Part shown: positions 1 through 58,642 of the stretch, one piece after another
Layout: every line of letters starts with the position of its first letter
Numbering within the stretch: position 1 is the stretch's first letter
DNA from: Octopus bimaculoides
Taxonomy: Eukaryota
Assembly: GCF_001194135.2 (NCBI RefSeq)
Contig: NC_068998.1
Span: forward strand, 48,854,227-48,912,868
Reading direction: 5' to 3'
DNA length: 58,642 nt
Position numbers and translations under genes: made by a program
Notes under the pieces: generated by a model
Database searches by the model: none
What the model saw: the letters and a program-made list of their open reading frames with translations, nothing else
What the model was told of the DNA's origin: nothing

Positions 1-956
1 ATATATATATATATATATACAGAGAGAAGGAGAATGAGAGAGAGAGAAAGAGAGGGAGTGAGAGAGAAACACATACATCAGGACAGGATAACACGCAGAG
101 ACAGAAGGAAAGAAACAGCGAGAGAGAGAGGGAAAGAAGGAGAGAGACAGACAGTCACATATAGAAAACGAAAGGCAAATAGACAGGAACGCAGAGAGAG
201 TGAGACAGAGAGTGTGAGTGTGTGAGAGAGGGAGGGAGAGAAATAGAAGAAGAGAGAAGGGGGAGAGGGGGAGGGAGGCGGAGAGAGAGAGAGAGAGAGA
301 TTGGAAACTTTAGATTTGTCTCACAAAGTATTCCACTTTGCATACTTTTGTGAACACACACACGCACACAGACATACAGAATTTGTGATGGCGATGGATG
401 AAATGATGGCGGCATTGGTGATCATGGTGACGACGTCGAAGGCGGTGATGCCAGCCACGACAACGACGAAGGGCGATATAAAAGATGATTAAGATTCAAA
501 CTCTACCGGCGCCTGATGGTATGTGATGTTGAATCAAAGCATTCCGCGCCACTTATTAGTGACAGGCATCTGAAGTGTTGCTTGTATAAATGTTTGCATA
601 TATAAGACACATCGATACACACACACACACACACACACACACATGTGCGCGCGCGCTCACACACATACACACGGATACATACAAACACACATACACACAC
701 ACGTATACACACAAACTCGCACACGCACACGTACACTCGCACAAACACACACACACACACACACATGTACAAACGTAAACACACACGTATAAACAAAAAC
801 ACACACACGTACACACAAACACGCTCATACACACACACACACGTATACGCACAAACACACACACGTACACACACACACACACACGTACACACATACACGT
901 ACACACGCACACGTATAGACACAAGCACGCTCAAACACATACATATATATAAGCAC

Positions 957-1118
957 AGGAGTGGCTGTGTGGTAAGAAGCTTGCTTCCCAACCACATGGT
1001 TTCAGGTTCAGTCCCACTGCGTGGCACCTTGGGCAAGTGTCTTGTACTATAACCTCGGGTCGACCAAAGCCTTGTGAGTAGATTTGCTAGACGGAAACTG
1101 AAAGAAACCCTTCGTATA
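957..1118 (+). mobile_element. tRNA-derived SINE (family A)
   Basis: A-box TGGCTGTGTGGTAAG, B-box GGTTCAGTCCC, conserved CCTTGGGCAAGTGTCTT body; ends at (TA)n/gap. Diverged copies near 19465-19630(-), 34413-34540(+), 37690-37795(-), 54020-54140(+). Confidence 0.8.
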
Positions 1119-2099
1119 NNNNNNNNNNNNNNNNNNNNNNNNNNNNNNNNNNNNNNNNNNNNNNNNNNNNNNNNNNNNNNNNNNNNNNNNNNNNNNNNNN
1201 NNNNNNNNNNNNNNNNNNNNNNNNNNNNNNNNNNNNNNNNNNNNNNNNNNNNNNNNNNNNNNNNNNNNNNNNNNNNNNNNNNNNNNNNNNNNNNNNNNNN
1301 NNNNNNNNNNNNNNNNNNNNNNNNNNNNNNNNNNNNNNNNNNNNNNNNNNNNNNNNNNNNNNNNNNNNNNNNNNNNNNNNNNNNNNNNNNNNNNNNNNNN
1401 NNNNNNNNNNNNNNNNNNNNNNNNNNNNNNNNNNNNNNNNNNNNNNNNNNNNNNNNNNNNNNNNNNNNNNNNNNNNNNNNNNNNNNNNNNNNNNNNNNNN
1501 NNNNNNNNNNNNTATATATATACTATTAAAGTGGCTAGTCGCAATTTAAGACCAAGAGGCACAAGTACGATCGTCACTAAATGGCTAAGGGTCCAAGTCA
1601 GCACTAGCATTGCTAGAAATGAGAGTTCAAACAACTCTTAGCCACAGGCAGAGCACTCTCTATTGACTGACAAGGGAGACAACCTCCCTGCATGCACATT
1701 ACACATAGGCGCATACATGTACACATAACACTCATACACTCGCATAAAAACATCAAGCACACACATCAAGGTGGTTGATATGTGGAATCGTTAGACCAAA
1801 CGTACAGGAAACAAAAGAGAGAAGTAGGTGAGGAAACAACAAGCAGGTGTATTAGTTTGACGCTCGGGAAGAATGGAAAAGTCCTAGACGTTTCGAGCTT
1901 ACGCTCTTCGACCGAAAGGGATGAGAGGAGAAAATTGGAGAGAGAGAAACGGAGAGAGAAAAAGACGACAATACATCCCACCATATATGTTATTTATAAA
2001 ATACAACATCATATTCTCATATAAGGTAAGTAATCAATCGGTTTCATACCAAGAGTTGAAAACATGATTGTGTATTTTATCATAAACGATACCTGAGCT

Positions 2100-2263
2100 A
2101 GGAGGGAGGTTGGCAGAATTGTCAGCATGTCAAAGTGCTCATCGGTATATCGTCCGTTTTTACATTCTGAGTTCAAATTCCACAGGGAGCAACTTTGCTT
2201 TTCTTCCTTTCAGGGACGATGAAAGAAGTACCAGTGAAACACTGGGTCAATGTAATCGACAGC
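2100..2263 (+). mobile_element. SINE family B, diverged
   Basis: TGGCAGAATTGTCAGC...GAGTTCAAATTCC...CCTTTCAGGGACGATGAAAGAAGTACCAG. Confidence 0.7.
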
Positions 2264-2459
2264 CAAAAAAGGAATGATGGAATAAATTTTTATCTTTACA
2301 GCTGTTTCGGATGAAGCACGATGTGCCATAATCATGAGTCTTATATAATAGTAACAAGATCGCATAATATTGTAGGTATTTTGAATAAAAAACGGATTTT
2401 TATTGATCTTGCGATTAAGATTCCTGCGAATAGCGGAGTATAGAACAGTGTTTAAGAAT

Positions 2460-3130
2460 ATATAGATTCAGTGAGAAGTTGAGAGGCGTTGAGTGGGGAG
2501 GGGGGGGGCGATAAGTGAGAAACATACAGAGAAAGAGGAATGATAGCTGGAGGATGGGCTTGCTGGAGTGGACTTAGTTCTTAGAAGACATCAAGAAAAA
2601 AATTGGGGTGGAAAAGAGAAAATAAGTCTTAAAGACAGAGCAATAAGAAAGATTGAAAGATAGGCAAAAGTAAGTTTCTATTGAAAGGTAGCTTAGCAAT
2701 GAGAATTGCAGGACGGTAGTAAGGAGCCGATATAGAGAAGGAGCGGGGGATGGGCAGTGAATCAAAGTCCGTAGAATAGATAAGAAGAGATAAAACTAAA
2801 TAAGAAAATGTAAAGGAGACACAAACTATTGGTTGATCGCACCAGGGACGCAAGTCACTAGAATGGGAAGGCAGAAGAATGAACAGTACACTGGTAAGAG
2901 AGTGGGAAGATGAAAAAGTACCGAGTGTTGCCAATTAGTTGTAGCTGTACGGGAATAGAATCGTTAAGGAGGAGGAGGAGATATTAACGGTAGAGATGAA
3001 GGTTTAGTTCTTACAGGTGGAACATAAGGATTTATGGTAATGAGATAACGATTTGTAGAACTTACGGCTACACACGTTAATTACGCCAGAGAAGCGATTA
3101 AGGAGGCGACGTTATTCTGGTATAATATTC
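2460..3130 (-). mobile_element. Highly decayed LINE ORF2 relic (CR1/Jockey group, endonuclease-RT linker)
   Basis: Minus-strand fragments such as RFYSRTATTNWQ and SDLRPWCD; many stops. Confidence 0.4.
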
Positions 3131-3302
3131 GGGGGTGACTCACAGCATCAATAATATATAAATGTTTTCTCCATTTCTAAAAATGTATAAAGTACTTTTA
3201 GTGGACTGTTTTCCTCTTGATAATTTGAATAAGATTTACGAAATGCATACACATACGTCGACAGGCTTACATATATATATATAGCCATCTAACTATCTAT
3301 CC

Positions 3303-3346
<44 letters not shown>

Positions 3347-3531
3347 ACACATACACACACTCATACACACGCGCGCGAGTGCACACACACACATACAAAG
3401 ACACGTAATATCTAACCGGAATTAGAGGAATCTTATAACTTTTCTAATTATTAGGAAATTCTATCTAAGGATTATAATTGACATAGCTGCACAAACATGA
3501 TAATCTGTAGCAATGTACAGGATTTTGTCAC

Positions 3532-3577
<46 letters not shown>

Positions 3578-4587
3578 NNNNNNNNNNNNNNNNNNNNNNN
3601 NNNNNNNNNNNNNNNNNNNNNNNNNNNNNNNNNNNNNNNNNNNNNNNNNNNNNNNNNNNNNNNNNNNNNNNNNNNNNNNNNNNNNNNNNNNNNNNNNNNN
3701 NNNNNNNNNNNNNNNNNNNNNNNNNNNNNNNNNNNNNNNNNNNNNNNNNNNNNNNNNNNNNNNNNNNNNNNNNNNNNNNNNNNNNNNNNNNNNNNNNNNN
3801 NNNNNNNNNNNNNNNNNNNNNNNNNNNNNNNNNNNNNNNNNNNNNNNNNNNNNNNNNNNNNNNNNNNNNNNNNNNNNNNNNNNNNNNNNNNNNNNNNNNN
3901 NNNNNNNNNNNNNNNNNNNNNNNNNNNNNNNNNNNNNNNNNNNNNNNNNNNNNNNNNNNNNNNNNNNNNNNNNNNNNNNNNNNNNNNNNNNNNNNNNNNN
4001 NNNNNNNNNNNNNNNNNNNNNNNNNNNNNNNNNNNNNNNNNNNNNNNNNNNNNNNNNNNNNNNNNNNNNNNNNNNNNNNNNNNNNNNNNNNNNNNNNNNN
4101 NNNNNNNNNNNNNNNNNNNNNNNNNNNNNNNNNNNNNNNNNNNNNNNNNNNNNNNNNNNNNNNNNNNNNNNNNNNNNNNNNNNNNNNNNNNNNNNNNNNN
4201 NNNNNNNNNNNNNNNNNNNNNNNNNNNNNNNNNNNNNNNNNNNNNNNNNNNNNNNNNNNNNNNNNNNNNNNNNNNNNNNNNNNNNNNNNNNNNNNNNNNN
4301 NNNNNNNNNNNNNNNNNNNNNNNNNNNNNNNNNNNNNNNNNNNNNNNNNNNNNNNNNNNNNNNNNNNNNNNNNNNNNNNNNNNNNNNNNAGGGTGGGGAA
4401 AGAAATAGAGAAAGAGAGAGACTGTCTGTTGTGCAATGTTGTCCAATATCTTCCTTGATAAGCTTCGTTTTATTTCTGCGCAAATTTATTTTCGGCGTTT
4501 TTTTAAAATAAACAACCACATTTAGTTGAAGTCTAAGATAGAATATCAGAAAACCAAACGTAACAAATGTTGCCATTCTTTTTCCTA

Positions 4588-5548
4588 CTCTAGGCACAAG
4601 GGCCGAAATTTTTGGGGAAGGGGGCCAGCCGATTAGATCGACCCCAGTACGCAACTAGTACTTGATTTATCGACCCATGAAAGGATGAAAGGTAAAGTCA
4701 ACCTCGGAGGAATTTGACAAATGTTGCCATTCCACAACACGGAGTGTAGCTAATAAGACATCGTCATTAACATCAGTTCTTCCAAATATTGGCATAGAAC
4801 CATTTTGAGGGCACAGAAAGACGATTACATCGACTCCAGTGCTCAACTGTGCATACGTTACCGACCCCGAAAAGATAAAAAGCAAAGTCGATCTTGGCGG
4901 AATTTGAACTCACTGCTAAGCATTTTGCCTGGCGTGCTGGCGATTCAGCTGGCTCGCCATCTTACGAGGGGTGTATGAAAAGTCTTGAGCCTTAAAAAAA
5001 CCCCCCAAAAACACGGTACAAGACTTCTGATGAAGGTACAAGACTTCAAGGCTCAAAGGGTCAAAACTTTTCATACATCCCTCGTATGTAGTAACTTCAG
5101 TTTTTAGCACAAGGACAACAGTTTCGTGGCGTGGGTGGGTAAGTCNNNNNNNNNNGAGGAGGCCAGTCGATTAGATCGACTCCAGTACGCAACTGGTAAA
5201 TAATTCATCGATCTCAAAAGGATGAAAGGCAAAGTCGACCTCGGCAGAATTTGAACTCAGAACGTAGCGACGGGCGAAATACCGCTAAGCATTTAGCCCA
5301 GCGTGCTAATGATTCTGCCAGCTCACCTCCTTTGGCTGCCTTAAAGAATAAGAATGCTTTAGGTACAAGGCTAGCAATTTCGGGGTTGGGAGTGAGTGGT
5401 GGGGGGAATAAATCGACTACATCGTTTTATTGGCCACAAGGGCTAATATCAATTAAAAACATGTAAGGACAAAGACAGGACGAAAGTTACAAAAGGTTTT
5501 GTCCGAAAAGGTAGAAACGTTCGTCTAAACAGAGGAAGAAAACGGAGA

Positions 5549-5594
<46 letters not shown>

Positions 5595-5740
5595 GTTTCA
5601 AATTTGGTCACAAAGGCAGCAATTTTGGGAGAGGGAATGAGTCGATTACATCGACCCCAGTGTTCAACTGGTACTTATTTCATCGACCACCCAAAAGGAT
5701 GAAGGGCAAAGTCGACTTCGGCAGAATTTGAACTCAGAAT
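4588..5740 (-). mobile_element. Cluster of same-orientation tRNA-derived SINE family B copies (4588-4718, 4821-4962, 5155-5332, 5594-5740)
   Basis: Each carries the reverse complement of GAGTTCAAATT (B-box) and CTTTCATCCTTTCGGGGTCGATAAA...GTACCAG...CTGGGGTCGATGTAATCGAC, a Deu/Nin-like central domain (domain name is inference). Confidence 0.85.
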
Positions 5741-6229
5741 CAAATAACAAAGAATAACGGCAACACGAAGAGAACAAACACAATAGCAGCCACGACCGCA
5801 ACAATAACAACGACAATAACAACAGCTTTAACAGCAATAACAACATCATCAACATTCATATCAAAGTGGTTTCTTCCCGGCGTAGTTCCCTGTACATTGA
5901 ACAAGTATTCACGTCCTTTCTCTCACCACCTACGGCGTACAAACTATTCTTAAACCATGTCTGCGTAGTTACCTATATTAATAGAGATTCCAGCACAGTA
6001 AAAACCATGTTGCCAAGGGGGAAAGCGGTATTTGCGTGGTTTCACTTACAACAAATTAGCAGATATTTTTTTTTGTTACTCTTACGTAATTGAGACGTTT
6101 TCGTATCGAGAAACAACACGCAAAAGAAAAAAAAAAAAACTAGGTCACGTTTCGGTTCGCTGAGAACGTTTGACAACTTCTTTGGAATGAATACCTGTGT
6201 ATACGCACTGACGTGCGTACATATAAACG

Positions 6230-6930
6230 CACACAGACATGCACACACAAACAGACACAGACACATGCACACAGATACACACATACATTGACACAGACAC
6301 ACACACACACAGATACACACAGACACACACAGACATGCACACATACATACGCAAGCACACACATACATACGCATACACACGTACATGTATATACACATGC
6401 ACACAGACGCACACCTACATACAAGCGCGTGCACACATGCATACACACATACACACGCATGCACACACGCACAATCATACACATACATACACATATACAC
6501 ACACATACACAATCGCACAGTCACACTCATACACAGGCACACACAGATATACACACATACATACGCACACACAAACACAGATATACACACATACATACGC
6601 GCACACACAGATACACACACATACATACGCATGCACACATGCTTACATACACATGCACACAGACGTACACATACATACAACTGCGTACACACATACACTC
6701 ATACACACGCACATACACACACATACGCATGCACACGCATACGCACACACACATGTGCGCTCACACACATGCGTGATCACACACATACATACGCATGCCC
6801 ATATATATATATATGCACGCGTACACGCACATAGATATATACGCACGCACACACACACACACACACATTCATACATACGTACGCCCACGCACATACGCAC
6901 GCACAAGGCATGCTCACGGCACACACAACA
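6230..6930. repeat. Compound (CA)n/(TACA)n microsatellite field, representative of dozens in the window
   Basis: Direct inspection. Similar fields at 610-950, 7085-7370 (GA), 10853-10944 (ACT), 13000-14430, 19830-20600 (GTT/GGT), 30690-31420, 39015-39085 and 46212-46308 (AAT), 58286-58358 (TCT). Most N gaps are flanked by such repeats. Confidence 0.97.
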
Positions 6931-7087
6931 CATTCATGAGCTTGGCGTTCGCGTAGTAAACTATCGCCGTGCTTGTCGTTATGTATTGTGTGTCTCTCTA
7001 TATAAAGTGGGGTGTCTGACGTCGTTGAGAACGGAAAGTTATACCAAATTACGTATACGCAATTGAGACTAAATAACTGTGTAGGAA

Positions 7088-7131
<44 letters not shown>

Positions 7132-7139
7132 GGAGAGAA

Positions 7140-7170
<31 letters not shown>

Positions 7171-7789
7171 GAGAAAGAGAAAGGATAGTGGGAGAGTGTG
7201 AGAGTGAGAGAGGGAGAGAGATTGACTATGAGGAAGAGGAGGATTACGAAAGAGAAAGGGGAGAAGGAAGAAGGAAAGAAGAAAAAGAAGGGAAGGAAGG
7301 AAGGAAGAGGAGAAGGGAGGAAATGAAGAAAAAGAAGAAGTAGGAAGATGAGGAGAAGAAAGAAGACGAGGAAAATGGGAAGCAGTTTAATATACACAGT
7401 ACAATGATATGAGCTACTAAGAGTTTTTTGTTTGGAGATGCTTTTATATCATGCCTTGTGCCTCCAAGCAATCTTTTGGCTCTGAGTACATGGTCTATTT
7501 TATTTGTAAATTAGGACATTGGAACAAGAGAAATCACGAGAAAAACAAAATGAGAAAGTAAATACAAAATGTGGAAAAGTGAATAAAAACAGGAAAAGCA
7601 AAAACAAGTAAAGAAAATTAGAGTTATGTACCCTTTGATCGTAAAGCCATAATCAAGCTAGTTATTATAGAATAGTTCAACGGAAAGGGATCCCAAGAAT
7701 ACGAGTCAGCTACTCAATCCGGAGAAGGTGGCGTCCTCCAGTTCACCAAAAGAATTTCCCCCATATGTTTACATTTACTGGAAATAAGT

Positions 7790-8010
7790 TTAGATCTAAA
7801 AAATATACGATTTTTCAGCTATGCATAAGCTGCATTTCTTAGATCCATTAACGTATGACTTGGGTTTCTCCACAATTCCCCACTTGATTGTATGTAGTGT
7901 GTAGTTGGTCTTCAAACTACTTAGTGGTTTTATTTTTGTTGATGTGCAGGAAAGAAGATAGGCGGTTTGCGTAACACGTTTTGAAATCACCTTCGCATAA
8001 CCTGATGCAA
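7790..8010 (-). mobile_element. Penelope-like element relic (GIY-YIG endonuclease C-terminal part)
   Basis: Minus strand reads IRLCEGDFKTRYANRLSSF... and IKWGIVEKPKSYVNGSKKCSLCIAEKSYI across a frameshift. Confidence 0.75.
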
Positions 8011-8207
8011 TTTTCTTTTTTCGGTAAGGTTACCTAGATAACCATTTAGTTAGAAAAGGATCCACAATTGGGTAAAACACGATGACGCACAGAAAAGAAA
8101 ACGGGAGATGATATTTATAAAATATTTAGCAACATCATCTTGTTTTACGTAGTTGTTTGTTCATTTAGCGGTGGCAACACCGTCACTGACCCAGTACTAT
8201 TCTTTTC

Positions 8208-8414
8208 TAATCTAGGCACAAAGCCCGAAATCTTGGGGGAGGGGGCCTGTCGATTAGATCGCACCCCGTGCGTAACTGGTACTTAATTTATCGACCCCGA
8301 AAGAATAAAAGGTAAAGTCGACCTCGGTGGAATTTGAACTCAGAACGTAAATGCAGGCGAAATACCGCTAAGCATTTCGCCCAGCGTGCTAACGTTTCTG
8401 CCAGCTCATCGCTT
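8208..8414 (-). mobile_element. Full-length SINE family B
   Basis: A-box and B-box plus the same central domain as the 4588-5740 copies. Confidence 0.85.
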
Positions 8415-9132
8415 AGAAACGCGTGCAAGGTGATTCCAAAAACAATCAGTCCTATTTTGCATTTTCGTGTTATATATATATATATATATAGTATCTGTAT
8501 ATTTTATATTGATGCCTCTAATTGGATGGTTAAACCGTAACCCTTCATACGGGACTTTTTTATACGGGACTATTTGTGACGCACATAGAATAGATTCTTT
8601 GGAGTGAAGTGTTTGAACTCACTAGCCGATAAATTTCGTAAGTGCCTTCCTCACGTGGTTTTGATGTCGCATGGTCAAAATTCCCATGAGTTTTTATTAG
8701 ACACTTTCAAATTTATTCGAATATTGTGNNNNNNNNNNNNNNNNNNNNNNNNNNNNNNNNNNNNNNNNNNNNNNNNNNNNNNNNNNNNNNNNNNNNNNNN
8801 NNNNNNNNNNNNNNNNNNNNNNNNNNNNNNNNNNNNNNNNNNNNNNNNNNNNNNNNNNNNNNNNNNNNNNNNNNNNNNNNNNNNNNNNNNNNNNNNNNNN
8901 NNNNNNNNNNNNNNNNNNNNNNNNNNNNNNNNNNNNNNNNNNNNNNNNNNNNNNNNNNNNNNNNNNNNNNNNNNNNNNNNNNNNNNNNNNNNNNNNNNNN
9001 NNNNNNNNNNNNNNNNNNNNNNNNNNNNNNNNNNNNNNNNNNNNNNNNNNNNNNNNNNNNNNNNNNNNNNNNNNNNNNNNNNNNNNNNNNNNNNNNNNNN
9101 NNNNNNNNNNNNNNTATATATATATATATATA

Positions 9133-9368
9133 TCAGGGATTGCACCTAAAAAGTTCCCCTCTAAGGCATGAAGGCATGAGTCCGGGCAAGGTTGTTTATG
9201 GAAGACCGGAAGTCGTCTATGCATACCGGTCTCCTCTCTCCATGTCACCGATGTTATCCAAAGGAAAAGCAAAAGCTGATACAGCTTGGCGCCAGTGACG
9301 TCGCAAATCATTTCCACAGCTGAGTGACTGGAGCAACAGGAAATAAGTGACTTGTTTAAGAACATAAC
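9133..9368 (-). mobile_element. CORE-like SINE body and tail
   Basis: Homologous to 29618-29775 and to the core of 28969-29130. Confidence 0.7.
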
Positions 9369-10087
9369 AGACAGCGTGCTAACGATTCTGCTTGCTCATC
9401 GCCTTAATAATAACAATAATAGTGAGAATAATGATAAAGATTCTTCCTGACCTCGGTACATGGCCAGTGATTCTGCAAGGATTGTTGTCAGTCAATTACG
9501 TCGACTTCAGTGCTCATCTGGTACTTATTTTATCTGTTTTGAAAGGATGAAAGGTAATGTCTTCCACCTCAGTGGAACTTGAACTCGGAACGTAATGCAC
9601 GGTGAGAAATATCATTAAGCCCCACCCCGCCACACACACACTCAGATACATACACATTCACGTACACCGACACACACACAAGTAACTTTATCCTTTCGAG
9701 CAATTATGCACATATTCACATCAAGGAAAAGATGGACAAAATTAGCCAACGGAATAAGAATACACACACAAGTAGTTTTAGGTTAGGAAGAAGGCAGCTA
9801 GAATTGGTTCAGTGCCAGTGTGGTAAATGATTTGATGTCTATTTTGAGAAGAATTCTTCGAAGCTGATTCTGATTTTAAGCTTCTTCGTATCTTTAAAGC
9901 TTGTTATTATTCCCCACACAAGGTTTATCTTGAAAGTCAACTCAACCTCAACACTTCACTTACCCATCTTTTCTATCTGTCTGTCTTTCTTTTATCGTAA
10001 TGTTTCACTTCTTTAACTTTTTCTCCCCCCTTCTTTCTTTCTTTCTTTCTTTATTTCTTTCTTTCTTTCTTTCTTTCTTTCTTTTAT

Positions 10088-10134
<47 letters not shown>

Positions 10135-10854
10135 GACGGGCTAGTCAGCTGTGTGTCTTGATATTTATCTTGTCCCCATCCTTCACTTGCCGACCGGTGT
10201 TAGCTTGTTTACATCCACGTAGCTTAGCTGTGGTTTCGGCAAAGGAGACCGACAGACCAAGTACAAAACTTAAAATGCAAGTGAATGCTCGGGCCCAGCT
10301 TACTCGACTAAACCTGTAAGGCGGTGCTGCAGTATGGCCGTAGTTCAATGAATAAAAGAATGTAACACAGTAACGCTAACAAGTTATTCGTTTATTCGCC
10401 AAATTTATTTATTTTTTTTCGTTGAATCGTGATGACGAAATGGGTGGAACTATCATTTGTTTATTTTAGAAAGATTTCATAAACCGAACTTGTGTATAAA
10501 CACAGAAGAGGTAACTAATTATTGGGTGGAGTTATTTGAGGGAAAAATTGTTTGATATCATTACTGTTAGGTCTTCTGTTCACTAATTGCCTGTATAATC
10601 TCAGTTAAATGGTGTTTTAAACTTCTTATCTCTCTATAATAATAACCGACCAAAATGTTGGTTGGCTGGCTGGTTGACTGATTGATACAGTCCTCCAGTC
10701 ACACTTTACATCCTACAGAGAGAAAGGGAAGAGCGTGAAAGAGAGGTGCAGGAAGGGTTAATATACGAGATACCGAATGAATACACATACTAGGCTTGGG
10801 GGCAGGTAATGAGTAAAAGAACACTACACCACCAACAGCACCAACACCGCCGCA

Positions 10855-10945
<91 letters not shown>

Positions 10946-12332
10946 TCCAAAAACATGCAATCCAACCATTTTGAAATGAAATCTGTGTGGATAACAGAAA
11001 TTATGAAGTTAAAAAAAAAAAATCAGAAGAAAGAAAGAAAAGAAAGATGTTAGATTTTTCCGGNNNNNNNNNNNNNNNNNNNNNNNNNNNNNNNNNNNNN
11101 NNNNNNNNNNNNNNNNNNNNNNNNNNNNNNNNNNNNNNNNNNNNNNNNNNNNNNNNNNNNNNNNNNNNNNNNNNNNNNNNNNNNNNNNNNNNNNNNNNNN
11201 NNNNNNNNNNNNNNNNNNNNNNNNNNNNNNNNNNNNNNNNNNNNNNNNNNNNNNNNNNNNNNNNNNNNNNNNNNNNNNNNNNNNNNNNNNNNNNNNNNNN
11301 NNNNNNNNNNNNNNNNNNNNNNNNNNNNNNNNNNNNNNNNNNNNNNNNNNNNNNNNNNNNNNNNNNNNNNNNNNNNNNNNNNNNNNNNNNNNNNNNNNNN
11401 NNNNNNNNNNNNNNNNNNNNNNNNNNNNNNNNNNNNNNNNNNNNNNNNNNNNNNNNNNNNNNNNNNNNNNNNNNNNNNNNNNNNNNNNNNNNNNNNNNNN
11501 NNNNNNNNNNNNNNNNNNNNNNNNNNNNNNNNNNNNNNNNNNNNNNNNNNNNNNNNNNNNNNNNNNNNNNNNNNNNNNNNNNNNNNNNNNNNNNNNNNNN
11601 NNNNNNNNNNNNNNNNNNNNNNNNNNNNNNNNNNNNNNNNNNNNNNNNNNNNNNNNNNNNNNNNNNNNNNNNNNNNNNNNNNNNNNNNNNNNNNNNNNNN
11701 NNNNNNNNNNNNNNNNNNNNNNNNNNNNNNNNNNNNNNNNNNNNNNNNNNNNNNNNNNNNNNNNNNNNNNNNNNNNNNNNNNNNNNNNNNNNNNNNNNNN
11801 NNNNNNNNNNNNNNNNNNNNNNNNNNNNNNNNNNNNNNNNNNNNNNNNNNNNNNNNNNNNNNNNNNNNNNNNNNNNNNNNNNNNNNNNNNNNNNNNNNNN
11901 NNNNNNNNNNNNNNNNNNNNNNNNNNNNNNNNNNNNNNNNNNNNNNNNNNNNNNNNNNNNNNNNNNNNNNNNNNNNNNNNNNTATATATATTAAATCTAT
12001 GACCGAGATATATAAATATATACATATATATATATATATATATTAAATCTATGACCGAGATATATATACATATATACATATACACACACATAAACATTTA
12101 TATATACATATACATACATACATACATAAATACGTACATACACACATATATACATACACACATATTTACATACATTCATGCATGCACTCACGTCGGTGTG
12201 TCTGATAGCTGTGAAACATATAACGGCATATGATATGTAGGATGAAACAGCTGTAACCAGCCACTAAACAAGACAAGTAAACTGTCAATTTTGATGTAAT
12301 TAACATTTACACAGAAACAAAGAGAAATTTCA

Positions 12333-12374
<42 letters not shown>

Positions 12375-12477
12375 CATTGATATGTATATGTTTATATGCA
12401 TGCATGCACTTATATATATCTATCTATATGCATATGTGTGCATGTATCTCTCTATTTTTCTGTCCGTCTGACTTCTG

Positions 12478-12523
<46 letters not shown>

Positions 12524-12636
12524 ATATATTCTTCTAAACTTCGCTAATTAAGACGTTTAGTCAATGAAATCGCTCGATCGAATCTTCAGAAAGAGGAAAC
12601 ATTTATTCAGAACAACGATATTCTAGTATTTTGTTT

Positions 12637-12688
<52 letters not shown>

Positions 12689-13312
12689 TATATACATATA
12701 TATATATACATATATATATATACATATATATATACATATATATGTGTGTATTTATAGACACAATGAAACACACACACGCGCGCGCCCGCGCATGTATAAT
12801 GTTATGTAACTCTAGCTCGTACCTCCTGTGTCGGAATGTGTAGATTCCCGCTTTGTGTGCTTTTGTTTAGTTTTTATTTCCGAATTTTTTTTTTTTTTTT
12901 TTTTTGACTGCTAAATCTAACAGTCTATCGCACCCGGATCTCATATGAAAACAACGTCAATAGCCGAGTAAAGTGCTTAACAGGTGACAGCACTTGGTAA
13001 AGGGCATACGCATACATACATACATACATACATACATACATACATACATACACACAAACACATAGATACATACATGCAAACATACATACATACATATATA
13101 CATAGACACACAAACATAGATACATACATGCATGCATACATATATATGTGTGTGCACAGACATACCTAAATATTAGTATTTATGAATATATGTGCGTATA
13201 ATTACTATTTGTGTGTATGGGTATATATACAAACATATATATACATATATATATATATATATAGGTATATATATATATGTCTATATATATAGGTATATAT
13301 ATGTGTATATAA

Positions 13313-13344
<32 letters not shown>

Positions 13345-13671
13345 ATGTNNNNNNNNNNNNNNNNNNNNNNNNNNNNNNNNNNNNNNNNNNNNNNNNNNNN
13401 NNNNNNNNNNNNNNNNNNNNNNNNNNNNNNNNNNNNNNNNNNNNNNNNNNNNNNNNNNNNNNNNNNNNNNNNNNNNNNNNNNNNNNNNNNNNNNNNNNNN
13501 NNNNNNNNNNNNNNNNNNNNNNNNNNNNNNNNNNNNNNNNNNNNNNNNNNNNNNNNNNNNNNNNNNNNNNNNNNNNNNNNNNNNNNNNNNNNNNNNNNNN
13601 NNNNNNNNNNNNNNNNNNNNNNNNNNNNNNNNNNNNNNNNNNNNNNNNNNNNNNNNNNNNNNNNNNNNNNN

Positions 13672-13702
<31 letters not shown>

Positions 13703-14353
13703 TGTGTGTGTGAGTGTGTATGTGTTTGTGTGTATGTATGTGTGTGTGTGTACGTATATATATGTATACAAAAGTACATACGTACTTTTACACATACGCA
13801 CACAGACACACACATATATTGTGTATATGTCTACATATGTATTTATGTGATGTATGTGTGTGTGTGCGTGTGTGTGTGTGTGCGGGTGGGTATGTGAGTG
13901 TGTGTGTGTGTGTGTGTGTATATGTTTCTGTGTATTTATTTGGTGGTATATCATGTGAAGGAGAAAGAAATATTGAATTGGCAGATGTGTGGGGTAGATA
14001 TGATGGTCGGGTGTTGAAGGGGTACCTGTATAGATTACCTACAATATAAGAAACCCATAAAATGTTTAGTCTAAGGCCACCCGCCACCCTCTTAATTGCA
14101 TTACCTTGTAACTGGCAAGGGCTGAAACAGTTTCTCTTTCACCTTACATTATCTACTGGTGTGTATGTATATGTTGGTTAATTATTAATTACGCTATGTA
14201 TGTCGATGTGAATGTATATATATGTAAGGGTGTGTGTTGTGTTCGTTACAACAAACACAGCCATGTATCCGTATCCACCGTAATGTGTGTATGTATGTGT
14301 GTAATTATGTATGTATGTATGTATGTATGTATGTATATTCATACAAATATACG

Positions 14354-14426
<73 letters not shown>

Positions 14427-14915
14427 NNNNNNNNNNNNNNNNNNNNNNNNNNNNNNNNNNNNNNNNNNNNNNNNNNNNNNNNNNNNNNNNNNNNNNNNNN
14501 NNNNNNNNNNNNNNNNNNNNNNNNNNNNNNNNNNNNNNNNNNNNNNNNNNNNNNNNNNNNNNNNNNNNNNNNNNNNNNNNNNNNNNNNNNNNNNNNNNNN
14601 NNNNNNNNNNNNNNNNNNNNNNNNNNNNNNNNNNNNNNNNNNNNNNNNNNNNNNNNNNNNNNNNNNNNNNNNNNNNNNNNNNNNNNNNNNNNNNNNNNNN
14701 NNNNNNNNNNNNNNNNNNNNNNNNNNNNNNNNNNNNNNNNNNNNNNNNNNNNNNNNNNNNNNNNNNNNNNNNNNNNNNNNNNNNNNNNNNNNNNNNNNNN
14801 NNNNNNNNNNNNNNNNNNNNNNNNNNNNNNNNNNNNNTATATATATACTTGTATACATAAACTCGCACGCATACATACTTACATATATGTGTATATATAT
14901 GTATGTGTGTGTGTG

Positions 14916-14948
<33 letters not shown>

Positions 14949-16019
14949 GTATACAAATACATACATACACACACACATGCATCACTCCTCATACATCTTG
15001 TATATTCACAGAGTTGCTTGCATACCGTTTAAAAGTAACATCAACGCCCACCGTCGCTATCATCATCACCATTATCGGCCATCATCATCATCATCATAAT
15101 CCTCATCACCATCATCTTCAATAGCACCACTGACTTCATCTCCATGGCAACCACAACAACAACGACTACAACAATAACAAGAAGAAGAGCAGAAGAATCC
15201 AGTTAAAACCCGTTCCAAAAAGAATTTCAACAGTTGAAAGAGGAATATGAGGCGAGTGAAGAATTAATTCTTGTGTTGTACATCTTTGGCAGAACTAGCT
15301 TCTCCCGATCGACTGTTTCAAAAGACTTGCTGGTCACTGGATATATATAGGATACATAGCAGCTAGATCTTCCTGAAAAAACCACCATCCGCACTTGGGA
15401 GAGTCTTAGGAAATGGTGGACGCGAAACGTAGAGCTTGATGTAGGACGAAAAAAAATAATCGAACAGAACAATACGAAAAAAAAAAAGACAACAGCCAAA
15501 CAATATCAAAAAGTATACTAAAATATAAAAAAGCCCCAACAAAAACGCAAGCTGATTGGTCATGGCTGGATTGTCTTGATCATTGTCCTGCGAATTCAGA
15601 ACTGAACAGCAGCAGCAACAACAACAACAACAACACAGACCACCTGATGCATATTTTGTAAACACGCACACGCCTACACACACATACACACACGTTTACA
15701 CATACACACATACACACATACACGCATGCACATACGCACATACATACACACACGCATATACGTATAAGCATACATATACTCACACATGACGGTTTGGGCC
15801 TGAGGTGGTTTATATTGGATCGAAACCGGGTCGAACGGGCTACAGTGATCCGGATTTGTAACGACCAAGCATGAAAACCAGAAGTTGAATATTTTGGATC
15901 TCCAGCTGCAGCAAAGACTTCTTCATTTCGACTACTTAGATGCCTTTCGGAAAGGAATGAGTGCCACACATTCACATTTTCTCCCCATGTGGTCTAAAAC
16001 CTAAGTAAGAAATCAATTT

Positions 16020-16225
16020 TATTGTTATTATTATTATTGTTCAGTAGTTTTATTTTTATAACGTGCTTTCACTTCACTACCGAGCGCAGCTCTGTGCGCT
16101 TGGGTATGTGCTGTGGTTTGCTGTGGTGCTCTTATGGTTACTGTATTGAAAGTGTTTTGCGTAGGATGTGTGCAGTGCCCAGTAGTGCAATTTTCTGTAT
16201 GTTATATATATTTGTAAGTCCTTGT
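16020..16225 (-). mobile_element. 3' end of an R4/Dong-type LINE with an (AAT)n tail
   Basis: Minus strand reads NIQKIALLGTAHILRKTLSIQ*, the typical R4-clade C-terminus, then a 3'UTR ending in AATAAT repeats. Confidence 0.75.
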
Positions 16226-16363
16226 TGTTATTATTGGGTGAGAGAGCAATGCATGCCATCAAAGCGACACTGGGGTAGAAATATACGAAGCCCAATATAC
16301 CCATCATGACTACCCGTCTGATAAGGACACACGAGGCACATGCGTCACAACCACATGTGCGTG

Positions 16364-16560
16364 ACATGGCTGAATCGATAGCACGCCGAGCGAAATACTA
16401 AGCGACATTTCCTTCTTCTTTATGGTCTGACTTTGAGGTTGACTTTGCCTTTCATCCTCTCGGGATCGATAAAAGTAAGTACCATTTGAAAACTGGGTCG
16501 ATGTAATCGACTCATCCCCTCCCCCAAAATTGCTGCCTTTGTGACCAAACTTGAAACAAT
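16364..16560 (+). mobile_element. SINE family B
   Basis: CTTTCATCCTCTCGGGATCGATAAAAGTAAGTACC...GTCGATGTAATCGACT. Confidence 0.75.
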
Positions 16561-16734
16561 TCTTCTTCTTCTTCTTCTTCTTCTTCTTCTTCTTCTTCTT
16601 CTTCTTCTTCTTCTTCTTGCCTTTGCACATCTTCTAACGCTGGAGATGTACTACAGTGTCAGCTGTTCACTACCAGTGAACTAAGGTAACACCTCCTATT
16701 TTCCGAGCACCTTCCGGAGTATTCGAGCGGTCCC
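16561..16734 (-). mobile_element. Short 3' end of a second R4-type LINE family with an (AAG)n tail
   Basis: Minus strand 16734-16696 reads GTARILRKVLGK*. The 3'UTR runs into (GAA)n; the 5' junction is in a (TAA)n tract. Confidence 0.65.
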
Positions 16735-18587
16735 ATTATTATTATTATTATAATTATTATTATTATTATTGTTGTTGTTGTTGTTGTTGTTGTTGTTATT
16801 GAGTGAGAGAGCAGTACGTACATATACACACACATCCCTGTGCGTACGATGAGTTCCCATCTATTCGATTTCTTAGTGGACTGCTCTAAATTCTGTAACT
16901 CTGTCCCTGAATTGTAATGTTTTCCTCATCCGTGACTCATGCGATAGATACAAATCTCACATAAAGAAGCATACCCTTTTCCTTACTGGTGTACCCGAGC
17001 TTCATGGTAGTTCGAACTCATGGCCAGAACCTTCTGAATGACGTGGACAAGCGTATTGCTGTGTCGGCTGAGCAGGTCGAAGATGTATAAATCGAACACA
17101 GCCCACAGAGTTACTGACGAGAAAAAAAATCATGCAAATGGGACGAGAGCATTTTCGCGTCTTGGTTTAAACTGAAGATGGTCGGCAACGAACAGTTTGC
17201 AGAGCGGAAGATGGTTAGAGTCACGGGGGTGAGGTGGGAGGCTTGCGTTCCTGCTTTGAAGGCGGCTTCGTATCCTTGGGAAAGACCATGGGATCTTGTG
17301 TTGGCAGGTATACTGGGAGGATATAGTAGAAGGATGTTGATAGAGTTGCTCTACTGATTAATCACGATATAAGAAAGCCATAATATGATTTGTGTGTGCC
17401 TATACTTACACCTGTACGTATATATGAATGTAAAGACATAAGTACATACATAACTTGCATGTATGCATATATCTATGCACGTGTGTGTGTGTGTGTGTGC
17501 GCGTATGTGCATGTGTGTGTATGTGCGTGTGTACGTGGCTTTGTTTATTTATTGCTGTAAAATAGCAGTTCATCGAATATATAGTGACGAAAAGAGTACC
17601 GGCCATGAAAATGAGAAGTGCGGTCAATACGATCATTTAAACTCTTACACACACACAAACACGCACACGTCAAAAAATGTGGCACAGAATGACGACAAAA
17701 AAATTTACTGGATAAATAGAAAAAAATCCACTTAGACGGAAACATACTGAACTCCTCGTCAGATGTCGACCAAATATCATCACAATTTCAGTACATTTAT
17801 GTATTATACGTACACACATACATACTTACGTAAACACATACATACATATGAATATATCTATGTATGTATGTAGCGTGTGTATGTGCGTGTGTGTTTGTGT
17901 GTTTGTGTGTGTATAGCATTCAAATTCGTTCTTCCGCATTCCAAGTTCAAATTTCACTTCCTGGAGGGAGGAGTGAAACTATCTAATATATATATATATA
18001 TATGTATATATATATGTATATATATANNNNNNNNNNNNNNNNNNNNNNNNNNNNNNNNNNNNNNNNNNNNNNNNNNNNNNNNNNNNNNNNNNNNNNNNNN
18101 NNNNNNNNNNNNNNNNNNNNNNNNNNNNNNNNNNNNNNNNNNNNNNNNNNNNNNNNNNNNNNNNNNNNNNNNNNNNNNNNNNNNNNNNNNNNNNNNNNNN
18201 NNNNNNNNNNNNNNNNNNNNNNNNNNNNNNNNNNNNNNNNNNNNNNNNNNNNNNNNNNNNNNNNNNNNNNNNNNNNNNNNNNNNNNNNNNNNNNNNNNNN
18301 NNNNNNNNNNNNNNNNNNNNNNNNNNNNNNNNNNNNNNNNNNNNNNNNNNNNNNNNNNNNNNNNNNNNNNNNNNNNNNNNNNNNNNNNNNNNNNNNNNNN
18401 NNNNNNNNNNNNNNNNNNNNNNNNNNNNNNNNNNNNNNNNNNNNNNNNNNNNNNNNNNNNNNNNNNNNNNNNNNNNNNNNNNNNNNNNNNNNNNNNNNNN
18501 NNNNNNNNNNNNNNNNNNNNNNNNNNNNNNNNNNNNNNNNNNNNNNNNNNNNNNNNNNNNNNNNNNNNNNNNNNNNNNNNNNNNNNN

Positions 18588-18835
18588 GACCCCTGTTGTA
18601 CTCTTTCACCACAACTTTCTCTCACTCTTACTTCCTCTTTCTGTTGTGCCTGTAATTCAAAGGGTCAGCCTTGTCACTATGTCTCACGCTGAATATCCCC
18701 GAGAACTACGTTAAGGGTACACGTGTCTGTGGAGTGCTCAGCCACTTGCACGTTAATTTCACGAGCTGGCTGTTCCGTTGATCGGATCAACTGGAACCCT
18801 CGTCGTCGTAAGCGACGGAGTGCCAACAACAACAA
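18588..18835 (+). mobile_element. SINE family C, 3' portion (5' part in gap)
   Basis: Near-identical to the body and tail of 26141-26524; ends GGAGTGCCAACAACAAC. Confidence 0.85.
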
Positions 18836-20077
18836 TGTATGTATGTGTGTGTGTGTGTGTGTGTAAATTCATACGTCTCAGTGGTGAGGAACCGAAGAAA
18901 GAATACTTAATAATGAAGTGCGTTAGCGGATGGTGTGTGAATTATCTATTATGTAAGTAACACTCAGTGTACCGTGGTCGACACCCTGGATTTCCTGCAA
19001 GCAGAACAGATCTAATATAATATTCATTAGTCGGTTAGTTTTCTGACTGTATGCCAAAGTATATTGTATATATTTATTTATATAATTATATATCATACAT
19101 AACCCACATAGAAAACACAATTGCGGGGCTTTTCGTATTAGCTGGATTGGTTAGAAATAACAACTATATCCCACTTAAATCATATTTTACCGTCTTGAAA
19201 CCATATCTATGACTGTAGTCATAGATATGACTTCAACGATATAATGTCGATGAACGGTCATTAAAAGTAAATGACCCAGCCTTCGGTTTCGACTTTGTGC
19301 ATTCAGTTGGTCGATCAACCGAACTTCCCGATCATCGAATAAACAACTATATGGCTGAGTATTCCACAGAAACATGTACCCCTTAAAGAAGTCCTCAGAC
19401 AGAATTATGCGTGATTCAGTGTATTACAAAATTTACACTTTGGCTAACAGTGATAGTCTATTCGGTGGGCTTCCGTGCAGTTTCTGTCTGTTCAGTTCCA
19501 CTCACATTACTTGGACCGATGGACCGATCCGCGGTTGTGGTAAAATATTCATTCAAGATTCCACGCAGTGGGAACGAAACCGGGACTTCGTGATTATGAA
19601 ACAAAACATCTCAACCATTCAGTCATCCTACGTCTGTAGACATATGAGTGGGGTGTTTAAGGTTATCACGAATGGCCTAGTTGGAAGCTCAACCTTCCTA
19701 GTTCTTTTACAGGGCTTAGAAGAACTGCTGCAGTAAGTGTGTGACTCTGAGAGGGGAATATGTTGAATCAAATCATAATTAATTGATCCTCCTGTGTGTG
19801 TTTTTTTCGCTGCTATTTCTAGCGTGTCAAGCAACCAGCCACGTAGTGATATCCTTCTTGTTTTGGCTATTGTGGTTGTCACTGTTGTTGGTGTTGGCGT
19901 TGTTGCTGTTGGTGTTGTTGCTGTTGGTGGGTGTGATAGTGGTGGTGGTGGTGGTAGGGGTGCTCTTGTTATTGTTGTTGTTGTTGCTGCTGGTGTTGGT
20001 GGTGGCGGTGGTAGAAGTGGTCATGTTGTCGTAATCGTTGCAGCTGTGAAGGAAGGTGACGTTTCTGATGTCATTAC

Positions 20078-20110
<33 letters not shown>

Positions 20111-20587
20111 CTTCTAATCCTCTTGAACCCAATCCAGTCGACATGTTCTTACACGTTGTAATACCGTAATCTGTTGTAAATTATGTCCGAAGCAATTCTG
20201 TACAGTGTGTGTGTGTGTATGTATGTGTGTGTGTGTGTGTTTGCGTTAATTAACCAGCCAGAGCATGAGGGAGGCATCGAGAGAGGGTGGTGTGTGTGTG
20301 TGTGTGTGCATTTGTGTGTGTATGCGCGCGCACGTATGTGTGTGAGAGTGATAGAGACAGAGAGAGAGAGAGAGAAATGGATATCGCAGCAAAGATGTCC
20401 AGACTTGTCAACATGCCGTTTAATTTCAGTAATTGTGACGACGAAGATGATGATGACGACGAAGATGATGATGGTGGTGGTGGTCGTGGTCGTAGTGGTG
20501 CTGACAGTGGTGGTATGAAGGTAGTGGTGACGGTGTTGGTGTGAAGGTGGTGATGGTTGTGGTGACGTTGGTGGTGTGATGGTGAAA

Positions 20588-20812
20588 TTATTTAGCCGCA
20601 TGAGCGTCGTTTCCAGGGATAACTTCAAAACCCCTATTAGTCATGGAATCTGTCAATTTCTTAAGAGTAGCAGGTTGGATTGCTTCTGCTGCCGCTTTGA
20701 TGGTCGCCCATAAGATATCATTCGACTTAAATTGGCGTCCAACGGCATAAACATCTTGCTTAATGATGGACCAAAGATTTTCGATAGGGTTGAGATCCGG
20801 AGATGCTAACAG
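20588..20812 (-). mobile_element. Tc1-type transposase C-terminal fragment
   Basis: Minus strand reads ASPDLNPIENLWSIIKQDVY...LKKLTDSMTNR...*; SPDLNPIENLW carries the DD34E glutamate motif. Confidence 0.85.
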
Positions 20813-20937
20813 CTACACCATCACCCTTTCACCTTATATGCTGTAAGACCCTAGGAGTAAGACCCAAGGAGTGAAAATAAAGAATGTGTAGTGGCTAGCG
20901 ATCTAGCTTTATTTTCTCTCCTTGTTTGTTTCTGTGT

Positions 20938-21048
20938 TCCTTTCTGTGGAAGAGCGTAGGCTCGAAGTGTTAAAGACTTTTTCACTTCCCGAGCGTTAAA
21001 CTAATGCATCTGTTTGTTGTCTACACCACCTGTCTTCGACTTTTTTTT

Positions 21049-21050
<2 letters not shown>
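20938..21050 (+). repeat. Penelope-LTR-like repeat with a degenerate hammerhead (other copies about 40050-40150 + and 1810-1920 -)
   Basis: Shared CTGT.GA-GAGC-GTA(G)-GCTC-GAA..GT-TAAAGACTT...CCCGAGCGTTAAACTAAT; all three cores are mutated. Confidence 0.6.
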
Positions 21051-21135
<85 letters not shown>

Positions 21136-21578
21136 CATACATACATACATACATACATACACCGAGAAACTTCAGGATGGAAAAGCACCTGGAAGAGGCT
21201 TGATTGTTGGATACTGGTAGGATGCAAAGGTTAAAAACTATACGCATGCATCTGGCGGCCCCTACTGGCCCTTTGTCCTCAGTACTTACGTATAATTTCC
21301 ACCCTTCTTGAAAAGTACGCGTTAAGATTCTTAGAGGAAACTCTGAACACAATTTTTATTATAATGTCCTCACCGTTAACACTATTGCGCGTGGAAAATA
21401 AGCTTATGTCCAAGTGAAACGTATTCATGGTTATTTTCATATAAATATCTAGATTTCGTGTTTTGTTTACGTTATATTATTGCGTAGCACTATTTCGGTA
21501 TGTCTCGGTCTCTCTCTCTATATATCTATTAAGTAGGTAGTGAACAGCTTCACAAAAATACATCACGTTGTGTTTTGA

Positions 21579-21650
<72 letters not shown>

Positions 21651-22299
21651 AGTCAGTTTAGCATCAGTTAGAATATCGACGAAAGGTATAAACCACACGC
21701 AAATGCTTGGCGCTGCAGATTGTATACCACCGACAAGAGAATAATTCTAAAAACTTCTCATCTCCCAGATTTAACTTCTCATTTCCCAGATATTTATATT
21801 AAAGGCAAAACCAAGGCATCCTAGAGAAATGAATCTAACAGGTTTCCGTGGATCTTATTTATATCTTCAACAAACAAAAATTATATGTTGACGTGTGCTG
21901 AGACCTGCCTATCGACAATAGATAGATATGAGCACTGATTTCTGATGTGATAACAAAATCCACAAACTCTTGTTAGATTCATTAATTCGAGGTGCCGTTG
22001 GCTGAGGAGACAAAACGATGTTCAAATACCGAGTCTCCTGGAGTCCTCCCCCTTAATTTAATGAATGGAGTGTGTTGAGTATATATTTGTGTGAAAGAGG
22101 TTGTTCTTCAAAGACGAAACACAACAACGGTAAACATATTCGAATCTGCCAGAATGTTTTAAGAATGCATATGCAAGTTATTATGCACACATGTGCGCGC
22201 GCACACACAAACACACACATTATTCACTTTGTTAGAGGCATGCGAAACTTTTCATACGCACACACACATACGCTTACACATGCTCATACATATACATAT

Positions 22300-22353
<54 letters not shown>

Positions 22354-22379
22354 TTCTAGGTGTACGTAAATCTATGTAT

Positions 22380-22990
22380 GCAATAAAGCCTAGACTACCA
22401 TCAACTTTCGAGCCTCCGTTCAATGTCATATCAGCTTACATTTCGTAGACATCACTTAAAATTTTGCGCAACTACGCAGAAGACATTAAAATGACAACGA
22501 CATTTAGCTGGAAGACGGCCAGGAATTCGTGGAACTGTGAATATTTTCAAACTGCGGAGACTCATTAGCGGTGAATGTCTCCGCTTTTAGAGTGACCCGG
22601 AAAGGTGAAGAGCACCAACCTGCGTCACTGGACTTGTTTGTGAAAAAACAAACTTCTCGACAGTGTCTGTCCACAAAGTCGAGCTTATGGAAGTGTAGAA
22701 TGATGATGCTTTGAGAAGGATCAAGTTCTGCCGACAACGTACTAGCGCTTCTCTCTGGTTGATTTTCAGCCGTATCAAGCAAGGCCTCATCATCCACACC
22801 AGATAGTCTCCCTGAACATGTTTGTCTTCTAGGCTGGTGTCACTTCCCTTGAATAAACTGAACCAGTTTTATACCATACGTTCGTTGATAGATCTTGGGT
22901 CTTTCTCATTGTTAATTTATTTTACCACTCAGTCCTTCTTGTTTTTTTTTTTTCACCAGGTACCTGAAATGACTCTAATTACAATTTTTT
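22380..22990 (-). mobile_element. Mariner transposase relic (HTH region, internally deleted)
   Basis: NWFSLFKGSDTSLEDK...DDEALL...SASTLSAELDPSQSII..HFHKL; frameshifted. Confidence 0.65.
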
Positions 22991-23551
22991 TTACAACATT
23001 CATTATCAAAACTGTAAAACGAAGATTAAATTATTAATGTTTATATGTTTATATATGAAATGAAGGAATAGACAAATCAGCAACGATTGGACAAGTTGTA
23101 TCGTTTGTAAAAATCTGAAAAAAACGTTTGTCTCAGCCTGGTATATATACATTTTATTCTATTATATTTAAATTAATCCGTTAACCCTCACGCATATGAA
23201 TAAATAAAAAATAAAACAATTCCATATATTTAGTCTGTTGGAATGAACGGATAGGTCAACATGCAATTTTTTGTTTTTTGCTCAGAACTTATAAATGAAA
23301 ATTTCATGCATAAATTGATAATTTATTAAATGAAACAGCTGTAGGAAGAAATGATTATTAATAAATAAATATAACCACTAACTCTTCATTTTCTTCTCTT
23401 AATTTAATACGGACTATATATATATATACACCGGTGAGTGTGTTAAATTTTAAGGCACAATAAGAAAATGACTCTCCCCAGACACAACAGTATATATATA
23501 TATGTATATATGTATATATGTTCATAGAGGGTTTTGGCACCATATAAGATG

Positions 23552-23640
23552 TATTTCGACGGCTGTTTCTGGAGTCCATTTGTTTACAAGGTATGAATCC
23601 ATTAATTTCACACTGACAATGTCCCCTTCATCAGGAAATA
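23552..23640 (-). ncRNA. Type I hammerhead-like ribozyme with a long stem II loop
   Basis: Minus strand TATTTC-CTGATGA-AGGGG...(long loop)...CTCC-A-GAAAC-AGCC-GTC-GAAATA: 6-bp stem I, GUC triplet. Confidence 0.55.
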
Positions 23641-26140
23641 AGGAAATATATAGCAAGGTTCGAAGAAATATAAGAAAAAGGGAAAAATTAAGCTTTTCGT
23701 CGGCTTCTGGATCAGATAACCCTCTATAAACATTACTTTAGGACTCTCAAAACAAATTTATCGTTATTATTTCTCTGACTTTTAAATCCACCTTTAAGAT
23801 CTCTCACTGCCGTCGATGTATCTTATAACTTCTAATAATTAATTTCAACATTTTTAATCTTGAATTTAATATAGTTTTTAATCGATGTATCACCCTTTAT
23901 TTATCCATCTCACGTATATTTTGACCTCAAGTATTTCTTATTTCTCTTCTGGAAATTTGTTTTGATATGTTCCTTGTCTGGTATATTTATTGTGTTGTGT
24001 ATATTTATCATGTTGATATAAATCATAACTTTAGGATGATTATCTAAATTTCGTCTCTTCTTAAACCAAATTATATAACATATGTGTATGTGTGTGGCTG
24101 TATACATAGGTGTGTGTGTGTAGATATATATAAATAAAGGATAGATAGACAGGCGTGCTGAAATATGTTGGTGAAAACTGCTAGTTACGCACCTCTATTA
24201 TTTTTAACATCCCAAGAGTAAGAATGTTTGTTCCCTATTCACATAGCTTTGCCCCATTCACCCTTAGGAACACGTATACTCACATGCGTACACATATACG
24301 CATATCCGCGCCCGTACACGCACGCACACACACTCACTCACAGCCAGCCAAACATATACACACACACTCCTACACGCTCGCGCACACCTAAGCTATTGCA
24401 TAAGAAGTCGGCCTAGTTTGAAATCATTGCAAATACACATACACATACCTGTGTGTATACGTATATATATATANNNNNNNNNNNNNNNNNNNNNNNNNNN
24501 NNNNNNNNNNNNNNNNNNNNNNNNNNNNNNNNNNNNNNNNNNNNNNNNNNNNNNNNNNNNNNNNNNNNNNNNNNNNNNNNNNNNNNNNNNNNNNNNNNNN
24601 NNNNNNNNNNNNNNNNNNNNNNNNNNNNNNNNNNNNNNNNNNNNNNNNNNNNNNNNNNNNNNNNNNNNNNNNNNNNNNNNNNNNNNNNNNNNNNNNNNNN
24701 NNNNNNNNNNNNNNNNNNNNNNNNNNNNNNNNNNNNNNNNNNNNNNNNNNNNNNNNNNNNNNNNNNNNNNNNNNNNNNNNNNNNNNNNNNNNNNNNNNNN
24801 NNNNNNNNNNNNNNNNNNNNNNNNNNNNNNNNNNNNNNNNNNNNNNNNNNNNNNNNNNNNNNNNNNNNNNNNNNNNNNNNNNNNNNNNNNNNNNNNNNNN
24901 NNNNNNNNNNNNNNNNNNNNNNNNNNNNNNNNNNNNNNNNNNNNNNNNNNNNNNNNNNNNNNNNNNNNNNNNNNNNNNNNNNNNNNNNNNNNNNNNNNNN
25001 NNNNNNNNNNNNNNNNNNNNNNNNNNNNNNNNNNNNNNNNNNNNNNNNNNNNNNNNNNNNNNNNNNNNNNNNNNNNNTGCCACCATCCGCCGCCGACCGC
25101 ATTAACTGTTCTTAACCGTTGCTTCCATTACTTTCAGTAAAGCAGTTCAACGCCTCCTGTTAATAAACATCAATAGTAGACCGTAACATAGGATAGAGAT
25201 TAGATTACATACGGCCTATTAGGGGTGGTGGTGCCCGTACGTGGACGAGCAGGCTAGAGCTACATGAAACAGCAGCCAAATCTATTTACCTCAAATCTCA
25301 CGGTGACGTTTTCCGAGTAAAAACAAGAACGAGAGCAGTAGCAGCTTCCGCCACCACCACCACCACTACCACCACCACCACCATCATATGTATGCCTCAG
25401 TGTTTTTGTTTGTCTCTTACTGGTGTTTCTTTGTTTACGTTCCTATAACTTACCAATTCGGCAAATAGATTTCGACGGGATGAATGCCGCATTTAATATA
25501 AGTCCTGGGGTTTGTATTTGTTCGGTTTAAATCCTTGAAGGCTTTGCTGTAGCATGGCCGTAGTCCAGTGACTGAAACCAGTTGAAAAATAAAAGACTTG
25601 GTGCAGATGGTCCCGGCTTATGGGACGTAACCACGCATTTCTCTGTGTATATGTGTGTATATATGTATATGTGCGTGTATATGTGTATATGTACGTGCGT
25701 ATGCAATAACGCAATCACCCAGTCACGCCTTCTGCATAGATAACAAGTAGTTAAACCGCAGCTGACGTAGTTAATGTTGTGAACCAAGATATTTTCGTTT
25801 TATCAATTTATACCCTAAACGAAGAGAAACAATCATTAAATTAATGATGATATTCTTAATCAGCAATAACAGAGGAAACGATGTCTAAATTTTAGATAAT
25901 AAAAGTTGAATAAAGTAAGATGTGAGTGTCGTTTTCCACCGTACGGTGACAACTTTAGACATGTTTCCGCCTGATATAACTTCATCAGTAAAGCATAATG
26001 TTCCCGCCTTGCTAGATCTTAAGATGACTAGAAGACGTAACTATCTTACTATTTCCCACGCTGTCGGTCACTCTTCCCCCTCTCTCTCTTTCTATGTGTA
26101 TGTGCGTGTTTGTATGTATGCTTGTGTTTATATGTGTTGT

Positions 26141-26524
26141 GTTGTTGGCACTCCGTCGCTTACGACGTCGAGGGTTCCAGTTGATCCGATCAACGGAACA
26201 GCCTGCTCGTGAAATTAATGTGCAAGTGGCTGAGCACTCCACAGACACGTGTACCTTTAACGTAGTTCTCGGGGATACTCAGTGGGACACAGTGTGACAA
26301 GGCTGACCCTTTGAATTACAAGCACAACGGAAACAGGAAGTAAGAGCGAGAGAAAGTTGTGGTGAAAGAGTACAGCAGGGTTCGCCACCATCCCCTGCCG
26401 GAACCTCGTGGAGCTTTAGGTGTTTTCGTTCAATAAACACTTACAACGCCCGGTCTGGGAATCGAAACCGCGATCCTATGACCACGAGTCCACTGCCCTA
26501 ACCACTGGGCCATTGCGCCTCCAC
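26141..26524 (-). mobile_element. Full-length tRNA-derived SINE family C
   Basis: Minus strand GTGGAGGCGCAATGGCCCAGTGGTTAGGG...GGTTTCGATTCCC; near-identical to 50836-51215. Confidence 0.9.
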
Positions 26525-27053
26525 ATGAGTTTATATATAAACATGGAGTAAAAGTACACAATACATAGAGTTAATAATGATTTCATTTCCTACAGCTGTT
26601 TCAGACCCATTGTCGAATGAAATCCCCAGCAGGTCGTAATCAGGCTTGCTATATTGGTTGCAAAATTAAGACTTTCAGTGACCAGTTTATTTGCTCTGTC
26701 TTAATGTTCGTAAAAGCACAAATATGCAAATTAAGCTATCCACAACAGCATTAGTTTGATTCATGATTGCTTTATATAGCAGCTGACTATTCTATGCAAG
26801 AAAGTGAGTTCATCTCCACTGTGAGGCATTCAACACACCGCAAAACGGTGTCTCGCAGCTCTACACCTCTAAAACACACAAAGAATTTATTTACATTCTT
26901 GTAATTTCCTCTCACAGCTCGGCTTTCTAATACATACGTACACGCAAACCTAAACTTGCGCACACACACACAAGTACATATACATGCACACACACATATG
27001 CATACACATATACATATGCATACACATATACATGCACACACACATATGCATAC

Positions 27054-27261
27054 AGGCGGTGAGCTGGCAGAAACGTTAGCATGCCGGGCGAAATGCTTAG
27101 CGGTATTTCGGTTGCCGCTACGTTCTGAGTTCAAATTCCGCCGAGGTCGACTTTGCCTTTCATTCTTTCGGGGTCGATTAAATAACATAATCGAATCAAT
27201 CCGTTTGTCTGTCCTTGTTTGTCCCCTCTGTGTGTAGCCCCCTGTGGGTAGTAAAGAAATA
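27054..27261 (+). mobile_element. SINE family B head with an alternative 3' tail
   Basis: GGCGGTGAGCTGGCAGAAACGTTAGC...GAGTTCAAATTCCGCCGAGGTCGAC. Confidence 0.8.
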
Positions 27262-28227
27262 GCACATATGCATACACACCTACGTACTCCACGGGGCACA
27301 TCATGATTAGTTTTAGGAATGTATTTTTCGCCAAAAGTACGCAACATCTATTCATGTAATCATGAGTTATTTGGGAAATAATAGATGAAAAGCATAAACT
27401 TCTGATACATGATATAAAGGAAATATATGTGGTCTTACCTCATAGCTAGACTTCCGTTACAAAACCTCCCCCCTTCACATTCTCACTTCCTCTGTGTTCA
27501 TATGTGTGCATATACATGCAAATAATATTGTGTATCTCTCTCTCTCTCTCTGTATATGTATATGTATATATATATATGAACAAAAATTTGGTGTTTAGAT
27601 AGAGCAAGTAAACTAACCACTGAAAAGTCTTAAGCGGATACGATCGCTTACGAGAGAGTAGAAGCAGTTGCGCGAAAACTCTCACTTACTCTGGTTGCTA
27701 AGCACTGCATGCTACAACTGTTTGGCTGACATTATACGTAAAATAAAATAACAAGAAAAATATATACTGCGCATGCACTGAACATATTTTGACAACCGTA
27801 TGAACGAATCATTAAACCAGACGACAAAACAATCTAATTTTGCTGTTGAATATATTGGGTCATAAATCAAGAGGAGATTATTTATCTATGTAGACGTTGC
27901 CGATCAGTTGAACGCAAAGAACTGCCTATACAGAATTGGGAGCAACGGCCATAAACAAAAACATCTACTTTGTCAAACGAACTAAAGAGAGCTGATCAAG
28001 GGAGGCAACCGTTATAAGAAGCATTTTTGGAGAGAGCTTTTTTTAAAAATTATTTCTATTCAAGAATAATAATATTTACAATGTCTGCAGATATGAATTT
28101 TATAAGGTGAGTGTCTTTCTCATATAATGTCTCCCAACATAAGTGCACATCCATCCATCCATCTCTGTCCATACATGTCCATACATACATGGTAGCATAT
28201 GGATAAACACACACACACACGCACGCA

Positions 28228-28284
<57 letters not shown>

Positions 28285-28404
28285 GCGCGCGCGTGTATAT
28301 ATACATGTATTGAAACATACAAACAAGTATACACGTATGCGTACTTATGAACATAAATGTATATACACATGTACACACATGCATATACACAGCACATACA
28401 TAAC

Positions 28405-28450
<46 letters not shown>

Positions 28451-28629
28451 CATGGATACAAACAAGCATACATAGAGACATACACGCAACCATGTTCACA
28501 TATATACTTACATTCATGCACACATTATACTTACATATATTTATATACAAGCGCACATGTTTGCATGTAGACACACGCTCACATACGTACATACATACAT
28601 ACGTATGTACATGCATACATACATACATA

Positions 28630-28731
28630 CCCTGTTGTTGATGTTGAAATTCCAAGGAAGGAACTTTGGATCTAGGTTAGAAACCGGTTCTTTCTCTATT
28701 GGCAAGAAATCTTGAAATAAACTGAATAATG
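28630..28731 (+). mobile_element. Short insert between (TACA)n tracts, probably the 3'UTR/tail of a TACA-associated LINE
   Basis: About 100 nt of unique sequence ending GAAATAAACTGAATAATGA, flanked on both sides by (CATA)n. The family link is inference. Confidence 0.45.
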
Positions 28732-28734
28732 ACA

Positions 28735-28766
<32 letters not shown>

Positions 28767-28968
28767 AATATCCATACAGTCATTCATACACTGGTGCATA
28801 CATTGTCTGCTACGATCTATGTGTGTGCTTTTATGCACCAAACGACTATATGAGAGAATCACTCAAGGATAATGACATAGTATTCGGTGTTCTAAAAAGC
28901 ATTCACGTTAAGGTGGATGTAAAGATTACTTTTTGGTACTAATACTGTTTTCGTCGCTAATAATATGT

Positions 28969-29775
28969 GAAGGCACATGGCTCAGTGGTTAGAGCGAAGG
29001 GTTTTTACTCGCGAGGTTTGAGTTCGATTCCCGGATTGGTCTGTGTGTTGTGTTCTTGAGCAAGACACTATTTCACGTTGCTCCAGTTCACTCAGCTGTA
29101 GAAATGAATAGCGTCACCACCGGTTCCCAGCTGTATAGACCAGTGCTCCGCAACCGGTATCCGCGGCACACTGGTGTGCTACGAGACGATGTTAGGTGTG
29201 CCGCAGTGTAACCCGAATATAATTTTGTTCCTTATACTTTTAGTAATATTTTTAGTTCAGGTGTGCCACCAAATTTTGAAAAGAATATAAGTGCACCGCA
29301 ACTGAAATGCCGCGGCACGCTGGTGTGCTACGAGACGAAGCTAGGTGTGCCGCAGTGTCACCTGAATATAATTTTGTTCCCTATACTTTTAATTATATTT
29401 TTAATTCAAGTGTGTCGCCGAATTTTGAAAAGAATAAGAATGTGCCGCAACTGAAATGCCGCGGCACACTGGTGTGCTACATGACGATGCTAGATGTGCC
29501 TGAATACAATTGTGTTCCCTATACTTCTAGTTATATTTTTAATTCAGGCGTGCCACCGAATTTTGAAAAGAATAAAAGTGCGCCGCAAGTGAAAGGTTGC
29601 GGAGCACTGGTATAGACCCCCTACTTTTCCCTCGGATAACATCGGTGGCATGGAGAGGTGGGACTGGTATGCATGGGTGACTGCTGGTCTTCGACAAATA
29701 ACTTTGCCTGGACTTGTGCCTCGGAGAGGAACGTTCTAGGTGCAATCCCATGGTCATTCGTGACCGAAGGAGTTC
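28969..29775 (+). mobile_element. CORE-like SINE split by the hAT MITE (28969-29140 and 29618-29775)
   Basis: tRNA head TGGCTCAGTGGTTAGAGC...GTTCGATTCCC plus core. The tail after the MITE matches the reverse complement of 9133-9368. Confidence 0.8.
29141..29609. mobile_element. hAT-type MITE with three internal tandem units of about 149 bp, inserted in a SINE
   Basis: Perfect 15-bp TIRs CAGTGCTCCGCAACC (29141-29155, 29595-29609). 8-bp TSD GTATAGAC (29133-29140, 29610-29617). Units start at 29161, 29310 and 29459. Confidence 0.92.
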
Positions 29776-29809
29776 TTTACACTATACACAAACATAAAAA
29801 CCCAATGAA

Positions 29810-29995
29810 AAACTTACAGCTCTTATATCCAGATTTTCACCTGTACAAATCATCATAGAAAAACTGCGCTATGTAAAAACTTATTTGCCTTGAATCCTTG
29901 TATTTTTGAAGTTCTTCAAGAAAGAACCAGCCAAAATGATTCACATTCTTCAATTGAAAGTATGGCAAAACTTTGTAAAACATTCCTGGGATTCT
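29810..29995 (+). mobile_element. Degenerate mariner transposase C-terminal fragment
   Basis: DFHLYKSS and FLKFFKKEP...WQNFVK resemble the mariner D-F-H-L-F and terminal WQ motifs. Confidence 0.45.
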
Positions 29996-30302
29996 CCATT
30001 TGAGATTGCCTGGGTTAAACACAGGCACAAAAACAATCACATGCATACAAAAGAACACACACACACACACACACGCACACACACATACACACGTAAGCAG
30101 TAATGGAGCATACACATACCTGTGCTAAAGTGAGATACCTTCGCACTAAATGACTGCAAGCTTACCTATACAATTATGCTTATATGCTCATCATGGCTTA
30201 TTCAGTTGGCCACGACCCTACCGACGAGACAGGCTTAAACAAAAGGCAATTGTTACTATTTCTGAAAGGAAAAACACTGAAATAAACGCTAATGAAAACT
30301 TG

Positions 30303-30343
<41 letters not shown>

Positions 30344-30884
30344 NNNNNNNNNNNNNNNNNNNNNNNNNNNNNNNNNNNNNNNNNNNNNNNNNNNNNNNNN
30401 NNNNNNNNNNNNNNNNNNNNNNNNNNNNNNNNNNNNNNNNNNNNNNNNNNNNNNNNNNNNNNNNNNNNNNNNNNNNNNNNNNNNNNNNNNNNNNNNNNNN
30501 NNNNNNNNNNNNNNNNNNNNNNNNNNNNNNNNNNNNNNNNNNNNNNNNNNNNNNNNNNNNNNNNNNNNNNNNNNNNNNNNNNNNNNNNNNNNNNNNNNNN
30601 NNNNNNNNNNNNNNNNNNNNNNNNNNNNNNNNNNNNNNNNNNNNNNNNNNNNNNNNNNNNNNNNNNNNNNNNNNNNNNNNNTATACATACATACATACAT
30701 GAATGCATACATACATGAATGCATACATACATACATACATACATACATACATACATACATACATACGTACATGCATGCATGCATGCATACATACATACAT
30801 ACATACATACATACATACATACATACATACAGGTCAATCTAAAAAGAGTCTTTATGAAACTGCAGATCATTTTTGACTTCCCCT

Positions 30885-30929
<45 letters not shown>

Positions 30930-31132
30930 ATGTGTTAGTGGGTGCATGAATATATACATACACATACACACACACTCGCAGACACACACATGCACATATA
31001 TACATATACATTGCATATCCTTTAAGTTCGTTTTCAGTGCGCAAATAAAAGCTCCTATGTTAATATGTCGGTTACGGCTTAGCGATTCCAACTTCCAACT
31101 GCCGTTTTAAGGGATCGCAACGAGCTATGCTG

Positions 31133-31176
<44 letters not shown>

Positions 31177-31215
31177 TATATATATATGTATGTATGTATG
31201 TATGTATATATATGC

Positions 31216-31283
<68 letters not shown>

Positions 31284-31344
31284 NNNNNNNNNNNNNNNNN
31301 NNNNNNNATATTTATTTATACACACACACATACACATATATATG

Positions 31345-31380
<36 letters not shown>

Positions 31381-31935
31381 CATGCGTAGATATATATATA
31401 TATATATATATATGATATTTACGACGTAATCTATGATGAAAGAAATATGAGAAAGATATAGCATATAATTTTTTTTTTGTGCAGGGATTCCTTGAGACAT
31501 GTAATTCATTTTAAGGGTTACACAAGGGCAAAAAGGTTGAGAAATACTGCTTTAGACCTTAAATGTTTTAAGTATATGTTTGCGGTTTCGTTGAGCTCAG
31601 TGTTTTCTTTCACTTTTAGATAACCCAATTGCTTTTTAGATGTCTGGTGAAAAGAAAGCTCAAAGTCGCGGACTGAGCGGGAAGTGTACATTTTTTGGTA
31701 TCATGATCCAGTTCTTCTGTGGGTTTTGGTGGTTGATTTTTAAGGAAATGATGGATATGAGTATCTGCTTGATGTACCAGTGTGGGTTTCAGATCAATAT
31801 AGTGAGATCAATATATTGTTTGAGATCAATATAATGATATGAGAACATTGTGTAGTTTGACCTTTACTTATTTTTTTGAAGGTTAACATCTTCAGTTTTA
31901 TTAACAACGTATTTTTTCAGGAAGAAAAGATTGAT

Positions 31936-32080
31936 TTCAAATTTTGACAGCAATTTCGGGACGGGGATAAGTCGATTACATTGACCCCAGTGCATAACTG
32001 GTACTTAGTTTTTCGACTTCGAAAGGGGTGAAAGACAAAATTTAACCCGGTGTGTTAACGATTCTTCAGATCAACGCCTT
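31936..32080 (-). mobile_element. SINE family B, internally deleted
   Basis: GTCGATTACATTGACCCCAGTG...CTGGTACTTA...GAAAG. Confidence 0.65.
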
Positions 32081-32590
32081 AAAAGAAGACACAATATCAA
32101 AAGTATAAAAAGATTAAATTACCGAGAAACCGCCCCACCCCCGCCGCCTTAACTATCTCACCAAAAAAAATAAAGAAAAACAACAAAAGCGTGGGGTGGG
32201 GGATTATGCAACAGAAGATGGTGGTGTTACGTCGGTAACGGATTGCAGAGCTCAGAACAAATGACGAATTTAGTTGCTCCTTGCGGACATGATTGTAAAA
32301 GCGCTGCCTTTGAATGATACTCGACTTGCAAAGGCGCTACCTTTGAATGACCAAATGACCAGCAACACACACTGCAGCAGACCCACCCCGCCTCGCGGTG
32401 CTCGTTTCTCAGAGGAGGTTATTTATTCTCAACACTGTTTTACTCTAAACGCCGTTTTATTCTCAACGCCGTTTTATCCCCAACCCCGTTTTTACTGCTT
32501 TTAATTGCGACAAACATTTGTCATTTCATAGATTTATCAAAAGATGATGGTTTTTACGTTATTTCCTTATTTGGTAGTTTGATGCTGAGT

Positions 32591-32914
32591 GAAGGCGCGT
32601 GGCTTGGTAGTTAGGGTATTCTGCTCACGGTCGTAAGGTCGTGAGTTCAATTCCTGGAGACGCATTGTGTCCTTGAGCAAGACACTTCATTTCACGTTGC
32701 CTCAGTTCATTCAGCTAGCAAAACTGCATTGTACCTGTATTTCAAAGGCCCAGCTTTATCACATTCTGTGTCATGCTGAATCTCCCTGAGAACTACATTA
32801 AGGGTACGCATGTCTGTGGAGTACTCAGCCACTTGCATGTTAATTTTACGAGTAGGCTGTTCCGTTGATGAGGGTCAACTGGAACCCTCGTTGTCGTAAC
32901 CGACGGAGTGCCAT
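32591..32914 (+). mobile_element. tRNA-derived CORE-like SINE sharing the family C tail; 14-bp TSD
   Basis: TSD AGTTTGATGC(T/C)GAG at 32576-32589 and 32918-32931; CCTTGAGCAAGACACTTCATTTCACGTTGC core. A related copy lies at 39696-39935(-). Confidence 0.85.
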
Positions 32915-33189
32915 TTAAGTTTGATGCCGAGACTTTAGCGTTAGTTCTAAGGGGTTTGGGTGTGTTTGCGGATGTATCTAGTTCTTATTAACAACTTTAT
33001 CTACCACTGATATTAATTAGGGTCGTATTTCTATGTTACTTGGGATCCTTTTATTTTACTTGTAAACTATGTTATTTAGATCCTTTTATAATTATTTGTT
33101 TGCCTGCCTCCACTACAATATTTTTTCTTGTGACTTTGAAATGTTAAATTTAAAAAAGAACCTTGATTTCAATTCTTGATAGAATTCTC

Positions 33190-33339
33190 TCCATTGAATG
33201 ATTCTCGAAATTTCTAATGACTTTTCAGTTTTCTTCATTCAATGGACGTGATCTGGTGGTCACCCTGACCACTAGATCACATCCATTGAATGAAAAAAAG
33301 CAGAAATGTCTTTAGAAACTTCGAAAAACATTCAATGGA
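33190..33339. repeat. Foldback: 73-bp inverted arms, 3-nt loop, nested internal inverted repeat
   Basis: Arms 33190-33262 and 33266-33339 pair with about 10 substitutions. Each arm itself begins and nearly ends with TCCATTGAATG/CATTCAATGGA. Confidence 0.9.
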
Positions 33340-33432
33340 AGGATCAAAGGTTGAATTCCTCCGTCTTGCGGCGCATTCTGTCCTTTATTGCATTGCTACA
33401 GTCCACCAAGCTGTCACGAGGCACTAGTAAAG

Positions 33433-33475
<43 letters not shown>

Positions 33476-33636
33476 NNNNNNNNNNNNNNNNNNNNNNNNN
33501 NNNNNNNNNNNNNNNNNNNNNNNNNNNNNNNNNNNNNNNNNNNNNNNNNNNNNNNNNNNNNNNNNNNNNNNNNNNNNNNNNNNNNNNNNNNNNNNNNNNN
33601 NNNNNNNNNNNNNNNNNNNNNNNNNNNNNNNNNNNN

Positions 33637-33678
<42 letters not shown>

Positions 33679-34147
33679 AGAGAGAGAAAGAGAGAGAGAG
33701 AGAGGCACTAAAATAATTGGCAAAAGCATGGTATATGTTAAGTAAACTTTAATAACTCGCAAGTGACGGTCGGTTGTACTGTACCGTACTGTATTTCAGA
33801 CTTCGTCACTAATATTCCAATGTGCACTATCTTGCAGACTTAGTAATTACGCAGAGACTTCCTTGCCAGTTCGTCATGGGAGGTGTTAAACAAGTTGTCG
33901 CGTTAGGCCTGGTTTTCTCGGTTTTCGACTGCAAAAATTACGATCGTTTAGAAAAGCGCTTTCAGTTTTAAAAATATTCCATCTCCAACTAGTTGTAATC
34001 CGATACTAGAAATATTTTCTGTTCCACCTGTAATCTATTTACTCTGTCTCAAATGAACCAACCGTGCACTTTTAGATTCCTGTTAAAATACACTTTTACC
34101 AAAATATTACTAAAGCTGTTTATTTTATGTTTCACCACCAAACTGCT

Positions 34148-34179
<32 letters not shown>

Positions 34180-35379
34180 TGTATGTACGTGCGCACGCAC
34201 GTATGTATACATGCTTGCTTGTGTGTATGTATGTATGACGTTTGTATGTATAGTGTGCGAAGGTGTGTGTAATATTTATACATACACACATACATGTATG
34301 CATTTACATATATAAGATTTATAAAATATATATTATACATATTTAATATGTATGTTTATGTGCATAAAACACTCATCCACACTCACAAACATATACACAC
34401 ACATATATACAGATGGGATTGCATGACTGAGCAGCTCGCTTCATAACTACGGGGTTTCAGGCTCAACCTCCGCGTGTGACACCTGAGGCAAGTGACTTTT
34501 ACCAATGCCTTTCTAATGAAATTGGCAGGTAAAAGAAATAGGATGGGTTTGTTGTTTGCATTGTTACATATTTCGATATTGCATCATGGCCTTCGTCAGT
34601 AGCCTTACTACGCCTGAATAACACTTAACCAAGCCAAGGCTTCGTAAAGGATTTCCAGTTCTTGAAGTTTCTGTGACACACAGACACACACAAATAAATG
34701 CTTGTATGTATTTATATGTATTTATGCATGTATATATGCATGTATTTATTGGTATAACATCACCTTTTGTTTCCTAGTGAAGAGACGAAAAAACAATTCT
34801 CTGAACTTCTTGAAATTATGCATGACCCCATCTTAGTTCTGTATCACCTCTACCTTATAGACATTAAACATGCCTTTAAAATTACCTTAGTTATATACGA
34901 ATTATGATGTTTTATACGACAACGTAGTGCATATACCCTGAGATATATACAACGTTCTTGTTTATCGTTTGTGTATATTATTAAGCCAACTGTGTAAGTC
35001 AGAGGCCTCTAATTATCCCCTTAAATGTAGCTGTTTAGATCTGATTCTAAGTTACGGTTGATGTATCTTCTCTGTTTGTTTGGTGTAGTGTTGAACAAGC
35101 TACTTGCTAGCCACAGCTATAAAAGGCTGGTTATCCGAGTAGCTCTGCATTGAGTTACGTGCCGAAGGGATCATACTGAAGAGAACAATTCTTTGAATAG
35201 ATTACATGGTTTCGTAATCATAAGTTTTCTACCATATCTGGTTTGCATCTAATGAATCTTGCATTGTTGCCCTCCCATCTCACCTCTTTTCAGATTTGCT
35301 TAGCTGAGCTGTCTCGTGAAATGATTAAACTGATGCTCTTACGGAAATTAATTTTTCTGTCTTGTCAAAACTTGTAAGC

Positions 35380-35420
<41 letters not shown>

Positions 35421-35650
35421 NNNNNNNNNNNNNNNNNNNNNNNNNNNNNNNNNNNNNNNNNNNNNNNNNNNNNNNNNNNNNNNNNNNNNNNNNNNNNNNN
35501 NNNNNNNNNNNNNNNNNNNNNNNNNNNNNNNNNNNNNNNNNNNNNNNNNNNNNNNNNNNNNNNNNNNNNNNNNNNNNNNNNNNNNNNNNNNNNNNNNNNN
35601 NNNNNNNNNNNNNNNNNNNNNNNNNNNNNNNNNNNNTATATAAGAGACAC

Positions 35651-36867
35651 TGGGGGTGCGAGGGTATTTGAGGACACTTAATTATCAGTCTATTATTTTC
35701 TTCCAAGCAATTAAAATGCTTTTATTCTTTTCAGATCCCCCCTGGAAGATAGAACGCTAACACAAGATATGAAAGGACATGCAGCCATTGTTAGCATATG
35801 TATGAAAGTCAAAGATTTAGAAATTGCCAACTTTCTTAATGCCGCAAGAGCTTTTGTAGAGAAAGTTCGGAACGAACTACGAGCCACTGGCGGTAATGTT
35901 TCAACTGTAACAACGAGAAAAATATCAAAAATGCATTCTAGACATTCGGCCTCGCAATTCACCCAACGGGTTCGAAACATCATCGATGGTCATCTTGAAA
36001 AATCAATGAGGGCTAACGCCAAAAGACTGTCAGAGTGCACTTTCAGAACTGTGCTGCACGAATCCTATGTACTAAGAAGAGGCCCAAGTGATGCCTATAA
36101 AGATACACGAAAACCATTTGATCCGTGCGAAGCTGTTACTTAAAATGGTTAAAAAATCCTTCACGAATATGGCCTGATTTGAGTCTTTGATGAGAATAAC
36201 TTCAACCAAGACTAAAAATCTAACAGGAAAATGATACCTGGTTATGTGTAGATCCTTCTGATGTCGCCATAGTGATTCGCACTGTTTCCAGTAACTGTAA
36301 TGGTTTTAGGAATTGTGAGTAACAAAGATCATATCATGCTACTACATATCTTTCCACCGGGTCTTAAAATAGCTGTTGCTGGATACTATTATTGAACCAT
36401 GGATGGATGAATTTCAGAGCAGAAGGCCATACGTGTTTCAACAAGACTAACTATCTTCTCACAAAGCACACGTAACCCAAGAGTGGATTTCAAACAATTT
36501 TTAGGATTATGTGTCGTTAAACTTGTGGCCTACAAACTGGCTAGATTTAAATTCAGTTAACTACAATGTTTGGAACGTTGTTGAAAGTGAGAGTAATTGA
36601 TATCCTGACAATAACATAGCTTCATTGAAGTCTGCCTTTGTCCAGGTGATGTCTGAAATAAATAAGGACCATTTAGTATAGGCATGTCAACGATTCCAGT
36701 CCCGTGTTGAAGCAGTCATCGAAGCTGAAGGCGGATCCATAGAAATGATCTTATAAGCTTATCGAAAACAAGAGCACAAACTTTTATTAAAATACCATTG
36801 ATTTTTACAAGACGAAAGTTGCTCTATTAAATTACCACACATATCCTCAAATACCTCTCGCACCCCG
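35651..36867 (+). mobile_element. Near full-length, decayed Tc1/mariner-superfamily transposon of the maT (DD37D) type
   Basis: Transposase relic 35769-36756 with stops and frameshifts: HTH (LEIANFLNAARAFVEKVRNEL), FDENNFNQD, VTVMVLGIVSN, YVFQQD, LWPTNWLDLN, ACQRFQSRVEAVIEAEGG. Terminal inverted repeats GGGGTGCGAG(A)GGTATTTGAGGA at 35653-35674 and 36844-36866. Confidence 0.88.
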
Positions 36868-37128
36868 TTTTGCTGTCGGTTCTTCAGGCAGTATCGACTG
36901 GATAAGATGAACAGACCACTTCCCCAAAACGGTAAATAGTTCAACAATGAACAGCTGAATGATGAGCACCTATGATTAACTGAACGTCTGTTTGCATCGT
37001 GATTTGTACAGGCTTAAGCCATGACACATTAGAAAAAAATGCATGGAACTGTAAAGGCAGTTAATAGTTAAGGACTGACGTGGAAATGCCATTGCCCGTC
37101 TTTGAAATCATTACTTTTAGAGTGGGAA

Positions 37129-37142
37129 ATGGATTGTGGCGG
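37129..37142 (+). CDS. Atypical DUSP gene, first coding micro-exon (MDCGG)
   Basis: TTACTTTTAG|AGTGGGAA ATG GAT TGT GGC GG|GTGAGT. The phase-2 donor matches the acceptor at 37979-37980 and restores the long DUSP frame (14+907 nt = 307 codons). Confidence 0.6.
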
Positions 37143-37980
37143 GTGAGTAGCGGATCATTAACTGCATGGTAGTCACGGCTCGGGGGAGATAAATTGTGAA
37201 TTGAGGCATGTTTATAATTGATGAAATCATGAAATGATGAAATGAGATGGCGTACAAAGAGGAAGTTTTTTTTCTACATTTAAACATTAGTTGGGTCGCT
37301 GTAAGTGTTGTAAAGATCCTGGTATAGCTGAAGATGAAGTGAACTGAGTTATGTTTATATCTTGTGAGATAATGTATGAGGAAATATGAGGTTGTTTGCC
37401 AGGACGACTTCACCATTGAAAAACTTTCATAAACGGAGTACCGTAGTGGCCACTCGCTACAACACAAAACAACGTAATACGAGCTGCCTCATACGAAGTT
37501 CATGCTACATAATTCCAGATGCCAAATACAAACTCTAAAGGGAAAATTATATCAGTGACATTATATTAGAATATAAAAAAGTTCGGCATAAAACTTCATA
37601 ATGCAAAATTTCAGTAAATAAAATTTCGGGATAAAAAATTTCAAAATACAAGTCTTCGGAATATAAAATTTCTGTCTACTGAATTCCACTCAAAAGTGTT
37701 TGGTGGCCCCGAATGCATGGCTGAAAGTACTTCACTCGCTGAAGGTTTCTCGCAGTAAAGTCAAACCCGAAATCGGGTAGTTGCAAAGCGAAAACAACGA
37801 CGACAGCAACAATTATTGTTTAATTTGATAATGTTTTTGTCATTAATTAACCTGTGCTTCACTGTCTAATTTACCAATGTTTAAACATTTTTATGAAGAA
37901 GAATGCGACCATTGATCAACCACGTTACGTCGCAATTATTCCAGTTTACCAGTTGACCATGTTTTGTTTTACAATTTCAG

Positions 37981-38887
37981 AAGCCATCATCTGTTGCTAT
38001 CCCAGACGTCATCGCCATACTTCACGGAGCAACCACTAATACCGAGCGTTACCGACTATACATCCCCGTTTTCGAAGGATTATCATTCATCGGAGTTTTC
38101 CACTTTGTCCCCTCTTCCATCTCCGTCACAACCATCCCCAAAACCATCATCATCAACACGGTCATCTACATTTTTTCCCTCGCATTCATCTACATCATCT
38201 GCTAGAGGATGTGCAACTTCCACATCGTCGACAGCCACAACATATTCGAGGTCCACAACAGTTGATAAAAAACCGGAAGCAGAACCAAAGCAAAGTCGAT
38301 TTCTTCCAGTCATATCCAAAGAAAAAAGAGCCGAAATGAATATTGTAATATTTAACCAAATCGCTGAGATCACTCAGTATTTGTATCTTTGTGCTGCTGC
38401 AGCAGTGTCTCGAGAGAAGGTTCGCTCACTTCAAATCACTCATATCATAAACTGCACCCTCGATGTTCCGAACTTCAAAGGTGAAAATGTTGCATGCGTC
38501 AATATCCAGGTAGATGATTCTTCTCGGGCACACCTCGGCATTTACTTTGATCGTTGTGCTGACATGATTCGTCAAGCCAGTTTGAAAAATGGTAAAGTTC
38601 TGGTCCATTGTGTGGCTGGAGTTAGTCGGTCGGCTAGTCTTTGTATTGCCTATTTAATGAAGTACGAAAGGATGAGCTTACTGCAAGCTTACAAATTTGT
38701 AAAGAGGAAACGATATGTGATTCATCCGAACGTTGGATTTTGGCAGCAACTGATTGAGTATGAAAAACGGATCTTCGGTCGAGCAACTGTGAAAATGGTT
38801 TATTCTAATGTGGGTATGGTTCCGGAAGTCTACATTGATGAAGAGAATGAATTACTTCGACTTCAACAAAATTCACGCCATCGCTAA
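37981..38887 (+). CDS. DUSP14-like: Atypical dual-specificity phosphatase (DUSP14/18/21-like), main coding exon
   Basis: Acceptor GTTTTGTTTTACAATTTCAG|. Catalytic loop VHCVAGVSRSASLCIAYLMK (Cys codon 38609-38611), N-terminal IAEITQYLYL and ITHIINCT, IHPNVGFWQQLIEYE, and the C-terminal TVKMVYSNVGMVPEVY typical of DUSP14/18/21. No rhodanese domain; S/T/P-rich N-terminal extension. Confidence 0.93.
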
Positions 38888-39012
38888 ACATGCCAACAAG
38901 TTTTATTTCTTTTTTGACATCTTTTATATATAGCCTATATTTATTATCGACTGAGTAGATCACTAGTCGTATCTTCATCTTTACTCGTTTTGGCTTCCGT
39001 TTCTGAACAACA

Positions 39013-39089
<77 letters not shown>

Positions 39090-39175
39090 AACAACAACAA
39101 AATACAAAAAAGAATACTAAGGAAATATAAATAAAACTTTGGACGAAAATAATTCTCACACATCTAAAGATATCC

Positions 39176-39372
39176 ACGAAATAGATTTCAGTCGAGCACC
39201 TATGAAAATGGCTCATTCTAGCTGGGGTATTATTCCAGAGGTCTATTTTGATGAAGAGAAGAACTACTTCGACTTAACGACTTTCATGCCATCGTTAAAA
39301 AGACATCAATAACTCCTATATACATACATATATATATTTAGTGTTTTTATATTATCTATATTTATTAGCACT
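39176..39372 (+). pseudogene. Decayed tandem duplicate of the DUSP 3' coding end and start of the 3'UTR
   Basis: Aligns by eye to about 38765-38955: FSRAPMKMAHSSWGIIPEVYFDEE versus FGRATVKMVYSNVGMVPEVYIDEE, then a 1-nt deletion. Similarity continues into the UTR (ctatatttatta). AATAAA follows at 39388-39393. Confidence 0.8.
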
Positions 39373-40176
39373 TGGCAAGTTACTTGCAATAAATTCATTC
39401 TGAATTATTTTTGCCTTCGTTTAAATTTGCATATTACCAAAAAAACAAACAAAAAATACTAAATAAAATATTATACGGGATAAAAATTATCCTCACGCAT
39501 TTATAGATATATACAAGCGATACTTGCTCTCTCTGTTTATCTATATTAATCTGTTATTGTTTTGCTATGTCCGGCCTACCATCTTGAAAGGTTTAACTAA
39601 ATGATATCTTATCTGTATTTGATTTTCTCTCAATCTGTATCTCATTGTATTAACTCGTTGTTTACTTTTCTAAGCCAAGTCTACTATGGGTGGTGGGCAC
39701 TCCATCGGTTAAGACGACGCGTGTTCCAGTGAGCTCACATGCAAGTGGCTGAGCACTCCACAGACACGCGTACCTATAACATAGTTCTCAGGGAGATTCA
39801 GCGTGATACATTGAATGTAATAAGGCTGGCTCATTGATTTACTGGTACAACCCATTTTTGCCAGCGGAGTAAACTGGAGCAACGGGAAACGATGCGTCTT
39901 GCTCAAGGACATACAATGTGCCGCTAGGTATTGAACTCAAGTCCTATGTATGGCGACTTTTGAATCACCCTGTATATATATATATGTCGCCATGATAGAT
40001 CGCTGACCACTACATTTAAATTTCTTTTCTCCTTGTTTTTCTCCTTATTTCTATCTGTTGGAGAGCGTAGCTCGAAACGTTAAAGACTTTCTCTATTCCC
40101 GAGCGTTAAACTAATACCTCCTTTTGTTGTTTACACCACCTGTCCTCGTCTGTTGTTGTTTTTTTCTTAAATTCTC

Positions 40177-40211
<35 letters not shown>

Positions 40212-40266
40212 NNNNNNNNNNNNNNNNNNNNNNNNNNNNNNNNNNNNNNNNNNNNNNNNNNNNNNN

Positions 40267-40308
<42 letters not shown>

Positions 40309-40315
<7 letters not shown>

Positions 40316-40422
40316 TAAAATAAGTACTAGGTTTACGAAGAATAAGTCCTAGGGTCGATTTGTTCGACTAAAGGCGGTGTTCCAGCATGGCCGCAATCTA
40401 ACGACTGAAACAAATAAAAGAA
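40309..40422 (+). repeat. Interspersed SINE 3'-tail fragment (also near 10190-10355, 25500-25600, 54230-54385)
   Basis: Shared GACCGATA..ATAAGTAC...GTCGAT...CGACTAA..GGCGGTG.TCCAGCATGGCCGCA...ACTGAAACAA. Confidence 0.75.
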
Positions 40423-40564
40423 TATATTTTCAATCATACAAAACCAAGTCTAGCAACAAACTTTAATTGTAAAAGAAATATATTTATTTACAAAACGAAA
40501 TATATTGACACACTTTAAATGTAAGCGATATGAGTACAGGAGGAGATAAAGTGATGAGTTGGTT

Positions 40565-40768
40565 GAAGGGTGCTGTCAGAATCGTTAGGAAACCGGGCAA
40601 AATTCTTGACGGCGTTTCGTCCGTCTTTATTTTCTGAGGCTGAGTTCAACTTTACCTTTCATCTTTTCGGGGTCGATAAAAAAAGTACAAGCTGAGTTCT
40701 GGGGTCAATGTAATCGACTTTCCCCTTTCCTGAAATTGCTAAGCTTGTGCCTAAATTTAGAACCAATT
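40565..40768 (+). mobile_element. SINE family B with an (AAT)n tail
   Basis: CTTTCATCTTTTCGGGGTCGATAAAAAAAGTAC...GGGGTCAATGTAATCGACT, followed by (AAT)n. Confidence 0.75.
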
Positions 40769-40770
40769 GC

Positions 40771-40802
<32 letters not shown>

Positions 40803-41945
40803 TAATAATAATAATTCTTTTATTTGCCACCAGGGCGACGAACATTTAGGGAAAGGTTTGAGGGGGTAATCTCAAATGATAAATGGTAGGGTGAAACCGA
40901 TTTCAAGTTATTTCCAAAGGTAATTTGAAATCGATTTCGCCCTACCTCCCGGTAATCTGTATGCGATTTCAGGTCACCGGGGCTGGGGTAAGTTGAATGG
41001 GAAGTACTCTGAAATCGATACACTGACTGTCTATGCCTGGAGTTCAAATCCTGTCGAGGTCAACTTGGATTTTTATTCTCTGAGTTGTTAAATAAAACGC
41101 CATTCTACAATCTGGGTTAATTCTGCTCTTATTCTTCCTGCGTGGATTTCGTTTCTTTTTTCTTTTTTATAGACGAAATTTTCTGTGGTCAGACCAGGAG
41201 AGAGATGGGTTCCATCAGCTGTATAAAGATCCCCAAGACATATCATTTGTCACCCTGCAACTTCATGAATGAGTTGAGAGCCCAAGACAAGGTAACACAC
41301 ACACATACATGCGCTGACAAGCTTTGGCACGGCTTTTTGTTCTCCCAAATTTCATTTAGGTGGCCTTAGCCAATACAAGGCTACAGCAGAAGACACTTAA
41401 CCAATGGGAAATAAGATGTGCTGGAGTAAGGCATTTTTATAGTAAATTGGTAAAATGTTTTACAGTACTTATGTTCTTGTTGCCTGTGGAACTCTTTTCT
41501 GGTCCTGAGGAAAAAGGTAAGTCTTTGTGATGCAGTAATTACTCTGCAGAACATTTGAGATCGTTAAAAGAACTATTTAGTAATGACAAAGCCTAGAATC
41601 TGGTTGTTGCTTATCTACATAGACTGAGGTGAACCATGTTTTGTGTTTGTGTGGTGGAAGGAGGAAAATGTTTTGATCTGATGAAAGGATGTTCTCGAAG
41701 TCTCCGTCTCCGGACTCAGTGATGGTGTGCTGTGAAGCGTCTAAGATTCACAGAGATGGCGCTTGAGTATGGAAGGGAGGAAATTAGTACCATCTTCATT
41801 TGAAAAGGGGTTGTTATAGGTAAAGACAATTAGAACATTGTGAGAAGTAAAAATGAACCTTGGGGGTCCACCAGAGTTTATAGAGTTAGCTCTATCTGCA
41901 CACGCCATATCTGTGCGATCTGACAGAAAACCACAGATCTACGAG

Positions 41946-41984
<39 letters not shown>

Positions 41985-43153
41985 NNNNNNNNNNNNNNNN
42001 NNNNNNNNNNNNNNNNNNNNNNNNNNNNNNNNNNNNNNNNNNNNNNNNNNNNNNNNNNNNNNNNNNNNNNNNNNNNNNNNNNNNNNNNNNNNNNNNNNNN
42101 NNNNNNNNNNNNNNNNNNNNNNNNNNNNNNNNNNNNNNNNNNNNNNNNNNNNNNNNNNNNNNNNNNNNNNNNNNNNNNNNNNNNNNNNNNNNNNNNNNNN
42201 NNNNNNNNNNNNNNNNNNNNNNNNNNNNNNNNNNNNNNNNNNNNNNNNNNNNNNNNNNNNNNNNNNNNNNNNNNNNNNNNNNNNNNNNNNNNNNNNNNNN
42301 NNNNNNNNNNNNNNNNNNNNNNNNNNNNNNNNNNNNNNNNNNNNNNNNNNNNNNNNNNNNNNNNNNNNNNNNNNNNNNNNNNNNNNNNNNNNNNNNNNNN
42401 NNNNNNNNNNNNNNNNNNNNNNNNNATATGGAGAGAGAGAGAGAGAGAGAGAGAGGAAATAGATAAACTGACAGATAAAAAGGCTGAGGGATGGACGGAT
42501 AAATCGACTGTTAGATAGAAGGACTAACAGATAAATGAACAGATAGATAGACATAGCGTGTCTCTGTTTGACAGATACAGCTTCTGTCTCTCAACGTTAG
42601 ACAAAAGACTAAACACCATTGTTGTTCTCTTTCTGTTAAAATACGCTACTTTTATTTAAATTAATGTGGAAACCAATGGAAGACTTATCAAAACAATTTT
42701 GTCGTTTTTATATCGGTGCTTGAAACACAAATTAGCATGAGATTTTCTCGGAATACTTTAATTTAATTTATCAGAAGGTTTCTTAACATAAAACCAAGGG
42801 CGGGCTCAGACGAATTAGTATCAAAGAAGTGCCGTATTTAAATTTATCAGAAAAATTTGCAAACCAAACTTTTTAAACCTGTAACTGCATTAACGATACC
42901 TGCATAAAAGGATGTGCATGGTTTAGTAAAGATTGTGGTTTCAATTGCTGACCGGGCATTGTGTTCTTTAACAAAACACTTCATTATTATATTTATTATA
43001 TCCCTTCATCGGAGATGGTGTGAGAGGATGGTTAAGCAATAGTTAGTTGAGATAAGATAGGAAATAGAGAGTGAATGTAGAGATATTGTATTTGTAAATC
43101 CATTGTTCAGGCAGAATGGTATACATATAATAGTGTAACCATCCTCTCACACC

Positions 43154-43201
43154 GTCTCTGATGAAGGGATATAATAAATATCCTGGAAACAGCTGTAAGA
43201 C
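43154..43201 (+). ncRNA. Minimal type I hammerhead ribozyme
   Basis: GTCT-CTGATGA-A-GGGATAT aataa ATATCCT-G-GAAAC-AGCT-GTA-AGAC: 4-bp stem I, 7-bp stem II, palindromic stem III ACAGCTGT, GUA triplet. Confidence 0.7.
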
Positions 43202-43378
43202 CTATTTGTAAATGTTCTATATTATACACAGCCTTGGTTTTTTTTTAAATCTCATTACGAAAAGTAAATCCTTATATTCACACGCTGATATATGACCTAC
43301 GTTGGACCCCTTATTCATATAATCACCAAACTTGGAGCTTAACCTCTGGGTCTAATTGACACCACCATCGCTCATAAC

Positions 43379-43460
<82 letters not shown>

Positions 43461-44499
43461 CACACATACAGACACACACACACACACACACACGTATTTA
43501 TGCATTTTTTTCTACTTTTCTTTCAATCTCTTTCTTAATTTTCTTTCAATCTCTCTCCTTAAATATGTGAGTGATAGAAATTTAAGATTTGGCAGCGATA
43601 ATGGTTTATTTGCGTCAAATGGATATTTCAGATAATACCTCTGTCAAATGAAGATTTTAGATAACACAGTTGGAATCAAAACTATTAATATTTATACTTA
43701 TTATATAATTATTTACAATAATTTATGATTATTATAATATAATTAATTTTAATCATTATAATGCTTTCATTGATCACTTTGAAAAAAAAAAAAATTCTGG
43801 ATAAAATTTGTTTGTTGTCAATAACAGTTTTTGTAGATAAGAGAGGCAACTCTGGACTGATGTTCCACCGCCAAACTTAGACGCCATTCTTACAGAAATA
43901 ATGATGCTAGAATCACGAAGTATATAATATATTTGTGAAAATGTGGAAATTTACCTTATTTAAAGAAATGAAATCACAAACGTTAATTTTTAAACACGTC
44001 ATCTACATGAGAAAACAATTGTTGATATAGTATCAGAAATCTAATAAAAAAATTTATATGGTTGAGTAGGGACATTATTTCGTAACGTAGTATTATATTC
44101 ACCCTTTTGTCATCTACAGGAGACTACTACCAGTATGTTTCGGTGTTATCAGCCCTCTCCAGCGAGGAATATTTTACACTGTACATGTAGTAGTAACGAG
44201 GTTATCAGTAAATACAAGTAGAAGGTTGTAAGTTTATGTTGTTTTTGTCCCTCGCCACATAATCATTTCTAATTAAAATTTTGATACTCATTATATTAAA
44301 TATATGAATGCTAACTTAACTATGGTTAATCCAATGGGATGGTGTCTCTGTATAAAGTAACCTCACCAAATATTTTAAAAATTACTTTAAGTGAATTAAG
44401 GACCCACTAATAGTTTTTTATAGTGAAGGACCCCAGAGGAAAAGTCGACTCTACACCCAGCACAAAAGTGGAAATGTTTTCCCTTCTGTTATTATCACA

Positions 44500-44790
44500 G
44501 TGGAGGTAAATTGCTTAGTGGTTAAGGTGTTGGACTCATGATCGTATGACTGCGGTTCGATTCCTAGACTGGGCGATGGGTTGTGTTCTTGAGCAAAACA
44601 CTTCATTTTACGTTGCTTCACTCCACTCAGCTGGCGAAAACGAGTAATTTGAAATTGACCGGATTCTCGTCCAGGAAGTGGGGAATATTTACGCCAAAGA
44701 ATCCGGAAACCGGTCTTCTGATCTTCTGTCTTGGGAACGACCTTTGACCCTTTTGTCTTATCACATGTGGTTCATCAGTTGTTGTTATGG
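44500..44790 (+). mobile_element. CORE-like SINE
   Basis: TGCTTAGTGGTTAAGG...GGTTCGATTCC...TTCTTGAGCAAAACACTTCATTTTACGTTGC. Confidence 0.7.
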
Positions 44791-45105
44791 AAGACTACTC
44801 ATGACGAAAACCCCTCATTTGACCTACATCGATGAACAGGTGCAATATAACTGGTATAACATTGGGAAATCTGCCTGTTACAATGAACAACCATGCTTAT
44901 TGGACGTCCTTTGTCTGAGTTCTTTTGTAAGAAAAAGAACTTGTCACAACCACTTGAAGGAGGCAAATCCTTGTGGGTCGTAGATATCACTGTTCTCAAC
45001 AATAGTCGGTGAGGTACCATCTCTTCGGTTTTCTTCTCTAGAACTTTCTTCATTCGGTCTTTCAGTCAGCTTATCTGTCTCATCGTTGAAGTCTGTCGTA
45101 TTTAC

Positions 45106-45123
45106 TTAATTCTTCTCTGGTGT
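45106..45123 (-). CDS. Bcl-2-like gene, probable terminal coding exon (TPEKN*)
   Basis: Strongest downstream acceptor (TTTTCTTTTGTTCTTTCAG|ACACCAG); phase 0 gives TPEKN then TAA. Weaker alternative acceptors exist near 45659 and 45597. Confidence 0.55.
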   Translation of the reverse strand, partial: TPEKN

Positions 45124-46212
45124 CTGAAAGAACAAAAGAAAATGTGGTGTTTATATGTTAATTACATATTAAGCATGGCTATGTCAACCGGAAACATGAC
45201 ATCTGTATACTAAAAGGAATAGTCTACAAAATGGTTACTATAAAGTTTACAATGAAGTTTATAAACTGTGTAGAAAGTAACATACAAAAACACTACAAAA
45301 ATGTTAAGAAAACATCTATAATTACAATAGGGAGTCTAAAGAAGAATGATGCACATGCGTATACAAGAAATTGCTACCTTATCTCCAAATTGAACACAAA
45401 AGGTGAGATAATAACATGAAAAGCGTGAAGAAAAATGACACATTACAATCTATAAGTGAAAATATAACGAAATCTACAGCAATATTACAGAAGTTATAGC
45501 AAAAAGGGCAAACATAGAAAAAATGCAGGGAAAACCAGCTAAGATAGACCAAAATAACACTATGGAATGGTCAAGAAAAGGATCTACACAGGAATCTCTA
45601 AAAGAAACGGTCTTCAAAAAGGAACACAGGAACACAATGGAGTCAACAGAATAGAATAGCTTGAGATGTGCAAAAAAAAAAAAAAAATGGAAATAGTTCA
45701 CAACATTATGTCAAAGGTATCTAGAAAATAATTTAAATTTTACAAAAATATTGTATAGTAAAAAATGCAAAGACAGGAAATGAAAACCTACCCAGTCACC
45801 ATTTGAAGTGAAATTATCATGAATGTATGTAACAGCATGCTGTTCAACTATATTGTCACTACTGAATGAAGGGTAAGCAGATGTATATCGTCGACAGATT
45901 TCAAATACTGCAACTAGCTGGAAGAAGAAAAGACAATATATAAATATGTGTTACATGAGGTCTCTCCATACACTTTCTGCAACTTTGCGTAGGCTTCTGG
46001 GCAGGTGTCGCCATAACAACAATCACCCGATACGCACCTTCCTTCCAAGCACTGCTGTAAATAGCAGAAGTGAGCTAGAACGGTAAAACTTAGTGCGCAT
46101 ACAGAGCAGAGTTCAAGGAGCTTCACTCTGAATGGTTTAGCTTCGTTACTATAGCAACAGTTCAAATACTTATTGATCAGACCTCGTATATGTATATGTA
46201 CATCTATCTACT

Positions 46213-46308
<96 letters not shown>

Positions 46309-49300
46309 TATCCTGATAATTTATCCTGATCACACTATTTATAGCATTATCACGCGTTTGAGAAATAAATTTATTTTTGTATCTTACAATACATCTCAAC
46401 GCTTCTAAAAAAGAACAAACTTTGTTTGTTTACTTTCATCGTAAAGTTGACTTTAACGTTAGCGTCTTATGAAGCTACATTTATAAGTTCTAAAATTGCA
46501 GAAGAATTCGTTGCTGGGCAGTTTAGTTTAATGGTAAAACACTTGACATGTAATCACAGAGATGTGAGTTCGAGTCTCATGGCTGGCCGGCAACGTATTT
46601 TTCTGCATTATATGGATAATTTATCCTGATCACGCGTTTGAGAAATAAATTTATTTCTGTATCTTACATATATAAATAGATATATATATATATATAAGAA
46701 GCCTGTATTTCCTCACACTGTTCCACCAGACCTATGCTGTTTGTGTATGTACATGTGTACGTGTTTATGTATGTGAGTGTGAGACAGATTGAGGGGAAGA
46801 GAAAGTGAAAGCGAGCGAATCATTTTAAAGTGTGTTAATTTAGAGATTATATAGACCATTTAAACAAAACAAAACGAAAAAAAAAAAAAAACGATTCTGG
46901 ATAAAGAATCAGAAGTATTTTGTTTTTGGATTTGGTTTGCAAGAAGTATAATATCTTATTTATACACTAAGCGTCTAACAGTTCTAAAGGAGGATAGGAA
47001 CAGCAGCCTTTAATTTTGAATTTTAAAAAATTAATTTAAAATGGGACATAAGTGTAGATGTTATAAATTTTTCGTGACGTAATATGAAAAATGAAAAAGG
47101 AGAATAGATTGCTGTTACCTGTAGACTTCGTTCTGTAATGTTTGATAACAGTTTCTTGGCAGCCTTTTTGAAATTATCATATTCAATCAATCTAGATTCG
47201 TATTCACGAACAACGCTGTTGGTATTGTCACGATATTTTCCGTCCAATTCGTCACCCATCCGCATTAAGTTGCGTCCAACTCCCTGACAGTTTGATACAT
47301 TTAGTTTAGCTGATTTAGGAAAACAATATATTAGTAAGAATGTATGTATGTATGTATGTCTGTAAGTATGCATGCATGCAAATAGGTATACACATATATA
47401 CAGAAAATAAAATGTACTAGTTTTTGATTTTTTAAAATTTATTAATTCATTCCTAAATATGTAATTTCAGTCAAATTGCTGCAAAATGCAACATTATACG
47501 TTCCAAATATTGGTTATTAATGTATAGAGCATTGACTCTGTTAATTTATGTGTCTATAAAAGGTGCAGTTCTCCATTTGTTTTATACAAGACTTCACAGT
47601 CCACTGGCCGTGCTGTTTTAAATTATAACAAGGAAAACTGGATATATAAAAAAAGAAGTTAATTATAAAAGATACCCTCAAAAACTCTGTATTGTGTTCT
47701 TTAGGATATTTGTCTTTGTATCGACTCAGTAGAACCAACAAGAAGCGTAACTAACCGGATTTTGCTGTTGGGGAGTCAGCTTCCCATTCATCGTAAGTTG
47801 AAGTAAGTGCATTACGTAACTTTATATATTCCCGTAGAAGTTCTGGGGTGTTTCCGACAATATAGGCTGGCTGAAGTATTCTGGAATAGATATGTTCAAA
47901 AATATCATTCTATATCTGTATGTATGTGTACACATACATACATACACACATACATACACACATACATACCCTGAAATCTTACCCAAAGAAATTGCAAGAC
48001 TCTACCGTAACATAACATCAGAGGAGAGGATGAATGCATTCCAGCAGAAGACCATGCATGGATACGTTAACAGAAAGCTCCAGGGTGATAACAACATTGA
48101 CAACCAGAGAAGTCTATCGTGGACAAACAATCGGGTCACCAACTCTCACTTTGAAGGGTATGCCTTTGCTATTCAAGAACAAGAAATAGCAACCAAATTC
48201 CTAATAAACAAACGGGACAGAGAGGCGGGCAAAGCGCCACAATGTAATAACCGATGCAGACTCTGTGGAATCAGTATCGAAGATATCACACACATCATCA
48301 GCAGCTGTCCAAAAATGTCATCACGGTATTACCTACCTATGAGACATGATGTTGTGGCCAAGACACTGTACAATGAAATCCGCCGACAGGATAACCCCGG
48401 GGCTAAGTAGATGAAGACCCATATGAGGTAGAGGCCATTATCACTCACAATATAAAAGAGTATTGGTGGAATGTCCGAATAAAAACCTCAATAAAATGCA
48501 GACATAATAGACCGGATATAGTAATCTGGGACAGAGGAGAAACAGTGTACAGTAGTAGAAATCAGCTGTCCTGCGGATGTCAACATCACGCTAAAGCTTA
48601 GAGAAAAAGAGAACAACTACGCCGAGCTACTGAGAAATTTGCAGATACTCCACCCAGACTACAAGTTCAGATTCATACCCGTGATTGTTGAGGCATTGGG
48701 ATATGTAACGAACTGCCTCAACAAAAACCTGGAAAAATTAGGGTTCTCAAAACCTGAAAGAAAAAGGCTGATTAGAAGAATACAGATTCAAACCGTCAAT
48801 GGAACTGTAAAGATATGTAAAACTTTCCAAAAGTTTAGCACATAAATACATATGCATGCATCTAGACATGAAAATATATACATAAAAACGCATCCATNNN
48901 NNNNNNNNNNNNNNNNNNNNNNNNNNNNNNNNNNNNNNNNNNNNNNNNNNNNNNNNNNNNNNNNNNNNNNNNNNNNNNNNNNNNNNNNNNNNNNNNNNNN
49001 NNNNNNNNNNNNNNNNNNNNNNNNNNNNNNNNNNNNNNNNNNNNNNNNNNNNNNNNNNNNNNNNNNNNNNNNNNNNNNNNNNNNNNNNNNNNNNNNNNNN
49101 NNNNNNNNNNNNNNNNNNNNNNNNNNNNNNNNNNNNNNNNNNNNNNNNNNNNNNNNNNNNNNNNNNNNNNNNNNNNNNNNNNNNNNNNNNNNNNNNNNNN
49201 NNNNNNNNNNNNNNNNNNNNNNNNNNNNNNNNNNNNNNNNNNNNNNNNNNNNNNNNNNNNNNNNNNNNNNNNNNNNNNNNNNNNNNNNNNNNNNNNNNNN

Positions 49301-52300
49301 NNNNNNNNNNNNNNNNNNNNNNNNNNNNNNNNNNNNNNNNNNNNNNNNNNNNNNNNNNNNNNNNNNNNNNNNNNNNNNNNNNNNNNNNNNNNNNNNNNNN
49401 NNNNNNNNNNNNNNNNNNNNNNNNNNNNNNNNNNNNNNNNNNNNNNNNNNNNNNNNNNNNNNNNNNNNNNNNNNNNNNNNNNNNNNNNNNNNNNNNNNNN
49501 NNNNNNNNNNNNNNNNNNNNNNNNNNNNNNNNNNNNNNNNNNNNNNNNNNNNNNNNNNNNNNNNNNNNNNNNNNNNNNNNNNNNNNNNNNNNNNNNNTAT
49601 ATATATATATATATATATAATTTTTGAAATGGTCAAATTTGTACATTGAGGTGTGGTCTGTACTTTTGTATGAACAAGTTTTCCTTGTTTAGGCATTCTT
49701 GTACTGAGATTGAATCTTTGTATTGGTATAATGGGAAGATATGAAAATTCGGTGTTTTATTACTTGCTCATCTGTTGATATGTCCGCTCAGTGCTATCTG
49801 CCTGTATTGAGGGAAATGAATCTGTTGTTTATGCAGTGTGACTCTTATTTGAGAATGTTTGTCCCTGCTGGAATGTGAATTCCGAGCCTTCAGTTAGGTA
49901 TGGGTATGCACCACAATTAGGTCGTCTGCATTTTTTAACTGTTAGTATCGTTTGTATTGAGTAGAGTTTTGCATTTGTTAGGAGTCTTTTGAGTGATTTG
50001 TCTTGTCTTTTGCATTTAAGGAGTTTGTGTGTATTTAGGATGCTGTTCATTTTCGGGTCTTGATTGAGCAGAGGGAGATTTTGTATAATTGTGCTGTATG
50101 CTTCGTAACTGAATACCAACCACGTTCAAATACATTTCACAGAAGAATGGAGACAAATACCACTAACGCTATAGCAACTTTCGCTGAAGTTACCACAACA
50201 ATAGCCACTGACACATCTACTGCTGTTGCTACTACTATTGAGTAAGAGTTAGAAGAAAATGAAACACCATTGTGATGTGGCATTTTTATACAAAAAAGCT
50301 TGTGATTTTTCAAAACTGGTTTTGTGTTAATCTAATTTATTGCAATTTGTTTTAACTTTTTGTTCATCATGTCTAAGCTGTTTTTTTCCCCACACGATTC
50401 AAATTAGTAACTTATTTAGAAAAGAATATATTATCTAAATGATTTCTCATGTTCCTTTGATAAAGTTCTCAATGTATTTCCCTTTGTGAATATGAAATTT
50501 CTTTACCTTATATCCACCCATCCATCCATCCTATTTATCCCCAGGAAGCTGGACTGCTTCCTATTGGCCTTGACACATTACCTGTGTCCTTATATTTGCG
50601 ATGGGGAGACAAGCACCCCCATCCATCCTTGTGTGCGTTCAGGGACATGTTTCTGAGTCATTGCTCGTCATCAGCCTGAAGTAGCAACACCAGCTGGCTG
50701 AAGATGCTTGTCAAACCCCCGCAAATATAAGGACACAGGAAATGTGTCAAGGCCGACAGGAAGTGGTCCAGCTTCCTAGGGATAAATAGCAGCAGTATGA
50801 TTCCCTTATTGGGATTGTCACATTAAGTTGACAGTTGGCACTCCGTCGCTTACGACGTTCAGGGTTCCAGTTGATCCGATCAACAGAACAGCCTGCTCAG
50901 GAAATTTACGTGCAAGTGGCTGAGCACTCCACAGACACGTGTACCTTTAACCTAGTTCTCGGAGATATTCAGCGTGACACAGTGTGACAAGGCTGACCCT
51001 TTTGAATTACAGGCACAACAGAAACAGGAAGTAAGAGTGAGAGAAAGTTGTGGTGAAAGCGTACAGCAGGGTTCGCCACCATCCCCTGCCGGAGCCTCGT
51101 GGAGCTTTAGGTGTTTTCGCTCAATAAACACTCACAGCGCCTGGTCTGGGAATCGAAACCGCGATCGTATGACCGCGAGTCCGCTGCCCTAACCACTGGG
51201 CCATTGCGCCGCCACTAAGTTGACAGTATACAACTGCTTTAAAATATTAAGAATTTATAGACAATAATAAGAAATACATATAACCTACATATTAAGAGAC
51301 AAGGAATTAAAATTAGGGGCATGGAAATGATAAAGGTAACCCGGAAAGAGGGGGTAATAGGCAAGGAAGTAGTGAGGGTAGTTAAAGGTATTCAGACCAA
51401 AGAGATTTTATAAGTTTATAATGTTACTGGTGTTATTGCATGTATGATTTTATAGTTCCTAGGGGGTTTAGGGTTTAGTCAAAGGGAGACTTACTTACAT
51501 AAAGTCACGACAAATATACAGAATATGACCATTTAGGTGGAACATCATAGAAAGGAAAATAATGTAATCACCAAAATAGGATGAAGTCAGACCAGCTACG
51601 CAGGGGTTATCATGGGATAGTATTATATATAGCACAGCACATACCACAACACATAGCATATAACATATATGTAATGCAATATAATTGATCATATAACAAA
51701 ATATCACATGATTTTTTTTATATTTGATACTGGAGGATAAGTTTATAATGAATACGACACCAAATTTAATTTCCACTATGAAAATTCAAGTATGATAACT
51801 ATAATTGCCAGTTCCGAAAATACTTGAATGTACGGGTTTTGCGGGTAATACTGGACTGACTCGGTGCTTCAACTTAAGTACCTAATTCAACTGAATCTCA
51901 GTTATTTACATCCATCCATACGTATATATATATATGCATACATACATATATACATGAATACATACATATATACATACCTACATATATATATNNNNNNNNN
52001 NNNNNNNNNNNNNNNNNNNNNNNNNNNNNNNNNNNNNNNNNNNNNNNNNNNNNNNNNNNNNNNNNNNNNNNNNNNNNNNNNNNNNNNNNNNNNNNNNNNN
52101 NNNNNNNNNNNNNNNNNNNNNNNNNNNNNNNNNNNNNNNNNNNNNNNNNNNNNNNNNNNNNNNNNNNNNNNNNNNNNNNNNNNNNNNNNNNNNNNNNNNN
52201 NNNNNNNNNNNNNNNNNNNNNNNNNNNNNNNNNNNNNNNNNNNNNNNNNNNNNNNNNNNNNNNNNNNNNNNNNNNNNNNNNNNNNNNNNNNNNNNNNNNN

Positions 52301-53027
52301 NNNNNNNNNNNNNNNNNNNNNNNNNNNNNNNNNNNNNNNNNNNNNNNNNNNNNNNNNNNNNNNNNNNNNNNNNNNNNNNNNNNNNNNNNNNNNNNNNNNN
52401 NNNNNNNNNNNNNNNNNNNNNNNNNNNNNNNNNNNNNNNNNNNNNNNNNNNNNNNNNNNNNNNNNNNNNNNNNNNNNNNNNNNNNNNNNNNNNNNNNNNN
52501 NNNNNNNNNNNNNNNNNNNNNNNNNNNNNNNNNNNNNNNNNNNNNNNNNNNNNNNNNNNNNNNNNNNNNNNNNNNNNNNNNNNNNNNNNNNNNNNNNNNN
52601 NNNNNNNNNNNNNNNNNNNNNNNNNNNNNNNNNNNNNNNNNNNNNNNNNNNNNNNNNNNNNNNNNNNNNNNNNNNNNNNNNNNNNNNNNNNNNNNNNNNN
52701 NNNNNNNNNNNNNNNNNNNNNNNNNNNNNNNNNNNNNNNNNNNNNNNNNNNNNNNNNNNNNNNNNNNNNNNNNNNNNNNNNNNNNNNNNNNNNNNNNNNN
52801 NNNNNNNNNNNNNNNNNNNNNNNNNNNNNNNNNNNNNNNNNNNNNNNNNNNNNNNNNNNNNNNGCTAAAGTCTAAGTAGAAACAGTTATCAAAGAAGGCA
52901 CTGGAGTAGAAATGATTAACGGATTAGCTCTGAGGGTAATGCATTCCATGCACACGAACATAGCCGCAGATAAATGATTAAAATCGACAAAAGAATAGAG
53001 AAATTGATTTATTTACCCATCATCCAT
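45106..53027 (-). CDS. Spliced gene model (5 coding exons, 156 aa): Bcl-2-family protein with Bid/Bfk(BCL2L15)/Bcl-G-like architecture
   Basis: Exons 53027-53017, 47880-47756, 47309-47119, 45917-45792 and 45123-45106 join through GT-AG introns with matching phases (2,1,0,0). Translation: MDDGILQPAYIVGNTPELLREYIKLRNALTSTYDEWEADSPTAKSAKLNVSNCQGVGRNLMRMGDELDGKYRDNTNSVVREYESRLIEYDNFKKAAKKLLSNITERSLQLVAVFEICRRYTSAYPSFSSDNIVEQHAVTYIHDNFTSNGDWTPEKN*. BH3 is VGRNLMRMGDELD; BH2-like motif is FTSNGDW. Confidence 0.8.
45792..45917 (-). CDS. Bcl-2-like gene, exon 4 (degenerate BH1/helix 5 to BH2)
   Basis: Acceptor TTTTCTTCTTCCAG|, donor TGG|GTAGGT. 126 nt, phase 0/0; encodes LVAVFEICRRY...YIHDNFTSNGDW. 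The intron falls right after the BH2 Trp, as in BCL2/BCL-xL. Confidence 0.85.
45955..46165 (-). mobile_element. Mariner-derived relic in intron 3, next to the exon-4 acceptor
   Basis: Minus strand reads GDTCPEAYAKLQKVYGE, resembling the first mariner HTH helix. Confidence 0.45.
46517..46588 (+). tRNA. tRNA-Thr(TGT)-like sequence, probably a pseudogene or repeat-borne
   Basis: Cloverleaf: D-stem GTTT/AAAC, anticodon loop CATGTAA (TGT at 46549-46551), T-arm GTGAG-TTCGAGT-CTCAT, and a T5 run at 46598-46602. Defects: A at U33, imperfect anticodon stem, one acceptor-stem mismatch. Confidence 0.6.
47119..47309 (-). CDS. Bcl-2-like gene, exon 3 (BH3 exon)
   Basis: Branch-like TTACTAAT, acceptor TTTTCCTAAATCAG|, donor CAG|GTAACA. 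191 nt open; encodes GVGRNLMRMGDELDGKY and FKKAAKKLL (helix 4-like). Confidence 0.88.
47756..47880 (-). CDS. Bcl-2-like gene, exon 2 (ILQPAY...DEWEADSPTAKS)
   Basis: Acceptor TATTCCAG|, donor G|GTTAGT. 125 nt, open, phase 2 to phase 1; joins exon 3 as GCT (Ala). Confidence 0.75.
47969..48897 (+). mobile_element. 5'-truncated R4/Dong-type non-LTR retrotransposon (restriction-like endonuclease), pseudogenised
   Basis: CCHC knuckle CRLCGISIEDITHIISSC, RHD motif, RLE motif HNRPDIVIWD...VVEISCP, and FIPVIVEALG. Stop at 48408-48410 plus frameshifts. Begins directly after a (TACA)n/(CA)n tract; lies antisense inside an intron of the Bcl-2-like gene. Confidence 0.87.
49640..50119 (-). mobile_element. 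Penelope-like element relic (linker plus GIY-YIG region)
   Basis: KSLKRLLTNAK, KKCRRPNCGAYPYLTEGSEF, then RVTLHKQQI...KENLFIQKYRPHLN; internal deletion. Confidence 0.75.
50531..50789. repeat. 70-bp inverted repeats (50531-50600 and 50720-50789) enclosing a hammerhead
   Basis: Left arm CTATTTATCCCCAGGAAGCTGG...TTATATTTGCG is the reverse complement of the right arm with about 6 mismatches. Confidence 0.9.
50638..50680 (-). ncRNA. Minimal type I hammerhead ribozyme
   Basis: Minus strand TTCAGG-CTGATGA-C-GAG caatga CTC-A-GAAAC-AT-GTC-CCTGAA: 6-bp stem I, intact core, palindromic stem III ACATGT, GUC cleavage triplet. Confidence 0.72.
50836..51215 (-). mobile_element. Full-length SINE family C with a 12-bp TSD
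   Basis: TAAGTTGACAGT at 50824-50835 and 51216-51227; intact A and B boxes. Confidence 0.92.
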
Positions 53028-53082
53028 GATACTCGATATGAAAGCTTTGAAATTATCAAGTTATAAACAAATTCTTTCGAAG
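53017..53082 (-). CDS. Bcl-2-like gene, first coding exon (5'UTR + MDDG; ATG at 53027)
   Basis: Strong acceptor (long poly-T then CTACAG, exon starts at 53082). In-frame upstream TAA, then atcATGG in good Kozak context. Donor GG|GTAAAT is phase 2 and matches the exon at 47880. Confidence 0.6.
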
Positions 53083-54999
53083 CTGTAGAAAAAAAAAAAA
53101 AGAACAAGAAAAGAATATAATGGAGGTAAAAATTAGTTGAAATTATATAAACGAGAATATTTTGTCGTTCTTGTAAAGTTTATTAAATAATTTTCAGGTT
53201 TGTTGCTAATTAGTAATAAAAACAAGCAAACAAAAACAAACAAAAGAACACCAGAAAAATTAAATCTAAATTAAAATGATCGTCACTAAGGTGATTCTTG
53301 AAATGTTTGTATTTCAATAAGCGCTAAGAGTTATCTCTCTTGAATGACCAGGAATAGTTTTCATTTTAGTATATTTATTGTTTACTCTTACAAGATTATC
53401 TCATTTGTAAAATCAACCCAAAATATTAGCCACACCTTTATCAAATTACACCCAACTGTCTTAAATACCTGCATATATATATATATATATATATNNNNNN
53501 NNNNACAAAAAAGGAACGGGAACATAAACAAACCACAAAAAACGAACTTTTTTTTACAGACAACAGAATGAACACATAGGAAAACAGACACACCACATAT
53601 GGAACTTTTCCTTCATCAGCTGCCTCTATTCTAAACTAGGCATTTCGAAGATGAAGCATAACACGCTCTTAGAATAGCTCTTCTCGCGAAGCAAATTAAG
53701 TGAAACCTGCTATGCGGAGAATTCCAAAGTAGCAAACAGAAACCAACACAGGGGAAAACAAACGTTGAGGGCCGTTAGGCCGAACGAGATGAGATACTGA
53801 ACGCTGTGATGTGACGAACTTGAGCAGAGAGAGATAGCAGTTTGTGTTGCCTTTATGCTAGCTGAATGGAGAAAGAAAGATCTGACCACAGGTCACGTGT
53901 GATCAACGAGGAGTGGTAGAGAGAAGAAATTATCACATGACGATTCACAAGTAAGTTTTTATGTTCATGATGTTATCATAATACCATTGGTATTGTGTGG
54001 GTGGTAAGTTCCGGGAATAAGCCAGGCTGTTTTCTAACCATATAATTCGGGATCAGCCCCACTGTATGACATTTGGGGCAAATGTTTTCTTCTACTAACC
54101 GACCAAGTGGATTTGGTAGGCGAAATCTGAAAAATGTGGGTCGTACACACACACGCGCGCGCGCACACACACACGCACGCACACGCACACACACACGCAT
54201 ACACCACCGTTAGACAACCCGTGTTTTGTCTTGCTTTACGTTATCGTAATCTAGCAGTTTGGCAAAAATGACCGATAGAATTAGTACTGGGCTAAAAAAT
54301 ACTGGGTATCGATTCGACTAAGAATTGTTCAAGGCTGTGCCCCAGCATGGCCGCAGTTTAATAACTGAAACAAGTAAGACATAAAAAGATAAATAGCTAG
54401 TAAGATAGATAAACGCAATTAGTGTTGATATATTTACTTACATGGAGCACAAATGATACAGAATCAAAAGAGAAAATGAAACAAAGAAATCATATAATGT
54501 CATATCTCGATAGCTGTTTCAGGAAATCAAGAGAAAAACAGACCGAAACAGTGGCTCGTTAAGAGATAAGATAAGTGGAAGAAGTGCAGTCCCAAATCAC
54601 GAGATAAAAAAAAAATGAGAAGATAAGGTTGGATGCCAGTCTGGTGAAAGTGTACGTCACAGGTAGTCAAAGTACTCGTACACGGACAATAAGATAGTTG
54701 AGAATGTGAGTGGTATAAAGAGGTGAATAAGAGATAAGCCTTGAGGCACCGAAATGGGTGTCAGTCGGAGAAGCAAAGGTACAAAGTATAGAGAGTAAAA
54801 GCAAGTTGACCACAATGAGAAATTAAAATGTAGCCTCTTTTGTAAACATAAGTTTTACTGCACATTTGTTCATTATGTAAAATCAATATATTTCCATATA
54901 ACAAACTTTCTTTTTTTCTCTCCATACTTTCCTCCTCCACTTCCTCCGTCCAACTCTTATCTCTCTGATGACACACACACAAACGTTTGTTTTGCGTCA

Positions 55000-55090
<91 letters not shown>

Positions 55091-56695
55091 AAAATGTATA
55101 TATGTGTGTGTGTGTGCGTGAGTGTATTATGTACGTATGCATATATATATGTGTGTATTGTACTGATATGTACTGGCACAACGACGAACACAGAAATTAA
55201 AACCAGGTATATTTTTAACTGCTTTAAACATTACCAAAATATCCGCCTTATATATTTCATTAAATTTTAATAAATGAAAATATTTAGTGAAAAACAGCGA
55301 ATTAATTAGTATTTCGTGTTTCATTTTAATTGGAAAACGAAAAGGTGTGTGTGTGGGTGGGTGAGGAGGCGGGAGGGGGTTAACCAGTAAAAATTATGTA
55401 AAGCTTTTGTTTACTGATTTCTTGTTCTTTTTTTTTCCAGGAAAAAGTCTGACCTAGTTCAGAAAGTGACAAAAGATTGAGAACCACTGAATTAGATAAC
55501 GCTGTCCCATGTAGTCAGCTACTCGAAAAGCCAAAGTAAATAAGATAAAGGATAGTCAAAGCAAAAAAGCATTTACCCATAAACATACTTACTCAGCACT
55601 CCCCTGGGGACGGGCTTAAACAATAACAACTAAAAACAACAACATCTCAACTACACTGTTTACATTTGACGGATATCTGTCCTCATCTTGTTTGACGGAC
55701 AAATATCCGTCAAATGCAGATAATGTAAATAATGTACATAATTCCTCATTTCTTAAATATAGAACTGTAACATCTCAACTGTTTGATGTCTCACTTTTTT
55801 GTTGTATCGAACATTAGAACAAATATATCGGACATTACAACAAATATAAACCAAAACTTTGAAAATACCAACCTTTCTTTCGAGCGATAAAAATAAGATA
55901 TATATATATATGACGGAATGTGAGGAGGTAACGTCTGCTGCTCTCAATGTAAATCCGGTACTGTATAACAATGTACTCAAACGGATAGGTATAGCAGGCA
56001 GTAACACAAAGAAAAAGAACAGCAGCAGCAGCAGCGGAAGTAGCAGAGGTTTTCATATTAGCGTGTGACACAGAATTTGCCTACATAAGACGTGCATGAA
56101 TAAGCAGACACATACCTTATTAATGATGACATATATTTGAATGGAAGTATGTTGTAAAAAGTTTCATTTACGACAGTAGATGTATTCTCTATTTCTTTTT
56201 TCTGTCTATTTGACAAAAAATATTCTGGTGGCATACTTGCCAAGTAAGTATTTAGATCGGAGTGCACGTGGAAGACACATTTCTGCAGTTCAAAAACACT
56301 GTTGACGATGACTATTAACTTCATTTAAACATTTATTATTTCATTATATGTTGTTAAAGATTCCGTCGAGCGAAATGCGACCTGGTCACTGACAAGATTA
56401 CACCGCAGCCGTGTCGTCTTGTCAGTAATCAGGTGGCACATTTTGACACCGTATAACAAATTATAAATATTTTGCTAATTAACAGTGTTTGTGAGTTTGT
56501 GAATTACTAACAAGTATCTTCCATCCCGCAATCGTCAAAATAAATCCATCTTCCAAAAATAAGCATTGATAAAAAAAAAATAATAATAGTTAAGTTGGTG
56601 TTAATATATTTAACGTAGAAAGGAATAAAAAGTTAATTACAAATAAAAATGCAGCGAGGAAATGACAACATTAGTTCGATGACTAATATAGGTTT

Positions 56696-57067
56696 AACAA
56701 GAGCACTCAGAGAGCACAAACCTCCGCCAAGGCAACACTAACGTCCTCTCAACAATTAACCAGAGATGATTTTTAATATGAGAATGTCTAAAATCAACTC
56801 GACTTCTCTCACAAACGAGAATACTAAATATGAACCCGACTGCTCTCAAAAATTAACTAAAAACAAAATAGGAAAAATAATCCAGAATCCTTGTCCGGTA
56901 CTAGATCGATCACAAAACCTAATCAATTCGTACTAGTAACGAGGCCAAACATCCCTGAAAGTTTCATCCGAATCCACCCAGCGGTTCTTGAGATATCTTG
57001 TCCACGGACAAGCAAACAAATAAATGCGACTGAAACAATACCTCCGCTTTCTGGAAGGCGGTGGTAA
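56696..57067 (+). mobile_element. Non-autonomous Helentron/HINE-like element
   Basis: Starts AACAAGAGC, has a sub-terminal ACCTCCGCCAAGG and a short internal tandem duplication, and ends in the hairpin ACCTCCGC-TTTCTGGAAG-GCGGTGGT. Confidence 0.6.
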
Positions 57068-57339
57068 TAATTCCGTTAAGTGCAAGTACTAAATTTGCAC
57101 ATATTTCATAACACTTCCTTTGATTTTATAATGAGTGTAGGGTGTAATTTGAGGAAAATTTAGCAGCTTCTTCTAGCAGATCACGCGATCACAAATAGAC
57201 TCTTTTTAACTGCTTCAATTGCTACATGGATTATTAATACAAATTGTGTGGAATGAGAACTGCGGCAATCAAATGATTTATGAATCCATTATTAATATCA
57301 TTGAACAAATTTATTGCTTACATCCAAATATCAGTCGAT

Positions 57340-58060
57340 TTCATATGAAAATCGAACTCCTTTATTAAACGCTAAAAGTAGTACATGTAAATTTAAACAC
57401 TGCCATAAATCAAATGAGGATATCTTCTATATTGACATAGGATTTAGCTACCACTGTCAAAACTATATTAATAGCATTAATAGTTGAGTTTCCAATCTAT
57501 CTGCTGATCGTGCTACTTTCTAAAACGGTGCCCCATACTACAACATCGTACTAGATAAGTCCGAATTTAGGAGTAATATTAATTATATTGACCCAAATGT
57601 AAATAGACCAAGAAAGCAGAGACAGAGTAAAATGTTATGGTACAATCCACATATAGTATGAATGTAGCTACCAAGATAGCTAAAAATTCCTGAAACTTAT
57701 AGATAACCACTTCCTTCAGTCGCATAAATATTACAAGATCTTCATTAGAAATACAGTCAAAGTTATCTATATCTGCCTCTCCAATATAGGGTCGATAACT
57801 TTCAACTATAATAAAAATAATAGCATTAGAAACATTCCCTAAAGATCCTGCAAATCTAGATCTCTGGAGAGCTGACTTCTGAACAATAGATGCCTGGAAA
57901 AGGGTCAGCATTACGGATTTGGACGGAGAAACAAAAACTTACATTTGAATGACGGGAAACACTTTTGAATAAAGATATAAGCAGCATTTGGCTTCGTTTG
58001 GAGACAGAGGCAAAAGGCATACCACATCTTTATCCAATATAAATTTTCTGGACATCGATT
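57340..58060 (+). mobile_element. Penelope-like element relic (RT C-terminus, linker and GIY-YIG)
   Basis: Fragmented frames: APYYNIVL, KMLWYNP.YSMNVATKIAK.FLKLIDNHF, HKYYKIFIRNTVKV.Y.CL.NI, MTGNTF..RYKQHLASF. The minus-strand ORF 57579-57911 is the antisense of this element. Confidence 0.78.
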
Positions 58061-58642
58061 TTATGCATTATATAAATATTATGCATAAAAAGCATACGCC
58101 CCCATAAACTCATGTTCCACCAACCCCAACCCACTCTATCTCCCAGCTAAATAAAGCCTCATCAGAATTTATCAGACGGATATTGAACTGTTGATTGTTT
58201 CTCAGAAATTCATATTCTGTTTCTTAGAAATACATTGTTGTTGGTCTTGCAAACATTAGAGGAAGTGACTAAGCAAATCCCACAGTCTTCTTCTTCTTCT
58301 TCTTCTTCTTCTTCTTCTTCTTCTTCTTCTTCTTCTTCTTCTTCTTCTTCTTCTTCTCCTCTTCCCCATCTCCTCCTCCTCCTTAGTAGTAGTAGTAGTA
58401 GTAGGATGATGATGATGAGGAGGCGGCGGAAGAGAGAGAGGGAGTCGAAACCATTGAATTCTCATATCTTATTTACTCACACCATTCCGTTCATGTTGTA
58501 GCGACCGACTGTCCCCTCAAAATAGGGATCACGCCAGCATCATCGGAGAAACAAGCCCTACGAGTTGGAGAGGATACTGTTGCGAGCGCCACTGGCCATT
58601 CTCTGCGGCAACGGCATTGCCGTGGAGCGTGGCTGAGTACCC

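What the first reader, a model, noticed from the sequence alone, without database searches (positions are those of the whole stretch)
45106..53027. Hidden five-exon gene encoding a Bid/Bfk-like Bcl-2 protein in an apparent cephalopod
Seen in sequence: five minus-strand exons with canonical splice sites and mutually consistent phases give a 156-aa ORF that the ORF track does not assemble. It has a BH3 that fits the family consensus exactly (VGRNLMRMGDELD; compare BAK VGRQLAIIGDDIN and BID IARHLAQVGDSMD), a helix 5-like LVAVFEI, and a BH2-like FTSNGDW with the intron right after the Trp. Established: BID, BCL2L15/BFK and BCL2L14/BCL-G are Bcl-2-fold proteins without a canonical NWGR BH1 or TM anchor, and are mostly characterised in vertebrates. 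Inference: this is a mollusc member or convergent analogue of that class, which could link caspase activation to mitochondrial apoptosis.
Basis: partly seen in the sequence, partly recalled or inferred. Interest (0 to 1): 0.88.

Follow-up and report, generated by a model that had tools for sequence, protein, structure and literature searches.

The report
Tail-less BAK-like cell-death gene in octopus
The five-exon gene is real, but it is already annotated in Octopus bimaculoides as an uncharacterised protein; it encodes a small, fast-evolving, soluble relative of the cell-death protein BAK, not a true BID/BFK, that keeps the BH3 'death' motif but has lost the membrane anchor.

Summary
Five minus-strand exons (53027-53017, 47880-47756, 47309-47119, 45917-45792, 45123-45106) with canonical splice sites give a 156-aa ORF. 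Both assembly gaps lie in intron 1 and do not touch the CDS. The gene is not hidden: the protein is identical to RefSeq XP_014782357.1 / UniProt A0A0L8IA65 (LOC106877837, 'uncharacterized protein', Octopus bimaculoides).

The only homologues found among 1.8 billion representative proteins are two head-to-head O. sinensis/vulgaris genes with the same exon structure. AlphaFold models of both paralogues match only Bcl-2-family structures in the PDB (BOK, BAK, Bcl-xL; TM 0.5-0.59). A three-sequence profile hits BAK specifically (E=2e-6; hhalign 90.7%), against about 1% for BID. No Bfk hit appeared.

So this is a BAK-derived Bcl-2-fold protein. It has a canonical BH3, no NWGR, a vestigial BH2 with the family's hallmark intron after the Trp, and no transmembrane tail. 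That is BID/BFK-like in architecture but not in ancestry.

It evolves fast: omega is about 0.8, and exons diverge twice as fast as introns. The O. sinensis orthologue carries a frameshift and a BH3 Asp-to-Asn change. Function is untested; the most likely role is a soluble BH3 donor or regulator.

The parts
53017..53027 (-). Coding exon 1 (ATGGATGATGG, M-D-D-G; 11 nt, the intron splits the Gly-4 codon after its second base; donor GTAAAT)
   Evidence: Identical exon and flanks in the O. sinensis orthologue. It is homologous to exon 1 of the paralogue (ATGTCGAGTGCCATGGTTAATCA|gtaagt), whose first ATG is ATA here, so the start has moved 4 codons downstream.
47881..53016 (-). Intron 1. It contains both assembly gaps (48898-49597, 51992-52863), a reverse-transcriptase fragment ORF on the + strand (47892-48410) and a tRNA-like SINE copy (about 51023-51215)
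   Evidence: Blocks are collinear with gap-free O. sinensis intron 1 (27.5 kb).
47756..47880 (-). Exon 2 (aa 4-46): helix alpha1 (BAK alpha1-like TPELLREYIKLRN) and the start of the disordered loop with candidate caspase motif DEWEAD|S
47119..47309 (-). Exon 3 (aa 46-109): the rest of the loop, the BH3 helix, alpha3 and alpha4
47242..47280 (-). BH3 motif VGRNLMRMGDELD (aa 56-68; h1 V56, h2 L60, h3 M63, G64, D65, h4 L67)
   Evidence: HMMER and hhalign align it to BAK VGRQLAIIGDDIN. The paralogue has VAENLRTIADELE, and the O. sinensis orthologue has VGRNLARMGNEFN with Asp changed to Asn.
45792..45917 (-). Exon 4 (aa 110-151): helix alpha5 (LVAVFEICRRYTSAY, where BH1 would sit; NWGR replaced by RSLQ across the exon 3/4 junction), alpha6, and the BH2 remnant FTSNGDW (45792-45812). 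The exon ends on the Trp codon at phase 0
   Evidence: Intron-after-Trp hallmark: PMC8998228.
45106..45123 (-). Exon 5: T-P-E-K-N-stop. It occupies the place of the TM-anchor exon of canonical family members, but no TM is encoded
   Evidence: max Kyte-Doolittle 19-aa window 0.99, against 2.44 for human BAK.
44944..45105 (-). In-frame open extension of 53 codons after the TAA, ending at a TGA shared by all three Octopus genes. Status unknown: an ancestral longer last exon, read-through or recoding, or chance
   Evidence: There is no codon-position bias in the substitutions, and omega is about 0.65.

Best explanation
LOC106877837 of Octopus bimaculoides is an already annotated but uncharacterised gene. 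It encodes a 156-aa soluble Bcl-2-fold protein that descends from BAK.

What it keeps: BAK-like alpha1, a canonical BH3, alpha3-alpha4, the central alpha5 helix, and the family's intron right after the BH2 Trp.

What it has lost: the NWGR signature of BH1, most of BH2/alpha7-8, and the C-terminal membrane anchor.

Context: it is one of a head-to-head pair of paralogues found only in Octopus species, and it evolves unusually fast.

Inferred mechanism (not shown): it has no anchor, and it lacks the groove arginine that receives a partner's BH3 Asp. It therefore probably cannot act as a BAK-type pore former or BH3 receptor. More likely it works as a BH3 donor, a soluble ligand or regulator of the membrane-bound Bcl-2 proteins. 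Its buried BH3 would be exposed by a conformational change or by cleavage in the roughly 20-residue disordered alpha1-alpha2 loop, as in BID and BFK. It would then be a functional analogue of BID/BFK that arose independently from BAK.
For: Gene model: exact match to RefSeq and UniProt proteins. The same five-exon structure with canonical sites occurs in the two O. sinensis genes, whose loci are gap-free.

Fold: AF2 pLDDT 79.5, pTM 0.77. Foldseek against the PDB returns Bcl-2 family proteins for all 50 top hits (BOK, BAK, Bcl-xL, Bcl-2, Mcl-1, Trichoplax Bcl-2L2), with probabilities up to 1.00 and TM 0.5-0.59. The paralogue reproduces this. The viral library gives nothing, which serves as a negative control.

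Ancestry: the A1 profile against all PDB sequences yields BAK as the only significant family, E=2.2e-6 over alpha1 to alpha4, and BAK fragments score in proportion to their length. hhalign gives BAK 90.7% (E=1.2e-6), BAX 2.8%, Bcl-xL 6.6% and BID 0.95%.

Architecture: no hydrophobic tail. RSLQ/PILQ stands in place of NWGR. Exon 4 ends at the Trp of GxW, the conserved family boundary (PMC8998228).

Maintenance: P(ORF stays open under neutrality) is 0.033 and 0.003. Two of the three coding indels against the orthologue are in frame (3 nt in exon 2; 6 nt in exon 4). Exons diverge at 18.4% against 9.5% for 6,978 aligned non-coding bases (p=1.5e-8).

Disordered loop 31-53 (pLDDT below 50) carries WEAD|S, which is WEVD|S in the orthologue.
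Against: - There is no functional or expression evidence here. No transcript-derived copy of the protein exists in the 15-billion-protein collection; the cluster has a single member on one genomic contig.
- Omega is about 0.8 against the orthologue and 0.7-0.9 against the paralogue, close to neutrality.
- The O. sinensis orthologue has a 1-nt deletion that removes the GxW end, and its BH3 Asp is Asn. This lineage of the pair may be decaying.
- Foldseek E-values are only about 0.1, and the MSA has 3 sequences. Only 1 of the 5 models of the paralogue is confident.
- The C-terminal half alone has no detectable sequence similarity to anything in the PDB.
- Pfam Bcl-2 (PF00452) does not hit.
- The candidate caspase motif is not conserved in the paralogue.
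Confidence: 0.6

Rival explanations
1. It is a duplicated BAK gene in the course of decay. After losing its anchor and BH1 it has no function, and the intact ORF in O. bimaculoides is a transient survivor.
For: - Omega is 0.80 overall and about 1.0 in the BH3-alpha4 and alpha5-BH2 segments.
- The O. sinensis orthologue has a frameshift in exon 4 and a BH3 Asp-to-Asn change.
- The family is restricted to Octopus.
- No transcript-derived copies are in the protein collection.
- Pfam does not recognise it.
Against: - ORF survival is unlikely under neutrality (0.033, and 0.003 for the paralogue pair).
- All 8 splice sites are canonical in each of the three genes.
- Two of the three coding indels are multiples of three.
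- Exons diverge twice as fast as adjacent non-coding DNA rather than at the same rate.
- Models for two 43%-identical paralogues fold into the same Bcl-2 topology, though only 1 of 5 models is confident for the paralogue.
- RefSeq annotates several transcript variants in two species.
Confidence: 0.2
2. It is a BAK-like decoy or inhibitor rather than a killer. The soluble protein would heterodimerise with BAK/BAX, soak up pro-survival proteins, or soak up pathogen-encoded Bcl-2 mimics. An arms race would explain the rapid evolution.
For: - Exon-specific acceleration (dN 0.218 against non-coding K 0.10).
- Lineage-specific tandem duplication.
- BH3 retained, with loss of the membrane-insertion anchor.
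Against: - Synonymous sites are also accelerated (14 differences in 62 sites), so selection on the protein is not the only possible cause.
- No partner or pathogen is known.
- Only three sequences are available, so no site-level test is possible.
Confidence: 0.15
3. It is a true mollusc orthologue of the vertebrate BID / BFK (BCL2L15) / BCL-G group.
For: - It shares their architecture: BH3, BH2 remnant, no NWGR, no TM, and a flexible loop before the BH3.
- There is a weak, non-significant resemblance of RRYTSAYPSFSSD to BID KKVASHTPSLLRD.
Against: - hhalign to BID gives probability 0.95%.
- No BID or Bfk chain appears at E<=10 in the profile search of all PDB sequences, whereas BAK reaches 2e-6.
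- BID is absent from the Foldseek top 50 for this protein, and ranks 34 with TM 0.40 for the paralogue.
- The basic residue that replaces the NWGR Trp in Bid and Bfk (PMC8814693) is not conserved here (S/G/I).
- BID is not found before jawed vertebrates (PMC8998228).
Confidence: 0.05

Closest known systems
[quoted passage not shown]
   Same: It is the only family with significant sequence similarity: profile E=2e-6 and hhalign 90.7% over alpha1, the loop, BH3, alpha3 and alpha4. The globular fold is the same. The gene is multi-exon, and the exon boundary falls at the BH2 Trp (PMC8998228).
   Different: There is no NWGR (BH1). BH2 is reduced to GxW, with about 8 residues (alpha7) missing. There is no alpha9 membrane anchor: 5 residues follow the Trp, against about 35 in BAK. 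It evolves very fast and is restricted to Octopus.
BFK / BCL2L15
   Same: A small (about 160 aa) soluble Bcl-2-fold protein with BH3 and BH2 but no BH1 signature and no TM, and a flexible loop before the BH3 (PMC8814693).
   Different: No detectable sequence relationship. The alpha5 Arg that replaces the NWGR Trp in Bfk is not conserved here. The similarity is one of architecture, presumably convergent.
BID
   Same: A Bcl-2-like helical bundle with a buried BH3, no NWGR and no TM. An unstructured loop lies about 20-25 residues upstream of the BH3, where BID is cut by caspase-8. Here D39 in WEAD|S lies 21 residues before L60.
   Different: hhalign probability is about 1%, and Foldseek prefers BOK, BAK and Bcl-xL. 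Cleavage is untested. BID is absent outside jawed vertebrates (PMC8998228).
N-Bak (neuronal BH3-only splice form of BAK; from my own knowledge, not checked here)
   Same: A BAK-derived product that keeps the BH3 but lacks the TM anchor. It is a precedent for a tail-less BAK acting as a BH3 donor.
   Different: N-Bak arises by alternative splicing with a frameshift and loses alpha5-alpha8 entirely. The octopus protein is a separate gene that keeps the whole globular core.

Membership tests
Bcl-2 family (Bcl-2 fold) | Globular all-helical bundle around a central hydrophobic hairpin | tested here: met
   AF2 pLDDT 79.5 and pTM 0.77. All 50 best PDB matches are Bcl-2 family, TM 0.5-0.59, probability up to 1.00 but E about 0.1. 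The paralogue reproduces this.
Bcl-2 family (Bcl-2 fold) | BH3 motif (h1-x3-L-x2-h3-[G/A/S]-D-x-h4) on helix 2 | tested here: met
   V56-G-R-N-L60-M-R-M63-G64-D65-E-L67-D. It aligns to the BAK BH3. The paralogue keeps L...A-D-E-L, and the O. sinensis orthologue has G-N.
Bcl-2 family (Bcl-2 fold) | BH1 with NWGR at the start of helix 5 | tested here: not met
   The corresponding residues are RSLQ (window gene), GLQ and PILQ. Only the following VA(V)F is retained.
Bcl-2 family (Bcl-2 fold) | BH2 (W-x3-GGW) | tested here: inconclusive
   Only YIHDNFTSNGDW / YIRDHFTPDGTW is present: a GxW with no upstream Trp and about 8 residues fewer than BAK. There is no sequence-level hit for the C-terminal half.
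Bcl-2 family (Bcl-2 fold) | Exon boundary immediately after the BH2 Trp | tested here: met
   Exon 4 ends ...GGT GAC TGG|gtaggt at phase 0 in all three Octopus genes. The hallmark is described in PMC8998228.
Bcl-2 family (Bcl-2 fold) | Match to Pfam PF00452 (Bcl-2) | tested here: not met
   No hit even at E<=10 for any of the three proteins.
BAK | Significant, specific sequence similarity to BAK | tested here: met
   hmmsearch of the PDB returns BAK chains only, E=2.2e-6. hhalign gives 90.7% for BAK, against 2.8% (BAX), 6.6% (Bcl-xL) and 0.95% (BID).
BAK | C-terminal transmembrane anchor (alpha9) | tested here: not met
   The protein ends 5 residues after the Trp. The maximum 19-residue hydropathy is 0.99, against 2.44 for BAK.
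BAK | Groove able to receive an activator BH3 (BH1 Arg) and pore-forming activity | not testable with these tools
   The NWGR Arg is absent at sequence level. Groove geometry and activity need experiments.
BAK | Orthology: groups with mollusc BAK in a tree, while a canonical BAK also exists in octopus | not tested
   No mollusc BAK, BAX or BOK sequences could be retrieved. The literature says molluscs have all three (PMC11463336), and an O. maya transcriptome reports a BAK-annotated transcript (PMC6522055).
BID | Sequence or profile similarity to BID | tested here: not met
   hhalign probability 0.95%. No BID chain at E<=10. Foldseek places BID only at rank 34, TM 0.40, for the paralogue.
BID | Caspase cleavage in the loop before the BH3 that releases an active fragment | not testable with these tools
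   Candidate WEAD|S (WEVD|S in the orthologue) lies in the pLDDT<50 loop. The paralogue has different Asp motifs.
BFK / BCL2L15 (and BID) | Basic residue in helix 5 in place of the NWGR Trp (Bfk R110, Bid K146) | tested here: not met
   The aligned column holds S / G / I in the three proteins. The feature is taken from PMC8814693.
BFK / BCL2L15 | BH3 + BH2 architecture without BH1 or TM | tested here: met
   This is a resemblance of architecture only: no Bfk chain appeared, although the paper reports data deposition for the Bfk crystal structure (PMC8814693).

The most novel reading that the evidence does not exclude
Octopuses independently built a BID-like switch out of BAK. It would be a soluble, anchor-less BAK paralogue whose BH3 is unmasked by caspase cleavage (or another signal) in the alpha1-alpha2 loop. 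This would give molluscs, in which no BH3-only or BID protein has yet been identified, their own link from upstream death signals to the mitochondrial pathway. Its coding exons would be under diversifying selection, perhaps from pathogen antagonists.
Probability: 0.15. Interest if true: 0.75.

Novelty: new variant of a known kind. Interest (0 to 1): 0.45.

Why it matters
How upstream signals reach the mitochondrial pathway in lophotrochozoans is unclear. Reviews state that BH3-only proteins, including BID, have not been identified in molluscs (PMC8917759) and that BID appears only in jawed vertebrates (PMC8998228).

A lineage-specific, soluble, BH3-bearing BAK derivative would be a concrete and testable candidate for that missing role. 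It would also be an example of a BID/BFK-type architecture arising a second time from a pore-forming effector.

There is a practical point too. Two RefSeq 'uncharacterized' loci per Octopus species, one of them misnamed 'zinc finger protein 318' in one isoform, can now be labelled as Bcl-2 family members that Pfam misses. If instead the genes are decaying, the case is an ordinary gene-family birth and death event.

Tried and rejected
- Pfam scans of all three proteins gave no Bcl-2 hit, only noise such as SRI and NRN1.
- A single-sequence phmmer search of the PDB found nothing useful.
- A profile of the C-terminal half alone against the PDB gave no hit.
- A word-indexed search of 5.8 billion proteins, with the single sequence and with the profile, found only the Octopus family. 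An exhaustive HMMER search of 1.84 billion representatives gave 2 hits. No squid, cuttlefish or other mollusc relatives were found.
- tblastn of all family members against the window found no second copy or pseudo-exon. The weak hit at 50047-49892 (E=0.064) lies in repeat-like sequence in intron 1 and was dismissed.
- The Foldseek viral library gave no meaningful match, so a viral Bcl-2 origin is rejected.
- Global alignment of 200-nt exon flanks was spoiled by microsatellites upstream of the exons. I replaced it with collinear BLAST blocks.
- Literature searches for the locus name returned no papers. Searches for an octopus Bcl-2 inventory gave no accession lists.
- I could not target a canonical octopus BAK with the remaining large protein search, because vertebrate BAKs would swamp the list. 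I left that search unused.
- The post-stop ORF was tested for a coding signature. There is no third-position bias, so it is not claimed as coding.
Full report

MDDGILQPAYIVGNTPELLREYIKLRNALTSTYDEWEADSPTAKSAKLNVSNCQGVGRNLMRMGDELDGKYRDNTNSVVREYESRLIEYDNFKKAAKKLLSNITERSLQLVAVFEICRRYTSAYPSFSSDNIVEQHAVTYIHDNFTSNGDWTPEKN

The exon coordinates are 53027-53017, 47880-47756, 47309-47119, 45917-45792 and 45123-45106. Every intron is GT...AG.

The protein is 100% identical over its full length to 'uncharacterized protein LOC106877837 [Octopus bimaculoides]' (XP_014782357.1, XP_014782364.1, XP_014782372.1; UniProt A0A0L8IA65). The annotated gene span of 7,922 nt equals 45106-53027. The window is base-for-base the public assembly GCA_001194135.2, chromosome CM046618.1, gaps included. 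The model is therefore correct, but it is not hidden: two annotation sources already carry it, with no name and no Pfam domain.

**Gaps.** Both gaps flagged by the scan's program (48898-49597 and 51992-52863) lie in intron 1, 1,018 nt and 153 nt from the nearest exon edge. The O. sinensis loci I fetched (L002, L003) contain no Ns.

- In L003 the orthologue has an identical exon 1 with identical flanks (atcgagtatcATGGATGATGG|gtaaataa). RefSeq isoform X2 (P0002) joins it to the same exon 2 across a 27.5-kb intron.
- BLAST blocks are collinear across both gaps: window 52864-53494, 50102-50539 and 47556-47968 match L003 22006-21369, 25705-25259 and 49728-49323.
- The paralogue's exon 1 (ATGTCGAGTGCCATGGTTAATCA|gtaagt) is homologous to the window's catATATCGAGTATCATGGATGATGG|gtaaat. 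The 11-nt first coding exon is therefore real, and its start has simply shifted to the second ATG.

No coding sequence depends on the gaps. The only caveat is that intron 1 may be much longer than assembled.

**Relatives.** An exhaustive HMMER scan of 1.84 billion representative proteins found just two relatives. The word-indexed searches of 5.8 billion clusters found the same two.

- P0002/P0004 are LOC115219866 of O. sinensis. This is the orthologue, 64% identical. Its isoform X1 is mis-named 'zinc finger protein 318' because of a low-complexity N-terminus.
- P0003 is LOC115219865 of O. sinensis, with P0005 in O. vulgaris. This is a paralogue, 43% identical.
- The two O. sinensis genes lie head to head on CM016873.1.
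- All three genes have five coding exons with the same boundaries and phases.
- No second copy lies in the window. By synteny the O. bimaculoides paralogue would sit beyond the window's end.

**What it is.**

- Pfam does not recognise the protein. A single-sequence PDB search is also empty.
- A profile of the three Octopus proteins hits BAK, and only BAK, significantly among all PDB sequences. The E-value is 2.2e-6 over profile positions 10-100, covering alpha1 (TEEVFRSYVFYRH vs TEELLREYLKVRN), the BH3 (VGRQLAIIGDDINRRY vs VGRNLARIGDELEEKY) and alpha3-alpha4 (NAYEYFTKIATSLF vs NEYDNFKKAAKKLL). Truncated BAK constructs and BH3 peptides score proportionally less.
- hhalign gives BAK 90.7% (E=1.2e-6), BAX 2.8%, Bcl-xL 6.6% and BID 0.95%. 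The printed alignment confirms the BAK stretch 26-120.
- AlphaFold2 on the 3-sequence alignment gives a confident model, with mean pLDDT 79.5 and pTM 0.77. Its helices are 8-13, 15-35, 50-85, 89-100, 106-123, 125-128 and 132-144, and it has a disordered loop at 31-53.
- Foldseek against the PDB returns Bcl-2 family proteins for all 50 best hits: chicken BOK, BAK, Bcl-xL, Bcl-2, Mcl-1 and Trichoplax Bcl-2L2. TM-scores are 0.5-0.59 and probabilities up to 1.00, although E-values are only about 0.1.
- The paralogue's model has pLDDT 75, with one confident model of five. It gives the same picture, with BID only at rank 34 (TM 0.40).
- The viral structure library gives nothing.

The fold claim is therefore supported. 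The nearest relatives are the multi-motif effectors, not BID.

**Architecture.**

- The BH3 (aa 56-68) fits the structural consensus. From memory, it would fail the stricter PROSITE pattern at four positions.
- Where BH1 should be, the family has RSLQ/GLQ/PILQ instead of NWGR, followed by a conserved (L/I/G)AVFE(I/L)C.RYTS helix.
- BH2 is reduced to GxW. About 8 residues (alpha7) are missing relative to BAK.
- Exon 4 ends exactly on that Trp codon in all three genes. This is the conserved boundary of Bcl-2 family genes, including sponge Bak-like genes (PMC8998228).
- The last exon encodes five residues and a stop. There is no hydrophobic segment, with a maximum 19-residue hydropathy near 1.0 against 2.4 for BAK.
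- This is the BH3 + BH2, no BH1, no TM layout of BFK and BCL-G, and it resembles BID. However, the alpha5 basic residue that characterises Bfk and Bid (PMC8814693) is not conserved here, and there is no sequence link to either.

I therefore file it as BAK-derived, and BID/BFK-like only by architecture.

**Evolution.**

- Against the O. sinensis orthologue, dN=0.218, dS=0.273 and omega=0.80. Against the paralogue, omega is 0.70 (0.88 for the O. sinensis orthologue against the same paralogue).
- The orthologue carries a 6-nt in-frame deletion and a 1-nt deletion in exon 4. The 1-nt deletion shifts the frame and removes the GxW end. Its BH3 Asp is Asn. The deletion could be real or an assembly error.
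- These points favour relaxed constraint. Other results argue against plain decay, as follows.
- Random substitution at the observed level leaves the ORF open in only 3.3% of simulations for the orthologue pair and 0.3% for the paralogue pair.
- All splice sites are intact.
- Two of the three indels in the coding sequence are in frame.
- The coding exons differ at 18.4% (85/461). By contrast, 6,978 collinear non-coding bases differ at 9.5% (Fisher p=1.5e-8).
- Synonymous sites are also about twice the non-coding rate (14 differences in 62 sites). Both lineages contribute (39 vs 26 changes, p=0.14).
- Neutral decay predicts exon divergence equal to intron divergence. The excess could reflect diversifying selection, exon-limited gene conversion among paralogues, or a downward bias of locally aligned non-coding divergence. 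I cannot separate these with three sequences (notebook, 'unexplained').
- In O. sinensis the two paralogues are 87-96% identical around exon 5 and the 3' UTR but unalignable in the upstream introns. This suggests conversion or a conserved UTR.

**Mechanism (inferred).** A soluble BAK core without the anchor and without the groove arginine is unlikely to form pores or to accept an activator BH3. It retains a canonical BH3 packed in a globular fold, behind a roughly 20-residue disordered loop that carries WEAD|S (WEVD|S in the orthologue). The most economical model is a latent BH3 donor, unmasked by a conformational change or cleavage, that engages membrane-bound Bcl-2 relatives. This is what BID and BFK are proposed to do.

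| Explanation | Probability |
|---|---|
| BAK-derived soluble Bcl-2-fold regulator (BH3 donor) | 0.6 |
| Decaying BAK duplicate | 0.2 |
| Decoy or inhibitor under conflict | 0.15 |
| True BID/BFK orthologue | 0.05 |

**Limits.**

- There are no expression data. The protein's cluster has one member on one genomic contig.
- Only three to four sequences are available.
- No mollusc BAK, BAX or BOK sequences were available for a tree.
- Whether octopus keeps a canonical BAK was not tested. The literature says molluscs have BAK, BAX and BOK (PMC11463336), and an O. maya transcriptome lists a BAK-annotated transcript (PMC6522055).

**Verdict.** The novelty lies in the assignment, a new variant of a known family, not in the gene model. 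Interest is moderate (0.45).

Noticed in passing
window 44944-45105 (minus strand); L003 68190-68351; L002 30503-30664: Directly after the annotated TAA stop, all three Octopus genes keep a 53-codon in-frame open stretch (VNTTDFNDETDKL...DPQGFASFKWL) ending at the same TGA. The other two frames are full of stops. The chance of this in one AT-rich sequence is about 0.02. Substitutions show no third-position bias (6/10/7) and omega is about 0.65. It could be a relic of a longer ancestral last exon, read-through or A-to-I recoding of UAA, or chance.
   Followed up: partly
L003 64302-64420 (O. sinensis LOC115219866 exon 4), aligned to window 45792-45917: The O. sinensis orthologue has a 6-nt in-frame deletion plus a 1-nt deletion (tgctgtta to tgct-cta). 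The 1-nt deletion shifts the frame and replaces the ...YI.D.FT..G.W end with ...NTFVILSLQVVTGNQKEIK. Its BH3 also reads GNEF instead of GDEL. This is either real decay of this copy in O. sinensis or an assembly indel.
   Followed up: partly
window 43477-56561 vs L003: Coding exons of this gene differ between O. bimaculoides and O. sinensis twice as much (18.4%) as 7 kb of flanking introns, UTR and intergenic DNA (9.5%). Synonymous sites are elevated as well.
   Followed up: partly
L002 29976-30937 vs L003 67698-68817: The 3' ends (end of intron 4, exon 5, 3' UTR) of the two O. sinensis paralogues are 87-96% identical, while the rest of the genes is 40% identical at protein level with unalignable introns. 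This suggests gene conversion or a strongly conserved UTR element.
   Followed up: no
window 53027-53039 vs L002 10001-10023: The paralogue starts at ATGTCGAGTGCCATGG.... In the window gene and its orthologue the first ATG is ATA, so translation starts at the second, in-frame ATG (MDDG).
   Followed up: yes
L003 10001 onward (P0004, XP_036365697.1): O. sinensis isoform X1 of the orthologue is named 'zinc finger protein 318'. It has an 86-residue low-complexity N-terminus (poly-P, poly-L, poly-T) from an upstream first exon in repeat sequence. The name looks like an annotation artefact.
   Followed up: no
window 37964-38887 (+): A single-exon 307-aa ORF with a full dual-specificity phosphatase catalytic domain (PF00782, E=2.4e-39). 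It is the annotated neighbouring gene (310-aa product).
   Followed up: partly
window 47892-48410 (+), inside intron 1, antisense to the gene: A 172-aa ORF with a weak zf-RVT match (E=0.0012), most likely a fragment of a non-LTR retrotransposon.
   Followed up: no
window 51023-51215 and 26332-26525 (also 18653-18823, 26148-26318, 32738-32911, 50838-51002): Repeated elements, about 91% identical to the same O. sinensis segments. One begins with a tRNA-like sequence (ggcgcaatggcccagtggttagggc...ggtttcgattccc) that ARAGORN does not call. These are probably tRNA-derived SINE copies.
   Followed up: no
L001 1-27922 (minus strand of the locus = plus strand of the window): The public annotation has a gene with a 152-aa product on the opposite strand that spans the whole locus, so LOC106877837 lies inside an intron of another gene. 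I did not identify that gene.
   Followed up: no

What the first reader, a model, noticed from the sequence alone, without database searches (positions are those of the whole stretch)
47756..47800. Candidate caspase switch DEWEAD/S about 17 residues before the BH3
Seen: residues 34-40 (DEWEADS) lie in an acidic, probably unstructured loop between an N-terminal amphipathic helix (ELLREYIKLRNAL) and the BH3. Established: BID (LQTD/G) and BFK (DEVD/S) are activated by caspase cleavage at the equivalent position, and WExD is the preferred motif of group I (caspase-1-like) enzymes. Inference: cleavage after Asp39 would release a truncated BH3 effector, possibly downstream of an inflammatory-type caspase. 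Caveat: Pro at P2' may slow cleavage.
Basis: inference. Interest (0 to 1): 0.72.

Follow-up and report, generated by a model that had tools for sequence, protein, structure and literature searches.

The report
Possible caspase site in octopus BAK-like protein
The motif is real and lies in a flexible loop just before the death-signalling (BH3) helix of a small, fast-evolving, octopus-only relative of the cell-death protein BAK, so it is a reasonable but unproven protease "on-switch", and nothing supports a link to inflammatory-type caspases.

Summary
Window 47792..47772 (minus strand) encodes DEWEADS, residues 34-40 of Octopus bimaculoides LOC106877837, a 156-aa protein from 5 exons.

The protein is not BID or BFK by sequence. 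A profile of its only relatives, all from Octopus, matches human BAK (E 3e-6; hhalign 92%). It keeps an alpha1 helix, a canonical BH3 (LMRMGDEL) and a degenerate BH2 (NGDW) followed by the family's phase-0 intron. It lacks the NWGR motif of BH1, 12 residues at alpha5-alpha6, and the membrane anchor.

An AlphaFold model built on a BAK-rich alignment gives a Bcl-2 fold. Residues 32-50 are disordered, so the motif is in the alpha1-alpha2 loop, where BID, BFK and, from general knowledge, Bcl-2 and Bcl-xL are cut.

W-E-x-D-S-P is kept in the O. sinensis orthologue (WEVDSP). It is absent from the neighbouring paralogue, which has DIID/G instead.

The gene evolves almost neutrally (dN/dS 0.93). The O. 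sinensis copy has a BH3 Asp-to-Asn change and a frameshift. Asp39 aligns with the invariant Asp57 of tetrapod BAK, which is not a caspase site.

Inflammatory caspases are reported only in vertebrates. Verdict: a plausible, untested BID/BFK-like switch, about 0.4 that it is cleaved in vivo.

The parts
47772..47792 (-). The motif DEWEADS (residues 34-40). For a cut after Asp39 the subsites are P4 Trp36, P3 Glu37, P2 Ala38, P1 Asp39 (GAC, 47777..47775), P1' Ser40, followed by Pro41.
   Evidence: Translation. Lies inside the pLDDT<50 segment 32-50 of the model.
47756..47880 (-). Exon 2, codons 4(part)-46(part). Encodes alpha1 (NTPELLREYIKLRNAL, BH4-like, aligned to BAK DTEEVFRSYVFYRHQ) and the first half of the alpha1-alpha2 loop.
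   Evidence: Acceptor ttccag|, donor G|gttagt. The assembled CDS equals P0001. Alignment to BAK.
53017..53027 (-). Coding part of exon 1 (ATG GAT GAT GG = MDD + 2 nt of Gly4).
47119..47309 (-). Exon 3, codons 46(part)-109. Encodes the rest of the loop, the BH3/alpha2, alpha3, alpha4 and the position of the lost NWGR (ITERSLQ).
   Evidence: Alignment to BAK.
47233..47280 (-). BH3 core VGRNLMRMGDELDGKY (V56-Y71), with the canonical L-x-x-x-G-D-E pattern.
   Evidence: Sequence. Aligned to BAK VGRQLAIIGDDINRRY.
45792..45917 (-). Exon 4, codons 110-151. Encodes alpha5-like LVAVFEICRRY, then the BH2-like YIHDNFTSNGDW (45827..45792), ending exactly after the Trp codon (phase-0 intron).
   Evidence: The same position and phase as the GGW| intron of mammalian BAK1.
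45106..45123 (-). Exon 5 coding part: TPEKN plus stop. There is no C-terminal transmembrane helix.
   Evidence: The CDS span of 7922 bp equals the gene length in the chromosome-level assembly.

Best explanation
What the gene is. [quoted passage not shown] The protein keeps an alpha1 (BH4-like) helix, a canonical BH3 and a vestigial BH2. It has lost the NWGR motif of BH1, part of the alpha5-alpha6 hairpin and the membrane anchor. In architecture it is therefore a soluble, BID/BFK-like globular protein that carries a BH3.

Proposed mechanism. W36-E37-A38-D39/S40-P41 lies in the disordered alpha1-alpha2 loop. The most likely function is an Asp-directed (caspase) cleavage site. Cutting after Asp39 would sever the covalent link between alpha1 and the BH3 helix. 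That would favour release of alpha1 and exposure of the BH3, so that the 40-156 fragment can engage other Bcl-2 proteins, as happens for BID and BFK. From general knowledge, cleavage of Bcl-2 and Bcl-xL in the same loop also turns them pro-death.

Which enzyme. It would be an octopus apoptotic caspase (caspase-2/-Y, -8-like or an effector), not a caspase-1 orthologue.

Shown versus inferred. Shown here: the gene model, BAK homology, loop location, disorder in the model, and retention in one orthologue. Inferred: cleavage itself, the enzyme, and the functional consequence.
For: - Gene model and identity.
- BAK homology: family profile against PDB, human BAK E 2.9e-6; hhalign against 16 BAKs, probability 92.3%, E 5.5e-7.
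- Family hallmarks: BH3 and BH2 alignment; shared phase-0 intron after the BH2 Trp.
- Structure: AlphaFold pLDDT 80.5, pTM 0.77, with residues 32-50 disordered. The top 50 Foldseek hits in PDB are all Bcl-2 family.
- Motif quality: the strict aromatic-E-x-D-small motif occurs in the loop in only 0.3-0.5% of shuffles.
- Orthologue: it keeps DEWEvDSP, 7 of 8 residues, against 64% overall identity, and Ser40 is kept through a TCC/AGC codon switch.
- Local constraint: dN/dS is lower in alpha1 and the loop (0.66-0.67) than in the C-terminal part (1.0-1.6).
- Paralogues: they carry their own DxxD/G (DIID/G) just upstream of the BH3.
- Precedents: BFK DEVD41/S42 and BID loop cleavage (PMC8814693); BID IEAD75/S (PMC2193181).
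Against: - No cleavage data exist.
- The motif class was chosen after seeing the sequence. A broadly defined caspase-like site appears in this loop in 20-24% of shuffles. The same protein has DELD/G inside the BH3 helix, which shows how easily such patterns match.
- The site is not conserved in the paralogues.
- Asp39 aligns with BAK Asp57 (D-P-E), at the same 21-residue distance from the BH3 Leu, so it may be an inherited loop residue with another role or none.
- Whole-gene dN/dS is 0.93. The O. sinensis copy has BH3 Asp changed to Asn and a 1-nt deletion in exon 4. Retention of the motif there may simply reflect too little time to diverge.
- Trp at P4 does not fit the caspase-3/7 pattern, and no Trp-preferring caspase is known in molluscs.
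- The AlphaFold model leans on a BAK-rich alignment, so fold and loop boundaries are partly inherited from BAK.
- Expression was not verified. Only genome records carry the protein.
Confidence: 0.4

Rival explanations
1. The motif has no specific function. It is ordinary sequence in a fast-drifting, acidic, disordered loop, and Asp39-(Ser)-Pro is a leftover of the ancestral BAK loop motif x-D-P-E. Its resemblance to a WEHD-type caspase site is coincidence.
For: - A broad caspase-like motif is expected in the loop in 20-24% of shuffles.
- Asp39 aligns with Asp57 of BAK, invariant in the 16 tetrapod sequences aligned, at identical spacing to the BH3.
- The paralogues lack the motif.
- dN/dS is 0.93.
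- With 64% identity, 7 of 8 identical residues has a probability of about 0.15 (my calculation).
Against: - The strict motif is rare by chance, 0.3-0.5%.
- The block is one of the best conserved stretches of the N-terminal half between orthologues, and Ser40 is kept through a two-nucleotide codon change.
- The location coincides with the loop that caspases cut in BID and BFK and, from general knowledge, in Bcl-2 and Bcl-xL.
Confidence: 0.35
2. The gene is losing function: a decaying duplicate of BAK in the Octopus lineage. No element in it, the motif included, would then be under selection.
For: - dN/dS is 0.93 overall and 1.0-1.6 in the C-terminal half.
- The O. sinensis orthologue has a 1-nt deletion that frameshifts the BH2-like segment and an Asp-to-Asn change at the key BH3 position.
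- No Pfam model reaches threshold.
- Only genome-derived records carry the protein, with no transcript contig on record.
- No relatives were found outside Octopus.
Against: - The O. bimaculoides reading frame is intact over five exons with canonical splice sites.
- The BH3 is canonical.
- The out-of-frame O. sinensis segment still encodes YIRDTFTSGGNW, so the frameshift may be a long-read assembly error.
- The paralogue is intact in two species.
- A dN/dS near 1 can also come from mixed purifying and positive selection, as in immune genes.
Confidence: 0.15
3. The conserved block D-E-W-E-x-D-S-P is a different short linear motif. It could be a proline-directed or acidophilic phosphorylation site (Ser40-Pro41; Ser31/Thr32 with acidic +3 residues) or an acidic-Trp docking motif. 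Either could regulate the protein's stability, localisation or partner binding rather than proteolysis.
For: - Ser40-Pro41 is conserved between orthologues, with a Ser codon switch.
- The loop is disordered.
- From general knowledge, alpha1-alpha2 loops of Bcl-2 family proteins are phosphorylation hubs, and BID cleavage is gated by phosphorylation next to the caspase site.
Against: - My manual comparison with recalled consensus patterns found no fit: the kinesin light-chain W-acidic pattern, the LC3-interaction pattern W-x-x-[LIV] and the D-S-G-x-x-S degron all fail.
- There is no kinase or partner evidence.
- The motif is absent from the paralogues.
- This reading can coexist with the caspase reading rather than replace it.
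Confidence: 0.1

Closest known systems
BAK (BAK1, Bcl-2 homologous antagonist/killer)
   Same: - It is the only family detected by sequence: profile against PDB E 3e-6 and hhalign 92% over alpha1-alpha4.
- The alpha1 helix, loop length, BH3 (VGRxL..GD) and alpha4 (Y-x-x-F-x-K-x-A) all align.
- The BH2 Trp is followed by the same phase-0 intron.
- Asp39 aligns with BAK Asp57.
   Different: - NWGR of BH1 is replaced by ERSLQ.
- There is a 12-residue deletion at alpha5-alpha6.
- The BH2 is degenerate, with a 4-residue insert.
- There is no transmembrane anchor, and the protein is 156 aa against 211 aa.
- The other three intron positions and phases differ.
- BAK's loop motif D-P-E is not a caspase site, and BAK is not known to me to be activated by caspase cleavage.
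BFK / BCL2L15
   Same: - The architecture is the same: about 160 aa, BH3 plus BH2 only, no NWGR groove, no membrane anchor, ending a few residues after the BH2 Trp.
- An acidic x-E-x-D/S site lies in the alpha1'-alpha2 loop, about 16-21 residues before the BH3 Leu (DEVD41/S42 against WEAD39/S40).
[quoted passage not shown]
   Different: - No detectable sequence relationship beyond the BH3 (BLASTP nothing; hhalign 1.1%).
- P4 is Trp, not Asp.
- Not among the top 50 structural matches.
BID
   Same: - A globular BH3 protein that is inactive until cut in the loop before the BH3.
- P3-P1' EAD/S is identical to BID's granzyme B site IEAD75/S.
- The proposed mechanism, alpha1 release after cleavage, is the tBID mechanism.
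   Different: - No significant similarity (hhalign 0.45%; the Pfam BID model did not hit).
- A visual resemblance of the C-terminal third to BID alpha6-alpha8 is not statistically supported.
- BID is reported to appear first in cartilaginous fishes (PMC8998228).
Caspase cleavage of Bcl-2 (Asp34) and Bcl-xL (Asp61/76) in the alpha1-alpha2 loop
   Same: The same loop of the same fold is cut. Removal of the BH4/alpha1 helix converts the protein to a pro-death form. This comes from general knowledge and was not checked here.
   Different: Those proteins are anti-apoptotic, anchored to membranes and have full BH1 and BH2 motifs.

Membership tests
Bcl-2 family (Bcl-2 fold) | BH3 motif L-x-x-x-[GA]-D-[ED] on an amphipathic helix | tested here: met
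   LMRMGDEL at L60-L67, aligned to BAK LAIIGDDI. It lies within helix 49-85 of the model.
Bcl-2 family (Bcl-2 fold) | Significant sequence or profile similarity to an accepted member | tested here: met
   Family profile against PDB: human BAK E 2.9e-6. hhalign against 16 BAKs: probability 92.3%, E 5.5e-7. This covers residues 10-101 only.
Bcl-2 family (Bcl-2 fold) | Pfam Bcl-2 domain (PF00452) above the gathering score | tested here: not met
   No hit for P0001. The best in the family is P0005 at 13.3 bits against a 31.4 cut-off.
Bcl-2 family (Bcl-2 fold) | BH1 with the NWGR motif | tested here: not met
   The aligned segment reads ITERSLQ; Trp, Gly and Arg are all absent.
Bcl-2 family (Bcl-2 fold) | BH2 ending in G-G-W, with a phase-0 intron directly after the Trp codon | tested here: met
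   YIHDNFTSNGDW|gtaggt, phase 0. Warthog BAK1 has QRGGW| at phase 0. The motif is degenerate (G-D-W, with a 4-residue insert).
Bcl-2 family (Bcl-2 fold) | Helical-bundle fold | tested here: inconclusive
   The model has pLDDT 80.5 and all top 50 PDB matches are Bcl-2 family, at TM 0.5-0.6. However, 29 of the 32 alignment rows are BAK, and the single-sequence model was poor (pLDDT 41.7).
BAK-type pore-forming effector | C-terminal transmembrane anchor and a full alpha5-alpha6 hairpin | tested here: not met
   The protein ends 5 residues after the BH2 Trp, and 12 residues are missing at alpha5-alpha6.
BID | Sequence membership (Pfam BID or profile similarity) | tested here: not met
   No Pfam hit. 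hhalign probability 0.45%. The C-terminal profile finds nothing in PDB.
BFK / BCL2L15 | Sequence similarity to BCL2L15 | tested here: not met
   BLASTP E 32. hhalign probability 1.1%, BH3 only. The human BFK sequence was verified against PDB 7ccl.
BFK / BCL2L15 | Architecture: BH3 plus BH2, no BH1 groove, no anchor, about 160 aa | tested here: met
   compared with the description in PMC8814693.
Caspase-activated Bcl-2 family proteins (BID, BFK) | Actual cleavage after the loop Asp, and gain of activity in the truncated form | not testable with these tools
   Needs biochemistry. Only the sequence motif and loop disorder could be shown.
Group I (caspase-1-like, WEHD-type) substrate | Aromatic P4, Glu P3, Asp P1, small P1' | tested here: met
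   WEAD/S in O. bimaculoides and WEVD/S in O. sinensis.
Group I (caspase-1-like, WEHD-type) substrate | A group I / inflammatory caspase exists in the organism | not tested
   No octopus caspase was examined here. The literature reports inflammatory caspases as vertebrate-restricted, with caspase-2 and caspase-Y in molluscs (PMC10959488), and no PYCARD in lophotrochozoans (PMC11463336).

The most novel reading that the evidence does not exclude
The Octopus lineage independently made a BID/BFK-like, caspase-activated BH3 effector by duplicating BAK and stripping it of its groove and membrane anchor. On this reading the W-E-x-D/S-P loop site couples an upstream octopus caspase to the mitochondrial pathway. 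The near-neutral to accelerated evolution of the gene pair would then reflect an arms race, for example with pathogens. This would be convergent evolution of the extrinsic-to-intrinsic link in a protostome, and a living model of how BID-type proteins can arise from a multi-BH ancestor.
Probability: 0.15. Interest if true: 0.75.

Novelty: new variant of a known kind. Interest (0 to 1): 0.45.

Why it matters
Globular BH3 proteins that are switched on by cleavage (BID, BFK) are described only from vertebrates, and their origin is unclear. One survey places the first BID in cartilaginous fishes (PMC8998228).

An uncharacterised, octopus-only BAK derivative with the same stripped-down architecture and a well-placed Asp site gives a testable case of how such a switch could evolve from a pore-forming effector. 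It would also help show how protostome caspases might feed into the mitochondrial pathway, which is poorly understood in molluscs.

If the site is not cleaved, the result is still a useful annotation. LOC106877837, LOC115219866 and LOC115219865 are divergent BAK-like Bcl-2 family genes that standard domain models miss.

Tried and rejected
- **Single-sequence searches gave nothing useful.** Pfam had no hit, PDB phmmer had no hit, and the single-sequence AlphaFold model was poor (pLDDT 41.7).
- **BFK or BID membership is rejected**. The C-terminal third looks BID-like by eye (CRRYTSAYPSFSSD against AKKVASHTPSLLRD). A profile of that third alone finds no Bcl-2 protein in PDB, so I do not claim the resemblance.
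- **Wider orthologue search found only Octopus.** A full HMMER scan of 1.84 billion representatives found only two Octopus clusters. The profile word-index search found only the same proteins. A metagenome scan found none. Conservation 'across cephalopods' therefore could not be tested beyond O. sinensis.
- **The octopus canonical BAK was not recovered.** The last homology search, seeded with human BAK, listed only tetrapod BAKs in its top 120.
- **No O. bimaculoides paralogue was found** in the window or in the 10-kb flanks of the chromosome-level locus.
- **Other short-motif readings did not fit** my recalled consensus patterns: the kinesin W-acidic motif, the LC3-interaction motif and the beta-TrCP degron.
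- **Intron conservation with BAK1 is limited.** Only the BH2 intron is shared; the other three differ in position and phase.
- **Intron-flank identity as a neutral yardstick was unreliable.** The upstream flanks align at only about 50%, because of repeats and insertions.
Full report
**1. What is at the coordinates**

The window is a gapped draft of an animal genome, with 18 N runs and 37.5% G+C. The finding lies on the minus strand. Window 47792..47772 translates to DEWEADS and 47798..47757 to TYDEWEADSPTAKS.

The stretch is the 3' end of an exon with a canonical acceptor (ttccag|) and donor (G|gttagt). A search with the translated exons returned one protein, the 156-aa 'uncharacterized protein LOC106877837' of Octopus bimaculoides.

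I mapped all five coding exons:
- 53027..53017
- 47880..47756
- 47309..47119
- 45917..45792
- 45123..45106

Their concatenation translates exactly to that protein. The 7922-bp span equals the gene length in the chromosome-level assembly.

**2. What the protein is**

Single-sequence methods see nothing: no Pfam hit, no PDB hit, and a poor single-sequence AlphaFold model.

A full HMMER scan of 1.84 billion representative proteins found only two relatives:
- O. sinensis LOC115219866, 64% identical, the orthologue.
- O. sinensis LOC115219865, 43% identical, with an O. vulgaris counterpart.

The two O. sinensis genes are head-to-head neighbours about 26 kb apart, so this is a local duplicate pair.

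A profile of the four Octopus sequences matches human BAK in the PDB at E 2.9e-6 over residues 10-100. hhalign against 16 tetrapod BAKs gives 92.3% probability and E 5.5e-7. Comparison with human BFK (sequence verified against 7ccl) and with human BID (sequence recalled from memory, not verified) gives nothing beyond the BH3.

In the alignment with BAK:
- alpha1 NTPELLREYIKLRN pairs with DTEEVFRSYVFYRH.
- The BH3 VGRNLMRMGDELDGKY pairs with VGRQLAIIGDDINRRY.
- alpha4 YDNFKKAAKKLL pairs with YEYFTKIATSLF.
- NWGR of BH1 is replaced by ERSLQ.
- Twelve residues are missing at alpha5-alpha6.
- The BH2 WIAQRGGW is represented by YIHDNFTSNGDW.
- The protein stops five residues later, with no membrane anchor.

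The intron directly after the BH2 Trp codon (phase 0) is shared with mammalian BAK1. The other three introns differ in position and phase.

With a 32-row alignment (3 Octopus, 29 BAK), AlphaFold gives pLDDT 80.5 and pTM 0.77. All of its top 50 PDB neighbours are Bcl-2 family proteins (BOK, Bcl-xL, BAK, Mcl-1) at TM 0.5-0.6. This model leans on BAK rows and is supportive rather than independent.

My conclusion is that this is a lineage-specific, BAK-derived Bcl-2 family protein with the architecture of BFK or BID (BH3 plus vestigial BH2, no groove motif, no anchor) but not their ancestry.

**3. Is the motif in a loop, and is it conserved**

In the model, residues 32-50 have pLDDT below 50, between helices 15-32 and 49-85. 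By homology this is the BAK alpha1-alpha2 loop.

The O. sinensis orthologue has DDEWEVDSP. W-E-x-D-S-P is kept, and Ser40 is kept through a TCC/AGC codon switch.

The paralogues read ALSAGS at this place and so lack the motif. They do carry DIID/G six residues before the BH3 Leu.

Asp39 aligns with Asp57 of BAK, which is invariant in the 16 tetrapod BAKs. Both lie 21 residues before the BH3 Leu, inside a conserved D-P-E motif. That motif cannot be a caspase site, because P1' is Pro.

**4. How much weight the conservation carries**

Between O. bimaculoides and O. sinensis, dS is 0.243 and dN is 0.227, giving dN/dS 0.93. By region, dN/dS is 0.66-0.67 in alpha1 and the loop and 1.0-1.6 further on.

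The O. sinensis copy also has Asn in place of the key BH3 Asp (LARMGNEF). It has a 1-nt deletion in exon 4, after which the BH2-like YIRDTFTSGGNW is still readable in another frame. This is either a long-read assembly error or recent decay.

With 64% overall identity, 7 of 8 identical residues in the motif block has a probability of about 0.15 by my calculation. Conservation is suggestive, not decisive.

**5. Chance**

Shuffling shows that the strict motif [WYF]-E-x-D-[GSAN] falls in the loop in 0.3-0.5% of trials. A broadly defined caspase-like site does so in 20-24%. The protein also contains DELD/G inside its BH3 helix, which matches the caspase-3/7 pattern I wrote from the ELM resource and is surely not a switch.

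**6. Comparison with what is known**

- BFK is reported to be cut at DEVD41/S42 in its alpha1'-alpha2 loop, and truncated BFK is the active form. BID works the same way (PMC8814693).
- BID also has IEAD75/S, described as an excellent granzyme B site (PMC2193181). The P3-P1' context EAD/S is therefore proven to be cleavable.
- From general knowledge, Bcl-2 and Bcl-xL are also cut in this loop, and the caspase-1 site of pro-IL-1beta is YVHD/AP. Pro at P2' is therefore not an obstacle.
- The link to an inflammatory-type caspase is unsupported. Inflammatory caspases are reported as vertebrate-restricted, while molluscs have caspase-2 and a lophotrochozoan caspase-Y (PMC10959488). PYCARD was not found in lophotrochozoans (PMC11463336).

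**7. Verdict**

The site is well placed and chemically plausible in a protein whose architecture invites a BID/BFK-type activation. The protein itself is an unrecognised BAK derivative, which is the more solid result of this work.

My estimates:
- About 0.4 that the site is cut by a caspase in vivo.
- About 0.2-0.25 for the full claim of cleavage plus activation.
- About 0.35 that the motif is functionless loop sequence.
- About 0.15 that the gene is decaying.
- About 0.1 that the motif has a different function.

Wider cephalopod conservation could not be tested, because no other relatives exist in the searchable collections.

Noticed in passing
L003:64302-64420 (O. sinensis orthologue, exon 4) and L003:58486-58676 (exon 3): The O. 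sinensis orthologue has a 1-nt deletion that frameshifts the BH2-like segment; YIRDTFTSGGNW is still readable in another frame. It also has a 6-nt deletion and an Asp-to-Asn change at the key BH3 position (LARMGNEF). This is either an assembly indel or early pseudogenisation.
   Followed up: partly
L002 and L003 (O. sinensis CM016873.1, about 67.57-67.67 Mb); L004 (O. vulgaris): The family is a head-to-head gene pair about 26 kb apart in O. sinensis. The paralogue (165 aa) has the same exon boundaries, an intact BH3 (LRTIADEL) and its own DIID/G just before the BH3. No O. bimaculoides copy of the paralogue was found in the window or in the 10-kb flanks.
   Followed up: partly
window 45792-47880 compared with L003: The orthologue pair evolves at dN/dS 0.93 (dS 0.24, dN 0.23). 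The ratio is above 1 in the C-terminal part, which is unusually fast for a Bcl-2 family gene.
   Followed up: partly
window 47775-47777 (Asp39) compared with alignment A5: Asp39 aligns with Asp57 of BAK, in the conserved loop motif D-P-E-(M/I); Asp57 is invariant in the 16 tetrapod BAKs of alignment A4. Both Asp residues lie exactly 21 residues before the BH3 Leu. I know of no function for that BAK motif.
   Followed up: no
window 47892-48410 (+): A retroelement fragment (172-aa ORF with a weak zf-RVT match, E 0.0012, below the Pfam threshold) and an (ACATACAT)n microsatellite lie in intron 1, only 12 bp from the exon 2 acceptor, on the opposite strand. The corresponding O. sinensis flank does not align, so this may be a lineage-specific insertion.
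   Followed up: partly
window 37964-38887 (+): An intact single-exon ORF of 307 aa encodes a dual-specificity phosphatase (Pfam DSPc, E 2.4e-39, active site HCVAGVSRS). It is the neighbouring gene also called in the chromosome-level assembly.
   Followed up: partly
window 47235-47250 (residues 65-69, DELDG): The BH3 helix itself contains DELD/G, which matches the caspase-3/7 pattern I wrote from the ELM resource. It is a reminder that pattern matches alone mean little here.
   Followed up: yes
window 45792-45917 (residues 110-151): By eye the C-terminal third resembles BID alpha6-alpha8 (CRRYTSAYPSFSSD against AKKVASHTPSLLRD; NIVEQHAVTYIH against NFINQNLRTYVR). The resemblance is not statistically supported (hhalign 0.45%; the C-terminal profile finds nothing in PDB).
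   Followed up: yes
L001:1-27922 (minus strand of the locus, plus strand of the window): The chromosome-level annotation calls another gene with a 152-aa product on the opposite strand, spanning the whole locus. LOC106877837 may therefore be nested in an intron of a larger gene.
   Followed up: no
window, 18 N runs (for example 48898-49597, 51992-52863): Where the flanking translations could be read, most of the larger assembly gaps are flanked by AT/TA, CA/TG or GA/TC dinucleotide microsatellites. One gap lies inside intron 1 of the gene, so intron content there is unknown.
   Followed up: no
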